From Squalus acanthias (lineage: Eukaryota): DNA of 64,000 nt. The position numbers were made by a program, and so were the translations under genes. The notes below the pieces were generated by a model. The model ran no database searches and was not told the DNA's origin. It saw only the letters and a program-made list of their open reading frames with translations. Positions 1-64,000 of this stretch are shown here, one piece after another. The stretch spans positions 248,001 to 312,000 of the forward strand of contig CM059426.1 in assembly GCA_030390025.1 (NCBI GenBank), read 5' to 3'. Positions within the stretch are counted from its first letter, which is position 1, and the number at the start of each line of letters is the position of its first letter.

Positions 1-437
1 AGAAAGCAACTCTCGCAGTGTGTTTTACGTTAATGCTCCCTCTGGAAAATAACTGATTTAAATCGGGACAGTCCCTGGTCAGCGAATGGGTGAACTGTTT
101 TAAAAGCAATCCAGGGTTTTTCCCTTCTCTATAGCGGATACACTTATGTGGTTAGGAAGGAGGTTTTTCATTGTAAGTGTTACATGTCGTTGGGTAATCC
201 TCATTTAAATCACAATCATACTTGGTGAAACCCAGCAAGAGACATAATTATAGTTTAAAGTATAGATCAACCTTTGAAATTCTGAAACCATATTTGCGCT
301 CTAAATCTGCTGTGTAATTGTGGGATGGATTCAATAAAAAAGGATATAACTCAACAATAATTTATATGCAGGACATCTATTGCAACCCACTTAAAGGTTT
401 GTGATGGTGTAAGGCTGTGGATTCTTCACAAATGGTT

Positions 438-481
438 CAAGAAACAGTCTCCTTTACCCCAAGAAACAGTCTCCTTTACCC
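438..481. repeat. 22-bp direct tandem duplication
   Basis: caagaaacagtctcctttaccc occurs twice, adjacent. Confidence 0.9.
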
Positions 482-774
482 CCCCCCCCAGCTCAAAACA
501 CCCTGCAGGATTTGCAGTTTATCCAACTTGATCATTTAAGACCTAATAAAGCATTGTCTTATAACCCATCTGGCTGATACTCCCACATCAAGGAATGTTA
601 GATGTTGGATATAGAATAAGAGATAATAAATGCATTAGCCAAAATTGGCTGTTGAAAACGAGTTAATCACAGCATTTAAAAGAGAATTAGATGCACCTGT
701 GAAGAGGGAAAACATGAAAGGATGTAGGGAACATGCAAGGAAATGGGAGCTAATACTCTCATGTAGATGGGCCC

Positions 775-915
775 AATAGGAACAAGAGAAGGCCATTCAG
801 CCCCTTGAGCCATGCAATTAGATCATGGCTGATCTGTATCTGAACTCCATTTTCCCACCTTGGTTCCATATCCCTTAATACCCTTGCCTAACAAAAATCC
901 ATCAATCCCAATATC
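775..915 (-). mobile_element. CR1 LINE 3'-end stub
   Basis: Reverse complement of the CR1 3'UTR at 3314-3408 (ggccattcagcccc...gatcatggctgatc...tatccctt). Confidence 0.75.
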
Positions 916-1355
916 AATATCAAAAATAGCCTCCTTCTGCGCTGTAATAGATGCTATATTCAGAGTGATTAAAAGGCAATAATCTCACTGAGTATCACGA
1001 ACCATGAACCCAGAGCAGTTTATACCTGAACACTGAGATGAGATTAAAGCCTTCACATCACTCTTGTGATGTCCATTATTTTTAAGATGTGCCATAAGGT
1101 TCACAAATAGTTTGCACTATTTTTGTCTGTAGCAGTTGTGACAATGAATACTAATGTGCATCACTGAATATTTATCGAGTGAATAGATGGTTGATTCTCA
1201 CTGATATGTACAGTCAGTATATGTTAGATTGTTTTGCTTGTGAGTCTCTGCACACATACTTTCAATTCCTGTTTAGCAGCCTGAGACCTGGGAGCAGTTC
1301 ATTCAACAGCAGCAACATACAGTTACATGGCATTGTTCCTAAAGAAAATCTAAAA

Positions 1356-3408
1356 AGGTGACTCAACCGTGGATAACAGGGGAAATTAGAGACAGCATAA
1401 AATCCAAAGATAGGGCGTATAAAATAGCCAAAAAACGCGCCAGAGCGGAAGATTGGGAACAGTTTAAGATAGAGCAAAGGAGGACAAAGGGCTTAATCAA
1501 GAGGGGCAAAATAGCTTACGAAAGCAAGCTGGCGGAAAATATAAAAACTAACTCCAAAAGCTTTTATAAGTATATCAAGAGGAAAAGACTGGTGAAAACC
1601 AAAGTTGGCCCATTGCAGTCAGATACGGGGGAATATATAACGGGAAATAAGGAAATGGCAGACCAACTAAATGCATACTTTGGGTCAGTCTTTACGAAGG
1701 AAGACACAAAAAACCTCCCTGGGATATCGGGAAAAATAGGGACATTTGCAAAGGAGGAACTGACGCAAGTCAATATCTCTAAGGATATGGTGTTAAGGAA
1801 GCTAAAGGGATTGAAGGCGGACAAATCCCCAGGGCCTGATAACATGCATCCTAGGGTGCTGAAGGAGGTGGCCCTAGAGATAGCGGATGCACTAAGTATG
1901 ATTTTTCAGAATTCATTAGACTCGGGAACAGTGCCCATGGATTGGAGGGTAGCTAACGTTACCCCACTATTCAAAAAGGGGGGTAGGCAAAAAGCAGGTA
2001 ATTACAGACCTGTAAGCCTTACATCAGTTGTGGGCAAAATGCTGGAGTCCATCATTAAGGATGAAATAGCGGAGCACTTAGCAAATGGGGACAGGATAGG
2101 ACAGAGTCAACATGGATTTACAAAGGGTAAATCGTGCTTGACTAATCTATTGGAATTTTTTGAGGGAGTAACTGGTAAAATAGATGGGGGAGAGCCAGTA
2201 GATGTGGTGTACCTGGACTTCCAAAAGGCCTTCGATAAGGTCCCACATAAAAGATTAGCAGGGAAAATTGAAGCTCATGGGATAAAGGGAAAAGTATTGA
2301 CGTGGATAGAGAACTGGCTGTCAGATAGAAAACAGAGAGTTGGAATAAACGGCTCATTTTCTGAATGGCAGGCAGTAACAAGTGGGGTACCACAGGGATC
2401 TGTCCTGGGTCCCCAGCTGTTCACAATTTACATTAATGACCTGGATCAGGGAGTCGGATGCAGCATTTCCAAATTTGCAGACGACACTAAACTAGGAGGG
2501 GGGGTGGGCTCAGAGGAGGAGACCAGGAAGCTCCAGAGCGATTTGGACAGACTGGGTGATTGGGCGGATAAATGGCAGATGCACTATAATGTGGACAAGT
2601 GCGAAGTTATCCACCTTGGGTGCAGGAACGGGAGGGCAAATTATTATTTAAATGGCAATAAATTGGGAGAGGGGGAAGTACAGAGAGACCTGGGTGTTCT
2701 TGTACACCAGTCACTGAAGGCGAGCATGCAGGTGCAACAGGCGATCAAGAAGGCAAACGGTATGCTGGCCTTCATAGCAAAAGGGTTGGAATACAGGAAC
2801 AGGGATACCTTGCTGCAGCTGTACAGGGCACTGGTGAGACCACACCTCGAGTACTGTGTACAGTTTTGGTCGCCTCATCTGAGGAAAGATGTTCTTGCCA
2901 TGGAGGGGGTGCAGCGGCGATTCACCAGGCTGATACCAGGAATGGCGGGATTGACCTATGAGGAGAGACTATGTAGTTTAGGGATGTACACACTGGAGTT
3001 TAGAAGATTGAGAGGGGACCTCATAGAAGTGTATAAAATTCTGACAGGTCTAGACAGACTAGATGCAGAAGGAATGTTTCCCTTGGCGGGTGAGAACAGA
3101 ACTAGAGGACATAATTTAAGGATAAGGGCTAAACCATTTAGGACAGAAATGAGGGGGAATTTCTTCACTCAGAGGGTGGTGAACCTGTGGAACTCATTGC
3201 CACAGAGGGCAGTGTACGCCAGCTCATTAAATATATTTAAGAGGGAATTAGATGTATTTCTACAGGCAAAAGGGGTTAAGGGTTACGGAGAGAAGGCGGG
3301 GACGGGATACTGAATTGGAGGATCAGCCATGATCTCATTAAATGGCGGAGCAGGCTCGAAGGGCCGGATGGCCTACTCCTGCTCCTATCTTCTATGTATC
3401 TATGTATG
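1356..3408 (+). mobile_element. 5'-truncated CR1-clade LINE (HER1-like), young copy
   Basis: RT ORF, 3'UTR hairpin (ggagcagg...ctcctgctcc) and (tatgtatc)n tail; probable TSD taaaa at 1351-1355 and 3409-3413. Confidence 0.95.
1358..3313 (+). CDS. CR1 ORF2 reverse transcriptase and C-terminal region; endonuclease domain lost by 5' truncation, no true ATG
   Basis: 651 open codons with motifs KSPGPD, NYRPVSLTS, QHGF, YLDFQKAFDKV, GVPQGSVLGP, KFADD, RPHLEYCVQFW, TRGH, NLWNSLP. Confidence 0.9.
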   Translation: MTQPWITGEIRDSIKSKDRAYKIAKKRARAEDWEQFKIEQRRTKGLIKRGKIAYESKLAENIKTNSKSFYKYIKRKRLVKTKVGPLQSDTGEYITGNKEMADQLNAYFGSVFTKEDTKNLPGISGKIGTFAKEELTQVNISKDMVLRKLKGLKADKSPGPDNMHPRVLKEVALEIADALSMIFQNSLDSGTVPMDWRVANVTPLFKKGGRQKAGNYRPVSLTSVVGKMLESIIKDEIAEHLANGDRIGQSQHGFTKGKSCLTNLLEFFEGVTGKIDGGEPVDVVYLDFQKAFDKVPHKRLAGKIEAHGIKGKVLTWIENWLSDRKQRVGINGSFSEWQAVTSGVPQGSVLGPQLFTIYINDLDQGVGCSISKFADDTKLGGGVGSEEETRKLQSDLDRLGDWADKWQMHYNVDKCEVIHLGCRNGRANYYLNGNKLGEGEVQRDLGVLVHQSLKASMQVQQAIKKANGMLAFIAKGLEYRNRDTLLQLYRALVRPHLEYCVQFWSPHLRKDVLAMEGVQRRFTRLIPGMAGLTYEERLCSLGMYTLEFRRLRGDLIEVYKILTGLDRLDAEGMFPLAGENRTRGHNLRIRAKPFRTEMRGNFFTQRVVNLWNSLPQRAVYASSLNIFKRELDVFLQAKGVKGYGEKAGTGY

Positions 3409-3960
3409 TAAAAGCATCTCTGAGCACTTTATGAGGAGAGGGAGGACACGGAGCGACAAGTGAAGGAATTTATGGATGGAGATCAAAGACATGGCAAAAG
3501 AAATAGGTTTTAAGGAGGCTTTTGAAAATACTGAGGGAGGTAGTGAGGCAACATGGTTTCAGAAGGCATCATAATTCCAGAAGGCAGATCCTACTGGCTG
3601 AAAGATTGGCCTGCGATTGTGGATTAGGGAGAACAGCGAAGAAGCAGTTATCTAGAGTCAGAAAAATGAAGCAAGGGGGTTGAGATAAATAGCTAGAGAA
3701 GATTGCCCATGTAGGGTGGGATGACATAGTGGGGGAATTGAAAAAGATAATGAGGATCTTGAAATCAGCGCTGGAAGCCAGTGGAACTTGGAAAGGATGG
3801 GGTTGATGGTGAGTGCAGGAGAGAGGACTTGGCCACAGATTCTGAATCAGTTGCAGTTTGAGGGGTGGCGGCAGCATGGAGAACAATTCATGAAATTAGT
3901 CCTCTTGGTGATGAAGGCAGGGATAAGAGTTCAGCAGTGTCAGGGGGTGAGGTAGAGCTG
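3409..3960 (-). mobile_element. Old L2 LINE 3' remnant; its extreme 3' end lies at ~1305-1355, split off by the CR1 insertion
   Basis: ORF 3569-3886 gives LKLQLIQN...DFKILIIF, resembling the L2 ORF2 C-terminus; decayed L2-type tail just left of the CR1. Confidence 0.7.
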
Positions 3961-4443
3961 TAGACATTCACTCCCTAAGGATAAGAAAAAAATTGGAGTC
4001 ATCACAAATGATGAAAGCTTGGCAGTTCTGTTTTCTACTTCACAGTGGGAAGACTGTGCCCCAGACGTGTGGCAAATCTCAGGCCAACCGTTGCCAAACT
4101 ACAGAACAGTCATAGTAACTGGCCTGTCAGCAATAATAGTGTTGTCTTTTCCAAACATGTTTTCTTTGGAGTTTAGCTCCCCAGTGGGTAAATGTACCTC
4201 CCTCAGTGGTACTGAATCAAACAGACAAGAATGGTTCCGGGTTTGATTCCTGGTCTGTTCTGAGCTACCTGATCACACCCATGATGGTAATGGGATTCTA
4301 CAATTGATCACGTTAACCTGGACACAAGATGAGAGGGGGGGGGGGGGGCGTGGAAATCAGCCAGGGTTCCCACCCTTGATCCCTAGCCTTGTACCTCTGC
4401 TGAAAGGTACATCCATACAGATATCAGGAGATGGTAGGATTGG

Positions 4444-4642
4444 AATAACAGAAAACGCTGGAAAAACTCAGCAGGCCAGGCAGCATCCGTGGAGAGAGAA
4501 AGAGAGTTAACGTTTCAGGTCGATGACCTTTCGTCAGAACTGTGAAGAGCCGGAAATCAAATAGATTTAAGGCCAGAGTAAAGCTGGGAAAAGGGGGAGG
4601 GGATAAAAGAACAAAGGGGGAGATGAAGAGACATTAAGTGAT
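4444..4642 (-). mobile_element. Penelope-like family A pseudo-LTR fragment
   Basis: Homologous to 46240-46480; 13-bp TSD atggtaggattgg at 4431-4443 and 4643-4655. Confidence 0.85.
4505..4541 (-). ncRNA. Minimal type I hammerhead ribozyme motif
   Basis: Minus strand reads AGUU CUGACGA A AGGUC-auc-GACCU GAAA CG UU AACU: core intact, stems I and II pair, palindromic AACGUU stem III. Confidence 0.75.
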
Positions 4643-7019
4643 ATGGTAGGATTGGGCTTGCCTGGGATGTATCCATGGTCAAGCAGCCTCCCAGGAGTCA
4701 CTGTTAAGCCTCACAGATGAAGTTGAGGTACTAGAGGGAGCCTAGCACTCATATGATTGTACCCTAGCATCAGAAGGGGGAAAACTCAGGAATAAAACAT
4801 TTCACTTCTTTTTCCTTTGGTTTTGGATGGCATAGAGAGGTATGTCTGTCTGATTTATACACACTAAGTTCAACTGAAAGTCTCTGGGTGCATCAACTGG
4901 TTAACTTATTACCTCCTCTGTGCAGCAGCAGACTGGGATGAGGAGGGCAGCACTCAGAGTGAATGCTGGGGAAACTCAGTGTGATCCAATTGGGGCTGAT
5001 ATATGATGACGATGAAGGAGTACTTTTCCCAAGTGAAGTCAATTCTACATCACTCGACAGATTGCAAGGAAATCAGAAGCATATATTTGGTGATTTAAGC
5101 TTTGTAATGGAAAACAGATGTCTCAATGCCATTGGGGCAGGAGATATCTTCACGCCAATGAAGATAAGGTACAACTGATCCTGACAGTTGGAAGAGATCT
5201 GCATCGAACTCGACTGCTGTGGAATCCCTCCAGAGACAGTTGGAGACATGTGGAAAGATTGGGTTCGATGGCATTCCTTTGATTGCTAGATTGTGACTGC
5301 CAGTCAGTAAACATCTCAGAATGGGTTGATGCAGCTTTAAGAGAGAGTGAAGTAGGGAGAAAGAGAAAGTGCTTTGTTCAGTATAAATCACTGAACCGGT
5401 GCCTGAACTCACTGTGCTGGCTTGTAAAATGACCTGCTTTAAGAGGTTGAACGATTTTGTCACTCGTTTCGTGTCCTTTCTCTGAGGTGGGTACTGGGAC
5501 GTAATGACAGGCACAACTGAGCCTTGTTGACAGATTAATTTAGACAATATTCTGGCCCTGTCTTTGGCCCTCAGTCTGTCATCGAGCATTCAGCTGGGTA
5601 TAGATTCTTGGAAAACAGCAGAGTCCAGAGAAACTCCCGAGATCTCCACCTTCAACAGCACCAAATCTAAGCTCCTGACACCCCAAGGCAAGCAGCCATT
5701 GTTCAGTTTTGGAGACAGTTGTTTTAGTGTTTAACCAATTGCTGTTGCTGAGCTCGTTGTCATTTGCCTGGAAATAACCCCGGCGAGGAGCTCAAGCACC
5801 TGAGCCCAGTCAATGTGGAACTGTGGTTCAAACAGAAGCTTTAGTCAGTGCGGTTTTTTGAAAGGTTAAAAGGGGAGCCTCACTGTCAATACTATTTTCA
5901 AGAAACCACCAGTTAAAAAGAATTATGATTAACTTGTGTTTCTTAAGGAGTTTAAAAAAAACCTGAATGCTGATGTCATCGTCAGGGGAGCCGGTTGAGA
6001 GGATTTGCTGAGTGTGAGGGAACTGAAGTGACCTCAGTAAATCATTCATTGTAACCCCCAGCACTCCTGCAATCTTGCCATTTCAACTATGTATGTATGT
6101 TGATTCAGTTCCCTTGCTCTGGCCGGCACAGCAACTCCTCCAAGTCGATTCTTCCAATACTGACTGTCCTCGGTAATCGCTATCGAAAGCAACAGAGAAA
6201 GAAATGAAAGCAAAACAAATCTTGATGTTAACCACAAATTATAATTAAGAATCTTTCGCTCTTTTTTTGTTGAGAGCGACTTATTGAGGGTGAGATTCCC
6301 TTTTGCAACTGACCTTTTGCTTGGCTAAATGAGTTATTTCCATACTTCTAACTGCACTTTCCGTTTTGTGAAAGTGTAGGATACGGATTTATTTTTTATT
6401 TCAAAGGTCCCTTCTCTCTTACCTCCTTCGGGAAAGAGGGCTAAATACTCTCTGCAGTGGGCTGAATCATAAGCACCATCGATGGCACGCCGAGGTCGGT
6501 TATAGGAATTGCCCTTGTAGCCGGCAAGGTAACTTTCTTTGTCACCCTTTCCTTCCCCCCTCTCCCCACCCCAGCGAGCTGCAGAAAGGTGCTCGCTCCA
6601 GTCGGCTGCATGAGAACTGAACCCCTCCTCTTCTGAAGGCGCTGTCTAGCAGTGGGGGATGGTTACAAAGCTCTCTGGTGCCGCACCCACGTGGCCATGC
6701 CTGACGAGTGACTATCAGCAAGGGTATTTGATTATGGAGACAGTTCATTCGGATCGAGTCCTTACCCATTGTGTACACGTACATACTTCCCAGCTGGGGT
6801 CACTTCGCGAGTGAGGACCCTAGCTTAGTTCTCCTGCTCCTCAGCCCAATTGCTCAGAGACCAATTACAACTCTGCTACCGTTGACCCATTTCAGATCAG
6901 ACACAGCCCAGGGATCAAACATTAGAAAGAAAGACTTGCATTTATATAGCGCATTTCTTGGCCTCAGTACGTCCCAAATAAGCCAATAAAGCACTGTTGA
7001 AGTGTAGTCACTGCTGTAA

Positions 7020-7290
7020 TACGAACATACATATGAATTAGGAGCAGGAGTAGGCCACTCGGCCCCTCGAGCCTGCTCCGCCATTCAAGAAGATCATGGC
7101 TGATCTGATTACTCCACATTCCCGCCTACCCCCGATAACCTTTCACCCCCTTGCTCACCAAGAATCTATCTACCTCTGCCTTAAAAATATTCAAAGACTC
7201 TGCTTCCACCACCCTCTGAGGAAGAGGGTTCCAAAGACTCACGACCCTCTGTGAGAAAAAATTTCTCCTCATCTCTGTCTTAAATGGATA
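7020..7290 (-). mobile_element. CR1 3' fragment nested among Deu-SINE tail fragments (6925-7410)
   Basis: Reverse complement of CR1 C-terminus and 3'UTR; flanked by aagacttgcatttatatagcg and aggcgctgtataaatgcgagtc SINE tails. Confidence 0.8.
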
Positions 7291-8109
7291 ATGTGAGAAA
7301 TGCAGCAGTGACTAGACTTCAAAAGTACTTCTTTGGCTGTAGAGCGCTTTGGAATGTCCTGAGGTCATGAAAGGCGCTGTATAAATGCGAGTCAGTCTTT
7401 CTTTTTTCTTTCAACATGGGTCTCCTTGCTCTTTATGGCTCAGTTTCACACTGCAGCGGAGTTGTCAACTGGGTCACAGTGGTAGTGCTATAGGAACATC
7501 GGAACAGGAGTAGACCATTCAGCCCCTCGTACCTGTTCCTCCATTCAATGAGATCTGCCATTCATGACTGATCTGGGTGAAATAGGCAGCTCTGGGGGCT
7601 CATATGTCTTTTTAGAAGGCAAATATTATAACTCCCCCACCCCTAATCTGTCATGCCAGCCATAGAGTTTAAATTCTTTTTGGTAAGTAAATCAATAACA
7701 CGGGTGAATTGATTTGCCTTGTGTTGTAATAAGTGGCAGCAATGTCATGATGACTTATGCTATTTGAATGAAGAGGCTTTACTGATGAGAATCTGATAAG
7801 AGGCAAATAAAGCGAGATCAGACAACTGTGCTCTTATTAATATCCAGAAGATTAACTACACAGTTACAGATGGGATGTTGCAGACAAACAAGCACTGAAC
7901 CTGTGTCAACTGGGACATAATTAATTTTGGTAGGCAAATGAAGTCAAAGCAGGCAGTGCTGTTTCAATTAATTCTAAGAATTAAAGCTGCTTGTTCATGA
8001 TTGATCTTCTCATTCACAGTTAAGCTCATTTATTTAACCTCGTCGCTTGACCTAAACAAAACAAAAATGGCCATGTTACTAGAAAAACAGAAATCTATTT
8101 GATGAGATT

Positions 8110-8285
8110 AAAAAAAACCTACAAATGCTGGAAATCTGAAACAAAAACACTGCATGCTGTAAATACACAGCGCACCTGTCAGCATCCGAACAGAGGAAAG
8201 AGATGTTAATATCTGAGGCCCTGACAACGGGATTCCACCCAAATTGTTAGCCTATCTTTTCTCTTTTCAGAAGCTGACCAATCTA
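8110..8285. mobile_element. Decayed Penelope family A inverted pseudo-LTR remnant
   Basis: atgctggaaatctgaaacaaaaac... followed by partially complementary tcttttctcttttcagaagctgacc. Confidence 0.5.
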
Positions 8286-8324
8286 TTAAATGAGATAGTT
8301 TTCCTTAAATCTTCAGAGTTGCTG

Positions 8325-9075
8325 TGCTCACGTGTCATGATGCCACCTCCGTCAGCCCTACAACCCATGAAGAGAATTGGATGGTGAAGGATGCAAGGAA
8401 GTGGTCAGAGATGGCCTTGTCTATGATCAAGACCGTGGGAGCAGAGGGGCCATGCAGGGTCGAGGAGATCGGTGTTAATATGAGTAGGAGAGTTTATATG
8501 GAGAAAGAGGTTTAGGGAGGACAGGGGGGGCAGTGAAATCAGAAGAGAGAGGGCAAAGTGGGTTGAGATGGAGATTGAAATCACGGAGGATGAGGAGTCG
8601 CACAGTGAAGAGGCTGAGGGAAGAAAGGAATGAGGATATCTCCGGGAGAAACTCTGGATTGGGCTTGGGTGGGCGGTAGAGAATAAGGATTTTAAAGGAG
8701 AGACAAGACAAGTGGTAAAATGTGGGGTACTCGAAGAAGAGACCAAGTTGTGATTTGGTGTTAAATTCCACAGCACCCTCATGGCGGTTTGGGTGGGGAA
8801 AGTGGTGGAAAGTATAGCCTGGGGGGGGGGGGGGGGGGAGTCATCAGTAAAGGGGCAAGCTGTTACTATCCATGAGCCAAATTTTAGTTAAAGCCTTGAT
8901 GTCAATGCAATTGTCCACAATTAGCTCCTTGATGGCAAAGGTCTTGTTCAGGAGTGAACATACATTCTGCAGGGAAATGTGGAGAAGGACAGTGATTGTT
9001 GATCATTTGGCAGAGTCTGAAATGGATGGGGTGAGAGGGATGGGAAGGATGTTGGTGCGGTTAGCTGCTAGTGGG
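8325..9075 (-). mobile_element. L2-type LINE fragment, apurinic-like endonuclease region (degenerate)
   Basis: ORF 8475-8771: ILYRPPK...FLPEISSFLSSL...LLILRDFNLH matches APE motifs YRPP and GDFN. Confidence 0.75.
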
Positions 9076-10374
9076 AAATGTAATGGTAAATTTTCCATTC
9101 CTGGTGATAAGCATCACATGCTGGGAACACATATTGAATATTGGGTGCGTTACATTGCACGCCCATCGTGCAGCCCAATCAACTTACTGGTCATTACTTT
9201 TAATGGATACAAAACTTGGGCAAGCTGTATAATGGGTGTGTTACCCTCCACGCCATGCAGTGCTCTGCACTGGGAGCGCAAATGCAGAAAATTATCCCCT
9301 GGAATCTTCTCCGGGAAAGTTCTTCAATCAAAATTCACTATTTCCAAAAGGAAATAAAATAAAATATTCGTCCACCCACCCCCCGCCCCATCTTTGCCTA
9401 CATGACAAAAGTAACTGAGCTTCAAAAGTAATGCAGTGCTTTGATACATTTTAGCTTGATAAGGCACCGTATAAATGGTAGTCGCATTATTACTGATTAT
9501 CTCCAATATTCAACCGTGGCCCCGCTGTCCTTCACTGACACTGTTATCAGGGTCTGACTTTACCCTTTAACAAAAGGTTAAGGCCACAGGAACAATTGTC
9601 AAACACAAATACAATGTTTTCTCTACTGTGGGAATGGTTTAGATAGCAGCGACCAGGAGAATATGTCCAATACAAACACCCAGAAGGCTCCATGTGCTTG
9701 CCTGATAGCAGAGGGTAACGTTTTAGGAGCCAAAGCACATACATGCCTGTTGTTTATCAGTTCTACAGCATTTTGTGGAGACAGGCTTGATTAATGATTA
9801 AATGTTCTGCTATTTGTTTTTGTTGTTTTTCTGTACCAGTTGATTTTTCTATTCTTGTTGTGACAGCGTTTTCCCGGTGTTTAGTTTGCCGGTGCATTTA
9901 AAGGAGAAAGGACGCACTCTATTGTTGAACAATGTGTGACTACATTTACACGCAGATAGAAAAATTGACCTTTGGAAATGCGTCGTTTTTTTTGTTGAAA
10001 GAGTGATGTTGGCTGAGATTGTTGCCCTGTTCCAGCTACGAATCCTGTGCTTAGAAATCCGAGGGGAACACCGTCTTTCCAGGCAGCATCAATGCTTTGC
10101 CATCTCTGTAAATGCCTGTGACTTGGTAATCTCGTGAATTCAAGTCCATTTTGGTCTGTTTAAGAAACAAGTTGCTGAAAAGCAATTTTCTTATAAAGGC
10201 TTCTTGGTCAGGGCAGCTCAGTATATTGCAACAGCAGCAAATCGGAATAACATCAGTTGACAGACAGATGGATTGCTGGCAGGCCAGGTGAACCTGGTAG
10301 TTCCTGGCACTAAGTGAAGGTCCAAGGCCCAAAGTGCAAAGTTTAAAAGAGTAGAAGATTAGATAAATCAGCAT

Positions 10375-10557
10375 TAGGGTGGTCGAAGCAGATTCAATGG
10401 TAACTTTCAAAAGGGAATTGGATATGTACTTAAAAAGGAAACATTTGCAGGGCTATAGGGTAAGAGCAGGAACTAATTGGAAAGCTCTTTCAAAGAGCAG
10501 GTACAGGCACGATGGGCCGAACAGCCTCCTTCTGTGCTGTAAGATTCGATGGTTCTA
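10375..10557 (+). mobile_element. CR1 3' stub
   Basis: gaagcagattcaatggtaactttcaaaagggaattgg...gggccgaacagcctccttctgtgctgtaagattc. Confidence 0.8.
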
Positions 10558-10859
10558 AGAAGTAGTGATGGGCTGACATCAGGATGGGTTTTAAAACCCT
10601 GTAGATTACAAGAGGAAGGTGAAGAGCGAGCGAGATAAAGACTTCCACAGATTCGAGGTTTTGGGGAAGAATGCATTAGAGTAGGAGACGGTGCAATGAC
10701 CCTTGATTTCAACACAGTGAGGATTCGAGAGAGAAGAAGACCACGTAGGACAGTGTATTTGGGGATTGAGGGGAGCAAGTGAGGAAAATTCAGATGAGCA
10801 CTCACCACAGTAGTATTGATAGAACAGAGTAAGATGAATAAGGCTGCAACATACTCAGC

Positions 10860-11593
10860 GTCTAACCACCGCCCCTTGATATTCAACGGCATTACCATTG
10901 CCAAATGCCCCACCATCAACATCCTGGGGGTCACCATTGACCAGAAACTTAACTGGACCAGTCACATAAATACTGTGGCAAAAAAGCAGGTCAGAGGCTG
11001 GGTATTCTGCGGAGAGTGTCTCACCTCCTGACTCCCCAAAGTCTTTCCACCATCTACAAGGCATAAGTAAGGAGTGTGATGGAATACTCTCCACTTGCCT
11101 GGATGAGTGCAGCTCCAACAACACTCTAGATGCTCGACACCATCCAAGACAAAGCAGCCCGCTTGATTGGCACCCCATCCACCACCTTAAACATTCACTC
11201 ACTCCACCACCGGTGTACCGTGGCTGCAGTGTGTACCATCTACAAGATGCACTGCAGCAACTCACCATGGCTTCTTTGGCAGCACCTTCCAAACCCGCGA
11301 CCTCTTTCACCTAGAAGGACAAGGGCAGTAGACGCATGGGAACACCACCACCTCCAAGTTCCCTTCCAAGTCACACACCATCCTGACTTAGAAGTATATC
11401 ACCGATCCTTCATCGTTGCTGGGTCAAAATCCTGGAACTCCCTCCCTAACAGCACTGTGGGAGTAACTTCACCACTCTGACTGCAGCGGTTCAAGAAGGC
11501 GGCTCACTACCACCTTCTCGAGGGCAATTAGGGATGGGCAATAAATGCTGGCCTTGCCAGCGACGCCCACATCCCATGAACGAATAAAAAAAA
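10860..11593 (+). mobile_element. CR1/L2-group LINE family 2, 3' fragment with frameshifts
   Basis: PTINILGVTIDQKLNWTSHI, MEYSPLAW and DKAARLIG peptides; ends gcccacatcccatgaacgaataaaaaa. Confidence 0.85.
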
Positions 11594-11754
11594 ATACAGT
11601 TGTTCACGTCCAGCAGCGAAATGTAAATGCATCATTTGTAGCACATGTTCACCACACCAGGCATGTCCAAGAGCTGAATCTATATCTTATCCCCGTGGCA
11701 CAAATGTTCCATTGAGCATATCCAGCAGGTTAATGTAAATGACATTCCATGAAC

Positions 11755-12150
11755 TAAGAAGGCTGAGGAGTGACCTAATTGAGGTCTTTAAAATGATGAA
11801 AGGGTAGACACAGAGAGAGTGCTTCCACTTGTGGGGAAGAGCAAAACTAGAGGCCATCAATATAAGATCGTCACCAAGAAATCCAATAGGGAATTCAGAA
11901 GAAACTTCTTTACCCAAGGAGTGGTGAGAATGTGGAACTCGCTACCGCAGGGAGTGGTTGAAGCGAATAGTATAGATGCATTTAAGGGGAGCCTAGATAA
12001 GCATATGAGGGAGAAGGGAATGGAGGGTTATGCTGATAGAGTTAGAGGAGGAAAGACGGGAGGAGGCTCGAGTGGAGCATAAACGGCAGCATGGACTGGT
12101 TGGGCCGAATGGCCTGTTTCTGTGATGTATATCCTACGTAATCCTATGTA
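11755..12150 (+). mobile_element. CR1 3' fragment
   Basis: SKTRGHQYKI...FFTQGVVRMWNSLP; 3'UTR with short-repeat tail. Confidence 0.85.
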
Positions 12151-14064
12151 GATGCACTGCCGTCACACCAAATGGGCCTGGCAGTACCAGGCATGCCCCA
12201 TAGCTAAATCGAAATGACATCACCCATAGAATAGATGCACCGCCAGCACATTTATGTCACTCGCTGATGGCTGCCAAGTCCAGAACAGTTAAATCAAAAG
12301 CATGGTCACCTGAGGTACATATATATCACAGGCAATGTCCTGTATATGCCGCAGTTATATAAGTGACATTACAGGTGTATTGCCAGACATGGCCAGTGGG
12401 TGACGTGATGAGGTTATACCCAACGATGGCACCATGCTGGCACCAGTGAACAAAGCTGGAGTTTGAACTTGGCAATGTTACAATTTGAACTTCGATGTTG
12501 AAGATTTAAAATCTGTTTCTCCTCTCCACACATAACCTCCTTAAAGGAAAATGTTGTTCATGCCAACTAGTTTTGTTGGAAACAACTTGAATACAAGTTG
12601 GGAACTGGACACATTATCTGAAGGCCCGAGTTCACTCCTTATAGTTACAATAGGTTTATAATATTTTTCAGGTTTACACCATGGAAAATTTTTATTTTAC
12701 TTTCCAGCACATCGTTTAGTCCAAATTGCATCTCTGTCATTTATGTTCATTGCTTGCGATGGAATTGACATTTGAAGTAAACTTGGCCATGCAAGCTCGC
12801 TAAGGCACCTGAGAAATGAGCTGCCCTCTGCACTTCAAAAATAACTTTGTATAGTTCAAACTCATTTTTAAAAGAGGCTTTGTATTTCTTTTGGTAAGGT
12901 ATGCTGCTTCCTTTATAAGTTAAAAGGGGATACTGTCTCTTTAAAAAGCAGCATGAAGATCACAATCAAGATTTCATGCTCGACTGAGCTCTGGTGATCC
13001 TTGAGGGCCGCCCCAGTCCTTTCCGCCTCCTCTTCTTTCCATTTCTCCGTGTTTTCACAGCTGTTGCACAGCTATTCCCACGAACCAGAGGACTGTCTTT
13101 GCAGCACCTGTCCTTTTTGAGGTTGGGGGGAAGGGGGTGAAGGGGCGGGTGGAAAGGAGAGACGGGGAAAGGAGGTAGAGGTTTAAATCTGTTCTGAACC
13201 CACTTTTAGGAGACACTTGTTACTGGCAGAAGAGGTTGCGCTGTGCCGCTGAGGAATCAAGTGCTTCTCGTATTATCACTTGTTTAGGGATCTGGCTAGG
13301 GTCTGGGAGGCCGAGCTGTTTTGAGTTAGTATCAAACATCTCACCATCTGTCTCCTGTGCTTCAATGATCTGCCAGCCGAGATTAATGCAGAGGGAAGAG
13401 ATGGGGGAGGGGGACTGGAGCCTGGAATCCTTTTCTCTGTATCTCAGCTTTCTGTCCCTATCTTTTGGATCAGTTTGATCTACACAAGTAAGCTTCTGGG
13501 AAACAAAATAGGTAATAGATTAAATCCTGGACTTCTGAGCATTATTTCCCCCCCACCCCCCCTCCCAATCCCAGTCTTCTATGGCTTCTTTCTTTTCTTG
13601 TTACTTTAGGACTCCTGATAAAATCATCAGTAACAGTAGGCTCCTATTTTTGAAAGGAATTAGTGTGGCCCTATACCATGACTCGAATGTTGCAGCTATA
13701 CTGCAGATATTAGTGTCTGTACAGTGCAATATTCGGGTGGCACACCCAGATTGTACTGCCAGTTGCACCACGATGCACTTTGCGCTGAATTTGGTGCTTA
13801 GGACCTCTGTGTGTGTGCTAAGGTTAGGAGAGGGAGCTCAGAGTTCCTCGTCACTAAACGCAGCAATGTGCAGCTGACAGTATAACTCAGGCTCAACACC
13901 AAACTCTACTGACTGCTCTCTGCAGTATAACCACAACATTGGAGTCTTTACCTAAGGTCACAGAAGTTCCACAAAAAAAAAACCATTAAGTAAATTTATA
14001 AAGTTCCCAGGAAGCCCAATGGATAACCCGGCATATTGAAGATGGAAGATCCACTGCACCAGTT

Positions 14065-14515
14065 AAGAAAAGAAAGAATTTGTATTTTTTTTGCACTTTA
14101 ATCATGTCTCTCCGCACGTCACAAAGCAATCAAATGAAATGAATTACTTTTTGAAGGGCAGTCACTGTTGTTATGTGGGTAAACCTATTTTGCACACAGC
14201 AGGGTCCCACATGGGAAATGAGAATAATAATAACCAGCTAAACTGTTTCTGGTTGAGGGAGGGGGACTGGAGACGGGCCATCTCTCTGCTCTTCTTCAAC
14301 TTGTGCGTGTGATCTTTCATATCCACCTGAAGAGGCAGGCAGGGCCTGCAGTTTAATGTCTCATCAACAGAACAGCACCTCTAACAATGCAGCTTTGCCT
14401 CAGTACTGCACTCAAATATCAGACTAAAATTATGTATTCAAGTTCTGGAGTGGGAATGCGAACCCACAATCATCTCACTCAGAGATGAGAATACTACCAA
14501 CTGAGTCACTGCAGA
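14065..14515 (-). mobile_element. Deu-domain SINE (SacSINE1-like), decayed
   Basis: Collinear reverse complement of the 16060-16530 copy. Confidence 0.75.
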
Positions 14516-15879
14516 CTTCAAAAGTTAGCCACTTCCAAGCCACTTTTGCCTCAAAACAGGATTTCATCAATTTACGAATGGCAGTATAATGGCAAGCTTA
14601 AATTTCTAAAATTTATTAAATGATTATTTAAAAAAAAATAAAGCTTCTGAATCTTTATCCTTTGCGTTTCTATCTTTTTATTTCCACGTTAAGAACACAC
14701 AGCGGGTGGGTGGCAGGGGGTAAACGCAGTTAAGGGCCAAATTCACAGATTTGATCGAATCAGCCAGAGTTGTATGGTTGTTACCCCAACCTGCAGTGCA
14801 TGATCCTCGTGTTCCAGCCCCAAATGTTAATGGATCCCCGGGATATCAATCAGTGCTGAAGTACTTGAGGTGTCATTGAGTTTCCCAGCTCTTTCTCCAT
14901 TATCTCTGGAATTTCAGTCACTGGCTCTGGGATCCTGACAAAGCTTGTCACCAGGACCATTACTGGGGATTAGGATGAGAGGACACTTACAGGAAATGCT
15001 GCTGCATTCTGAAAATAGATTTGGAAAATGTGTCAGACCTAATTTTTTTTACATGTGAGGTATTTGCAGTGCAATCATCTTTGACACCTTTCCTTTTTCA
15101 GAACATGTCACAATGAAGCCCAGGAACAAAGCAAGGCCAAAGGTCATCTGTGCCTTAAAATCCCCCAAGAGCTTAAGGATAGGAGGCAACATATTTTCAG
15201 ATGTAAAGATTAAATTTTTCTTTTCCTGAAAAAAAATCTATTGAAAAGTGATTGTAAAGTAGCCTAGAAGATTGAAAATATGGTTAAATACTCTTGTGTC
15301 AGGGCCCATAAACACAGGTCACAACACAGCCCACAGTGGTATGTGAGGAGCAATGGCACCAGGCTTAAATAAACAAACATCCCCAGGTGTGCGTACTTAG
15401 TAGTTTGCTGGGAATGATACGTCATATCACTAAGAATTTTAAATATGAAGAATGTTGTGTTGTTTCTTTTCCAATAGATTTTGCCAAGTCCCAAACTAGA
15501 CAAGAGGGATGAATAGGGGTGGAGCAAGGATGGGATCATTGTTTGAGTTGTGAGGTTTGTTTCATCGGTAATTGGAAACCTCAATATCTAGCACTTCAAC
15601 AGCAAACACTTCTACATCACAAGGCACAGAAGTAAATGTTTGAAGTAAACTTAAATCTTAAAAATGTAACCTTTGGTGATTTTAGAAATTAATCCTGACA
15701 GCCAGAAATCTCAAAAAACCAAACTGTCTAACAAACAAAACAGATTGATGGCAGCTTTCTTATTTCCCAAAATATATAGCAATATATTAAAACACTTGTG
15801 TAGGACATTCACTTCCTGTCCACAACCTTACTGCCTGCTGTCATGATATTTTTGTTCATGTTTTTCTGTCAACATTTCC

Positions 15880-16045
15880 CATTCAACATCACTAAAACAG
15901 ATTATCTGGTCATTATCTCATTGTTGTTTGTAGGACCTTGCTGTGCGCAAATTGGCTGCCGCATTTCCTACATTACAACAGTGGCTACACTTCAGAAATA
16001 CTTCATTGGCTGTGAAGCGTTTTGGCATTGCAAGTTCTTTCTTTC
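15880..16045 (+). mobile_element. Deu-SINE 3' half
   Basis: aacatcactaaaacagattatctggtcatt...tgcaagttctttcttt. Confidence 0.8.
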
Positions 16046-16059
16046 TTGTTTCAGTTTCA

Positions 16060-16530
16060 TGTCAGCCGTGGCTCAGTGGGTAGCACCCTTGCCTTCTGAG
16101 TCAGAAAGTTGTGGGTTCAGGTCCCACTACAGGGACTTGAGCACAAAAATCTAGGCTGACACTCCAGTGCAGTACTGAGGGAGCGCTGCACTGTCGGAGG
16201 TGCCGTCTTTTGGATGAGATGTTAAACCGAGGCCCCGTCTGCTCTCTCAGGTGGACGTAAAAGATCCCATGGCACTATTTCGAAGAAGAGCAGGGGAGTT
16301 ATCCCCGGTGTCCTGGCCAATATTTATCCCTCAATCAACATCACTAAGAACAGATTATCTGGTCATTATCACATTACTGTTTGTGGGAGCTTGCTGTGTG
16401 CAGATTGACTGGCATGTTTTCCTACATTACAACAGTGAATACACTTCAAAAGTACTTCACTAGCTGGAAAGCGCTTTGGCACATCTGGTGGGTATGAAAG
16501 GCGCTATATAAATGCAAGTCTTTCTTTTTA
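16060..16530 (+). mobile_element. Full-length tRNA-derived Deu-domain SINE (SacSINE1-like)
   Basis: A box tggctcagtggg, B box ggttcaggtcc, Deu core gatgagatgttaaaccgagg...aaagatcccatggcact...cccggtgtcctggccaa, L2-like tail gctatataaatgcaagtctttc. Confidence 0.9.
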
Positions 16531-16702
16531 GTTTTGCTATGTCAACAATCATGATGTAATTGCAGGCTCTGGCCACTGGGGGCTCTGTGGAGTTAGTTTC
16601 TGAAGTTCTCTCCCAACTCTGCCACCATCCTGTATGCCAAAAATTATATATTCATCAACTGACCTTGCCATGGGCAATTTACTAGTAGAATTTAAAAGTA
16701 TA

Positions 16703-17453
16703 GGGGTAAAAATTGAGTCGCGCCCCATTTGGGGCGCTAACCTCGCCGGGGCGCGACTTTTAGCGCCCCGAAAAAATTAGCGGCCCCGCGCCGGAACTTC
16801 AGTGGTTGCGCCCCAAGAGGGAAGCGGGGCGCCACTGGAAGCACCCCGCATCCCTCTTGGGGCGCTGCGAGGGAATATCCTGGCGCTACGGCACGTCGCG
16901 CCGCGGTATTGCAGGCCTTCCTCCCCTTCTTAAAGGGGAGGGACCCTGCGCAGCGCGAACCGGGGCCCAGCTGGGCCCCCAGGGATCGGGAGTGCCGGCA
17001 AAAGAGCCCGGCACTCAAGAGAAGTGCCGGGCTCTTGGAGCGCAGCCGGCACTTCACGGTGGGGGGGCTTCACGGGGGCCGGGGACAGCAACGGGGGCAG
17101 GTGCTGGCAGGCGGCCAGCAACAAAAATGGCCGCCTGCCACCTCCCCTTTAAATATCGCCGCCCCGGCCGCACGTACGCCTCCCTGAACCCGTCGGACAT
17201 AGCGTCTGGCGGTAAATCAGGGGGCGCGACTGAAGATCACGGCCGGGGCGCGAGCGGGGTGCTGCGCACGGCGATGACGTCATCGCCGGCGGCGCAGCGC
17301 CACAGGGCGCTACCGGCTGCCGCCGCCGCTAACCTCCCGCTGAATTTTTCGGGAGGCGTGGGCGGCGCTGCGCCCGGGCGTTAGCTGCTTTACGCCCCAT
17401 TAGCGCCCTCTTAAGGCGCTAACGGGAGGCGCAAGCAGCTGAATTTTTCCCCC
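16703..17453. mobile_element. GC/CpG-rich PIF/Harbinger-like non-autonomous element (MITE)
   Basis: TIRs ggggtaaaaatt / aatttttccccc; 3-bp TSD ata at 16700-16702 and 17454-17456; many subterminal gcgcccc/ggggcgc motifs. Confidence 0.8.
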
Positions 17454-17512
17454 ATAATGTTTTATACTATGACCCCTAGTGCTCCAGCCATAATTATGTC
17501 CTTTCCAAGTAA

Positions 17513-18913
17513 CCCCGCTATTCAAGAAAGGAGGGAGAGAGAAAACGGGGAACTACAGACCTGTTAGCCTCACATCAGTAGTTGGGAAAATGCTGGAATC
17601 TATTATAAAGGATGCAATAACTGGGCACTTAGAAACTAATAGTAAGATTGGATTTATGAAAGGGAAATCCTGTTTGACAAACCTACTGGAGTTCTTTGAG
17701 GATGTAACTAGTGGAGTAGACAAAGGGGAACCGGTAGATGTGGTGTATCTAGATTTTCAGAAGGCCTTCGATAAGGTCCCACACAAGAGGTTGGTGAACA
17801 ATATTAGGGCACATGAAATTGGGGGTAATATACTAGCATGGATTGAGAATTGGTTAACAGACAGAAAACAAGGAGTAGAGATAAACAGGTCTTTTTCAGG
17901 ATGGCAGGCTGTGACTAGTGGGGTACCGCAAGGATCGGTGCTTGGACCCCAGCTATTCACAATCTATATCAATGATTTGGATGAGGGGACTAAATGTAAC
18001 ATTTCCAAATTTGCTGATGATACAAAGCTAGGTGGCAGTGTCAGTTGTGAAGAGGATGTGAAGAGGCTTCAAGGGGATCTCGACAGGCTCAGTGAGTGGG
18101 CGAGAACATGGCAGATGGAATATAATGTGGATAAATTTGAAGTTATCCACTTTGGTAGAAAAAACAGAAAGGCAGAGTATTTCCTAAATAGTGAAAGATT
18201 AGGGAATGCAGATGCTCAAAGGGACCTGGGTGTCCTTGTACATGAGTCACTGAAAGTGAATGTGCTGGTATGCTGGTCTTCATTACAAGAGGATTTGAGT
18301 ACAGGAGTAAATAAGTCTTACTCCAATTATATAGGGCCCTGGTGAGACCACACCTGGAGTACTGTGTACAATTTTGGTCTCCTTACCGAAGGAAGGATAT
18401 ACATGCCATAGAGGGAGTGCAACGAAGGTTCACGAGATTGATTCCTGGGATGGCGGGACTGTCGTATGAGAAGAGATTGAGTAAACTAGGCCTGTATTCT
18501 CTTGAATTCAGAAGAATGAGAGGGGATCTCATTGAAGCATACAAAATTATTACAGGGCTTGATAGGGTGGATGCTGGGAGAACGTTTCCCTTGGCTGGGG
18601 AGTCTAGAACCAGGGGCCACAGCCTCAGGATAAAGGGTAGGCCATTCAGGACTGAGATGAGAAGAAATTTCTTCACACAGAGGGTGGTGAATCTTTGGAA
18701 TTCTCTACCCCAGAGGGCTGTGGAGGCTCAGTCATTGGGTATATTCAAAACAGAAGTCGATAGATTTCTGACTAGTAAGGGCATCAAGGGATATGGCGAT
18801 CGGGCCGGTGAATGGAGTTGAGGCAGAAGATCAGCCAGGATCTTATTGAATGGCGGAGCAGGCTCGAAGGGCCGAATGACCTATTCCTGCTCCTATTTCT
18901 TATGTTCTTATGT
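17513..18913 (+). mobile_element. 5'-truncated CR1 LINE with disrupted RT (pseudogene)
   Basis: ORFs 17590-18345 and 18342-18821 are consecutive parts of ORF2 with a deletion/frameshift near 18260; QHGF motif partly deleted; TSD aagtaa at 17507-17512 and 18914-18919. Confidence 0.92.
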
Positions 18914-19165
18914 AAGTAAGTGTAGCCCTCCGATCTTTTTACTGCCAATAGATTTTTGAGATGCTCTGGTTTACAGGTTGCAGCTTCGCACAGAGATTGT
19001 GACCTGAAAATACAAGGTGTAACTTGTGACAGATGTTATCAGCTGCTGGCTCTATAAAAATCCCTGGCATGAGGACAAGATGCGGAGATGCCGGTGTTGG
19101 ACTGGGGTGGACAAAATTGAGAGGTCGCACAACACCAGGTTATAGTCCAACAGTTTTATTTGAAA

Positions 19166-19197
19166 TCACAAGCTTTCGGAGCTCCTTCCTCAGGTGA
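19166..19197 (-). ncRNA. Hammerhead motif with stem II loop deleted
   Basis: UCAC CUGAGGA A GGAG-CUCC GAAA GC UU GUGA. Confidence 0.55.
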
Positions 19198-19527
19198 AGT
19201 AAATTAGATACAGAATCGCCAAAGCATATATAGATAGAGAACAAAGCATGTGTACCTTACAATTGCAGACCACTAAATTAAATCATCCTGACTATCTGCC
19301 GAGGTGTGATAAAGTTAATCAAGTCAGCCAGGAAGGTACCACATCAAAGACATAGCAAGATACAACTGAGACAATAAGGTGTAGTCGCAGGGGTTCTAAC
19401 GTGTCAAAAGCTGCCGTCTGTATGTAAAACGAAAAGCTTTAAAATTTTTACTTTTTTACTGGGAAAATTTTTACTTTTTTACTGGGAATCACATCTGTGA
19501 ACAAGCCAACGACGACTCGAGTCCGGA

Positions 19528-19799
19528 TCACGTCATGTATCGTGACATAAACCCAAGATCCCGGTTGAGACCGTCTTCATGAGTGCGGAACTTGGCTATC
19601 AGTTTCTGCTCGATGATTTTGCGTTGTCGTGTGTTTCTAAGGTTGCCTTGGAGAACGCTTACCCGCAGATCCGAGGCTGAATGTCCTTGACTGCTGAAGT
19701 GTTCCCCGACTGGGAGGTAACAATCCTGCCTGGCGATTGTTGCGCGGTGCTCGTTCATACGTTGTCTCAGTGTCTGCATGGTCTCGCCAATGTACCATG
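19528..19799 (-). pseudogene. GIY-YIG endonuclease fragment of a Penelope-like element
   Basis: YIGET, R-x-x-EH, conserved E and terminal GLN motifs. Confidence 0.85.
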
Positions 19800-20184
19800 A
19801 TGAGGACAATACACCTCGTTTCACGGTGCATAAAAGCAACAAGTTCTTTCAACACCTAGCAGTGGTGACTTCCTGCATTTCAGCCCATGTCTTTGATTGC
19901 CAGGAGCCAAGGTGACAGGCGTCAGTCACTATCTCCAGTACACAATCCACACATTATGCAGAAGTGATCACCATTGTGTAAAAAGAAACAATGGATGATG
20001 AGGTGGGTGGGTGGGGAGGGGGATGGGGAGAGGTGAGATTTCTCACACTGATAAAATGTAATGAAATTAAACATGATGCGGAAATTAAACAGCCAGCTTT
20101 TAGTATAACTTTATTGTTTCTTTAAGTAAAATAATTGATGCAGGATTGTTGTTATAGTCACTGGATATTATCATTATTACCAGC

Positions 20185-20505
20185 TCTAGTGTTTCCACTG
20201 GTAGGCACGTCGGTAACCCGAGGACACAAATTTAAGATAATTGGCAAAAAATCCAGGGGTGAAACAAGAATTTATTTTTATGCAACGAGTTATGATGATC
20301 TGGAATGCAGTACCTGAAAGGGTGGTGGAAGCAGATTCAGTAGTACCTTTCAAAATGGAATTAGATATATACTTGAAAAGAAGAAATTTGCAGGGTTAAG
20401 GGGAAAGAGCAGGGGAGTGGGACTAATTGGACAGCTCTTTCAAAGAGCCGGCACAGACACAATGGGCCGAATGGCCTCCTTCTGTGCTGTATGATTCTTT
20501 GATTC
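20185..20505 (+). mobile_element. CR1 3' fragment
   Basis: FPLVGTSVTRGHKFKIIGK; 3'UTR ending tatgattc. Confidence 0.85.
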
Positions 20506-20609
20506 GAGTAATTCAACATGAGCTGTTACCATGAGTTATGGAAAAGCCTCCAAAAGTCCAATTGTGTTGAAAGTATATATGATGGCCTTGCGGGGTTCTT
20601 GTTTGCCAT

Positions 20610-21297
20610 GTCAGCTGTGGCTCAGTGGGTAGCACACTTGCCTTTGAGTCAGAAGGTTGTGGGTTCAAGTCCCACTCCAGGACTTTGAGCACATAAAGCT
20701 AGGCTGACACTCCAGTGCAGTACCGAGGGAGTACTGCACTGTCAGTGGTGCTGTCTTTTGGATGAGACGTTAAACCGAGGCCCCGTCTGCTCTCTCAGGT
20801 GGATGTAAAAGATCCCATGGCACTATTTCGAAGAAGAGCAGGGGAGTTCTCCCCCGGTGTCCTGGCTAATATTTATCCCTCAGTCAACATAACAAAAAAC
20901 AGGTTATCTGGTCATTATCACATTGCTGTATGTGGGAGCTTGCTGTGCACAAATTGGCTGCCGTGCTTCCCACATTACAACAGTGACTGCACTCCAAAAA
21001 GTACTTCTACAAAAAGAAAATACTGCAGATGCTGGAAATCTGAAATAAAAACAGAAAATGCTGGAGATACTCAGCAGGTCAGGCAGCATCTGTGAAGAGA
21101 GAAAAACAGAGTTAAAGTTTCAGGTCGATGATCTGAAACGTTAACTCTGTTTCTCTCTTCACAGATGTTGCCTGACCTGCTGAGTATCTCCAGCATTTTC
21201 TGTTTTTATTCCAAAAAGTACTTCATTGGCTGTAAAACGCTTTGAGACGTCCGGTGGTCGTGAAAGGCACTGTATAAATGTAAGGCTTTCTTTCTTT
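20610..21297 (+). mobile_element. Full-length Deu-SINE interrupted by a Penelope hairpin
   Basis: A and B boxes, Deu core; the SINE resumes at 21210 after a duplicated site. Confidence 0.9.
21008..21209. mobile_element. Penelope family A inverted (palindromic) pseudo-LTR insertion
   Basis: Long inverted arms; 15-bp TSD tccaaaaagtacttc at 20993-21007 and 21210-21224. Confidence 0.9.
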
Positions 21298-21299
21298 TA

Positions 21300-21910
21300 A
21301 AGGAAAATTAGCTCGGATTCTTCACTGTGATCTCGACGGAATCACAGCGGTGAATGAAGGAAAAATGCAGGCGGTGAGGCCCAACCTGTATTTCTCTCCT
21401 CCTGCCCCTGTTGGGAACACCACTGGCTTTATCCTTTCTCACCCTTTGCATGCAAGTGCCGACAGACTTGGGTCACCATTGGATTTCCTTTGCGGCTGCT
21501 TGTGTTATGACAAAGCGGAAGGTGGCGGGTGGTCGGCCCCGGGCAGCGATGGTGACAGCCCTGAGGACCCCACATGGAGGGAGGGGGTTGGGGGGGAGCC
21601 CTGGAGCAGCCTCCTCTCCCTCCGGTCCAGCCACCAACACTTCTCAGTGACAGCTCTGGTCTTCGGCGGGCCACCCATTCCAATCTTCAGGACGCTTCTG
21701 CCCCTATAATAAGGCCCCTCACCAGTTCTTCTGGTGCAACAGCGGAGTCCTTGTTGCAGCACCATTGAGATTCTGATTTTCACACTGACGGCCCCCCCCA
21801 TTGGCGGGAATCCTGCTGAGAGACGGCTGTTCATCGCCGATGAGACATAACCCGGGAAAATGAGTCAGGATTTGGGCAGGTGGAAGGGCCACCTTTTAGG
21901 AACTTTATTC
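21300..21910. mobile_element. GC-rich repeat, possibly a decayed Harbinger-like MITE
   Basis: Abrupt GC/CpG-rich block of similar style to the other MITEs; termini not resolved. Confidence 0.35.
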
Positions 21911-22484
21911 TCAAGAGGAGAAGCCTGTTAAAGCATTCTTTAATCACGAGTATATATAAGGGGCAACTTTATAACTCCTTATCTCCAGCAGGTGAGGCAC
22001 CCCCACTGACAGAGACAAATTGGAAAATTATCCCTTTCATGTCTAATTAATTGCTAGGAAACAAAGCCCGATTACAGGCATTTCAAAGGTTCACACAACC
22101 TGCCTCCAATCACTCAGTGGATAAGGCAATGCCGAGTGTGGTGACAGATCAGAAGGTCCCAAGTTTGTTACCTGGCCTTATGCTGGGCACCAGATCAGGG
22201 CCCAACAATGGTCTCAATGCACCTGAACGAGGGTCGGGAAAGACAAACAATGTTTTCTGCTTTTGAATGCTATCCATCCATGCGTCCTGCTGCAAATTGC
22301 ACCTGTGTGGATGTTAGATGAGATCAAGGAGGTAGTTTAGCTGTGAGATCTACCAATGTTGAGTAGCTGAGCTTCATACATGAAGAATGCTCCCCTGCCA
22401 GCTTGTATGTAGCTATGGGGAGGAGTTTGGAAGGGGGGGAGGGGGGGAGGGAGTTTTCCCTGATGCCCACTGTGACAGCATATT

Positions 22485-22710
22485 TTATGTAGAATTACAT
22501 AGAATGTACACCACAGAAACAAGCCATTCGGCCCAACTAGTGTATGCCAATGGTAATGCTCCACATGAGCCTCCTCCCACCCCTCTTCATCTATCCTTCT
22601 ATTCCTTTCTCCCTCGTGTTTATCTAGCTGCCCCTTAAATGCATCTATGCTATTCGCCTCAACAATGCTTGCGAGTTCCAAATTCTAGCCACTCTCTGGG
22701 TAAAGAAGTT
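22485..22710 (-). mobile_element. CR1 3' stub
   Basis: Reverse complement of the 11920-12150 sequence. Confidence 0.8.
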
Positions 22711-23404
22711 ATTTGAACAATGTTTTTGGAGTATGACAGCCCCAGATTATGAAGTGAGCTTGCCCCACCGACTACAGATCGAGGTGGCAGTGGCCCTTTA
22801 AAACATTGTTTTGAACCTTGGCAGAAACCACTCGAACAAGAGCACGACTGTCAATTTGCCAAATCCTGGCTGTGCGTCAACTGGGGGCTGTTTTCTTTCC
22901 TGCGATAGCACAGAATGGGCCCTCTGAGGGTTGAAGTGATGGGAAATGTGTGGTGTGGTGACAATCCTGCAGATCGATCCTGCGGAACAGCTGGGTTTTC
23001 TTCCCAGTTCTTTCCACATCACCATCCTCTGCACTGTTTACTTCATGATGAGGTTGAAAGGGATTGCAGTAAGCTCATTACATTTTACGACCACACATCA
23101 GTCCCTTTAGGTTGATGAGAAGCATTTGCAGGTAATTTCGAAACAGCTTTCAAAGGCAGGAGTGATCAAACACTCCTCCTCCACTAATAACACTCACTGT
23201 ATTGATTGTCTGTTTTGTTCGCTAAGCAAATAGAAGTGCAATAAAGTTTCAAGGACTTTGAACTAATTGAACCAAAGAGGTTTTGCTGATGTTAGTAAAA
23301 TGTTGCACTTTGCAAATCGAACTTGCCCCACAACTGTTCGATCACATTTCTTTACAATCTTTGACATTGGGTTTATTCAACTTAAAGCATGGAAAAGAGA
23401 CAGG

Positions 23405-23990
23405 GTCATTCAACAACAACTTCCATTCATTCATACAGTGCCTTTCCATTTCGTGAAACCATTCCAAGGCACTCTAGAAAGGAGCTGGAATAGGGAGGTT
23501 AGGGGAAATGACTGGAGGCGAGGACAAAGACGGGCGTTTCTTTCAGAGGCTTTTGAGGTTGGGGAGAGAGATACAGCAAGCCGGGGGAGTTTAGGGGAGA
23601 ATTCCAGAGTGCAGGACCATGATGTCCGAAGGCTCTGCCACCAATCACAAAGGTGACAATGGTAAGTGCCATTCGGCCCATCTATCTCGTTCATCGTTAG
23701 AGTGGAGGGTACGAGCTGAGGCATGGGGTCACAGAAGGTTGCACAGGTGGACCGGAGCAAAACCATGGAGGGATTTGATGAAGATTTTGAAAGCAATGTC
23801 CTGGAGGATTGGGGGTGGGGCGGGTGGACGCCAGTGGAGGCTGGCGAAGACTGCAGCGATGGGGCAATCAGGACTTTGTACGGGCAGGGTTGCAGGCTGC
23901 AGAGTTTGAGATGAATTGGAGTTTGTGTACAGCAGGAGATCAGCTATGAGGGCATCGGAAAAGGTGACAAAGTCATCGATGTGGATCAAG
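23405..23990 (-). mobile_element. L2 LINE 3' remnant
   Basis: SLHWRP...FKIFIKSLHGFAPVHLCNLL and GGRAF...PALWNS peptides; (caa)n tail at ~23410. Confidence 0.8.
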
Positions 23991-24914
23991 CCTGCCCCTT
24001 CTGCAGCCCATGTATTATTATAGGCTTTACACGTTTATATAATATGAAGGAAGTTCTGCAATAAATACTCCCCGAAGGTCCCTGACATGAATCTTGTCAT
24101 TCATGTGGAAATGACTTATGAAATAATACTGGGCGGCCTGCTGGTGGCGCTGTCCAGGGAGAGTATAAATACTCGGGCATGGGCCCAGCTTGCTCAGGAC
24201 ATTCTTTAACAGGAACTAGTGAAGGACGCAACTAGACCTCCATGTTGAAAAACAGTTGATTAAAGCTTTGTTTAACGCTTAGACCAAGTGCCTAGTAGTT
24301 TTCTTATGTCAGTCCCCAAATGTAATCGCGCAAAAACTCCAGAATTATCAACATGCCAAAGTAATCGTAATGTCCCTACTGCCACCCCAACTGGGATCAA
24401 CTAACTGAGCACACACTAAGATTGAACCTGGGATCTTCCTAATCTGTATGGTTTAGTTTTTACTGGAATAGCGTGCTAAACCATCACAGGGGAGCTCACG
24501 AAGATAAAAGTTTTGTGGTTTACAGTCGCTCATCTGAGTGCTGCTGGGTTGTGGAGCTGCAGAGTAGACAATGCACGTCCTAATTTTGATGGGATTTTTC
24601 ACATCAAATGGTCGGCCTGGCCACATCTAGGAAGTAACTAGGTCAGTCTTCTGAGTGTAATGCAAAGCTGGCCTTTAAAGAACCATTTCCAGCTAATTAA
24701 AACAGCTTTCCAAAAATGCGTTTTCTCATTGCCAAAATGGACAGTGCGAACTGGGAGAATGAAAGAATCAAAAGAAAGAAAGAAAGGCCGTCCCAAAGCT
24801 CTTTACTACCAATGAAGTACTTTTGACGTGTAGAATAGTAAAATATTTTAAAGTTAAATTCAATAACAAAAATGTTTAGAATTGAGGTAGAATCAATAGA
24901 AAATAATAAGGAAT

Positions 24915-25040
24915 AAAATTTGCAGGGTTACGGGGAAAGGGCGGGGGAGTGGGACTAGCTGAAGTGTTCTTGCAGAGAGCCAGCACGGGCTCGACGGGCC
25001 AAATGGCCGCCTTCTGTGCTGTAACCATTCTATGATTCTA
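24915..25040 (+). mobile_element. CR1 3' stub
   Basis: tgcagggttacggggaaagggcgggggagtgg...ctgtaaccattctatgattcta. Confidence 0.85.
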
Positions 25041-27064
25041 AAATTGTACAATTAAAGAGAATAGGAGGTAAAAGGAACAACAGAGAAAGCACAAGTACAG
25101 TCTTTTGCTTTAATATGAAATGGTATTTCAGTTGTTTGGTTTAGTAGTTTAGGGTTAGTAGTACATTGATACAGGTATTAATAATATTTCAGTAACTTTA
25201 TTACTGTAGTAATAATAATGTTTATTTCAGGAACACAGTCCATGAGCTGGAAACAAACAAAACTAGTTTCTCCAGGAGGCAGCAATTTCCCTGAATCTGG
25301 CCAGTATACTAGAAATTAGTACTATTTTACGCAAGCGAGCACTAACCAGCTGTGTAGATGCAGGAGATAGTAGTTTTAAATGTGATGATTCCATTTTATA
25401 TACTTAAAGCATGTAGCGAAATAAGACCTTAGTTAGACTTTCCAGGCTATAGAGATTTTGAAAGCCCTCACTTATCAAAGATGCATTTTATCTTCACACA
25501 ACTGCAGAGGCCCTTTGTTCTTCCTCTTCTGCCCACTTACAGTCCGTTTCAAAGAAGAGAATGAAACTGGATCAGCGAATGATCGAAATCGCCAATTCAG
25601 AATCTCTTTTGTTGGACAATCCATTGAATATCAAGCGGTCAGTCTGAATATTATGAAGGGTTTCACTATACCTTGGGAGTCTGGCATTTCAGCAGATCTT
25701 GTGCGGTGCCACTTTCTACTATCCTCAATGTCAGCGCCTTCCTGTCAAACTACAGGGCCAAAACCCATAAATATAATGGGGTTTACTGTATAATTCTTAT
25801 AAAATCGGTTTAGTGACTCCAAACCTACATTCATTTTTTTTTAAGGAGGCTGTAAAAACTTGCCAGGAAATGAATAAGTGAATATCCTTTCCAAAATGAT
25901 ATGAACCGCTTTGTGTGCAGGTTAGTGTAAGTAAATAAATAATTAGATTGTGTTTGGATGTACAGCCTACGTAGACCGTAAAGAAAGACTTCTGATTTTA
26001 ATGGCCTTTGTTCAATCCTTTTTTTTAAGAGTCTGTTATATAGAAGCAGACAAAAGGGATCATGGCCATTTCTCAAACATGATTAAAAAAAAGGGAGAAT
26101 TAGTGGACCAAAAATAAATCGGTTGTCATCAGGAAAAATCAGATTTGTTTTGTAGTTGTTGCACCAAGTCTCCTTGCGAAGATTCTAAGATAAAACTCTC
26201 TTGATATATTCCAGTGGCTGAAATGTATCAATTGGCATTTCCGCCATGTGTATTACTCTAAGACTTTGAACAAGTTCTGTCAGCACTAAGTGGTTTTACA
26301 CTGTCTTGGAAATGGTGGCTTGAACTACAAGTGTTTTGATTGCTAGACACATGAAAAGAGCCAGCTGTACAAATGACATATAATGCAGGAGATCTTGGTC
26401 TTCTCCGTACAGATGAAGAAAGATTAAAACCTAGGAATTCAGTGTAGTTTTTTTTTACACACACACACACACACTGAACTTTAAACACCCTGAAATTTCA
26501 CACGGCTTTGTTAAGTAATCAATTACCTCACCTTGCATGGGCTGTCTCTGCATATTATTCTGCTCTGTTGCAGTAACTGGTGATGGATTAAAATGACAAG
26601 CAAGATGTGTGTTCTGCTGGACCTTCCATTAATCTCCCTCCTTGTTTGTACAAAGCATGGCTAAATGGTGCCTCAAGGTAAAATACTTGTACCATCTCTC
26701 TGGTTTATCTGTTTATCTTCCAACTACTTAATAATCCATTTGACCTGGCCAGCACACCTAGGCCGGAATTACTCAAGACGGACAGCTACGGATGTTTTTT
26801 CTGGATTGTACTGGTAATGCAGTGAAATCTAACATAATGGTTGAAGAAAAGCTTTTACCAAGATGTTATCTTTTTCTTAAATGTAACTGTCAGCTAAGAT
26901 ACTATTGACAAAAAACTAAAAGGGGCATCAGGGGCTTCAGATTTCTGCACGTTCCCATTGGCTGTAGAAGAAACTATCAAAGAAAATGGAGATTTTTGTT
27001 TTTTTATATTCAGTCTCAGGATGTGGGCATTGCTGGCATTTATTGCCCATCCCTAGTTGCCCTG

Positions 27065-27530
27065 AAAGAATTAAAGACTTTCATTTCTATAGCGCCTTTC
27101 ACAACCTCAGGGCATCCCAAAGCACTTTACAGTCAATGAAGTACATTTGAAGTGTAGTCACTGTTGTAATATAGGAAACGCTGCAGACAATTTGCGCACA
27201 GCAAGGTCCCACAAACAGCAATGTGATAATGACTTGATAATCTGTTTCAGTGACGTTAGTTGAAGGATAAATATTGGCCAGGAGACCAGGGAGAACTCCC
27301 CTGCTCTTCTTCAAAATAGCGGTTTGGGATCTTTTACGTCCACCTGAGAGGGAACATCGGGCCTCTGTGTAAAGTCTCATCTGAAAGATGGCACCTCCGA
27401 CAGTCCAGCACTCCCTCAGTACTGCACTGGAGTGTCAGCCTAGATTATGTGCTCAAGTCTCTGGAGTGGCATGAAACTCACAACCTTCTGACGCGGAGGC
27501 GAGTGTGTTACCAACTGAACCAAGGCTGAG
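27065..27530 (-). mobile_element. Full-length Deu-SINE
   Basis: Collinear reverse complement of 16060-16530. Confidence 0.9.
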
Positions 27531-27559
27531 TTTGATACAACTGAATGGTTTACAAGGCC

Positions 27560-27905
27560 ACATAGAATCATAGAATACAGCATAGAAGGAGCCCATTCAT
27601 CCCATTGTGCCTGTGCCGGCTCTTTGGTAGAGCTATCTAATTAATCCCACTCCCCGGCTCTTTCCCCATAGCCCTGTAAAATTTTTTCCTTCAAGTATTT
27701 ATCCAATTCCCTTTTGAATGTTACTATTGAATCTGCTTCCACCGCCCTTTCAGGCAGTGCATTCCAGATCGCAGCAACTTGCTGTGTAAAAAAATGTTTT
27801 CTCATGTTGCCTTTGGATTACCAACCCTTCTGCCACGGGAAACAGTTTCTCCTTATTTACTCCATCAAAACCGTTGAAGATTTTGAACACCGCTATCAAA
27901 TCTAT
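27560..27905 (-). mobile_element. CR1 3' fragment
   Basis: catagaatcatagaat tail followed by reverse-complement CR1 C-terminus. Confidence 0.8.
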
Positions 27906-28160
27906 CACATGGGTGTGGGTCTGGAGTCACATACAGGCCAGACCGGGTAAGAACGGCAGATTTCCTTCCCCGAAGGACATTAGTGAATCAGTTGGGTTTT
28001 TAGGACAACCCGAAGGTGTCATGGTCACATTTTACTGCTACTCGCTTTTTATTTCCAGATTTTTAAAAGACTGAATTAAAATTCTCAAACTGCCATGGCG
28101 GGATTCGAACTCGTTGGATTACCAATCCTGTAACATAACCATTACGCTACCGTGCCCGTT
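27905..28160 (-). mobile_element. tRNA-derived SINE family C, partial
   Basis: Minus strand starts gggcacggtagcgtaatggttatgttac, B box gttcgaatcc; homologous to 30515-30790. Confidence 0.7.
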
Positions 28161-28897
28161 AGATTCTTTCAACTCTGTAAAACAAACGGCCCCATAATTG
28201 GGGTTCACGTCCATCTCAAATCACTAGAGCTGGAATTCTGATCTTCCAAATGGCCACCAGTGACTACTTAATGACTTGCTCATAAATTTTCATAATTTGT
28301 CACGTGGGGGATCCTTCAGCGAGTTGACAGTTTCTTCCTAATAATCACTGCAAGGCAGTGAGTGTCCTTGAAACACACACTGAAGAATGTAGATTTCTTC
28401 CTGCTGTGGCAGGATGCCATCCCAACAGGAGCACTCATACCTAAACAGCTGGATTGGCTGCAGAGGTTTGAACCTAAAAAGTAACACACTGTAGTGGCAG
28501 CAGAAGAAATTAGCCTGAATAACAAAATGGAAAGTGTCATTAGTAAACCATCTCCATTAGTGGTTTGACTTGTGGCATTTTCCTTATGGTACCACCTTCT
28601 TACATCAAGGAACTTCTTTCTTAGAATTTGCAGGAAGGAATGCTGGATAGAAAGTAGGAAAGAACTTGCAGTGCATTACAGGGTCTCAGGACGTCCCAAA
28701 GTGCTCTATGCCAATGAAGTACTTTTGAACTGTAACCACTGTTGTAATGTAGGGAAATGCAGCAGTCAATTTGCACGCAGCAAGGTCCCACAAACAACAA
28801 TGAGATAATGACCAGATAATCTGTTTTAGTAATGTTGGTTGAGGGATAGATATTGGCTAAAATACTGGGAGAACGCCCCTGCTCTTCTTCAAATAGT

Positions 28898-29090
28898 CAT
28901 GATGCGGAGATGCCGGTGTTGGACTGTATTGGACATAAGTGAGAAGTCGCACAACACCAGGTTATAGTCCAACTGCTTTATTTGAAATCACAAGCTTTCA
29001 GTTCACCTGACGAAGGAGCAGCGCTCCGAAAGCTTGTGATTTCAAATAAAGCTGTTGGACTATAACCTGGTGTTGTGCGACTTCTCACTT
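28898..29090. mobile_element. Penelope family B inverted pseudo-LTR insertion
   Basis: Arms aagtgagaagtc...cacaagctttc and gaaagcttgtg...gacttctcactt; 13-bp TSD ttcttcaaatagt at 28885-28897 and 29091-29103. Confidence 0.9.
29003..29039 (+). ncRNA. Minimal type I hammerhead ribozyme motif
   Basis: UCAC CUGACGA A GGAGC-agc-GCUCC GAAA GC UU GUGA; palindromic AAGCUU stem III. Confidence 0.78.
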
Positions 29091-30514
29091 TTCTTCAAAT
29101 AGTGGCATGGGATCCTGTACGCCCACCTGAGAGGGCAGACAGGACCTCCGTTTAACGTCCCATCCGAAAGACGGCACCTCCGACAGTGCAGCACTCCCTC
29201 AGTACTGCATTAAAGTGTCAGCCTGGATTATGTGCTCAAGTCTCCAGAGTGAAGTTTGAATCTATGATCTTCTAACTCAGAGGCAAGTATGCAACCACTG
29301 AGCCAAGGCTGACACTTCACCAGTGCAGGAAAACTAGCTGAATTTTCCTGTCCCTAATCCAGGGGTGCTGAGGCAAATTGTATCACTGCTACCATTGCTC
29401 ACTAAGTGTGATCATCCTCTAGCCAAACCTCACGGAATGGCAGCAACACGTATGGTGGCTGGACTGGGGTGTAATGTGGATATTTTGATTTGGTGTTTTC
29501 TATTGTTTAGATCAAACCGTTGAATGAATGAGTAGATAGGCTCTGGAACAAAGATTTCCAAGTTGGCTTTTCTTATCTGCAATTTATAGAAACCGTAATC
29601 TGAGGGCAGGACACCTTGGCAAAGTAATGTTTACAATTCAACCATTGCCTTTTCTCTGATTTCACAAATGATCTCAAGTGATAAATATTCCTTTTCAGAA
29701 TTATAATTTAAAAAGATTATTTGAAATGGATAGGGCTGAATTTACTTCTGCAAACACCAAGGGCTGTAAGCTGTAATCAAATACTCCACTGGCCAATTAA
29801 AAAAAAATGCGAAAGATAATTGGTACTCTATTTTTTCAGAGGGTTAAAATAACACCAACATTTTGCACACATTGAACAGAAACCTTTTATCCATCTCATT
29901 CAGGTCTGAGCTTACCGCACATCAAAGCTATAAGCAGAACAGCTGAAACACACAACTAAAGGAAATCTGAGCAAGCAGCTCCCCTGACACAAAGAGACGA
30001 GTGATATCATTCAACCTCGTCGCAAAGCGATTTTATTTAAAATTCCAGCCCATTACTGCGCTGTTAATTTTGAGAAGGACTTCGATAAGAGATCCGAGAC
30101 ACTTTACCAGTCCCATCTCGAATAGTAACTAAAACCCGTCTCCATTTATTCCACTCATTGTTTCATTTGTAGATTAAGTTCTGAAGTTCTTGTAAGGACT
30201 TTCTATCTCGTTAAAACACAGCATCGATGTCATAGTAACTTTCTACATTTAGGTTACCTGATAGGGGACCAATACTTCCTGCTCTACCTTCTCCCTCTCT
30301 TTCCCCTTAAATCAAGTCTTATAATGTAGTTCCATCAGGTGAAATGGAACAAAGGGTCTTTGTCCGATGTCTTGATGCTTGTCCTCCTATCGATCAGAAA
30401 TGGCATTGATTACTGCAGGGTCTCAGTCTGATAGCTAAAAGCATGTCTTCTGACTATGTGCTTCCTTTATATACAATGCCGGCTCTTATTGCGGAATAAT
30501 GCTATCGGTTCCAA

Positions 30515-30910
30515 CTGTGGGTTACGGTAGCATAGTGGTTATGTTACTGGTCTAGTAATCTAGAGGCCTGAACTAATAATCTGGTAGACGGGACTTCAAA
30601 TTTAAATTCAGTTAATTAAATAAATCTGGAATTAAAAAGCTAGTATCTGTAATGGTGACCATGAAACTACCAGATTGTTGTAAAAATCCAATTGGTTCAC
30701 TAATGTCCTTTAGGGAAGGAAACCTGCCGTCCTTACCTACATGTGACTCCAGACCCACAGCAATTTGATTGACTCTTAACTGCCCTCTGAAATGGCTTAG
30801 CAAGCCACTCAGTTGTAACAAAATACTGCTACAACAAAAATCAGCACAAGAACTGCAGCAGTTCAAGAAAGTGGCTCACCATCACCTTCTCAAGGACAAT
30901 TAGGGATGCC
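30515..30910 (+). mobile_element. tRNA-derived SINE family C with a 3' tail shared with LINE family 2
   Basis: A-box-like ggtagcatagtgg; tail gcagttcaagaaagtggctcaccatcaccttctcaaggacaattagggatg matches 11483-11536. Confidence 0.75.
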
Positions 30911-30992
30911 CTTACAAAATGGGGTGTGCAAGAACCACAGTTGCTATTACAGTAGTGTGCTGTTTTAGCATCATGCTTTAACTGAATATAAT

Positions 30993-31755
30993 GGCCCAGA
31001 AATTAGACTTTGATGGTTGCCGCGGGGGTAAGGATCCGGCGCGATCTTACCTACCGCGCCTGCCTTTATGGTTCGGGCCCACACGAACTTCTGGTCCTGG
31101 GCCTCTCCCTGGTGCCGGCGCGCAGTGTGTGCGTGTCCCAGAGGCGCAGTTAGTTCGATGCGACCTCTGGGGTCACGTGGGCCAGTTAGAGCCAATGGCA
31201 GCACACCATCTTTCATTCATAGTTTTGACAGGAGAACTGTCAAAACTATGAATACAACTTGCCCCCAAAAGAACAGCTAAACCTCAATTAAATTAAAAAA
31301 AAACCATCACATTAATAAAATAACTATAGTTAAATAAATTAACCACTTTAAACAAAAATTTAAATTTTTGAAAAAATTTAAGTTCTTTTTAAAAGTTATA
31401 AAAATAAACTTACCTTTCTTTAAAGTCTCTAAAAAAGATAAACCTGTTGAAATTTTTTTAAAATAATACTTAATTAACTACTTACCTTGTTAAAAGGGGG
31501 TCTTACGCCTCCTTTTTTCATGTGTAAAATCTTCCATACTTACCCTCGCGTTCAAACCTGAAAAAAAACCTAAGTGTGCTGCGTGCGCACAGCCTGTAGT
31601 GCGCATGCAGTTCACTTAGGAACCGCCCCCTTCGCAATATCGGAAGTGCCGGTTTCCCGCGCATGCGCAGTGCATGCAGGAAACCGGCATTTCGGGACCG
31701 AATACGGGTGAGTACACAGTGCGTACTCTCCCGTATTCGGCCGAATTTCTGGGCC
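30993..31755. mobile_element. Harbinger-like MITE family M1, copy 1
   Basis: Perfect 12-bp TIR ggcccagaaatt / aatttctgggcc; flanks aat / att; homologous in reverse orientation to 44851-45594. Confidence 0.85.
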
Positions 31756-32414
31756 ATTGTGTTCTCCCCGGGGAACAGTCTGTTCACTGTCAGTCACATT
31801 CAAAAGTAACCAGTTACACTATTGGAATCCCAAGTTCCACAACTACTGTATGGGAGGGATGCAGTGCGTGATATTTTATTAAGGCCTTCTGGAATATTAG
31901 TGGGGAGAGAACTTTTTTTTAAAACTTCTCCTGCCCCTTTGAATTGTCTCTGGCTGTCCAGCCACCGACAGCGAGAACAATGCACTCAAAGAATTTGATG
32001 ACTATTCTGCGTAGCGTTTGAACCAAAGGGCCCTTGCAACTCTCAAACCATCTTGAGCGGCGCCCACTTCGTTTCCCAGAAGAGTGCCCTGACTGAAGGA
32101 ATTCGGGTTTTTGTTATTGTTGAAAAAACACTAACAAACAAGGTTCTCTCCCCTGTTGTTAACACTCTTTATTCACAAGCCAATGATCACAGTGTGAACA
32201 ATTTAAAATGAACCCAGTTGTATTTATTTCTTTTATCTTATTTTAACAGTCCTTTATCATTTCCTAATGGTGTTATCCACTCGGTCTTTCTTGTTGTTGT
32301 TGTAATCTCTGGACCACGAGATGTTTTGACTAGAACACAAACACATTCTTCAAATCAACTGCGGTAAAATTCGGGAAGACTCCCTAAACCGATGTCTTAT
32401 TCTTTATAGATTTT

Positions 32415-33320
32415 TATTTATTTGTTCTCGGGATGTGGGTGACACTGGCAAGGCTGCATTGATTGCCTGTCTCTAGTTGCCGTGAGAAGGGGGTGGACCT
32501 TCTCTTTAAATTGCTGCAGCGCTTGTGCTGATGGTGCTCCCACAATGATGTTAGGTAGGGAATTCTACCTAACACAGGGACTATGTGATCGCACCAGGAT
32601 GGTGTGCGCCTTGGAGAGAAACTTGAAGGTAATGACGTTGCTGCTCTTGTCCACCTCGGTGATAGAAGTTGCAGGGGAAGGAGGTGCTGCTGAAGTAACC
32701 TTGGTGAGTAGCTTCAGTGAATCCTGTAGAGCGTACCCAACGTTCCCTTTAAGCTGTGCGGCCGCGCAGCGCTCTGCAGGCCCCGCACAGCCAGTGAGCC
32801 AGCTTTTAAATTGGAAAAGCCGCGGAATTTTGAATGGCCTGCGCAGCCCGTTAAAGGGGCCGTCTGGGCCAAAACAAAATTAGAGGGAACATCGATCGTG
32901 CCTACTGCACCCACAGTGCACCAGTTGTGGAAGGACTGGATATTGAATCCCACAGCAGGGACACCAATCAGGCAAATTGCTCTGTTTTGGATGGTGTCAA
33001 GTTTCTTGAGTGTTGTTGTGGCTGCACCCATCCAGGTGAATGGTAAGTATTCCATCACACTCCTGACTTGAGCCTTGTAAATGTTGGAGAGGCTTTTTTG
33101 AGGAGTCAGGGAGTGAGCTGCTCATCGCAGAGTACCCAACCTCTGCCCTGCTCTTGTAGCCATGGTGTTCCTATGGCTGGACAAGTTCAGCTCCTGGTCA
33201 ATGGTGAACCTCAAGATGTTGATGGTGAGGGACTTGGCAATGTTGGTGCCACTGAAAGTTAGGGAGAAATGGCTTTCTTGTTTGAGATGGTCATTACCTG
33301 GCACTTATTTAGCACAAACC
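32415..33320 (-). mobile_element. LINE family 2, 3' fragment, decayed and interrupted
   Basis: MEYLPFTWMGAATTTLKKLDTIQ and TINILRFTIDQELN peptides. Confidence 0.8.
32738..32894. mobile_element. Short hAT-like MITE nested in the LINE
   Basis: TIR caacgttccctttaa / ttagagggaacatcg; decayed 8-bp TSD agcgtacc / atcgtgcc. Confidence 0.65.
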
Positions 33321-33604
33321 ATCTGATGTAAAAGTCAAACTCATGAAGACATCATGGAAAGGCAAATTTACACGCGGTTATGGCAGGAATATTAATTTGT
33401 GTTCTCTGAATCTTCTGCTATTTAAGGAAACATTACCCCACAACAAGGAGTTTTCAGGCAGATATTCAATTCTTGATAAAGGCAGGTCCAGCAATGAAGC
33501 GAGAGGGTTCAGCATCAATGCTGGGATAGAAGCAATAGGCCAAAGGATTGGGCAGCATGGGGGACGTTTTGACAACAAGGCAACAAGTGGGGATGGTTCA
33601 GCTG

Positions 33605-34058
33605 TAAGAAAAACTTGCATTTATATAGCACCTTTCACAACCACCGCACATCTCAAAGCACTTTACAGCCAATGAAGTAGAGTCACTGTTGTAATGTGGG
33701 AAACGCGGCAGCCAATTTGCGCACAGCAAGGTCCCACAAACAGCAATGTGATAATGACCAAATAATCTGTTTTTGTTATGTTGGTTGAGGGATAAATATT
33801 GGCTAGGACACCGGGATTAACTCCGCTGCTCTTCTTCGAAATAGTGCCACGAGATCTTTTACATCCACCTGAGAGGGCAGACGGGGCCTCGGTTTAACAT
33901 CTCATCTGAAAGACGTCACCTCTGACAGTGCAGCACTCCCTCAATACTGCACTGGAGTGTCAGCCTAGCTTTATGTGCTTAAGTCCCTGACGTGGGACTT
34001 GAACCCACAACCTTTGGACTCAGAGGTGAGTGTGCTACCCACTGAGCCACAGCTGATA
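33605..34058 (-). mobile_element. Full-length Deu-SINE
   Basis: Collinear reverse complement of 16060-16530. Confidence 0.9.
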
Positions 34059-34074
34059 TGCTAAGCCACAAGCC

Positions 34075-34250
34075 AGGAAGGCTTGGCAATAAGGTGGGAG
34101 GGTTCAATACAAGATGGAAGGATTAGCAATGGGAATTGGTTTCAACAAAAATAGGGGAGGATTTGGTGCAAAAGGGGAGAGCTCAGCAACAAGGGGGAAG
34201 ACTAAGCAACAAAGGGGAAGGGATTGGCAGCAAAGGGAGAGGGGGTAATC
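34075..34250. repeat. Degenerate ~20-bp purine-rich minisatellite; a similar tract at 33470-33600 lies on the other side of the SINE
   Basis: Recurring agcaacaaggggg(a)ag-like units. Confidence 0.45.
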
Positions 34251-35759
34251 AATAATTGAATAAACTTACCTGTACGAGTAATGGGAGAATACTGGTCAAG
34301 CCCAACCCTGCCATCAGCCAATGCCTATGCATGTTCCAGCAGGGGTTCACTAGATAGCAATTACAAGAAGCAACCCTGGCTGATCTTCCTCCTTTGCTAG
34401 GCATGGGACACTGAGGCCAACTGTAGCAATCCTAACGTCACCATGGCCAAGATCAGTTAACTCAACAGAGACTGGAGATCTAACCTGGGACCACCGAGAC
34501 CGTACCGCTCATTACCACAACACATCCTGTGCCCACAGAGCCATCGAGAGACCCCCAGATTCACTTTGAATGCTGTTAGAAAAAACCCAAAGAAAATCAC
34601 CAGAAAATATTTGAAACTGAAGCCCGCTGAATTTTAGGAATTGCATTGTTTTCCAAAGCCTAAACATACCTTTTGAGTGTTCTGACTGTTTCTCTATGCT
34701 CAGAATCTATTTTGTGTCATTTTACTCTCCTGTATAGCACAGACACATTGCTATCACATTACATGACTGTGTGTGTGTGTGGGGAGGGGGGGGGGGGTTT
34801 CTGCATGTTTGATTGTGGGTGAAGGGCTGTTGCTTAAAGTGGTTTTGCTGTCCACTTAAAATATGGGTAGTGCTTCTCGTACACCAGCTCTTTCACCATT
34901 TTAAGGGATGTGGTGTTCTTTTTAAATATTTCATTTTGACTGGCCGCTGTTTAACACGAGCAGGCTAACAGCACTGCAGGTATCCCACGATGTCTTTTTC
35001 TTTCCACGCTGGCTCTGCCCTGAAGGGGAAAGGAAAGTGCTGGAGTTTTATCGTGTGTCTGTAATTGACCTGTGACAACCATGTCATTAGGGGGGGGGGG
35101 GGGGGGGGGCGGGGTGGTGGAGAGGGGAGGGGCTCACCTCATTCCAACACACTCATTCGAGGTTTGTGTTGTCACCTTAGGCATTCACGGTCCGCTTCCT
35201 TCAGACTAGCCTGAAACAAGGGCTGGTTTTGGTCCACTTGGCCATAAAATAAAGCTGTAGTGAATTACTCAACAGGTTTTATGTCAGAATAGGGAAATTC
35301 ATTAAAGCACAAGGTAAAAGGGCAAATGCTTCAGTTAGCTCAGGGCCCATGTTTGCCGTACAGAACTTGCTGGATTATTTTTACAGCCATTTGCACGTGG
35401 TACAGAATGAGAGGTTTTTACTTTCCTGCACTGTATTTTTATAGTGAACAGATCAAATTTTATTGTAATAGTTTTAGGAATTTGCTCTTCAACCCCCTTT
35501 ATCAGGAATTAAAGGAGTTAATAAAATCGGGACAATGTCAATGATTTGGGCCAGTACCTCTGACATCCACTTAATGCCACACTAAAGATGTCTGACCTGA
35601 TGTAAAAATGTTATTGGGTAGTGAAAACAAGGGTGTCATAAATGTCAATGAAGCCAGATTGTTGTCACCCAGCAATTCCTGAATCATAACATGGTGGAGT
35701 TACCTGTTGGGTACATTTGGCTCACTTGGTTGAGAGGCCTTAAGGTACTCAGTGCGGCA

Positions 35760-36265
35760 CAGAATCATAGAAAGTTACAGCACGGAAGGAGGCCATTTCA
35801 GCCCATTGTGTCCGTGCCGGCCAACAAAGAGCTATCCAGCCTAATCCCACTTCCCAGCTCTTGGTCCATAGCCCTGCAGGTTACAGCATCCCAAGTGCAC
35901 ATCCAAGTACTTTATAAATGTGGTTAGGGTTCCTGCCTCTACCACCCTTTCAGGCAGTGAGTTCCAGACCCCCACAACCCTCTGGGTGAAGAAATATCCC
36001 CTCTAAACCATCCCCCAATTACTTTAAATCTGTGTCCCCTGGTTTTTGACCCCTCTGCTAAGGGAAATAGGTCCTTTCTATCCACTTTATCTAGGCCCCT
36101 CATAATTTTATACACCTCAATAAGGTCTCCCCTCAGCCTCCTCTGTTCCAAGGAAAACAAACCCAGCCTATCCAGTCTTTCCTCATAGCTAAGATTCTCT
36201 ACTCCCGGCAACATCCCTGTAAATCTCCTCAGTATCCTCTCTAGTGCAATCACATCTTTCCTGCA
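35760..36265 (-). mobile_element. CR1 3' fragment
   Basis: ORF 35939-36253: RRFTGMLPG...LGLFSLEQRRLRGDLIEVYKI...TRGH. Confidence 0.9.
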
Positions 36266-37267
36266 GGATTAGCTAGTTTCATTACCGTGATAAAGCAGGG
36301 TAGTTAAAAATTGATTTTCATCACACAGACTGGTGCCAGATTCAGACACTGATTTGCAGAAATTGCTGACTTTATGCTCAAGCAGTCATTATTACTTGTT
36401 GCCGCAATAATAATGTCAAAAAGGCTGTCATAGCTATAACCAAGATGAGCACCCGCTTGATATTCAGACCTCGCCTGAGCAATCTACTGTATGTTCAAAT
36501 ATTTTTGACTGATAATAGTTTAGCAATAAAACAGTTTTAGTATTCCGATTGTCTCCAAATAAAGACAGAACCGCCATTTTGGATTTCAAATGGCTGAGAC
36601 GTCCCATCATGCATTTGGTATAGTACCACAGAAATCATTATTCATATATTTTTTTAAAAAATCATAATTTATATAATTGCTGAAATTTTTTTTTTACTGC
36701 TTGAAAATGGTAGGAATTAGCATTCCAGCGATTCCTTCAGTTAAAATGATCTAAATTAGGCTGCACATGTTTTTGAAACATCAAATGGAATATCCAACAT
36801 TCTGGTTACTTCTTCAAAGAACTCAGTCAGATTAGTGAGGCTGGACCCACATTTCCTAAAGCCATGTTAGGAATCCATAATAACCGCCAAACTCTCCAAG
36901 TGATCATATATCACGTCACGTATAATGCGTTGCAACAGCTTCCCTACTGCTGAGGTCACGGGCCATTAATTTCCAGGGTCTAATTTGTTCCCTCCGGGTC
37001 TACGTGAGCTACTCCCAATCCATGGGGAACCAGCCCGGACCTCAATGTGCTATTGAATATATTGGCCATCGGCACGCATACAACCTCCCCCATTTTCCTG
37101 AGCACTCTGGGATGAATGGCATTGATTCCTGTCGCACAGTCAATCTTAAGCATGTTGATCTTAGCTAAAACCAGTCACTTCTAAAAAAAAACCGTAATTT
37201 TAGCCATGCATCTATTCAGTAATACTGGGACTGCGACGTCACCCTCGGAGGTGAAAGCTGATACAAA

Positions 37268-38120
37268 GGGGGGAATTTTAACCCAAAAAAACGAGTGGGT
37301 CGGGGTCGGGTGGGAGGTTAAAGTGTTAAAAGTCTGAATTCCAACCAGAACCTGCCTCCAAACCACCCACTTCAGGTTTTAGCGGAGGTGGGACGGTGGG
37401 GGCGGGCAGCCAACCCGCTCCCAGGAGGTGGGTCACCCATTTAAATATTATAATGAGGCTGGCGTGCTTCAGATTTAACCACCATTTTAAATTTAACAGT
37501 GGCCGGTCGGGTTTTGCAGGCCTCGTGAAACCCGCCAGCTAATGGAAGGCGTGAACTGCGGGATTCAGGAGGTAAGTGCCTTTACACTTACCTCCTGGAT
37601 CCAGCGTCCCTGCCTACTCCACCCCTCGCGTTCGGAGACGCCCCAACGAGGCCGTTGATTTCATCCCCAACCCCGGCCGCCAATCGCCTTCCTGGCCTCC
37701 CATCCCCCCCCCCCCAACGATGCTCCTCCAGCCCCTCGATGCCATCTGCCTCAGCCCCCATGCTCCTCCGGCCCCCATGCAACAAGCTCCTCCAGCCCCC
37801 CGATAAACTCCTCCAGCCCCCCGATAAACTCCTCTGGCCCCCCGATAAACTCCTCCGGCCCCCCCCTCCCCCGATGAGTCCCCGGCTGCACGCGATCCCT
37901 CCCTCCCTCCTCTCTGCGGCCTAGTGCTGCAGGCCTACCCGGCCACAGCCAACCAGCATCTCCATCTGGCTGGCTGCGGGTGGGAAATGCAGGTTTCAAA
38001 TGCAAATCAGGCCCTGCTGTTAAATTTGGCAGGGCCTGCGAGAAATCCGTTCTCCTGGGTTTCCCCAATCGCTTCCGAGCCCACCTGCTCCCAACCCGCC
38101 AAAGTATTAAAATTCAGGCC
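37268..38120. mobile_element. Harbinger-like MITE family M2, copy 1, with an internal 21-bp tandem repeat (~37780-37865)
   Basis: Termini ggggggaattttaa / ttaaaattcaggcc; TSD aaa / aaa; homologous to 60713-61379. Confidence 0.75.
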
Positions 38121-38254
38121 AAAGTGTCTGTTTAGCCCATCAACTATATCTTTATCTTTGTACCCACCTGCCCTGATTTCTTAAAGGACCAAGTGCTCCT
38201 TGATTTTCTAACATTGCCTAAAGCCTATAAAGGCTATAGTTATCCTCAGCTGTA

Positions 38255-38815
38255 TTTTTTTAAATTTGTTCATGGGATGTAGGCGTCGCTGGCAAGGCCA
38301 GCATTTATTGCCCATCCCTAATTGCCCTTGAGAAGGCAGTGGTGAGCCGCCTTCTTGAACCGCTGCAGTCCGTATGGTGAAGGTACTCCCACAGTGCTGT
38401 TAGGGAGGGAGTTCCAGGATTTTGACCCAACGATGATGAAGGATCGGCGATATATTTCCAAGTCAGGATGGTGTGTGACTTGGAGGGGAACTTGTAGGTG
38501 GTGGTGTTCCCATGCGCCTGCTGCCCTTGTCCTTCTAGGTGGAAGAGGTCGTGGGTTTGGGAGGTGCTGCTGAAGAAGCCTTGGCGAGTTGCTGCAGTGC
38601 AACTTGTAGATGGTAAACACTGCAGCCACGGTATGCCGGTGGTGGAGGGAGTGAATGTTTAAGGTGGTGGATGGGGTGCCAAACAAGCGGGCTGCTTTGT
38701 CCTGGATGGTGTCGAGCTTCTTGAGTGTTGTTGGAGCTGCATTCATCCAGGCAAGTGGAGAGTATTCCATCACACTCCTTACTTGTGCCTTGTAGATGGT
38801 GGAAAGGCTTTGGTA
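38255..38815 (-). mobile_element. LINE family 2, 3' fragment
   Basis: ORF 38318-38773 MEYSPLAWMNAAPTTLKKLDTIQDKAARL...SKSWNSLP open to its stop codon. Confidence 0.9.
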
Positions 38816-39081
38816 TTTTTATACTTGTCCCTACTTTCTTGACAAACAAACCTTTTTTATACTGTTAAATACTTTTTTAGGTTAATTTCTCTATAAATAT
38901 CTTTATACTGCCATTTAGGCTTCACTTTACCATGAGCGATGTTTATTTTTCCTAGCAGTAGGAGTGAGCCTTTGGCTTAGTGGTAGCATTCCTACCTCTG
39001 AGTCTGGATGTTGAAGGGCTCAAGCCCTGCTGCAGACAGCCCTGGTGAGTGAAGACTAGAATATGGTCACTAACTACTGGG

Positions 39082-39752
39082 TCTTCTTCTTAGGCAGTCC
39101 CTCGGAACTGAGGATGACTTGCTTCCACATTAAAAATGAGTTCTCAGGTGACTGATGAGTCCAATGCGGGACCTACAGTCCCTGTCACAGGTGGGGCAGA
39201 TGGCGGTTGAAGGGGCAGGTGGGTGGAACGCTTGGGTTGACATGCGCTCCTTCCACTATTTGCGCTTGGCTTCCACTTGCCCCCAGCGAAGAGACTCGAG
39301 GTGTTCGGCGACTTCCCGGATGCTTCTCCTCCATTTTGTGCGGTCTTGGGCCAGGGATTCCCAGGTGTCGGTGGGGATGTTGCACTTTTTCAAGGTGGTT
39401 TTCAGGGTGTCCTTGAAGCGTTTCCTCTGCCCACCTGGGGCTCTCTTGCCATGTCGGAGCTCCAAGTAGAGCGCTTGTTTTAGGAGTCTCATATCGGGCA
39501 TGCGGACGGTGTGGCCTGTCCATCGGAGCTGATCGAGCGTGGTCAAAGCTTCGATGCTGGGAATGTTGGCCTGAGCGAGAACACTGACGTTGGTGCGCCT
39601 ATCCTGCCAATGGATTTGCAGGATCTTGCGGAGGCAGCGTTGGTGGTACCTCTCCAGTGCTTTGAGGTGCCTGCTGTACATGGTCCATGTCTCTGAGGCA
39701 TACAGCAGGGCGGGTATCACTACTGCTCTGTAGACCATGAGCTTGGTGCCGG
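39082..39752 (-). mobile_element. RTE-clade LINE 3' fragment
   Basis: VYRAVVIPALLYASETW...QRCLRKIL...QLRWTGH...GGQRKRFKDTLK; (aag)n tail. Confidence 0.9.
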
Positions 39753-41034
39753 CATCCAGTGGGGTACTTGCATCTGGACAAAATGACCACTGGCTCTGTG
39801 GTGGTGTTCATGAGTACAGGTGGACTCTCTATTAGTAGCTCATCTGAAAGATTTTGAATTAGGCCAGGCAGAATTTAACTGAATTGGCCAACAAAGTTAG
39901 ACCACTTAGGAGCTGGATGTTGGATCTGCTGTTCGTTCCTCGACAATGCAACTTTTGAGCTGCCAATACTCTTTGATTTACGCTACTTTAAAAACTGTGA
40001 AAATAAGCTCGAGTGAGTATGGCCCCGACCAATACTCGAGTGGCTTTAAGCTAACGTTTTGTAGTGCTCTGGAGAATAAGATACTTTCCGGAATTTACAA
40101 CAAATCTAAAAGGCTGCAATTATTTATTTTCAAAGTGCTGCTGTATTATTGTGTTCAGTTTAATTGGCCCTTTAGGTGAGAACTAGAAAAAAAAGCAAAG
40201 GATCTGTGAAACACGGCGAGTTTTATATAATCGCGGTATTGTTATGAACGAGCAAGAAAACACGTCTAAGGTTCCAAGAGCCATAAAATGTTCTTCAACT
40301 GTCTCTCATGTTCCATGTGAAGGCTGCAGAAATATTTTTAATTTCCTCGTATTATTGTCTATTGGAACAGAATTCTGGCAGCTCCCGTGAATGCGATTGC
40401 AAACATTCAAAAATCCAGTCAAGGTGGCGAGGAAAGGAGAACTAGGGGAACAGCTCAAGCCAAAAAAAAAAAGGTGGTGGTGGGGGGTGGGGGTGGGGGG
40501 AGACTCTCAGATTACCCGACTACATTTTAGACCTCTGTGTGCCATCGCGTCAAGGTTACGACTGAGGAGGCTCAGCCTTGAAGGAGGGTTACTTTTCAGT
40601 GCCGCTGAAAGTAATGCAACCTTCATTTGTTTTGATTGTAACTCCTTTGCGCTTTATGAAGCTTAAGGGAAAGTTCAAAAAAGGCTTTCACTTTGATGGA
40701 GGGAGGAAATCTCAAAATCTTCATGTAAAATGGTAATGTCATCTGTTCATTAGAACATTCCAGAAGGCAGCAGAGTGTCCCCCCGCCACCCCCCCCCCCC
40801 CCACTCCGTGTAACTGTGTCGTAATGAGAAACTGATTCTGCAACTTGGTGCTTTTCAATCCAGTGTGGACATGAGTCAGCTGGAGTGAGTGCCAGGCATC
40901 TGGTCCGCTGACTTGCTGCGGTAAATTTTTTGCAAGTGAAGATTGAAGCGCGCTCCATGTCCACACACTTAAATCTAGTTTGAGTGAAGTGGGGGAGTGG
41001 AGGGTTAGTGAGAGACTCACGTTGATAGAGCATT

Positions 41035-41462
41035 GAGTTCGCACACTCCCTCTGAATCAGAAGGTTGTGTGGTTCTAGTCCCACTCCAGAGACTTTGAGC
41101 ACAAAAAATTTAGGCTGACACTCCCAGTGCAGTACTGAGGGAGTGCTGCGCTGTCGGGAGCGCCGTCTTTCGGATGAGATGTCAAACCGAGGCCCTGTGG
41201 ACGTAAAAGTTCTCATGGCACTACTTCGAAGAAGAGCAGGGAAGCTAGCCCCGGTGTCCTGGCCAATATTTATCCGGCAACCAACATCTGTGGTCATTAT
41301 CACACTGCTGTTTGTGGGACCTTGCTGTGTGCAAATTGCCTGCTGCGTTTCCTACATTACAACAGTGACTACATTTCGAAAGTACTTCATTGACTGCAAA
41401 GTGCTTTGAGACAGCCTGAGGTCGTGAAAGACACTATATAAATGCAAGGAAGTCTTTCTTTT
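41035..41462 (+). mobile_element. Deu-SINE with small internal deletions
   Basis: B box, Deu core and tail present. Confidence 0.88.
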
Positions 41463-42637
41463 CAATGTATATCTGGAGCTGGCATTGCGCTCCACCAGAG
41501 TAATGTTACCTATCTGGTGGGTCTTGCTGGCACTGGTTCAGTTGGACTGCTTTCATATTTGGCACTGTTACGCCATGGATTTGGCAGAGAACTTGCGCTA
41601 TAACCAGCGTGAATTTGCTGCCCAGTTCTTAGTATAACAACAGCATTTGGTAACACAGGATAAGTGACCTGCAGACATTGCTGTAAAATTTCCTTTAGCA
41701 CCAATGAATGTGGTTGGTGGTGTTTGTTATACAACATTTCAAACTCTTCTTATCACAGCAATTGATATTAAAAGGTGAGAAAGAAAAGCAGATTCCACTA
41801 CGAAAAATAGTTTTCTTTATCCATAAGAAGGTAGATATTACAGTAGGGTAGTACAGTAGTGTTATCATGTGATTGCTTAAAGTACTCAGATCAAATTCCT
41901 CTCCACAATTTTAAACAGGCATTAACCAGTTTTAAAATAAACAGATTAAAGTTTCTGTTTAAATAGCAACATGGAAAAGTTCAGAAAGAGACTGGAGTTC
42001 ATCTAACAGGTCCCAACCGCTCACTCCCTCCAAAATCTATCCCTTAGATTTTTCCCCACTTCCCCTACTTGGACAGTCCATTCACACATTTACCGTGCTC
42101 TACATAAACGAGTTAAATCTAAAGGCGTTAAATCTCCATGGAGCTCTCCTGATCGTGTGCAGTAACTTCAGAAAATCCAAGAAAACCCTGGAGAAACGAC
42201 TTCAACCAAAGAGACTGTATCCCTTCCTGTTTCTCAGCTCACGCCTGATTCTAGAGTTTGTGGCAATCTCCAACACATTACTAAAGAACCATAAAGGTTT
42301 ACAGAAGGAGGCTGTCAATCAAAAACTCATTCCACTGCCCCAATCTCCTTCCATAGCTCTGTATTTTCCTCTACTTCAAATATTTATTAATTATTCCCTT
42401 AAAAGATGCATTGGGCTCTGCCTCAACTGCGCCCTGTGACAAAGCATGCTATGCTCCAATGACCCTCAAAGTTATTACCTGATTTCAATTTATCTAGTCG
42501 CTAAAGAATCGTGAATATTCATTTTCTATTTTAGCTCTCCTAACTATTTTCATAACCTCCTGTACCTTGTTTTTACATTTATTTCTGTCCACTAACTTTA
42601 TACATTTGGAACAATCACTGTTTGCCCAAGTTCCTTG

Positions 42638-42850
42638 TGCTGCTTCCATCATTGCCCACATCAGTCTCTTCCCGCGGGTGCCGAATCCTCATGCTGCTTC
42701 CATCATTGCCCACATCAGTCTCTTCCCGCGGGTGCCGAATCCTCATGCTGCTTCCATCATTGCCCACATCAGTCTCTTTCCGCGGGTGCCGAATCCTCAT
42801 GCTGCTTCCATCATTGCCCACATCAGTCTCTTCCCGCGGGTGCCAAACCC
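42638..42850. repeat. 54-bp tandem repeat, ~3.9 near-identical units
   Basis: Unit tgctgcttccatcattgcccacatcagtctcttcccgcgggtgccgaatcctca starts at 42638, 42692, 42746 and 42800. Confidence 0.95.
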
Positions 42851-42997
42851 TTCAAGCTCTCTCTGTAAGGTCTACATCTCACTCTTTCATACGTCATTGA
42901 GCCACAACTTCTGGATGACTTCCCTCCCTTTTTCAGAAATGTTTCCACTGCTCCATTACATCCGCTACCCTGGCACCTGGGAAGCAACACACCATTC

Positions 42998-43310
42998 ATT
43001 ATGAAGGGTTTGGATAGAGTAAATAAGGAGAAACTGTTTCCACTGATAGGAGGATCAGTAACCAGAGGACACAGATTTAACGTGATTAGCAAACGAACCA
43101 GAGGGGAGATGAGGAGAATTTTTTTTTATGTAGTGAGTTGTTGTGATCTGGAATGCACTGCCTGAAAGGGTGGAGGAAGCAGATTCAATAGTAACTTTCA
43201 AAAGGGAATTGGATATATACTTTGAAAGGAAAAATTTGAAGGGCTATGGGGAAAGAGCAGGGGAGTGGGACTAATTGGAGAGCTTTCAAAGAGCTGGCAC
43301 AGGCACAGAA
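42998..43310 (+). mobile_element. CR1 3' fragment
   Basis: atgaagggtttggatagagta...accagaggacacaga...tggaatgcactgcct. Confidence 0.85.
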
Positions 43311-43455
43311 TTAATTAATTTGAATTAAATCCTACTTGCCTGGCTGGCCTTGCAGTATAAGACTTAAGTTAAATCAAAAACTCACTCTGTAAGCACTATA
43401 TTCAGTCACCCTCACATTGGGACAACAATGGTCTACCTGATGACTCAGTCATTTG

Positions 43456-44163
43456 GGGCTGGATTTTGATACTGGGGCGGGTTGGGGTCGTGTCATCCGC
43501 TTTTCGTGTTATCCACCCGACTGCAATTGGATGTGGGAGATTGATGCAATTTTCACCTAATTGGGCAATTGAGTTCCAGCATGTGGGAACCCATGACCCT
43601 ATTAGTGGTTTCAGTCTGAAAGTCGCCTCTGATGATGTCATCATTGTTGCTGCATTGCAGGTCAGAGACTGCCTGGCCTTTGCTGTGAGAGGACCTGGAT
43701 GCAAAATGAGCAGTAGCTCAGAGAGAGAGAGAGAGAGAGAATTTTTTTGCACCACCACTCCCAGATACGGATCCTCCATCCCAGATGCCTGCCAGCCCCA
43801 GTCACTGATAGTCAGCCCAGCCACTGATAGTCAGCCCAGCCACTGATAGTCAGCTATCCAAATGTGCTCCCGCCAGGTTTCACAATCGTGGTTCAGAACA
43901 GGCGTGTTTCACGGAGAACAAGGGTTAAAATCACAAAGGCCTTTCAAAATGGCATTATAGAGCCAATTTAGTGCTTGTTAAGAGCCTTAACAGCCTATCC
44001 CGTCTCTTAGAGGCGGGACGGAGTCGGGACCAGCAGACACGATTTAATGAAAATTGCGTAGAGGCGGGATGGAGGCGGACTTGTGCCCGCCCGCCAGTTT
44101 TTGCAATTTTAACCCCCCACACGCCTCCAAACCCGCCTCCACGGGTCAATGAAAATCCAGCCC
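43456..44163. mobile_element. Harbinger-like MITE family M3, with an internal 19-bp tandem repeat (~43797-43857)
   Basis: Perfect 12-bp TIR gggctggatttt / aaaatccagccc; TSD ttg / ttg. Confidence 0.8.
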
Positions 44164-44850
44164 TTGGTCTCTTAGCCACTCCCTAAATTCAAATTGCAGA
44201 ATCAGTTAACTTAATTAACTTGACACCTAAATTGCTTAATTTGGAAAGCAACTCAATCCTCACACAGCCTCAGTTACTCCAGCACACAAACAACAAAGTC
44301 ATCATCTCCAACTCCTCTTCCAGCCAAAGTCCGTCCCTTTCCTTCTGTCAGAAAAAACTCACCCTGTCAGCATCTCACTCAATCAGCCTTCCATAGAGAG
44401 AGCGGAATTTGATACGAGTGTGTTAAACATTCGTCATTACTTACAGTAATTTCTACTCGTATAAATTTATAACAGGTTTTCCAATATACCATAATATTAT
44501 TATGACATCGTGTTCTCGACAAATATATATATTAATGACAGTTATGGGACTTGTACAATGTATGGATCTCATTAAAAGTAGGGTTGAAAAGTACACAATC
44601 TACACTTTCAAACACATGAATAAAAATTCAAATCGCAGTGGACTCAATGGGCTTAGTTTTATGTTGTGTTTGGCATGGAAATGTAGTTGATCCGCACAGG
44701 CATGCTGCTATTTAAAAAGAAAAAGAGGGACAAACACATCCAAACACTGAAATGGGACAAGTTTAAAGACTCAATGAAAAACTGGAAATGACAAAATGCA
44801 AACAGTTTGAATTTTCAGTTCAGATCAGTGTTAGTCCTCAATGACATAAC

Positions 44851-45594
44851 GGGCCAGAAATTGATCCCGGGACGCGAGAGTACGCACTGCGTACTCTCGC
44901 GTATTCTCTCTCCAATTGCCGGTTTTCTGCATGCCCTGCGCATGCGCTGAAAACCGGCAATTGCTCTTTTGAAAAGGGGGCGGTTCCTCGCTGCATCGCG
45001 TGCGCGCTACAGGCTGCGCGCACGCTGTGCACTTCATGCTTTGGACGCGCAGGTAAGTACGGAAGATTTTAGAAATGGAAAAAGGAGGAGTAAGACCCGC
45101 TTTTAAGAAGGTAAGTAGTGAATTAAGTATTTTTTTGAATTTTTTTTAACAGGTATATCTTTTTTAGAGACTTTAAAGACAGGTAAGTTTATTTTTATAA
45201 CTTTTTAGAAGATTTTAAATTTTTTCAAAAATTTAATTTTTTATTTAAAATGGTTAATTTAATTAACTATACTTATTTTATTAATGTGATGGTTTTTTTT
45301 TAAAATTTAATTGAGGTTTAGCTGTTATTTTGGGGGGGTGTAAGATTCATAGATTTCACAGCACGTATGTGAAACTTATGAATGGAAGATGGTGTGCTGT
45401 CATTGGCTCTAACTGAGTCACGTGATCCCACAGCTCGCACGAATTCACTACGCCGCTGGGATACGCAAGCCCAGCACAGCTGATGTCTGGAACATCAAGT
45501 TCGTGCGAGCTGGATCTGAAAAAGCACAAGCGAGGTGAGAGATCGCGGGGAAGCCTTACCCCCGCGGGAACAGAGCGAGATCAATTTCTGGGCC
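44851..45594. mobile_element. Harbinger-like MITE family M1, copy 2
   Basis: TIR gggccagaaattgatc / gatcaatttctgggcc; TSD aac / aac. Confidence 0.88.
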
Positions 45595-45834
45595 AACATT
45601 TTATGAAATGCATATATGCAACGTTCCCAAATTAATATAAAGAGGTGCCTCGGCTTCTACCGAGCAGCATGGTCTCATCCTTTGTGAAATAATATATAAT
45701 AGCAGTGCAGTATTTCAGAATGAATACAAAGAGGTTCTTCAGCTGGGTAAATGAACAATGTGTATGAGAGTTCCTGCTGATGACTGATGAGAAATACACT
45801 GCCCTGTATGGAATTGAGCCATATAGAACAGGAA

Positions 45835-46516
45835 GGTCTCCTCTACACTGGGGAGAGCAAACACAGATTGGGTGATTGCTTTGCTGAACATCTCCATTCA
45901 GTCCCCAAGCATAACTCTGAGCTTCAGGTCGCTTGCCATTTTAATTCTCTGTCCCATTCCCACTCCCATTCCCACTCCAGCCTCTCTGTCCTTGGCCTCG
46001 TACACTGTTCTAATGAAGCTCAACGGAAGCTCAAGGAACAGCACCTCAAACTTCGATTAGGCACTTTACAACCTTCCTGACTCAACATTGAGTTCTGCAG
46101 TTTCAGATCACAGCCACTGCTCTCATTTCTTCAGACAGCAGGTGCTGGTAATGATTCTATTGTTGTCATTTGCACCTCCGCTAGACCCGTCTTTTATTTC
46201 TTTACTTGTCCCAGCACCACCCCCTTTTGCCTTGCACCATCATCCCTTTTGTCATTTAATCTCTCCTACCTTCCACCCTATCACAGACCTTCCCTTTTGT
46301 TCTTTCCTCCCCTCTCCCCCCTCCTTTCCCTGTCTCTGCACTTGCTTAAAAACCGTCACGTCTCTAACTTTTTCCAGTTCTGACGAAAGGTCAACGAGCT
46401 GAAACGTTAACTCTGTTTCTCTCTCTCCACAAACGCCGCCTGACCTGCTGAGTATTTCCAGCATTTTCTGTTTTTATTTCAGATTTCCAGCATCCGCAGT
46501 ATTTTGCTTTTGTATT
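45835..46516 (+). mobile_element. Penelope-like family A, 5'-truncated (GIY-YIG fragment plus pseudo-LTR)
   Basis: LLYTGESKHRLGDCFAEH...VACHFN...RKLKEQHL...LQP; pseudo-LTR with hammerhead motif and 3' extension. Confidence 0.88.
46376..46412 (+). ncRNA. Minimal hammerhead motif with one stem II mismatch
   Basis: AGUU CUGACGA A AGGUC-aac-GAGCU GAAA CG UU AACU. Confidence 0.65.
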
Positions 46517-46777
46517 AGTGCTCACTGAGTTTTAGTCATTGGCTAAAAGACATGACAATCAGAGTAGTGTACCCTCCGCCTGAGCAAGCAGTCCCAATCA
46601 CTTTTACCCTTCCTGTTCCCATATCCTCTTCTGATCCCCAACATTACTCTGGCTGAGATCCGCTAACAGTACAGATGAGGAATCACATGAGAATCATCTT
46701 ATTCCATATGGCTTAGTTCAAGCCAGGGAATTTCCTGTTCTACATACCTCAGCATTAAACCTGGGACCTTCCTGTGC

Positions 46778-47062
46778 TACAAAAACAAAATACTGCGGAT
46801 GCTGGAAATCTGAAATAAAAGCAGAAAATGCTGGAAATACTCAGCAGGTCAGGCAGCGTCTGTGGAGAGAGAGAAACAGAGTTAACGTTTCAGCTCGATG
46901 ACCTTATGTCAGAACTGGAAGAAGTTAGAGACGTGACAGTTTTTAAGCAAGTGCGGAGACAGGGAAAGGGGTGGGGGAGAGGGGAGGAAAGAACAAAAGG
47001 GCAGGTCTGTGATAGGATGGAAGGCAGGAGTGATTAAATGACAAAAGGGATGATGGCGTGAG
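46778..47062 (-). mobile_element. Penelope family A pseudo-LTR fragment with mutated hammerhead core (CUGACAU)
   Basis: Reverse complement of 46235-46514. Confidence 0.88.
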
Positions 47063-47394
47063 GCACCTCTGATTGGTGAGCTGATACAAAGATGGAAACA
47101 AAGCTCTGATTGAAGCTCAATCCTAAAACAGAAACAAAAGATCCTCTTTTTCTTGTTATTTTCTGTTTCAATTAGAATCTGAGAACAATATTTTCCAACA
47201 GAGGAAGTTTGCCAGTGAAAACGAAGAGGCTGAGTGCAGGCTTACTCCTAATGTAAAGAGGGAGGGCTGAAACCAGCTGTTTTGACAGCCACCTCTATAT
47301 GTCTTTTCCTCCTCCAGTGATGGAGGATCACAATTATTGACTATTTGCTCGAAAAGGTGGATTATAAGAATCGTACTCCTGCATGGAATTGCAC

Positions 47395-47860
47395 ACTTGA
47401 CTCAGTTGGTAGCCCTCTCGCCTCTGAGTCAGAAGTGCCATGTGTTCAAGCCCCACTCCAGAGACTCGAGCACATCATGTAGGCTGGCACTCCAGTGCAG
47501 TCCTGGGGAGTGCGGCACTGTCGGAGGTACTGTCTTTTAAATGAGACGTTAAACCAAGGCCCCATCTGCCTTTTCAGGTGGAAGTAAAAGATACCACGCC
47601 ACTATTTCGAAGAAGAGCAGGGGAGTTCTTCCCTGGTGTCCTGGCCAATATTTATCCCTCAGCCAACATCACTAAAACAGATTATCTGCTCATTTATCCC
47701 ATTGCTGTTTGTGGGACCTTGCTGTGCACAAATTAGTTTCCACATGTCCCTATACTACAACAGTGACTACAATTCAAAAGTACTACATTGGCTGTGAAGC
47801 GTTTTGGGATATTCTGAGGATATGAAAGACACTGGATGAATATAAGTTATTCCTTTCTTT
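47395..47860 (+). mobile_element. Full-length Deu-SINE
   Basis: A and B boxes, Deu core, tail. Confidence 0.88.
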
Positions 47861-47999
47861 CTACTTTAGAGCGGAGAGGATTTAAGGGAAAAAACGATTC
47901 TATCAGAAGCAAAAACCTATAGAATTAGCCATACATCAGCAGTGACTGTGAGCTCTAAGTCTTGCTTCAGTCATTATTGGTACCAGTGGCCCTTGTACG

Positions 48000-48210
48000 T
48001 TCTGGACCTTGCAGTCTTTTGAGAGAATCAGGGAAGGCCATTGTAGCAGATAATATGAATGGATTTAGGGCACAATGAGATATATTTCTGAAGAGAGATG
48101 GCATGGAGGGAAATGGTTAGAAGGCAGATAAATAGAGTTGAGATTTGTCAAAAATGGAGTGGCTTTTTGCTCTTAAATGGCTTTTCCTGTTTCTAAATGT
48201 TCTTATGTTC
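48000..48210 (+). mobile_element. Old CR1 3' stub
   Basis: Decayed C-terminus ending cctgtttctaaatgttcttatgttctta. Confidence 0.55.
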
Positions 48211-51171
48211 TTAACTGCTGCAACTCTCCACCATGGGGGAAAAAATAGCAATAAAACCATCTCTCACTCTATTGCACTGACAGTTCTGAAGGCACTGTAT
48301 ACAGCTCACTCCAGTTAACACTGAGATGAGCTCTGAGGTCATATGACAATTGTCTCTACCACCCAAGACAATATGCTGCCAGGTCAAAGCCAGCAAGCTT
48401 TGTAGGTCACTGAAAAACACAAGTCCAGGAAACAGAGAGTGTGTTTGCCTTCTTGATTCAAGTGTCAAGGCTTCCCATTGGAGAATTTATTCTAGCGGTG
48501 AACATGCGGAGAACTCTCTCTGGAATGAGCGTTTTAGTGAAAGTGGAGCTTATTCATCAATTTTGGTAGGTTCTGAGAAAAATGGAAAATTCTTATGTTC
48601 TTTTGGAAACCCTCCTGATGTCCCCAATGAGCAAAGGAACAGTATCCTTTTGTTAATCTCAAACAGACCATATTTAAACATTATTTAAATAGAAAGCAAG
48701 AACATTAAAACCGCCACAACATTCCATTTTCAATACCCCAGACCTGCTATAAAGTTCAAGGCGCTGTTAGGTAAATATATAATCAAATCTGATGACAGAA
48801 AGTCTGCAGGAATCTGTTTATTTCTGAAAAAAAATGTGGAACAAAAATGACAGCACACTGTTCCAGTGAAGGCATTTAAGGGGACAGCATATCAAAACCA
48901 TAGTAACTGAATAAATTACGCAACGCAGGTTTGATTTTTGACCTATTACATGACAACCTAGATAAGTTGAGAAAAAGGATCATGTTCCCTGTAAATAAAA
49001 TACAAGAGTGTGTTGACAGAGCGCAAGTAGCCTGCACTCAGACGAATATGAGTAGATTTCCCAGTTATGCGTTGGGAAGTGCTGAACAGTGTCTTGGCTT
49101 TGATCTCCCCACCAATGGTCCTGGCTTCCAAACTGAAATTTGCAAAGCAAATAGGCCATTGGCTCCACTTCGCTCATGAAGCACTGAGGCCTAGTAAAAC
49201 ATAATAAATGTCAGAAGCTTTGCTACTAGATGCTCAGTTTTTACTGAGTTGTCTGCACGTCAAACGGCAGGTTTATTGATCGCTCGCCTTCCCCCTCCCC
49301 TTTCCCCGGGTTTTAATGATTAGCATCTGTGAACTAATGCTCTTGGGGCTATATGTACAGTTCAGCACATTTCTGTTTGCAGCCGATCAAGATCATTTAT
49401 TATAAATCGCTACTTTTTTTTATTTGAAAATTAGTCCTGAAGAGATAAAATGAAACACATTGCTGAGGAGCGGTTTGGTGTGTATGGGGATGTTCCAAGG
49501 TTTGTTTTTATTTGTGAATTTTCCTGCTCGTCAAAGCATCAAAGTTAAAGCCCGGAGATTAGAACAAGCCATTTCTACTCTGCCCCAGTGACGCATCGTG
49601 GCTCCAATTTCAGAAGAGTGCCACCCTTTACTGAGCCCATGTGTGTTTTCCATTTTCACAGTCATCCTATGGCCCCATTAAGTGAGATTACCATTTAGTG
49701 TTGAATTATATGCTGTGAACCCACAAGCACAAGGAACTGAAAAACAAAATGGGATTGGTTTCAGCCCTATGAACTCCTTTTGAGAATTGGGTTTGAGAAG
49801 CAGGTTGAGGAATAAAGAGATATTAAGAGGACAGACAGGCTGTTTACCTGCACTTGCACCTCTGCCAGTGTTACTTTCTAACCAGCCACTGCTGGGTCTG
49901 TGAGATTTTGCAATGGGTAATGTATTTCCAGTACATCAGAGCAGCTACTGGTAAGAAATATTAAATTACTTTCACCTGTGGAATGCTCTAGGGTTTGCTG
50001 CAGAACCTGAGAAGATTTGTATCAGATTCTGTGGAAGTGTGGTTATCTAAAGGTGTCTGGGTAGCATGTCTCTCCTGTTCCAATGTGATGTAGCGCTGGG
50101 ATTCGTGTTGGGATTGCCCGTGTGGACGGAATGCCGACCTGCCTGAGCTGTTGGGTGACGAAGATGTTTATTCAGAACTTTCCGCTAATTAGGTCCAGCC
50201 ATTTACATCTTTGCTGATGGTTGCCAGGGGTTTGTTCCTGCAGTAAGACAGCTGTTTATATTCTTACAAGCAAGACTTCAAAAGTCTGCTTTCACCACAT
50301 CTCTACCGATCATTGTGGAACTGGGAGGGTGCTACAGAGTGGAATTGTGGCACTACCCCCAGGAAAGTAGAATTGCCGGGGACGGTGGGGGTGGGTGGAG
50401 GGGGGGGGTGGTGAGTCTGTCCTCTACCCCTTTGCCAATCTCACATACTTACTAGTGGCTGTTAAGAGAGCAGCATGAGGTGCATGAGCAGGTCACCAGC
50501 CTGGCCTTTTAATCAGGGAATGAATGGCGCACAGCATGAAAAAGGAACCCTGCTTTAAAGAACATTAAGTACTTACCCCTGCCTCCCCAGAGAAAACAAA
50601 AATCAAGCAGTACCATTAATACCTCTATCATCCTCAAACTGCCTTCTGAATTCCCCCTTCTCAAAAGGTGCTCGTAGAACCTTATCTTTATAATTAGTTA
50701 TAGGATCAGTGTGGTGAATTCTGTTTCTCAATCGAGGATCGTTTTCCCAATGGTAGTCACAGTTTCTTCATGGGTTTTCATTATTGTGAAATACTTGAGG
50801 TTCCAGTCTCTTATCTGATGAGTCAGGAGTCTGAGTTGTCTGTTTGTTTTTGATGCTGATGGTCAGATTTCAAAAGGAAGGCTGGGTTAAACTCACAAAC
50901 CTATACTCTTGTCTTCTTTACACAATCTAATAACCGCTGTGTCTGAGGTAAAGGGGCTTGGCTTGTTTTCCTTACATATCCAGCTGGGTCCCTGCGGAGG
51001 CTGTTTCACGCTGAGCTGCATTACAAGACTGTGCCACTTTTGCACATTCACTGAGGCCTCTTGGTTTCTTATCCTGCTCGTGAACTCAGTGCTGTCGACA
51101 GCAATCGCCGCGGAAGGGGCCGGCACGAGTGATTAAGAGCATCGTATAGAACAGCCTAAGCTGCCCCGTCT

Positions 51172-51460
51172 AAGAGGCTCCGTCTGCCCTCTCAGGTGGA
51201 CGCAAAAGATCCCACTGCACTATTTCGAAGAACAGCAGGGGTGTTCTCCCAATATTTAACCTTCAGCCAACATTAGTAAAAAAAAAGATGAACTGGTCAT
51301 TATCACATTGCTGTTTGTGGGAGCTTGCTGTGTGCAAATTGGCTGCCGCATTTCTTACATTACAACAGTGACTCCACTTCAAAGTACTTCATTGGCTGTA
51401 AAGCACTTTGGGACGTCCTGAGGTTGTGAAAGGTGCTATATAAATGCAACTCTTTCTTTT
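51172..51460 (+). mobile_element. Deu-SINE 3' portion
   Basis: cgtctgccctctcaggtggacg...gctatataaatgcaac. Confidence 0.85.
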
Positions 51461-52116
51461 AAGCCGTGGCTGGTAATGGTGGAACTATATAAGAGGGTGA
51501 GGCTGATATAGATGGTAATTGCATGGGATGGCGAAAGTTAGCATGTATGTGGAGTGGTTTGATGGTGCCTGGCTATAGATATTTCTGAATTGCAGCCCAG
51601 AAATTCCTGACAAGTCCTTCTTATACAAACAAATAAGTGGTGGAACAAGAAACAAATCATAGAATCTGAGTAAGGAAAGCATGACAGAAATGCTCATTGT
51701 CCAAATGCTGAACAGTCATTGGAAGTTTTCCCTTTTTATATTCCAGAGGAAGCAGTTCTGTAAGACACCTGGTGCTGTGGGGTCCACCCCTTTTACATTG
51801 GCAGGGAGATTTTGATAGAGTTAGATGAAGTAGGGTGGGTTGAGGCTAAACACCGGCACAGACCAGTTGGGCCAAATGGCCTGTTTCTGCCCTGTAAAGT
51901 CTATTTAATTCCCGAGCAAAAGACAGACAAACTGCCCAGGCCAGAGCTGTTTGAAAGTCACGGTTTGTGACATCATCTCGGGTCACCTGACCTGCCTCAG
52001 TGGCCTCCTCCCTGGCAGTTGTGGCTCTATTTGCCACCCGGGCAACTGCTGCCTGAAGAGGGACCTTTGAAATAATCTGTTTATGTGGGTCTTGGAGCCG
52101 GCAGAGGAAGCAGAGG

Positions 52117-52440
52117 CAGTGGTTTCCAAACGGGGGTCTGTGGACACTTCAGAGGGGGCGGCGGAGGGGGGAGGGGGGGTGCAGGGGGGAGGCAGGGGGG
52201 GTGGCGGTGGAGGTTAAAGAGTTCCCAGGTGTTTGTGAGGCCCTAACACAAAAGCTGAATTCTGCAGTTGCTACAGGTGATCAATACAAGCATGCTGTCA
52301 TCACTAATTAAAAAAAAAACCTTTATTGTCGTGATACCATTGACGATTTTCAGGTTGCTGCCGTCGCCTTTGAAAAAGGGTCTGAGAGGGTATTAATATT
52401 CGCAGGGGGTCCCTTACACAGGAACATTTGAAAAGTGCTG
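52117..52440. mobile_element. Possible decayed hAT/Charlie-like MITE
   Basis: Starts cagtggtttccaaac and ends tttgaaaagtgctg; no TSD recovered. Confidence 0.35.
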
Positions 52441-53394
52441 CATTATTACAGCACTGCCACTAAAATGGGGGCTCCAGTAAAGTAAAGGGGCATTAGACTC
52501 GAGCATTAACTGCAAGGTCAGAGCTGTATTCATACCGATGACCTCTCGATCATTCACCCATCCTTGGGCGTGGAAGCGACGGTACATTACTGCATTATCA
52601 TCGGGCTCAGTGAGATAAATGAAACATTTATGGCATCGAAGTGTCCTATTTATGACATAGCAATGGAATTTCAGAAGCATGAACAGGAAATGGTTTAGTG
52701 TTTTGAAATTTTGTGACTGCAGTGTGGTAATAATTGAATTTGGGAAGAGAAGCCCTTCTTTCTTTCTGATTTAATTAAACTGTCAAACTGTCAGAAGTCC
52801 AGTCTCCTCGGCATTCCGTGTTCTGCATGTGAGTGTTAAAGAAACTGGTTGGTGTTGTTTTGTTGCAATCTGGTTTTAATGCAGTGATATCACTTTCCAT
52901 TAATCCTGGTTACTTTCAGCTTTTGTTTTTCCTGCTCTACCATTCTCTCATTCTTCCAAATTACTGGCCTATTCTAGATAACATTCCACACTCTTTAGTG
53001 TTGAAGAAAAACGCTCCACTTGGCGGGACTCACTTTTTCAGTAGACGTTCATATTGCTGACAGTTCTAAAACTGTTCGGTTTAGTACAGGGGTGTCTTAT
53101 GGAGCCGGCGGGTCAGAGAGAACATGGCTGACACTTCCATCTAACTACCGCTGTCTCTGTGGAGCTGGCTTGAGGCCCTGAGCAGTGGTTCTCCCAGAGG
53201 TGTCAACGTCGGGGAGATGTTACAAGATCTATCAAGAAATAGTGAGACAGATCAGCAACCCATTTAAATATGTTTAACCGTTTCAGCACTAAACGTTGGT
53301 CTCACTCAGAGGGAATAATTTACGTTGGTGAGGTAGAGAGTGTTCTTCTGAGCTTGTGATGGAGTACAGGGGCATTCTACTCTTTCATCTAACT

Positions 53395-53620
53395 AAAACC
53401 TCTCCGTCTCTCCACTTTGCTCTCTCCTCCTTTAAGGCGCTCCTTAAAACCTACCTCTTTGTCCAAGCTTTTGGTCACCTGTCCTAATATCACCTTATGT
53501 GGCCGGTGACATAGGTTGATAATCGCTCCTGTGAAGCACCTTGGGATGTTTTAGTAAGTTACCCACTGGTGCTATATAAATGCAAGTAGGCGCTATGTAA
53601 ATGCAAGTTGTTGTTGTATT
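53395..53620 (+). mobile_element. L2 3'UTR and tail
   Basis: tccttaaaacctacctctttg...gctatataaatgcaag (locally duplicated)...(ttg)n. Confidence 0.75.
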
Positions 53621-54013
53621 AACTGGGCAGTGCCTGACCTGGGAGTGCTTCAGCGGGGGTTGAAATGGCTGCTCTTCCATTCCCCAGCACTGCCATCTAT
53701 CCATGGAGGGAAAATTATTCCTGTTATGCAAAGCTTTACAATGGGAGCACTAAAACGTAAAATTTATCCCTATATATGTACAAAGTGTAGTTATTTTTCT
53801 AGGGTGGGATACATCAAAATACTGTAAATTTAAGTTTTTAATTTGAAGACTGTAAGTCTCACTCCAAGGGAATGTCTAAACAGGGGTCTGTTCCTCCCAT
53901 GGTTGCTGCCGAAGGATACACTGAAGAAATGCGACTGAGAAACAATAGAAAATATAGCTACAACCCGGGCGGGGACACGTGCACACATTCCTCATGTTTC
54001 AATGTCCTTTAGG

Positions 54014-54465
54014 TGTTAGCCGTGGCTCAGTGGGTAGCACTCCTGCCTCTGTCAGAAGGTTGTGGGTTCAAGTCTCACTCTAGAGACTTGAGTACTTAAT
54101 CTCGGCTGATAGTCTGGTTCAGTACTAAGGAAGTGTTGCACTGCCAGAGGTGCCATCTTTCAGATGAGACGTTCAACCGAGGCCCTATCTGCTCTCTCAG
54201 GCGAAAATAGAAGATCCCATGGCACTATTTTGAAGAAGACCAGGGGAGTTCTTCCTGGTGTCCTGGCCAATATTTATTCCCTCAACCAACATTCCCTAAA
54301 ACAGATGATCTGGTCATTATCACATTGCTATTCGTGGGACCTTGCTGTGTTTCCTACATTACAACAGTGATTACACTTCAAAAATACTTCATTGGCTGAA
54401 AAGTGCTTTGGGACGTCCTGAGGCCATGAAAGGCACAAAATAAATACAAGTTCTTTCTTTCTTTC
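54014..54465 (+). mobile_element. Full-length Deu-SINE
   Basis: A box tggctcagtggg, B box ggttcaagtct, Deu core, tail. Confidence 0.88.
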
Positions 54466-55394
54466 TTCAGTCAAATTTCTCCAGTTGGTTCTGGCAAGCC
54501 AGTGGGAAACAGCTATGCAGATGTCCAAGCCGGCTATGGGAAAGTAGAAGGAGCCAGGATAGGCAATGGGGCAGGTTTAGTTAGGTGCACTGATTTTACA
54601 TACACATTTAGTGACCTTGCCTGCCAGTAAGGTTGGCTCCCAGACGAAAGTCTGAGGTGGATCTTGGCATGCTCAGAGCACCGATGGATTTACAGAATTT
54701 GGGGGATTTAGTATTCCAAACAGGCATAATATTTAGCAAAAATTCAGCGTGGAAATCCAACACCCATTTGGAATACTCAACAGGGTATAGCTAATGCTAA
54801 TTGTCAAGTAATAAGGCAACCTTAATTCTCCTATGAATCACACTATTGTTAACGGATCTAAAGTTGGATTGAATGTGACATATCAGAGAACATTAATAAA
54901 GTACCAACACAACTTGAAATTTTTTTTAAAGTCTATAATTGGAATAAATGTGACCTTAACATAAATATGTAAGTTGCATTGGCACTTTATTCATGTTCTC
55001 TGATTTGCTTGAAGAAGGTGAGACGTTGTTGCCTGTGTGAGATGGAGACTTGCGGTTGGTATTAGTTGCTAAATCCTGGTCAATTATTGTCAAGCAAAGT
55101 ATTCAAAGACCTGTGACAAAGCTGCCTTAAACTGCCTGACATATATTTGTCAGGAAACTATATGCATTGCTTGTCTAAAAGCCTCTGTGACTTGCTACCC
55201 ATACTTCTGTGTAAATCAATATCATTGTATGAGTTTCAACAAGAACTCGCAGTATAATGGTTATTGTTCCAAAAATAACAATGCGAAGAATAAGTGCAAT
55301 AGGAAGTGTAATTATTAGCAGACAATTTGAAATGTTTGTGATAGGTGTGTATATGTAAATGTATACATGTGTATGTATATGTTTTTGTACATTT

Positions 55395-55522
55395 NNNNNN
55401 NNNNNNNNNNNNNNNNNNNNNNNNNNNNNNNNNNNNNNNNNNNNNNNNNNNNNNNNNNNNNNNNNNNNNNNNNNNNNNNNNNNNNNNNNNNNNNNNNNNN
55501 NNNNNNNNNNNNNNNNNNNNNN
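55395..55522. other. Assembly gap (128 N)
   Basis: Run of n. Confidence 1.
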
Positions 55523-55874
55523 TAAAATAATGTGCGTGACTCATGGGTCTTAAAATTGTGCTGTGGAGTAGTAGTGTACGAATATTCCGTGTATTCATCT
55601 GCAATTGCAGAGAGAGGAATTTTGCAACAAGTATCCATATGCAATTATCCTAAGCATAATTTCAAGGCCTTGGAAACTATGAGCCATAGTTTGCTGTAGC
55701 AGGACATCTAATGACATCTGCCGTTAGTTAGACTTGACCCTGCATTCTTCAGCTCAAAATATTTCTGCCCACTATATGTTGCTGAAAGTGCAAGCTGATA
55801 ATCTCGCAGTGCGGGAAATGGAGTATCTGGGACCTGAGTGAGCCGGGCAAGCAACAGGGTATCTCTTTAACCAA

Positions 55875-56447
55875 AACACTGGTTCGGCCTCAACTAGAGT
55901 TTTGTGTCCAATTCTGGGCACCGCACTTTAGGAAGGATGTGAAGGACTTCGAGAGGGTGCAGAAAAGATTTACGAGAATGGTTCCAGGGATGAGGGACTT
56001 CAGTTACGTGGATAGACTAGAGAAGCTGGGTTGTTCTCCTTAAAGCAGAAAAAGTTGAGAGGAGATTTAATAGAGGTGTTCAAAATCATGAGGGGTCTAG
56101 ACAGAGTAGATAGAGAGAGATACTGTTCCCATTGGTGGAAGGGTGGAGAACCAGAGGACACAGATTTAAGGTGATTGGCAAAAGAACCAAAGGCGACATG
56201 AGGAAAATCTTTTTTACGCAGCGAGTGGTTAGGATCTGGAATTCACTGCCTGAGAGGGTGGTGGAGGCAGATTCAATTGTGGCTTTCAAAAGGGAATTGG
56301 ATAAGTACCTGAAGGAAATTTTTTTGCAGGGATATGGGGAAAGGGCGGGGCAGTGGGACTAGCTGAAGTGCTCTTGCAGAGAGCCGGCACGGGCTCGACG
56401 GGCCGAATGGCCTCCTTCTGTGCTGTAACCATTCTATGATTCTATGA
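55875..56447 (+). mobile_element. CR1 3' fragment, apparently inserted in an unclassified older repeat (~55680-56880)
   Basis: CVQFWAPHFRKDV...TRGHRFKVIGK...WNSLP peptides; (attctatg)n tail. Confidence 0.9.
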
Positions 56448-56999
56448 GATTTAAGGATTGTGAAATAAACAGTAGAACGACTGAGAAGGCAGTGTAAATT
56501 AGTGGGTGAATTCAGGTACAGAAAAATAAATAAAGAGAAGGAAAGAAAGATTGGATTAAGAGAGTGAGAAAAAGAGACAGAATGGAAAAGTAAGAAAAAA
56601 TTTAACTTTTTTAAAAATGTGACCTTTTTAAAATCTCCAGCAACAATTAATACCTGAAGGAATGAGACTCCACACTTGCAATAATTAATTTACGGTGTCA
56701 GAAAGGTTGATTGGCAGTCATTAGCACTTATCACATCGTTAAAAGGGTTCTTATGCTACTAATTACTAGCCCTAAATATCTGCGGTGAATTTAGTTCCTA
56801 TCTACAGTGCAAATACAACAACTTTGCGATATTCAATGCATGTCGATGGTGCGGCAGACAGCGAGATGCCATTTTCGCTGTGCCTGTTGACTGCTTTAAT
56901 ATAGGTGTTATGGGCTGTCTCCCTGATTATTCCATGACAACAAACGGACCTCAACTATGTGGGTGTAACCAAACTGAAAACAGTTAAGTTATAAAATAT

Positions 57000-57395
57000 A
57001 ATCGGACATTGACCATCGGAACAAGAGTAGGCCATTCAGTCCCTGGAGCCTGTTCCACCATTCAATTAGAACAAGGCTGATGGCTATCTCAACTCTATTT
57101 CCCCGCCTTGGTTAAATATCCTTTTAATACCCTTACCTAACAAAAATCTATCAATCTCAGTTTTGAAATTTTCAGTTGACCCCCCAGCCTCAACAGTTTT
57201 TTGGGGGAGAGTTCCAGGTTTTCACTACCCTTTGTGTGAAGAAGTGCTTCTTGACATCACCCCTGAATAGCCTAGTTCTAATTTTGAAGTTATGCTCCCT
57301 TGCACCGGACTCTCCCCCCACCAAAGGAAAAAAATTCTCCTTATCTACCCTATCAACTCCTCTAATCATCTTAAACACCTCAGTTAGATCACCCC
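57000..57395 (-). mobile_element. CR1 3' fragment
   Basis: GDLTEVFKMIRG...FFTQRVVKTWNS. Confidence 0.85.
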
Positions 57396-58877
57396 AATAA
57401 GTCTGTATCACACATCACAGCAGTACACACTGTTCACTGCAATTAATAGCTTAGTAGGTTTTCTTGAAATGTGATATGTGGAGCTACTTTTGCAGCTCAT
57501 TACTAGGCACTTATACACAAAAGCAAAATGGCTGCAACGATGGGCAGACTATGGCGTAGTGGGATTCAAGGCGGATGGTCAAGATCTTCCCTGCTCCTCA
57601 GGGCTGTTCTGGGCGAGTTGTTACAAGGAGGTGAGGTTCGAAAGCAAACCAGGGAGGGATCAGTGAACAGGAATCAACACAGGCCACTCTCCTGTGCACC
57701 TCCCAGCTGGCTACAGAGTGCCTGTTGGCAGAGGCCTAGAATTAGAGAGTGGCATTAGGAGAATCCATCGAAATAGGGAGACAGGGAGGGGGAATAAAAC
57801 ACCACACACACTGCAGCTCAAAACACTTGAAAGAAATGTAGACAATAGCTTACCAGCAACAACAAAAAACCTGTACAGTAGCTTATTAATATTAGTTAAA
57901 GACACAAAGCCAATGCACCCAGAGACAGCCCAGCAATCCCTGGCTGCTGCCCTATAGTGTACACCCCAGCTGTTTCTTGTTAGGAAGACATTTTTCACTG
58001 TCTTTGAACACCAACTGGCAGCCAACAGCACATTAATACTTAAACTACTACACCATTATTTTTAGAACTGCTTTCCAAACTACAGCATGTTGAAAGAGAG
58101 CTGAGATCTATTACATATGGTGCTGTTTATCAGGCTTTGCCTCATGTATAATAAGCAGCTCTCTCAGAGATGCACTGCAACTCTAAGGGATGGCCTATTT
58201 TTTTTGTGGTCCGCCACCTCAAGCCTCTGGAGTGAGACAGCAGTACTTACAAGCTTTGCTATTAATCTAGATTTATAGGGAGGAAATCAGATGTCATGGC
58301 CTAGGCCTTAGCAGATTTGACCCATAATCCTTTGCTAAATTAGCCTGTTGCGAGCACAGTGCAGAAACAATAAATTATTCTGCAGTCCCGTGACCTGTAA
58401 TCGTGCTGAGGGCTTGATGCTGCATTGTGTTTGCATATATTTAGCGACTGAAATGTAATGAAAGTCATTGGCCAGGGGATGCCCTTGTAGCAAATGGTTG
58501 TATGCTCCTTCCATATATATCAGTGTACCTACCAACATTTGCATAGCAATACTTTGTATGCGTGGGTATACTGCCCAGGATTTGTTTTGTTTTTGTTTAT
58601 AAATGATCCAATCGCATCCCCATTTTTCTTTCCTTTCTGGTGCCTTATCCATGCCTCGTCACCTCCAGATTCGACTATTCCAAAACTCTCCTGGGCATCC
58701 TCCTCCCTCCATAAACATCTGCTCATCCAAAACTTTGCTGTCCACATCCAATCCCGCACCATGACTCACTCGCCCATCGCCCCCCCCCCCCCCCGTCTTC
58801 GCTGACCTATATTAGCTCCCAGTCCCTCATGTTTAAATCTCTTTAATACCTTGCTTCCTTGCTGTCCCTGTAGGGTT

Positions 58878-59337
58878 TCCAGCCTTGGCTTAGTGGTAGT
58901 GCTCTTGCCTCTAAGTCAGAAGGTTGTGGGTTCACAGCCCCATTCTAGAGATTTGAGCACATAATCCAGGCTGACAGTTCAGCTCAGTGCTGAGGGTGTG
59001 CTGTGCTGTCAGCGTTCCTGTCTTTCAGATAAGATGTTAAATTGAGGTGCTGCCTTACCTCTTAGGTGGTTGCAAAAGACCCCATGACATGGTTCAAAGA
59101 AGAGCAGGAAAGTTTTCTTGGTATCCTGACCAACATTTATCCCTCAACCTACATCACTAAACAGATTATCTGGTCATTTATCTCATTGCTGTTTGTGGAA
59201 CTTGGCTGTGTGCAAATTGGCTGTTGTGTTTCCCTATTTTACAGCAGTGACTACACTTCAAAAGTACTTTATTGGCTGTGGAGGCTTTGTAATACCCGGA
59301 GGCCATGTAATGTGCTATATAAATGTAAGTTCTTTTG
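58878..59337 (+). mobile_element. Full-length Deu-SINE (older copy)
   Basis: A box tggcttagtggt, Deu core, tail. Confidence 0.85.
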
Positions 59338-59490
59338 TAACTTCCTCCAGCCCTACACAACCCCGCCCAAACTTACCGGTCCTCTAAACCTTGTGCATCC
59401 TTCGCTCCGCCATTGGTGGTCATGCCTCCAGTCCCCCAGGCCCCATGCTCGGGAATTCTCTCTCTAAACCCTTCTGCCTCCCCTTCTTAA

Positions 59491-59568
59491 GTGAGAAGTC
59501 GCACAACACCAGGTTATAGTCCAACAGCTTTATTTGAAATCACAAGCTTTCGGAGCGCTGCTCCTTCG
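59491..59568 (-). mobile_element. 78-bp Penelope family B pseudo-LTR fragment
   Basis: Matches the reverse complement of 29011-29088; 11-bp TSD ccccttcttaa at 59480-59490 and 59569-59579. Confidence 0.9.
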
Positions 59569-60712
59569 CCCCTTCTTAAAACTGACCTCTGTCCAATCTT
59601 TTAGTTACCTCTCCTAATATATCCTTCTTTGGCTCAGCATCGATTAATGGTGATGTTTTTTCTTCATTAAATGTGCTGTATAAATGCAAGTTCCTGTTGT
59701 TGCTGTTGTCTATTTGAGTAGCTGGAGTTATGTTACAGATCAGCCACGATCTAATTGAATGGCGGAACAGGCTCGAGGGGTTGAATGGCCTACTTCTATT
59801 CCGATGTTCATATTTGATTAAAAGAACTTACAAGTTATTGGTAACCAGTCAGAATTATAGCAGTCAGATACACCTACACCAGTGCTAGTCTGATTGGCAG
59901 ATATTATGGGTCAATCTAGTGCACTTGTCCTTGTTGGGTAAGTGAGGGAGGAGGGATCGCATTTCAGATAGATTAGAGCTACAGTAGAGCCTAAATTGTC
60001 TAATATGGTTGTAGTTTACATTGAATTGTTCAAAACGGGTGCTACACTGACTTGAAGTAAAGTGCCGTTTGTACCCAGTTTCCCCTGGTCAGCTCTTTAT
60101 CTTAATTGTGCACAGATTGAGGTGCAGATTTGGGATTATACAGGGAGCTCGCTAGTCGCAGGAGTGGAAGTTGTAAAGGATGCAGACAGTTAAAGGGATG
60201 TAGAGGGACTAAAACCCTTAGGAAAGCCTCAGAAAGCAGTTCAGAACATTGGCTGCCTTCGCCATGGCTAAAGGGGAAGAAAGCCCAAGGTGCTGGCATG
60301 CAACTGCAAGCGAGTAACGATGCAGCCCAGTGCTCAACCCACGGTTTGATGGCTGCTGAAGTGAAGGTCATGGTGCATGATGTGATTGCGAGGTGGTGGT
60401 GGTGGTGGGAGGGGGGGGGGGCGGTGCTGTTTGACACTCCATGGCACCATCCCCATGCCTGGATGGAGTTGGAGGCAGGTTTGAGGCTGCAGCCACCAGC
60501 CATGTGTTGCATGGTAGCTGCGGCTGTTCCTTAAAGCAGATGACAGAACTCTGCATCTGGTTCTTTGATGATACAGAATCTGTGAAGATAGATCCCCATG
60601 GTCATTGCAGGTAGGTGTAACTAGATATGATTGGGGGGTATGACTAATCAGGCTTTTCTAGTTCCTAATCACTCTGACATGCCACTTTCATGCACAGAAA
60701 GCATGACACATT

Positions 60713-61379
60713 GGGGGTCATTTTAACCCCAAAAACGGGTGGGTTGGGGTTGGGTGAGATGTCAAAATTTTAAAAATCTCAAACCCGACCCCAACCCACC
60801 TCCAACCTGCCCACTTCCGGGTTTAACGGAGAGGGGACAAGGGCCAGGTAGCCAACCCGCTCCCAAGAGGCGGGTTGTCCATTTAAATATTATAATGAGG
60901 CCGAGAGGCTCACATTTAACCTGCATTACAGGTTTAACCCTGGCTGGCTGGGTTTCCCAAGCCTCAGGAAATCCCGCGGCTCAGGGGAGGCGAGGACAGC
61001 TTCGGGGAAAAGCCAAGCGCCCTTACAGCACTGGTTGTGGGCCAGGAGGAGCAGGAGTGCTTCCCCCGGTCACCCCAAGCTTACCTCTTTCCCTGGGATC
61101 GGACCCCCCCCAATCCAATGACCCTCACCTCCCCCCCCTCGATCGGGGATCAGACCCCCACCGGGATCGGATCCCCCCCCCCATGCTCCTACTATCAGCT
61201 GCAGGTTCCTTACCTGTGGCTGCGGCCTGCTCCAGAGTGCTCCCCGCCTGACTGGAAGCCAAGCCTGTCAATCAGGCTGACTTCTGGGCGGTGATCTTGT
61301 TAAAAAAAAGTTGCACACTATGGATTTAAAACTCCGCCCCCCCCCGTTTACCGAACCCGCCCCTGTCAATATCGGGGCC
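60713..61379. mobile_element. Harbinger-like MITE family M2, copy 2
   Basis: 5' part collinear with 37268-37560; imperfect TIR; TSD att / att. Confidence 0.72.
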
Positions 61380-61659
61380 ATTGTGTTTGGAGTGCTTCCA
61401 AGGGATGGGGGGGGGTGCGGTGGAGGAGAGGGTGTTGGGAAGTGTCTCGTCATGATGCTCCAGTCATCATGCTGTGGGTCAGACTTGATGGACCGACTGG
61501 TCTAACCTGCCTGTCATTTTCATATGTTCATAAGTAGCCATCATTACAGTTTGTCAGGCATTTTTACATCTTATTTGTGTCATCTTGACTACTGTTCCAG
61601 CTTTCTTTGGGAATAGGAGTCTTTGCATTCACTATTGCTGTGTCAAAGCAAGGTTATTG

Positions 61660-62670
61660 GAGACCAATTATCTCAGCCCCAGGACATTGCTACGTGAGTT
61701 CCTCAGGGTAGTGTCTGAGGCCCAACCATCTTTAGCTGCTTCATTTCCTACCTTCCCTCCATCATGTCAGAAGTGGGGATGTTCGCTGATGATTGCACAA
61801 TGTTCAGTTCCATTTGCAATTCCTCAGATAATGAAGTAGTCCGTGCCAATGTGCAGCAAGACCTGGACAACATTCTGGCTCGGGCTGATAAGTGGCAAGT
61901 AACATTCATGCCACACAAGTGCCAGGCAATGACCATTTCCAACAAGAGAGAGTCTAACTACCTCTCCTTGACATTCAATGGCATTACCATCATTAAATCC
62001 CCTACCATCAACATCTTGGGGGTCACCATTGACCAGAAGCTTAATTGGACCAGCCATATAAATACTGTGGGCTACAAAAACAGGTCAGAGGCTGGGTATT
62101 CTGCGGCAAGTGTCTCATCTCCTGACTCCCAAAGCATTTCTGCCACTTACAAGGAACAAGTAAGGAGTGTGATGGAATACTCTCCACTTGCCTGGATGAG
62201 TGCAGCTCCAACAACACTCAAGAAGCTCAACACCATCCAGATCAAAGCATCCCGCTTGATCGGCACCCCATTCACCACCTTAAACAATCACTTCCTCCAT
62301 CACTGGCTGCAGTGTGTACCATCTACAAGATGCACTGCAGCAACTCGCCAAAGCTTCTTCGACAGCATCTCCCAAACCCGCGACCTCTACCATCTAGAAG
62401 GACAAGAACAGCAGGCGCATGGGAACACCACCACCTCCAAGTTCCCCTCCAAGTCACACACCATCCTGACTTGGAAATATATCGCCGATCCTTCATCGTC
62501 GCTGGGTCAAAATCCTGGAACTCCCTCCCTAACAGCACTGTGGGAGTACCTTCGCCACACGGACTGCAGGGGTTCAAGAAGGCGGCTCACCACCACCTTC
62601 TCGAGGGCAACTAGGGATGGGAAATACCAGCGATGCCCACATCCCGTGAATGAGTATTTTTTTTAAAAAA
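61660..62670 (+). mobile_element. LINE family 2, ~1-kb 3' fragment containing the RT FADD motif
   Basis: MFADDCTMF...QQDLDNI...WQVTF...KCQAM...MEYSPLAW; frameshifted. Confidence 0.9.
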
Positions 62671-63534
62671 GGTATATTAACCTCTGCCCGTAGATTTGGG
62701 TGTGTGGGTATCTACTTTTTGACATGGAACGCCTCTGATACAACCTGACCTACCTGGTACCCTTTGTTAATCTTCCTTGTTAACTTTTTCTAAAAAGATC
62801 ATTTAAGGGAAACCCATTGATGGCAGTAATGGTGCTGGTGAACGTGCGCTCACAACGGGGAGCTTCACACGGTGGGAGCACACATTGAGAATCTACGGGT
62901 GCACTCCTCACAGTATTCCACCTATTCAGTTTGTAAACAAATTGGTGGGGATCACACCCAGAATTTCCTGATATGTTTTGCCGGCTGCTGAGGCTCCTTA
63001 TCAGGAGATCCCATTCAGGGAATTGGCCCTATGGGACTTTCTTGGGCTGTATGGCTCACTGGATGAACTCATTGACCCTTCTGCAGATTTTAATTTTGGA
63101 AAGGAATCCATTCTGATTTCTCCTCCGATTGAAGTGGCACTGTAAATGGGGCTCCTCAAATGTTGAGGTCATGTTACATGTTAGATATCGTAGAGTACAG
63201 CTGTTGAAACACACAGTCAGTGACGAGTTGCCATTTCGAGCTCTCAATGGAGGGGAAGGAGCTATACTTATTAAACCATGTGAGCTGTGTAAACTGGGTT
63301 AAAGATTAACTGTGACAGTGAAGTGGAATGCAAAGTTAATCTGTGAACTTGAATTCAAGACCTGTATTGGGAGCAGGAAGTGGAAAGGTAAAGCGATTAT
63401 AGAATTTGCAGGGTAGAAAATCATTGTTGTGGTTGTGGAAAATCATTTTTTAAATTAATACTGTCGCTTTGATGTCAAACATTTTAAGCAACCCTAAATA
63501 TGAAATTCTTTTGACAACTGGTCCAATATCAAAT

Positions 63535-63675
63535 TAAATTTTGTTAGGCAAAGATATCAAGGGATTTGGAGTTAAGGCAGCTAAATAGAGTTGAGGTACA
63601 GATCAGCCATGATCTAATTGAATGGGGGAGCAGGCTCGAGGGGCTGAATGGCCTACTCCTGTTCCGATGTTCCTT
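63535..63675 (+). mobile_element. CR1 3' stub (similar stubs at ~7490-7580, 51815-51905 and 59710-59810)
   Basis: gatcagccatgatctaattgaatgg...aggctcgaggggctgaatggcctactcctgttcc. Confidence 0.85.
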
Positions 63676-64000
63676 TGCCCTCTGGAGTTCTTTCCAATAG
63701 ATTACATTGGATGTAATTCCCTCCATTCACTGAGGTTAATGATTGTTCCTTGCCATGATGTAACTGCTCTCTGGCTCTTTTTTTCTCCACCAAAAAAAAA
63801 GACATTGCAAATTATTTTGGTGATGACAGTCTCCCTTTAAATAAACCTCACCATTTGATTCAGGCAGACTTTGTTCAGGAAGGATCTGATTGAACGACTT
63901 CGCTCTTTTGCCCATTGGGGAAAGTTCATTCTGCTGCAGCTGTCTGTATCTGCTTTTTCAATGCGGGGTTTGCTCTTTACTGTTAGATTAAGTTCACTTT

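Follow-up and report, generated by a model that had tools for sequence, protein, structure and literature searches.

That endonuclease-bearing Penelope-like elements (PLEs) can insert head to head with a tail at one end and a target-site duplication (TSD) is known (PMC8557442, PMC3846280). As described for Pen2a_Av (PMC3846280) and in the legend of Fig. 2 of PMC8557442, such insertions carry an inverted, 5′-truncated copy of the pseudo-LTR (pLTR) and a one-sided tail of 30-40 nt, and the origin of the inverted pLTRs was called unresolved in PMC8557442. The pLTR is also where the promoters of PLEs (PMC2377424) and their minimal hammerhead motifs (PMC4209133) sit. In vitro, reverse transcription of the element PAc begins at two sites bounding the tail, and both strands are cut and extended (PMC11167929). 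Here we analyze a small insertion of this layout in Squalus acanthias, located at 21008-21209 of a 64,000-nt stretch (contig CM059426.1, positions 248,001 to 312,000; the window), and compare it with related hairpins throughout the genome.

Results

The insert is 202 bp long and is flanked on both sides by identical 15-bp repeats at 20993-21007 and 21210-21224 of the forward strand. Both copies of this TSD are perfect, and when the insert and one repeat copy were excised, we obtained a continuous SINE-like host repeat that aligned across the empty site to other copies in the window. This confirmed the 202-bp insertion with a 15-bp TSD that had been proposed from the sequence alone. The interrupted repeat lies on the plus strand at approximately 20610-21300 and is presumably an HE1-like SINE; all 133 bases of the restored site aligned to 51326-51456 with 83% identity.

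Within the insert, the PLE tail (element positions 1 to ~36, the RNA's 3′ end) occupies 21008-21043 on the minus strand and is found on the tailed arm only. It is followed by the paired part of the tailed arm at 21044-21126 (minus strand, pLTR positions ~37-117), which ends in one strand of stem II, by an apex loop at 21127-21129 (no strand assigned) that corresponds to loop II of the family's minimal hammerhead, and by the tailless inverted arm at 21130-21209 (plus strand, pLTR positions ~117 to 38). We refer to the tail end as the outer priming site and to the outer end of the tailless arm as the inner priming site. The fold of the insert strand is stable (-96.7 kcal/mol, z = -18.3), with none of 200 shuffles as stable. 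Since only ~21044-21126 pairs with 21130-21209, the near-perfect long hairpin described in the sequence-only reading holds for the two arms and not for the whole insert, the first ~36 nt being a one-sided, unpaired tail. Over ~80 nt, 2 internal substitutions and an indel of 2 nt distinguish the arms, in addition to one G.T mismatch in the stem at 21117-21139. As that reading had also recognized, this apex matches stem II and the loop of the minus-strand hammerhead motif at 4505-4541, and the CUGANGA (CUGACGA) core is absent from the insert, both arms stopping short of position 127. The 202 bp contain no ORF. The insert is an ordinary dead stub, and a near-identical copy with the same flanks was found on another contig (C3236; L002). 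The tail and the start of the arm (21008-21065) each hold the same 7-nt motif inside a small predicted stem-loop, one per start site and 15-22 nt inside it; these motifs are candidate binding sites, putatively one for each subunit of a dimer.

Further members of the family are present in the window. At 4444-4642 (minus strand) a tailless copy stands alone between its own 13-bp TSDs (4431-4443 and 4643-4655); within it, the minimal hammerhead motif is complete (4505-4541). Two tailed copies at 45835-46514 and 46778-47043 lie tail to tail with 263 nt between them and are probably separate insertions; the left one extends to the endonuclease end of the ORF. A short degraded fragment (positions 7-68) is found at 8110-8171. 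The window also holds a tandem array with a 54-nt period at 42578-42901.

The family is an endonuclease-bearing PLE. Longer copies encode, in one ORF, a reverse transcriptase (RT), a cysteine-rich linker and, at the C terminus, a GIY-YIG domain, which supports the earlier identification of the insert as Penelope. The Pfam matches to RVT_1 (E 2.4e-5) and GIY-YIG (E 1.7e-4) both score under Pfam's curated cut-offs, and the two pieces overlap with 95% identity. A partial-tandem pLTR lies upstream of the ORF at 5 of 30 loci (L294, L298, L316, L321 and L322), which cross from the 5′ part of the ORF into the upstream copy. Both the insert at 21008-21209 and 168 of the 175 hairpins mapped below combine a one-end tail of 30-40 nt with an inverted truncated copy inside a TSD. 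The linker between RT and endonuclease (EN) carries C-x4-C-x2-C and a further C-x2-C ahead of the YIG motif. A Zn-finger-like cysteine motif at this place is the criterion for Neptune given in PMC8557442, and Nematis has such a linker too; by its linker, the family appears Neptune-like.

We counted element positions from the tail end on a real copy (L071), on which the predicted ribozyme cut falls at 104|105, stem II at 113-117 and 121-125, the core at 127-133 and the 5′ strand of stem I at 134-137. Positions above ~326 are approximate because L071 itself inverts near 326, which leaves the calls of the deeper arm unaffected. Across 261 hammerhead contexts in the family the 5-bp stem II is kept, with the loop variants ATC, ACA and CCA, and intact copies present the core boxes, stem II, a palindromic stem III and stem I. 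The G10.1-C11.1 pair is absent from the two commonest variants, which have A-U (70/261) or G-U (69/261) instead. No Rfam model matches this minimal hammerhead, which we recognized by motif alone and regard as a predicted minimal ribozyme. Beside the family copies of L059 (1-1420) and L316 we observed pairs of ORFs that we take to resemble a Harbinger-type transposon.

The 3.7-Gb genome contains at least 5,148 head-to-head hairpins with up to 300 nt between exact anchors, compared to 0 in the control, and exact anchors located 14,092 tail-anchored copies genome-wide. Tail-anchored hairpins numbered 556, 454, 453, 1,200, 403 and 541 in six gap bins. From each bin we mapped the first 30 places, and removal of 5 duplicates from these 180 loci left 175; figures marked as weighted were corrected for bin size. 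The sample consists of places in contig order, favors young copies through its exact anchors and leaves out tailless-tailless hairpins and gaps >500. A top-hit search with the insert as query was biased to similar junctions and was hence kept out of the counts. Apart from the dispersed hairpins, one lies inside a tandem array of at least 10 copies with a spacing of ~1-3 kb (L347-L352; G000:C5:28706699-28725186). Five others (L354, L355, L356, L359 and L363) are broken at one common point, ~105-107, by related sequence with a G-rich start, which suggests another element that targets this site.

The outer ends of the hairpins proved to be regular. The tail was on one arm alone in 168/175, on both arms in 6 and on neither in 1, and the tailless arm had its outer end at positions 33-39 in 131 of the 168. 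TSDs of 12-17 nt were found in 123/175, with a mode of 14. Stand-alone tailless insertions with a TSD begin at the same inner site at 4 of 30 loci (L429, L437, L439 and L446), as does the window copy at 4444-4642. As such copies occur singly, each within its own TSD, the inner site can likely prime without the other, in agreement with the two RT start sites and the extension of both strands seen with PAc in vitro (PMC11167929). In one full-length copy (L321; G000:C13:2254401-2257595) the cDNA ends in the upstream repeat at position 34, the tail boundary and second start site, which could reflect a collision of two RTs.

The inner ends, in contrast to a single fixed junction, ranged from 56 to >300 among the 175 hairpins. 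Of 212 unambiguous arm ends, 67 fell at 133-138 (24 at 136 and 14 at 137), 26 in stem II or its loop (113-125) and 1 at the predicted ribozyme cut (104), which 4 of the 175 loci overlap. The peak at stem II that the sequence-only reading anticipated for a map of junctions on the consensus did not appear, nor was there one at the predicted cut among the 212 ends. We also found the stop at 133-138 outside inverted structures. Among 30 tail-anchored copies chosen irrespective of inversion, 9 ended at 133-139, 5 of them without an inverted partner, and the full-length copy L322 extends across the element to position 138 of the upstream copy, where it stops and gives way to an inverted arm from 133 to 36. 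This implied that the stop is not due to inversion.

A TTAAAA-like box lies 30-33 nt upstream of the stop in 60 of 66 contexts; an initiator-like motif at 137 is imposed by the selection of contexts and gains no independent support from these 66. The base following position 137 was C in 12/19 cases, a weak hint at a cap. The stop at 133-138 may represent an RNA 5′ end near 137, likely the start of pLTR transcription. Ribozyme-cleaved RNA was rejected as the template on the counts at position 104 given above. We considered a spliced template because the stop coincides with an acceptor-like motif (U-tract-CAG) and with the end of an intron in D. virilis, whose place within the ribozyme is the same (PMC4209133). 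This too was rejected, since the 16 non-arm continuations past the stop had no shared exon sequence; no consistent splice was found at the joints shown in contigs of 4 of 24 sequencing runs, such contigs being unable to reveal an RNA start.

Within the mapped sample, the only stem II apex was that of 21008-21209 itself (1/175), and both arm ends lay within 108-126 in 8/175. Exact stem II apexes numbered 11-13 genome-wide, in both orientations, or ~0.4% of hairpins. We obtained 89 matches to a pattern describing the apex with its loop in the tailed arm. Upon inspection of 85 of these, 8 were true apexes, 33 independent matches represented a different junction, 125/132, and the remainder were other junctions or duplicates; the other 4 come from a tandem array, and none of the 6 members of it that we inspected is an apex. 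The mirror pattern, with the loop on the tailless arm, gave 12 matches comprising 3 clear and 2 interrupted apexes. For comparison, a zero-loop palindrome at 105-110 had 9 exact matches genome-wide and the 117/134 junction had 34, the latter counted without one-by-one inspection. With no peak in either the mapped ends or the genome-wide patterns, we rejected stem II as a junction hotspot. It behaves as any short inverted microhomology. The proposal that the ribozyme stem templates the inversion in general is not supported; stem II apexes are about as rare as a zero-loop palindrome that cannot fold back. At 21008-21209 itself the apex does lie in stem II, and the 5 nt paired at the joint probably came from this stem; a fold-back and two cDNAs annealing to each other would leave an identical sequence.

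We compared the depth of the two arms in 168 hairpins. The tailless arm was deeper in 98, the tailed arm in 60, and 10 were ties (weighted share of deeper tailless arms 0.59, bootstrap 0.50-0.67). For leads of ≥10 nt the counts were 74 versus 35 (p = 0.0002). Because the tail can be copied from RNA only, snap-back requires a deeper tailed arm, and a simple snap-back from a tailed cDNA cannot yield 98/168 deeper tailless arms or the fixed second outer end. In three long copies (L286, L288 and L289), the tailed arm measures at least 1.1-2.2 kb and the inverted arm 220-310 nt.

Filler bases were present at 90/175 junctions and often copy the run-off region; a symmetry test of the filler gave p < 0.05 in 4 of 38 cases, of which L277 alone was convincing. 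At the 85 insert-free junctions, loops were <3 nt in 12 and >30 nt in 26, and microhomology of ≥2 nt was found in 52, compared to 17% for random pairs. Like the unequal arms of the long copies, the loops of <3 nt and the filler speak against a simple snap-back. The two ends lay within 3 nt of each other in 36/168 hairpins, 1.8x the expectation for independent ends (bootstrap 1.3-2.3).

The two arms of a hairpin are related in other respects as well. When one arm extended past 145, the other stopped at 133-138 in 0/32 cases, versus 24/136 otherwise. Both arms were of the same subfamily in 160/164 hairpins, and two different source RNAs per hairpin were rejected as no clear inter-subfamily chimera was found. 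Rare variants common to both arms numbered 20, compared to a permuted mean of 4 (maximum 12), and 369 were private to one arm. Positions 61, 87 and 125 were discordant between arms in 11-15% of pairs, against a background of ~5%. Lastly, L277 (1475-1815; G000:C1:125673381-125673689) is a PLE-U6 chimera in which both arms carry U6 snRNA, captured at element position 111: the tailed arm has a full copy, the other arm a 3′ piece, and a short fold-back lies at the U6 5′ stem-loop. This arrangement indicates that self-templated synthesis does occur.

Discussion

The reading that we prefer, with a probability of roughly 0.6, is that 21008-21209 is an independent short PLE insertion produced by twin priming and subsequent end-joining of two cDNAs. 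Reverse transcription would be primed by both nicked target strands, by one of them at the tail end and by the other ~36 nt further in, from nicks that may lie ~14 nt apart. The two cDNAs would copy the same stretch of one template, usually as far as an RNA 5′ end near 137, the likely start of pLTR transcription, and their ends would be joined head to head via 1-6 nt of inverted microhomology or filler bases. In the case of 21008-21209, stem II likely gave the microhomology, the ribozyme being a passenger that was destroyed in the process. The observations behind twin priming are the family identity, the TSD, the one-sided tail, the two fixed outer ends, the varied inner junctions and the stop at 133-138, while the 0/32 versus 24/136 dependence, the shared subfamilies (160/164) and the rare variants (20 versus 4) favor one shared template. 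Also in favor of twin priming are the stand-alone tailless insertions that begin at the inner site, the more frequently deeper tailless arm, the loops of <3 nt and >30 nt, the 9 zero-loop palindromes, the unequal arms of the long copies, the filler at 90/175 junctions and the priming of PAc at two sites and on both strands in vitro (PMC11167929). The near-symmetric excess of ends (1.8x, 36/168) and the self-templating in L277 count against twin priming. The shared rare variants and the 0/32 result would be equally expected had one arm been copied from the other, and later deletion at hairpin centers could distort the asymmetry in arm depth.

The hairpins might alternatively have arisen if both nicks primed at the two fixed sites and one cDNA then ran off the RNA 5′ end, folded back wherever a local microhomology allowed it, copied itself and annealed to the short cDNA of the other nick. 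Such a course would account for the fixed outer ends and either arm being deeper, for the microhomology of ≥2 nt at 52/85 insert-free junctions versus 17% at random, and for the shared rare variants, the 0/32 dependence, the symmetric excess and L277. We nevertheless think it rather unlikely, given the 0- to 2-nt loops at 12/85 junctions, the kilobase offsets between arm ends in long copies and the fact that stem II, which offers a fold-back hairpin of 5 bp, is not preferred. Far less credible is the account of the sequence-only reading, in which the ribozyme templates the inversion because a single tailed cDNA, folded back on stem II of the hammerhead, primes its own second arm. Self-priming at palindromic junctions has been proposed for rotifer PLEs (PMC3846280), the geometry of 21008-21209 is suitable (a stem of 5 bp and a loop of 3 nt, the latter in the tailed arm), and the 8 exact apexes of this type are, by a rough estimate, a few-fold above independent ends. 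Yet the stem II apex accounts for ~0.4% of hairpins and its one sampled case is 21008-21209 itself, the forbidden mirror type occurs, the 125/132 and 117/134 junctions are each ~3x as common, and the fixed second end and deeper tailless arms are left unexplained. As a general cause it has already failed, and we hold the account to be very improbable; with some self-priming seen in L277, a fold-back may nonetheless have taken place at 21008-21209.

Long perfect palindromes are unstable, and the hairpins might have been symmetric to ~136 when inserted and have lost their centers later by cruciform instability, with which the frequent end of the deeper arm at 133-138 (42% weighted) agrees. One-sided losses of ≥40 nt would then be required in 47/168, joint filler often copies the run-off region and near-perfect palindromes persist, which leaves this history improbable. 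We give next to no credence to a MITE-like unit amplified from one master. Some junctions do recur exactly, but recurrent junctions are present in both subfamilies, and junctions vary widely over the 175 loci. For the family as a whole, we rejected a MITE on the variable junctions, one-sided tail and ~14-bp TSD, as opposed to a fixed unit of constant internal sequence with a short TSD; with their own TSDs and varied junctions, the hairpins are independent insertions, as the sequence-only reading had preferred over a single master.

Twin priming might even be the normal route of PLE integration, a generalization that we offer only tentatively. One RT would lead from the inner site and a second would trail it from the tail end, on opposite target strands but along the same stretch of a single RNA. 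Of the two, the leading RT would more often reach the capped 5′ end, which lies just upstream of the ribozyme, and run off there; the cDNA 3′ ends would then be end-joined. If true, two-site priming on one RNA would explain at once why there is a tail, an inverted pLTR and a TSD. The value of the locus lies in numbers, as thousands of independent mini-insertions provide predictions that could be tested in the in vitro system already at hand (PMC11167929): inversion should require both start sites, both arms should derive from one template, and the run-off point should be the RNA 5′ end, neither the ribozyme cut nor stem II.

Among described systems, the insert resembles insertions of the Pen2a_Av type in its head-to-head inverted copy, one-end tail, TSD and pLTR hammerhead motif. 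It differs in that both arms are cut to ~120 nt without an ORF and in that junction statistics can be drawn from thousands of copies. Palindromic junctions are taken as self-priming in PMC3846280, while our data favor two priming events. The hammerhead of the family is like the minimal type I hammerheads that metazoan PLEs carry (PMC4209133) in its CUGANGA box, extra base after position 9, stem II and GAAA, and in the palindromic minimal stem III and 4-bp stem I of intact copies; unlike them, it has A-U or G-U rather than G-C at 10.1-11.1, and 21008-21209 lacks the core.

With the Poseidon element PAc of Anolis in vitro (PMC11167929), the family shares two start sites bounding the tail and the use of both strands. 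Uncleaved RNA is the main template of PAc, and 1/212 unambiguous ends is at the predicted ribozyme cut here. Unlike PAc, the family has a cysteine-rich, Neptune-like linker, and the available text of the PAc paper offers no model for how the inverted arm is joined. The available part of bioRxiv 10.64898/2026.07.22.740005 likewise contains nothing on inversion. By the titles and opening lines of abstracts, in a search whose coverage excludes most subscription papers, we found no application of twin priming to PLEs. A further parallel is the twin or dual priming of L1 (PMC2837659), in which a second-strand nick primes an inverted cDNA and TSDs and variable microhomology at the inner joint are found. 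L1 twin priming copies non-overlapping parts of the RNA from a variable internal site, whereas here the second site is fixed and the arms overlap, which makes the product a palindrome.

Follow-up and report, generated by a model that had tools for sequence, protein, structure and literature searches.

A short insert in the genome of Squalus acanthias raises the question of how a retroelement comes to lie in the DNA as two copies facing opposite ways, and whether the ribozyme found at the turn has any part in this. The insert (B1) occupies 193 bp of the 64,000-nucleotide stretch analysed here, which is called the window. It is an ordinary leftover of a known kind, a Penelope-like retroelement (PLE) laid down as a back-to-back double copy. 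It touches an open question, namely how PLEs make their inverted copies and what their hammerheads do. In our judgement, with a probability of about 0.6, B1 is an insertion of an EN+ PLE made by priming at a staggered cut, with each of its two DNA ends serving as a primer and the cDNAs being end-joined afterwards.

Structure of the insert

A hairpin insert with a 13-bp TSD had been claimed in the preliminary description of the locus, and this held up. The flanking repeats are identical, 13 being the sole matching length when lengths of 5 to 24 were compared; the two arms (28938-28999 and 29028-29089) agree as reverse complements at 61 of 62 positions; and the stability of the fold (z = -17.6) was equalled by none of 200 shuffled sequences. 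B1 is located inside a SINE copy. In paralogous SINEs of the window (for example, the overlapping 33726-33845 and 33832-34056), the stretch that forms the repeats is present once, and thus the repeats arose with the insertion. The window holds a second fold-back, of another family (family A). Both (20995-21225 for family A and 28885-29103 for family B, to which B1 belongs) are inserted in copies of one SINE family, each at a position of its own.

The left arm carries a further 40 nt, which have no partner in the right arm. This one-arm extension, on which the earlier description was silent, is the diagnostic tail of PLEs. The right arm is 100% identical to a sister copy, B3, over 80 nt, and family B is, therefore, young.

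Other identities were also considered. As a microRNA precursor, the insert reached only generic hairpin scores (MIR5062, 54 bits with a gathering value of 140; MIR396, 32 with a gathering value of 80). A non-LTR retrozyme was rejected, since B1 has a single motif in a head-to-head layout and not head-to-tail tandem units with complete hammerheads.

Table 1. Coordinates of B1, its parts and the copies compared with it (positions within the window; a point marks a feature given without strand)
Feature	Position	Strand	Remarks
Left TSD, 13 bp, within SINE copy	28885..28897	.	Equals 29091-29103
PLE tail, 40 nt, inverted arm only	28898..28937	-	Unpartnered; matches the end of sister copy B2
Left (inverted) arm, 62 nt	28938..28999	-	Reverse complement of 29028-29089; mismatch at 28974; may reach 29001
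Two junction bases, uncertain origin	29000..29001	.	Filler, decayed left arm or variant right arm; family copies in 4 runs diverge before 29002
Right (sense) arm, 5'-truncated PLE 3' end	29002..29090	+	Ends at the inner, tail-less end; identical to B3 over 80 nt
Minimal type I hammerhead	29003..29039	+	Predicted cut after U29035; cleavage predicted only
Right TSD, 13 bp	29091..29103	.	Identical to left TSD
Sister copy B2, single non-inverted 721-bp insertion	19079..19799	-	10-bp TSD 19069-19078/19800-19809
Sister copy B3, single, non-inverted, tail-less	59490..59568	-	10-11-bp TSD; 5' end in catalytic core (equivalent to 29011)
Family A fold-back (comparison)	21008..21212	.	Tail on left arm; junction at 3' strand of stem II

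Family B and its sister copies

The identity of the family comes from the sister copy B2, which extends about 600 nt beyond the ribozyme. Its hammerhead is damaged, its tail is mostly preserved, and it includes the GIY-YIG end of an ORF (about 19531-19799). The frame at 19531-19799 matches Pfam GIY-YIG weakly (E-value 0.0027), falling short of the curated cut-off. Over 89 aa, it shares 72% identity with residues 792-880 of a protein of 881 aa, in which RVT_1 occupies 370-559. Among 132 candidates, 36 relatives of this frame were found, and the named ones are from sharks. As the frame matches both GIY-YIG and the C-terminus of a reverse transcriptase (RT) protein, family B is, judged from its sequence, an EN+ PLE of a shark-type genome, its endonuclease being C-terminal. 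The Penelope identity given earlier is supported. Two patterns and one protein query gave no match to family B in viral, metagenome or prokaryote contigs.

The copies share fixed ends. The inner end is the same in B1 and B3, and B1 and B2 share the outer end to within 3 nt. Family A, too, has these two ends. The tail, complete at 40 nt on the left arm of B1 and mostly present in B2, is absent from the right arm of B1 and from B3.

The layout is a familiar one. An inverted, 5'-truncated copy together with a 30-40-bp tail at one end is described as standard for PLE insertions (PMC8557442; PMC3846280). According to the same two sources, EN+ PLEs of the Penelope/Poseidon type share with B1 the inverted 5'-truncated copy at the 5' end, the tail at one end, the short TSD, palindromes at the junction, a hammerhead in the terminal repeat and the C-terminal GIY-YIG. 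B1 differs in being shark-type and in keeping only the last 90-100 nt, with no ORF; its TSD is 13 bp, as against 8-10 bp in the rotifer examples of these papers.

The family B GIY-YIG end is also contained in many annotated shark gene isoforms (P0004, P0013, P0014, P0020, P0029 and others), which are probably exonised repeats or annotation artefacts. Elsewhere, the window contains LINE-type reverse transcriptase remnants at 1343-3313, 17494-18345 and 61719-62666, all on the plus strand, the first being a 656-aa open frame. There is also a tandem array with a 54-nt period at 42578-42901, and a run of 128 N at 55395-55522.

The hammerhead motif

The ribozyme at the turn had been called complete and intact. 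Its core and stems I and II are indeed present, but helix III would form only in a dimer, and no Rfam hammerhead model matched at an E-value of 1 in the window or of 10 over 56 nt. Stem I (29003-06/29036-39) has 4 bp and is followed by the core (29007-13) and an unpaired base at 29014; stem II (29015-19/29023-27) has 5 bp closed by G-C, and is followed by GAAA at 29028-31 and a palindromic AGCU at 29031-34. Within 29000-29045, both stems pair with a probability of 0.87-0.99. Of helix III there is just a single A-U pair, which closes a palindromic loop of 2 nt. Dimer cleavage by related hammerhead motifs is reportedly the claim in the title of a 2017 paper. A strict motif scan returned two matches in the window and none in 60 simulated windows.

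The base at the cut site varies. In contigs of one organism (organism A), position 29035 is C in 23-26% of the summed depth (83 and 77 contigs), this being the sole variant listed. A C at the cut site is permitted by the NUH rule. In two other organisms, the base is almost only U, which marks a lineage-specific subfamily.

The motif has the CUGANGA and GAAA core, helices I and II, an unpaired base, the G10.1-C11.1 pair, a palindromic 15.2-16.2 and an NUH site. This agrees with the minimal hammerheads (min-HHR) of Cervera & De la Pena (2014; PMC4209133), which also have a 4-bp helix I, an unpaired base 5' of helix II, the G10.1-C11.1 pair and the palindromic 15.2-16.2. They likewise lack helix III in the monomer and occur mostly as solitary genomic motifs; opposite-strand pairs of them have been described as well. 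Helix II is shorter in B1 (5 bp, as against 7-8 bp in the Schistosoma examples of that paper), and its cut-site base is U. A canonical, monomer-active hammerhead was ruled out by the lack of a stable helix III and of an Rfam match, and the motif of B1 is predicted to be inactive as a monomer. A solo min-HHR showed no cleavage in that study, and dimers showed little (PMC4209133).

Where the junction lies

The left arm had been said to stop exactly at the complement of GAAA. The join does fall in the motif, but its exact place is uncertain by 2-5 nt, owing to the two ambiguous bases between the arms. They may be filler. Alternatively, the left arm may run on to the complement of 29026, at the cost of one CpG transition at 29000, or the right arm may begin as many as 5 nt before this point, in which case the arms overlap by 3 nt and one substitution is needed; the last reading relies on a consensus of loose ends of family copies that agree at 0.44-0.66. 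The join thus placed has the core edge on one side and the stem I edge on the other. It has a microhomology of only 0-3 nt and is not at stem II.

The comparison with family A, as drawn earlier, stands. The two families share no match longer than 8 nt, and the junction of the family A fold-back also lies in its ribozyme. This fold-back reads antisense through loop II, continues through a shared 3' strand of stem II (5 nt, one mismatch) and then goes on in sense. In it, the arm that bears the loop is the one that bears the tail; in B1, the loop-bearing arm is tail-less.

Arm ends and junctions in the window and in sequencing runs

To place these junctions in a wider frame, arm ends were counted for nine arms of seven inserts in the window (four arms of family B and five of family A); a family A copy at about 8113-8209 was excluded as its end is too decayed to place. 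None of the nine ends at the cut site, five stop within the motif or at its edge, and the other four continue for 100-600 nt beyond it. The motif or its edge is where both arms of each fold-back in the window stop. For the apparent surplus of ends there (three of seven inserts), P is 0.32 to 0.008 with a median arm of 60 to 400 nt. This surplus is a small-sample hint that depends on the null chosen for arm length, a lead and not a result. Inverted repeats are only modestly more frequent in the motif than upstream of it (3 as against 1.85 per 37 nt), although three of the four inverted repeats of at least 5 nt in 29002-29090 lie in it. An overlap of at least 5 nt is expected by chance with P = 0.008 per junction.

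Junctions were further surveyed in contigs from 4 of 21 runs that mapped to 29000-29090, a 91-nt reference that reveals short arms only; the sample of junctions so obtained is tiny and biased. One contig (record 23 of run X5) passes from minus 29023-29089 to plus 29020-29087, which, from the coordinates, is an exact 5-nt overlap at stem II. It is a single Logan contig, and such contigs can be chimeric. Compared with the reference, one of its arms shows 0 differences in 68 positions and the other shows 8 in 67; two different RNA templates, or a chimera, could be the cause. Besides it, the opposite-strand joints listed are 29004-29048 (two runs) and 29004-29050 (one run), in which the arms overlap by 0-2 nt and one of them lies outside the motif. 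Five joints were listed in one set and 12 of 13 in the other, one of these 12 going to 29036. The junction of B1 itself was absent among the joints listed from the four runs. No pile of arm ends was seen in these runs, and no loose end at 29028 or 29036 was present among the 24 of 259 listed; the contigs that run on before 29002 number at least 50, 44, 58 and 302.

Some patterns were set aside. Arm ends recurring at 29002-29004 in opposite-strand joints coincide with the start of the usable reference at 29002, and those joints that two organisms share there are possibly one inherited event. The smooth fall in depth across the motif was not used, as depth is no copy number.

Two further observations concern family A. 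A single copy at 4444-4640 on the minus strand has a TSD of about 13 bp and ends at the inner, tail-less site; its minimal hammerhead is intact and not blocked. Two other ends, at 46228-46514 (plus) and 46778-47065 (minus), face each other tail to tail across 263 nt. Both are tailed, are 93% alike and extend about 150 nt past the ribozyme, with no TSD within the ranges searched.

Origin of the back-to-back copy

In LINE-1 twin priming, both ends of a staggered cut prime cDNA, and an inversion is left between TSDs. B1 would share with it the priming by both ends, the inversion between TSDs and the microhomology at the join. The difference is that LINE-1 inverts another, upstream part of one RNA, whereas in B1 the same terminal region would be copied twice, from two start sites. 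Under our preferred reading, two nicks 13 nt apart would leave two 3' ends. A cDNA begun at the outer start site would account for the left arm with its tail (about 102 nt), and one begun at the inner start site for the tail-less right arm (about 89 nt); both would stop early and be joined head to head. What is directly seen is the TSD, the two arms, the tail on one arm and the link of the family to an RT/GIY-YIG ORF. The priming itself is inferred by analogy with the enzyme of another species, and its intermediates are hypothetical.

That enzyme belongs to PAc, the Poseidon element of Anolis carolinensis, an element whose tail lies between two RT start sites and whose enzyme has been shown in vitro to cut both strands and to extend them (Frangieh et al. 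2024; PMC11167929). As far as the accessible text of that study goes, PAc and B1 both have two fixed 3' ends that bound the tail, an AC-rich tail region, a hammerhead upstream of the start sites and the possibility of priming on both strands. They differ in that the inversion junctions of PAc are not analysed there, and in the 40-nt tail of B1.

The main rival is self-priming, in which a single cDNA, or else an antisense RNA template, pairs with itself at a short palindrome or a ribozyme stem and copies itself, the endonuclease later clipping the tail from one arm. It has been proposed from the palindromes at inverted PLE junctions (PMC3846280). The family A fold-back suits it, with a tailed arm that carries the loop and a join at stem II, and so do the arms of B1, which are near-identical and have subfamily letters in common. 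In B1, however, the loop-bearing arm is tail-less, and a cDNA from the inner start has no tail; by the logic of the sequence, folding back on itself cannot generate one, and the tail would have to come from another template or be lost by later clipping. The join of B1 also offers at most 3 nt of pairing, and the unequal arms of the single contig with the exact stem II overlap would be odd for a self-copy. Priming from both ends is favoured because the joining of two cDNAs allows the tail to be on the loop arm, as in family A, or on the other arm, as in B1; the stem II microhomologies of the family A fold-back and of that contig lend it further support. Self-priming is, on balance, an unlikely origin for B1.

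What places the join in the ribozyme is a separate matter. The inversion had been thought to be coupled to the ribozyme, and, as far as cleavage is concerned, the evidence goes against this. The junction of B1 does lie close upstream of the predicted cut (8-10 nt for the left arm and about 34 nt for the right), the listed variants have nothing but U or C at the cut site, as an active motif would allow, and one joint goes to 29036. Yet a cut template would end at 29036, and both arms of B1 copy through the cut site, where none of the window arms and none of the listed loose ends stop. In the anole element, moreover, catalytic mutants of the hammerhead left activity, insertion products and product size unchanged, and no RNA ends were found at its cut site (PMC11167929). 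That self-cleavage sets the inversion point is very improbable, and for the junction of B1 this is largely refuted.

A weaker, structural coupling to the motif is possible, since five of nine arms end in it and stem II microhomology marks the joins of two other fold-backs. Antisense cDNAs would pair with each other only at self-complementary stretches, and the hammerhead helices would be the first of these that short cDNAs meet; joins may, for this reason, be biased to the motif without any catalysis. It can be proposed, tentatively and at clearly less than even odds, that hammerhead helices, above all stem II, seed PLE fold-back junctions in two unrelated families. Somewhat better placed, though still short of even, is chance. 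The motif lies 52-88 nt from the inner start, a range in which many PLE cDNAs stop in any case, and a chance join fits either priming model. Arms that run well past the motif, the contigs that continue before 29002 and the lack of an end pile all agree with this, as does a P of 0.16-0.32 for three of seven inserts when the median arm is 60-100 nt. Opposite-strand hammerhead motifs in metazoan PLEs are described as lying 100-700 bp apart, and such junctions are thus outside the motif (PMC4209133). Chance explains less easily why both arms of both window fold-backs end in or at the motif, and why two of the junctions examined have a 5-nt overlap at stem II.

In the accessible text of the two papers on PLE layout, the junction palindromes are not linked to hammerhead helices, unlike in the present proposal (PMC8557442; PMC3846280). 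A literature search found no paper tying PLE inversion junctions to hammerhead stems, although subscription papers and figure supplements may hold such data.

Blocking of the ribozyme by the left arm

The long hairpin had been expected to pair with the strand from GAAA to stem I and to prevent the hammerhead fold. This agrees with computation in silico, where the cost of the hammerhead fold rises from 1.3-6.3 kcal/mol without the left arm to 20.3 kcal/mol with it, and the pairing of stem I drops to 0. The further step, that the hairpin silences an otherwise harmful ribozyme and so makes fold-backs tolerable in introns, found no such footing and is very unlikely. Tandem retrozymes are somewhat under-represented in Xenopus introns, which would suit it; about 42-44% of Xenopus retrozyme copies are nevertheless intronic, according to the same source (10.64898/2026.07.22.740005). 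Against it stand the inactivity of solo minimal motifs noted above and the anole motif, which needed its protein (PMC11167929), as well as unblocked motifs in the same window, at 4504-4537 on the minus strand and 46380 on the plus strand. No host gene or exon was found in 259 stop-free frames (250 non-repeat frames of at least 55 aa and 9 long ORFs), none having a host domain above the Pfam cut-off, a search that short exons escape. Selection for blocking is, therefore, unsupported; the motif of B1 is predicted to be a passenger and the blocking a side effect.

Significance

Taken alone, B1 has little significance: it is short, follows a layout already on record and comes from a genome in which such PLE insertions abound. 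Very short and very young fold-backs in an abundant family would, however, be good material, and the arms on which the tail and the loop fall could separate twin priming from self-priming. If the seeding of junctions by hammerhead helices is true, the palindromes at PLE junctions would often be ribozyme stems. Should joins prove to cluster at these stems rather than at the cut site, base-pairing alone, with no catalysis, would let the motif influence the layout of insertions.

Follow-up and report, generated by a model that had tools for sequence, protein, structure and literature searches.

The terminal or subterminal DNA of Harbinger transposons is described as bound by Myb-like proteins that recruit the transposase (PMC9392472, PMC2836001, 10.64898/2026.05.26.728016). 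Target preference past the duplicated bases is a trait of the superfamily (PMC2836001), and TWA, CWG and ANT subgroups have been defined, with TIRs that start with GG (PMC4482050). The mobility of mPing is tuned by its internal sequence (PMC9921582), and internal palindromes have been described in a Harbinger MITE of Xenopus (PMC12676858). Among cartilaginous fish, Harbingers were reported as not detected in elephant shark, and other species were left for testing (PMC9179366). A separate body of work concerns vertebrate promoters: in the U1-poly(A) model, poly(A) sites sit in the upstream antisense transcript (PMC6199362). Transcription starts derived from transposable elements have been examined for their content of 5' splice sites and poly(A) signals, and DNA transposons are minor contributors in the human atlas (PMC12963367).

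A Harbinger-type MITE and its second copy

Positions 44851 to 45594 of the window (the whole 64-kb stretch of DNA that was analyzed) are very probably occupied by a 744-bp non-coding TIR transposon, a MITE of the PIF/Harbinger group, here called element A. This identity follows from TIRs that start with GG, an AAC/AAC duplication, a second copy (element B) and a palindromic target like that of Harbinger elements. The boundaries are exact (44851-45594, flanks AAC/AAC, TIR GG(G/C)CCAGAAATT), and the 12-bp core TIR has one mismatch in A and none in B.

44848..44850: left target-site duplication AAC, directly preceded by the target half-site GACAT
44851..44862, plus strand: left TIR, GGGCCAGAAATT, whose arms reach 19 nt and are 89% complementary
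45050..45334: AT-rich core, about 23% GC, 87-92% identical between A and B, containing palindrome P4 (below) and six antisense AWTAAA hexamers
45583..45594, minus strand: right TIR, reading GGCCCAGAAATT on that strand
45595..45597: right target-site duplication AAC
30993..31755, minus strand: copy B, second member of the family, colinear with A, 763 bp long, with 78% identity and AAT/ATT as flanks

The non-autonomous TIR family of the original prediction was borne out by the TIRs, the 3-bp duplication, the second copy and the lack of a coding frame; the sole stop-free frame of at least 100 aa in A (44834-45145, minus strand) had no Pfam match. Within the 64-kb window we found neither an autonomous partner (matching ends, a DDE transposase and a Myb/SANT gene) nor, with a profile built from A and B, a third copy, and every conservation figure given for this family compares two copies only, A and B. 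These lie in opposite orientations and differ at 20% of positions, with transversions predominating (89/151); in the AT-rich core, runs of 22 to 29 nt outside the promoter-type motifs are invariant. The left end of A is CpG rich as predicted (observed/expected ratio, 1.24, against 0.40 in the remainder of the window), but this is not a property of one end only, since the right end is CpG rich too (0.88).

A Harbinger-type MITE is ordinary in kind. The literature searched contained no description of this family or of arrays of U1 sites or donors in MITEs, and an uncurated Repbase or Dfam entry is possible.

Six insertions with a common target

Four further elements of 667 to 853 bp, with related TIRs and 3-bp duplications, lie in the window. 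A slash within a donor motif marks the splice junction here and below.

16703..17453: element C, with related TIR and target, ATA/ATA, seven palindrome centres and no donor motif
37268..38120: element E, AAA/AAA, with GAG/GTAAGT as an inverted pair at 37572 and 37591
43456..44163: element D, with related TIR and target, TTG/TTG and no strong palindrome or donor
60713..61379, minus strand: element F, ATT/ATT, with two GC boxes and then three co-oriented donor-like sites (61213, 61128, 61084)

The left 290 bp are common to E and F (75%), and the two sequences diverge beyond. Some features of these elements are recorded as side observations. Element C has 68% GC and a CpG observed/expected ratio of 0.99; element D carries a perfect 12-bp TIR and, internally, a GA run and a tandem array of 19-bp units (43797-43854); and element E has an octamer-type motif as well as the hairpin formed by its two GAG/GTAAGT sites. 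A lone TIR-like end, GGGCTGGAATTTT, stands at 30051 (minus strand), and no partner was found for it.

The six insertions, of five families, fill a gap that PMC9179366 states for cartilaginous fish. The 3-bp duplication is identical on both sides in five of the six elements and off by one base in B; for E and F, the duplication guided the visual placement of the ends. A and four other elements have in common the palindromic context RA(C)AY-NWN-RT(G)TY (P of about 5e-5). Across the 12 half-sites of the six elements, A occupies -4 and -2 in 11, and R at -5 and Y at -1 are found in all 12; left-right symmetry holds at 19/30 positions compared to 7.5 expected (P = 5e-5). The elements thus display the target preference beyond the duplication (15 bp in vertebrates). 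No element has the TWA duplication of the canonical PIF/Tourist group (0/6) or the CWG duplication of the NuwaI group (0/6), and only B and F (2/6) have the ANT duplication of the Pangu group, that of A being AAC. The central triplets (AAC, AAT/ATT, ATA, TTG, AAA, ATT) therefore fit none of these groups.

Genomic surroundings

No host gene was recognized in a Pfam scan of 231 of the 247 stop-free frames of at least 55 aa outside self-repeats, plus 4 others, which returned only two reverse transcriptases and four matches below cutoff. A scan for splice signals gave eight candidate host exons, all unconvincing. A plasmid blastn search gave one AT-rich low-complexity match, which was rejected, as were five weak hairpin matches to Rfam, where nothing reached the gathering score. 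An exon-like open stretch at 52530-52610 (minus strand) contains CpG and ends in G/GTATGA; no relative of it was found.

Other repeats were noted in passing. A LINE reverse-transcriptase frame (1343-3313) is uninterrupted over 656 aa, and its nearest named relatives among the matches listed are shark and ray proteins: among 120 relatives listed for 1343-3310, identity is 62-75% for the four named proteins of sharks and rays and 39-53% for those named from birds and turtles. The host is thus likely a cartilaginous fish. A GIY-YIG-like fragment below the Pfam cutoff (19531-19848, minus strand) is presumably a Penelope-type remnant. Two 199-nt repeat fragments, 94% complementary and 263 nt apart, occupy 46316-46976; a 54-bp tandem array of four copies occupies 42638-42851; and a gap of 128 N bases lies at 55395-55522.

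Compensated palindromes in both copies

Five homologous near-perfect Watson-Crick palindromes are found in both A and B. The five centres per copy compare with 0.16 to 0.36 in shuffled sequences and with none in 24 of 24 control segments. In A the palindromes are as follows.

44872..44902: P1, 15-bp arms and a 1-nt spacer; arms of 21 bp in copy B; one compensated transversion
44913..44963: P2, 18-bp arms and a 15-nt spacer; two compensated pairs
44992..45031: P3, surrounding an invariant TACAGGCT spacer; one compensated pair
45215-45236: P4, inside the AT-rich core
45345..45383: P5, 16-bp arms; one compensated transversion
45431..45512: P6, 13-bp arms and a 56-nt spacer; perfect in A only

Comparison of 92 arm pairs between the copies showed 59 unchanged, 5 compensated (3 of them by transversion), 19 broken on one side and 9 changed otherwise. 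The five compensated pairs exceed the 0.7 to 1.3 obtained under simulated independent decay (P = 0.0007 to 0.01). Within each copy, with arm extents chosen per copy, mismatches number 5 in 75 pairs (A) and 7 in 88 (B). Since arms are near intact within each copy despite 20% divergence between A and B, we infer that the two derive from two subfamily masters.

One explanation of the hairpins is selection for the fold itself, as a small-RNA precursor or as structure in a single-stranded DNA intermediate. Both ends do fold strongly (z scores from -4 to -13), and the compensated pairs would suit such a role. Folding is equally strong on either strand, however (z scores for sense and antisense of -7.1 and -6.8 in A and of -10.8 and -13.1 in B), and the arm mismatches have no G:U bias (G:T to A:C ratios of 2:1 and 2:3). 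The 1-nt spacer of P1 and the lack of an Rfam family at gathering score also count against a structured RNA, and the TIR and 3-bp duplication point to cut-and-paste movement of double-stranded DNA. Selection for the fold is therefore very improbable, and the RNA reading was rejected for want of strand or wobble bias; equal folding on both strands without wobble bias suggests that the palindromes act at the level of DNA.

The palindromes could also be relics. The left end of A might be what remains of the promoter of an autonomous parent, with a short non-coding first exon and the start of intron 1, having no present role, and the palindromes would then persist by template switching from arm to arm. 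The clustering of outer-arm changes in A (6/6 pairs in P1 and P3) suggests segmental rewriting of this kind. We consider such a vestige unlikely, for reasons that lie in the motifs described below.

An array of donor-like sites

Every motif named in the original prediction is present at its position in A. The donor-like sites are listed here with splice-site scores (PWM, in bits) that use approximate textbook frequencies.

45050..45058, plus strand: donor-like CAG/GTAAGT (GT at 45053); AGG/GTAAGT in copy B
GT at 45090, plus strand: donor-like GGA/GTAAGA, weak, 1.0 bits; -0.7 in copy B
45108..45116, plus strand: donor-like AAG/GTAAGT (GT at 45111); identical in copy B
45131..45158, plus strand: T-tract and AACAG/GTATAT (CAG/GTATAT, GT at 45153); acceptor-like in A only, not kept in copy B
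45180..45188, plus strand: donor-like CAG/GTAAGT (GT at 45183); AAG/GTAAGT in copy B
45534..45560: inverted pair GGTGAG...CTTACC, donor-like on both strands, with GAG/GTGAGA at 45535; GGTAAG...CTTACC in copy B

The array itself is real. AGGTAAGT occurs three times on the sense strand of A compared to 0.007 to 0.019 expected, a count matched in none of 5,000 dinucleotide shuffles, either of the whole sequence or by 100-nt block. Three sites that match the donor consensus at 8 or 9 of 9 positions are present in copy B as well (P = 0.002 to 0.003). The sites at 45090 and 45153 are weak donors. The recursive splice site proposed at 45153 did not survive comparison with B, in which As stand in place of the T-tract, the acceptor score (at 45152 in A) falls from 6.1 to below 2 and the donor score from 2.75 to -2.2. 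Co-orientation, likewise proposed for the donors, stands for the three GTAAGT sites, whereas the site at 45535 has, in both copies, an inverted partner on the minus strand, GG/GTAAGG, which ends at 45560. Inverted GGTRAG pairs are present in A, B and E.

Conservation of the donors depends on the background used. All 21 aligned donor bases are identical in A and B compared to 547/697 across the element (P = 0.007), but no conservation above the local background emerged in the AT core (21/21 against 90%, P = 0.11; 24/27, P = 0.71). In the six elements, with A and B both counted, GGTRAG reaches 3.8 per kb compared to 0.96 outside, and A at -2 is enriched at their GGTRAG sites (12/17 against 15/57, P = 0.0015). 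Elements C to F hold five strong donors compared to 1.1 to 2.0 expected (P = 0.005 to 0.05, or 0.013 to 0.13 if the inverted pair of E is counted once), and C and D, which account for two of the window's five families, hold none. In F the GC boxes (internal positions 17 and 40) and donors (166, 251 and 295) lie on one strand, in an interior unrelated to A. The right-end GGTRAG site of B is almost wholly paired in the RNA fold (unpaired probability, 0.03). Helical phasing of four of the five GT sites (P = 0.049, post hoc) is a weak hint, and a 10.3-bp AA/TT period is weak in A (P = 0.02) and not significant in B (P = 0.21).

In introner-type elements, splice sites lie at the element ends and the whole element is spliced out. 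An assignment of A to this type was rejected, because the donors lie 200 to 330 nt inside and acceptor scores near the right end do not exceed 2 bits. MSANTD3 may bind a donor-like motif; in the text of the literature searched, no MSANTD binding motif is given.

Promoter-type motifs and poly(A) signals

Transcription factor names attached to these motifs, including NRF1 and the YY1-like core proposed for AAGATGG, serve as labels for motif types.

44937..44947: NRF1-type motif TGCGCATGCGC, within P2, identical in copy B
44977..44983, plus strand: GC box GGGGCGG, part of a 15-nt run identical in copy B
45386..45425: AAGATGG, ATTGG (45402) and CACGTG, all kept in copy B
45417-45425: GTCACGTGA, as originally predicted

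The NRF1-type 11-mer is rare by shuffling (P = 0.0002 to 0.0024) and the GC box marginal (P = 0.02 to 0.05); ATTGG (P = 0.66 to 0.72) and CACGTG (P = 0.06 to 0.12) are not above chance alone, nor are the GC-box pairs of C, E and F taken singly. Together, A has three promoter-type motifs against 0.23 expected (P = 0.001). All 18 bases of the NRF1 motif and GC box are conserved compared to 125/169 (74%) of their left-end neighbors (P = 0.006), as are all 11 of ATTGG and CACGTG compared to 160/237 (P = 0.015).

That the array and motifs arose by chance or low complexity is scarcely credible. ATTGG, CACGTG, the sites at 45090 and 45153 and the antisense AATAAA are individually at chance level, but A and B alike exceed shuffled sequences in the three strong donors, in the NRF1 11-mer and in palindromes. 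Internal micro-duplication could yield repeats but not their match to the consensus, and for the strong sites the chance reading is largely refuted.

A possible, if on balance doubtful, alternative is that the element mimics a promoter and first exon through its RNA: NRF1, SP, NF-Y, USF and YY1 sites would start transcription, U1 bound at the strong donors would sustain it, the element would be kept open and unmethylated in the germline, and some copies would give host genes promoters or first exons. Strong donors downstream on the sense strand, as at U1-poly(A) promoters, are present (three sites, P of at most 0.003 in both copies), matching the consensus at 8 or 9 of 9 positions downstream of the NRF1 motif and GC box in both copies. 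The conservation of those motifs, that of the donors relative to the whole element and the excess of promoter-type motifs in A favor this idea further, as do the order of GC box and then donors in the unrelated F and the surplus of strong donors in C to F. So do CpG ratios of 1.0 to 1.2 compared to 0.40 and the absence of sense AWTAAA from both copies, although the latter is not significant (about one expected).

The proposed directionality, with U1 sites on the sense strand and poly(A) signals on the antisense strand, was not supported. The six antisense AWTAAA hexamers of the core lie downstream of the putative start and are at the level expected from composition (P = 0.22 to 0.45; for AATAAA, three compared to 2.4 expected from local composition, P = 0.45), and none occurs in the 600 bp upstream of A or of B, a geometry unlike that described in PMC6199362. 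Unspliced donors are described there as promoting nuclear retention and decay, which would work against a transcript of this kind. The donors are no more conserved than the surrounding AT core, stretches without promoter motifs are equally invariant (core runs of 22 to 29 nt), donor pairs are inverted, and there is no conserved acceptor. What remains of the portable promoter and first exon is a genuine donor array, conserved NRF1 and GC-box motifs and the same order in F; directionality, the recursive site, full co-orientation and conservation above the local background were not supported. On sequence grounds, the directional-promoter reading is only partly supported. We regard as unlikely the broader proposal that Harbinger MITEs of elasmobranchs were selected as mimics of housekeeping promoters and first exons, open and transcribed in the germline and so within reach of the transposase, with families convergent and thousands of portable first exons seeded.

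The same motifs bear on a vestigial promoter. A CpG-rich end, NRF1 site, GC box, donor and AT-rich tract form the layout of the 5' end of a gene, and donor conservation equal to the local background would suit an inherited remnant. MITEs are commonly born by internal deletion (10.64898/2026.05.26.728016). Against a relic, the NRF1 motif, GC box, ATTGG and CACGTG exceed their neighbors in conservation across 20% divergence in two colinear non-coding copies, and a single exon would not require three perfect donors within 130 bp.

Proposed protein docking on double-stranded DNA

Our preferred explanation, held tentatively and at somewhat short of even chances, is that the palindromes, promoter-type motifs and GGTAAGT array are docking sites for proteins on double-stranded DNA that aid copying of the element, and not a working promoter and first exon. 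Element A would derive from an autonomous Harbinger with two genes that lost internal sequence, and may retain the promoter-bearing end of this parent; the descent of A and B from two masters would mean that palindromes and motifs persisted during continued multiplication of the lineage. We propose that the subterminal palindromes and the repeated GGTRAG sites are bound by the transposase and a trans-acting Myb/SANT (trihelix) protein, that host factors at the NRF1, GC, CCAAT and E-box motifs keep the element ends accessible and that the AT-rich core, as a flexible spacer, allows the ends to come together. The resemblance of GGTAAGT to the U1 target could then be inherited or a coincidence of the DNA motif, and any cryptic splicing would be incidental at most.

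Docking on DNA is favored by the match to the target, the excess of palindromes, the compensated pairs, the near-intact arms, the lack of strand preference, the inverted GGTRAG pairs and the pairing of the right-end site of B in RNA. The binding of Myb-like proteins to Harbinger ends, the tuning of mPing mobility and the internal palindromes of the Xenopus MITE speak for it as well, and the helical phasing and AA/TT period in A are weak hints in its favor. Several observations count against it. Three sites in A match the donor consensus at 9/9 positions, and Myb-like domains usually read 6 to 8 bases, shorter than this match (PMC9921582). The enrichment of A at -2 and the order of GC box and then donors in F weigh against it too, as do the lack of the motif in C and D, which share the TIR type and target, and the failure of the 10-bp period to reach significance in B. 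The mPing study, moreover, reports no shared sequence-specific internal site (PMC9921582). Docking, U1 mimicry and vestige are not exclusive, because an inherited promoter could be kept for opening chromatin.

The A/B family, whose palindromes and motifs have survived 20% divergence, is a good test bed for constraint inside MITEs. Should the donor array work via U1, it would be a case of a DNA transposon exploiting host first-exon signals for its own spread.

Comparison with known systems

The U1-poly(A) promoters of vertebrates resemble A in having donors downstream of a CpG-rich motif cluster (PMC6199362); they differ in that the antisense path upstream of A lacks poly(A) hexamers and the start in A is putative. 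Rice Tourist mPing (PIF/Harbinger) is alike in its mobilization by two proteins, extended target preference and modulation of mobility by internal sequence, and differs in its TWA target and in that no shared sequence-specific internal site is reported.

The Xenopus elements Harbinger-N12A_XT, Kolobok-N2_XT and hAT-N16_XT are likewise MITEs of a vertebrate that have TIRs and, internally, palindromic or direct repeats, and some copies of Xenopus MITEs lie in open chromatin with transcription factor motifs (PMC12676858). The Harbinger-N12A_XT consensus begins with GGGCC, like the GG-starting TIR here, but is 342 bp long with one large palindrome, and no GGTAAG or CTTACC was found in it (PMC12676858). 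Xenopus MITEs also differ in being reported as distal enhancers and not as promoters or donors (PMC12676858). In the Kolobok-N2_XT consensus of the frog, GC boxes and, on either side, AAG/GTATGT facing outward can be made out by eye, and in hAT-N16_XT the direct repeats contain many GTAAGT in one orientation (PMC12676858 supplement 5); these two patterns, seen by eye, may provide one lead for each rival reading.

Zebrafish Harbinger3_DR and Harbinger3N_DR are alike in their 3-bp duplication and short GG-starting TIRs, and their published palindromic target, AAACACCWGGTCTTT (PMC3016246), resembles the RA(C)AY-NWN-RT(G)TY found here. Harbinger3_DR is of the CWG type, whereas central triplets here are never CWG and A has no coding part.
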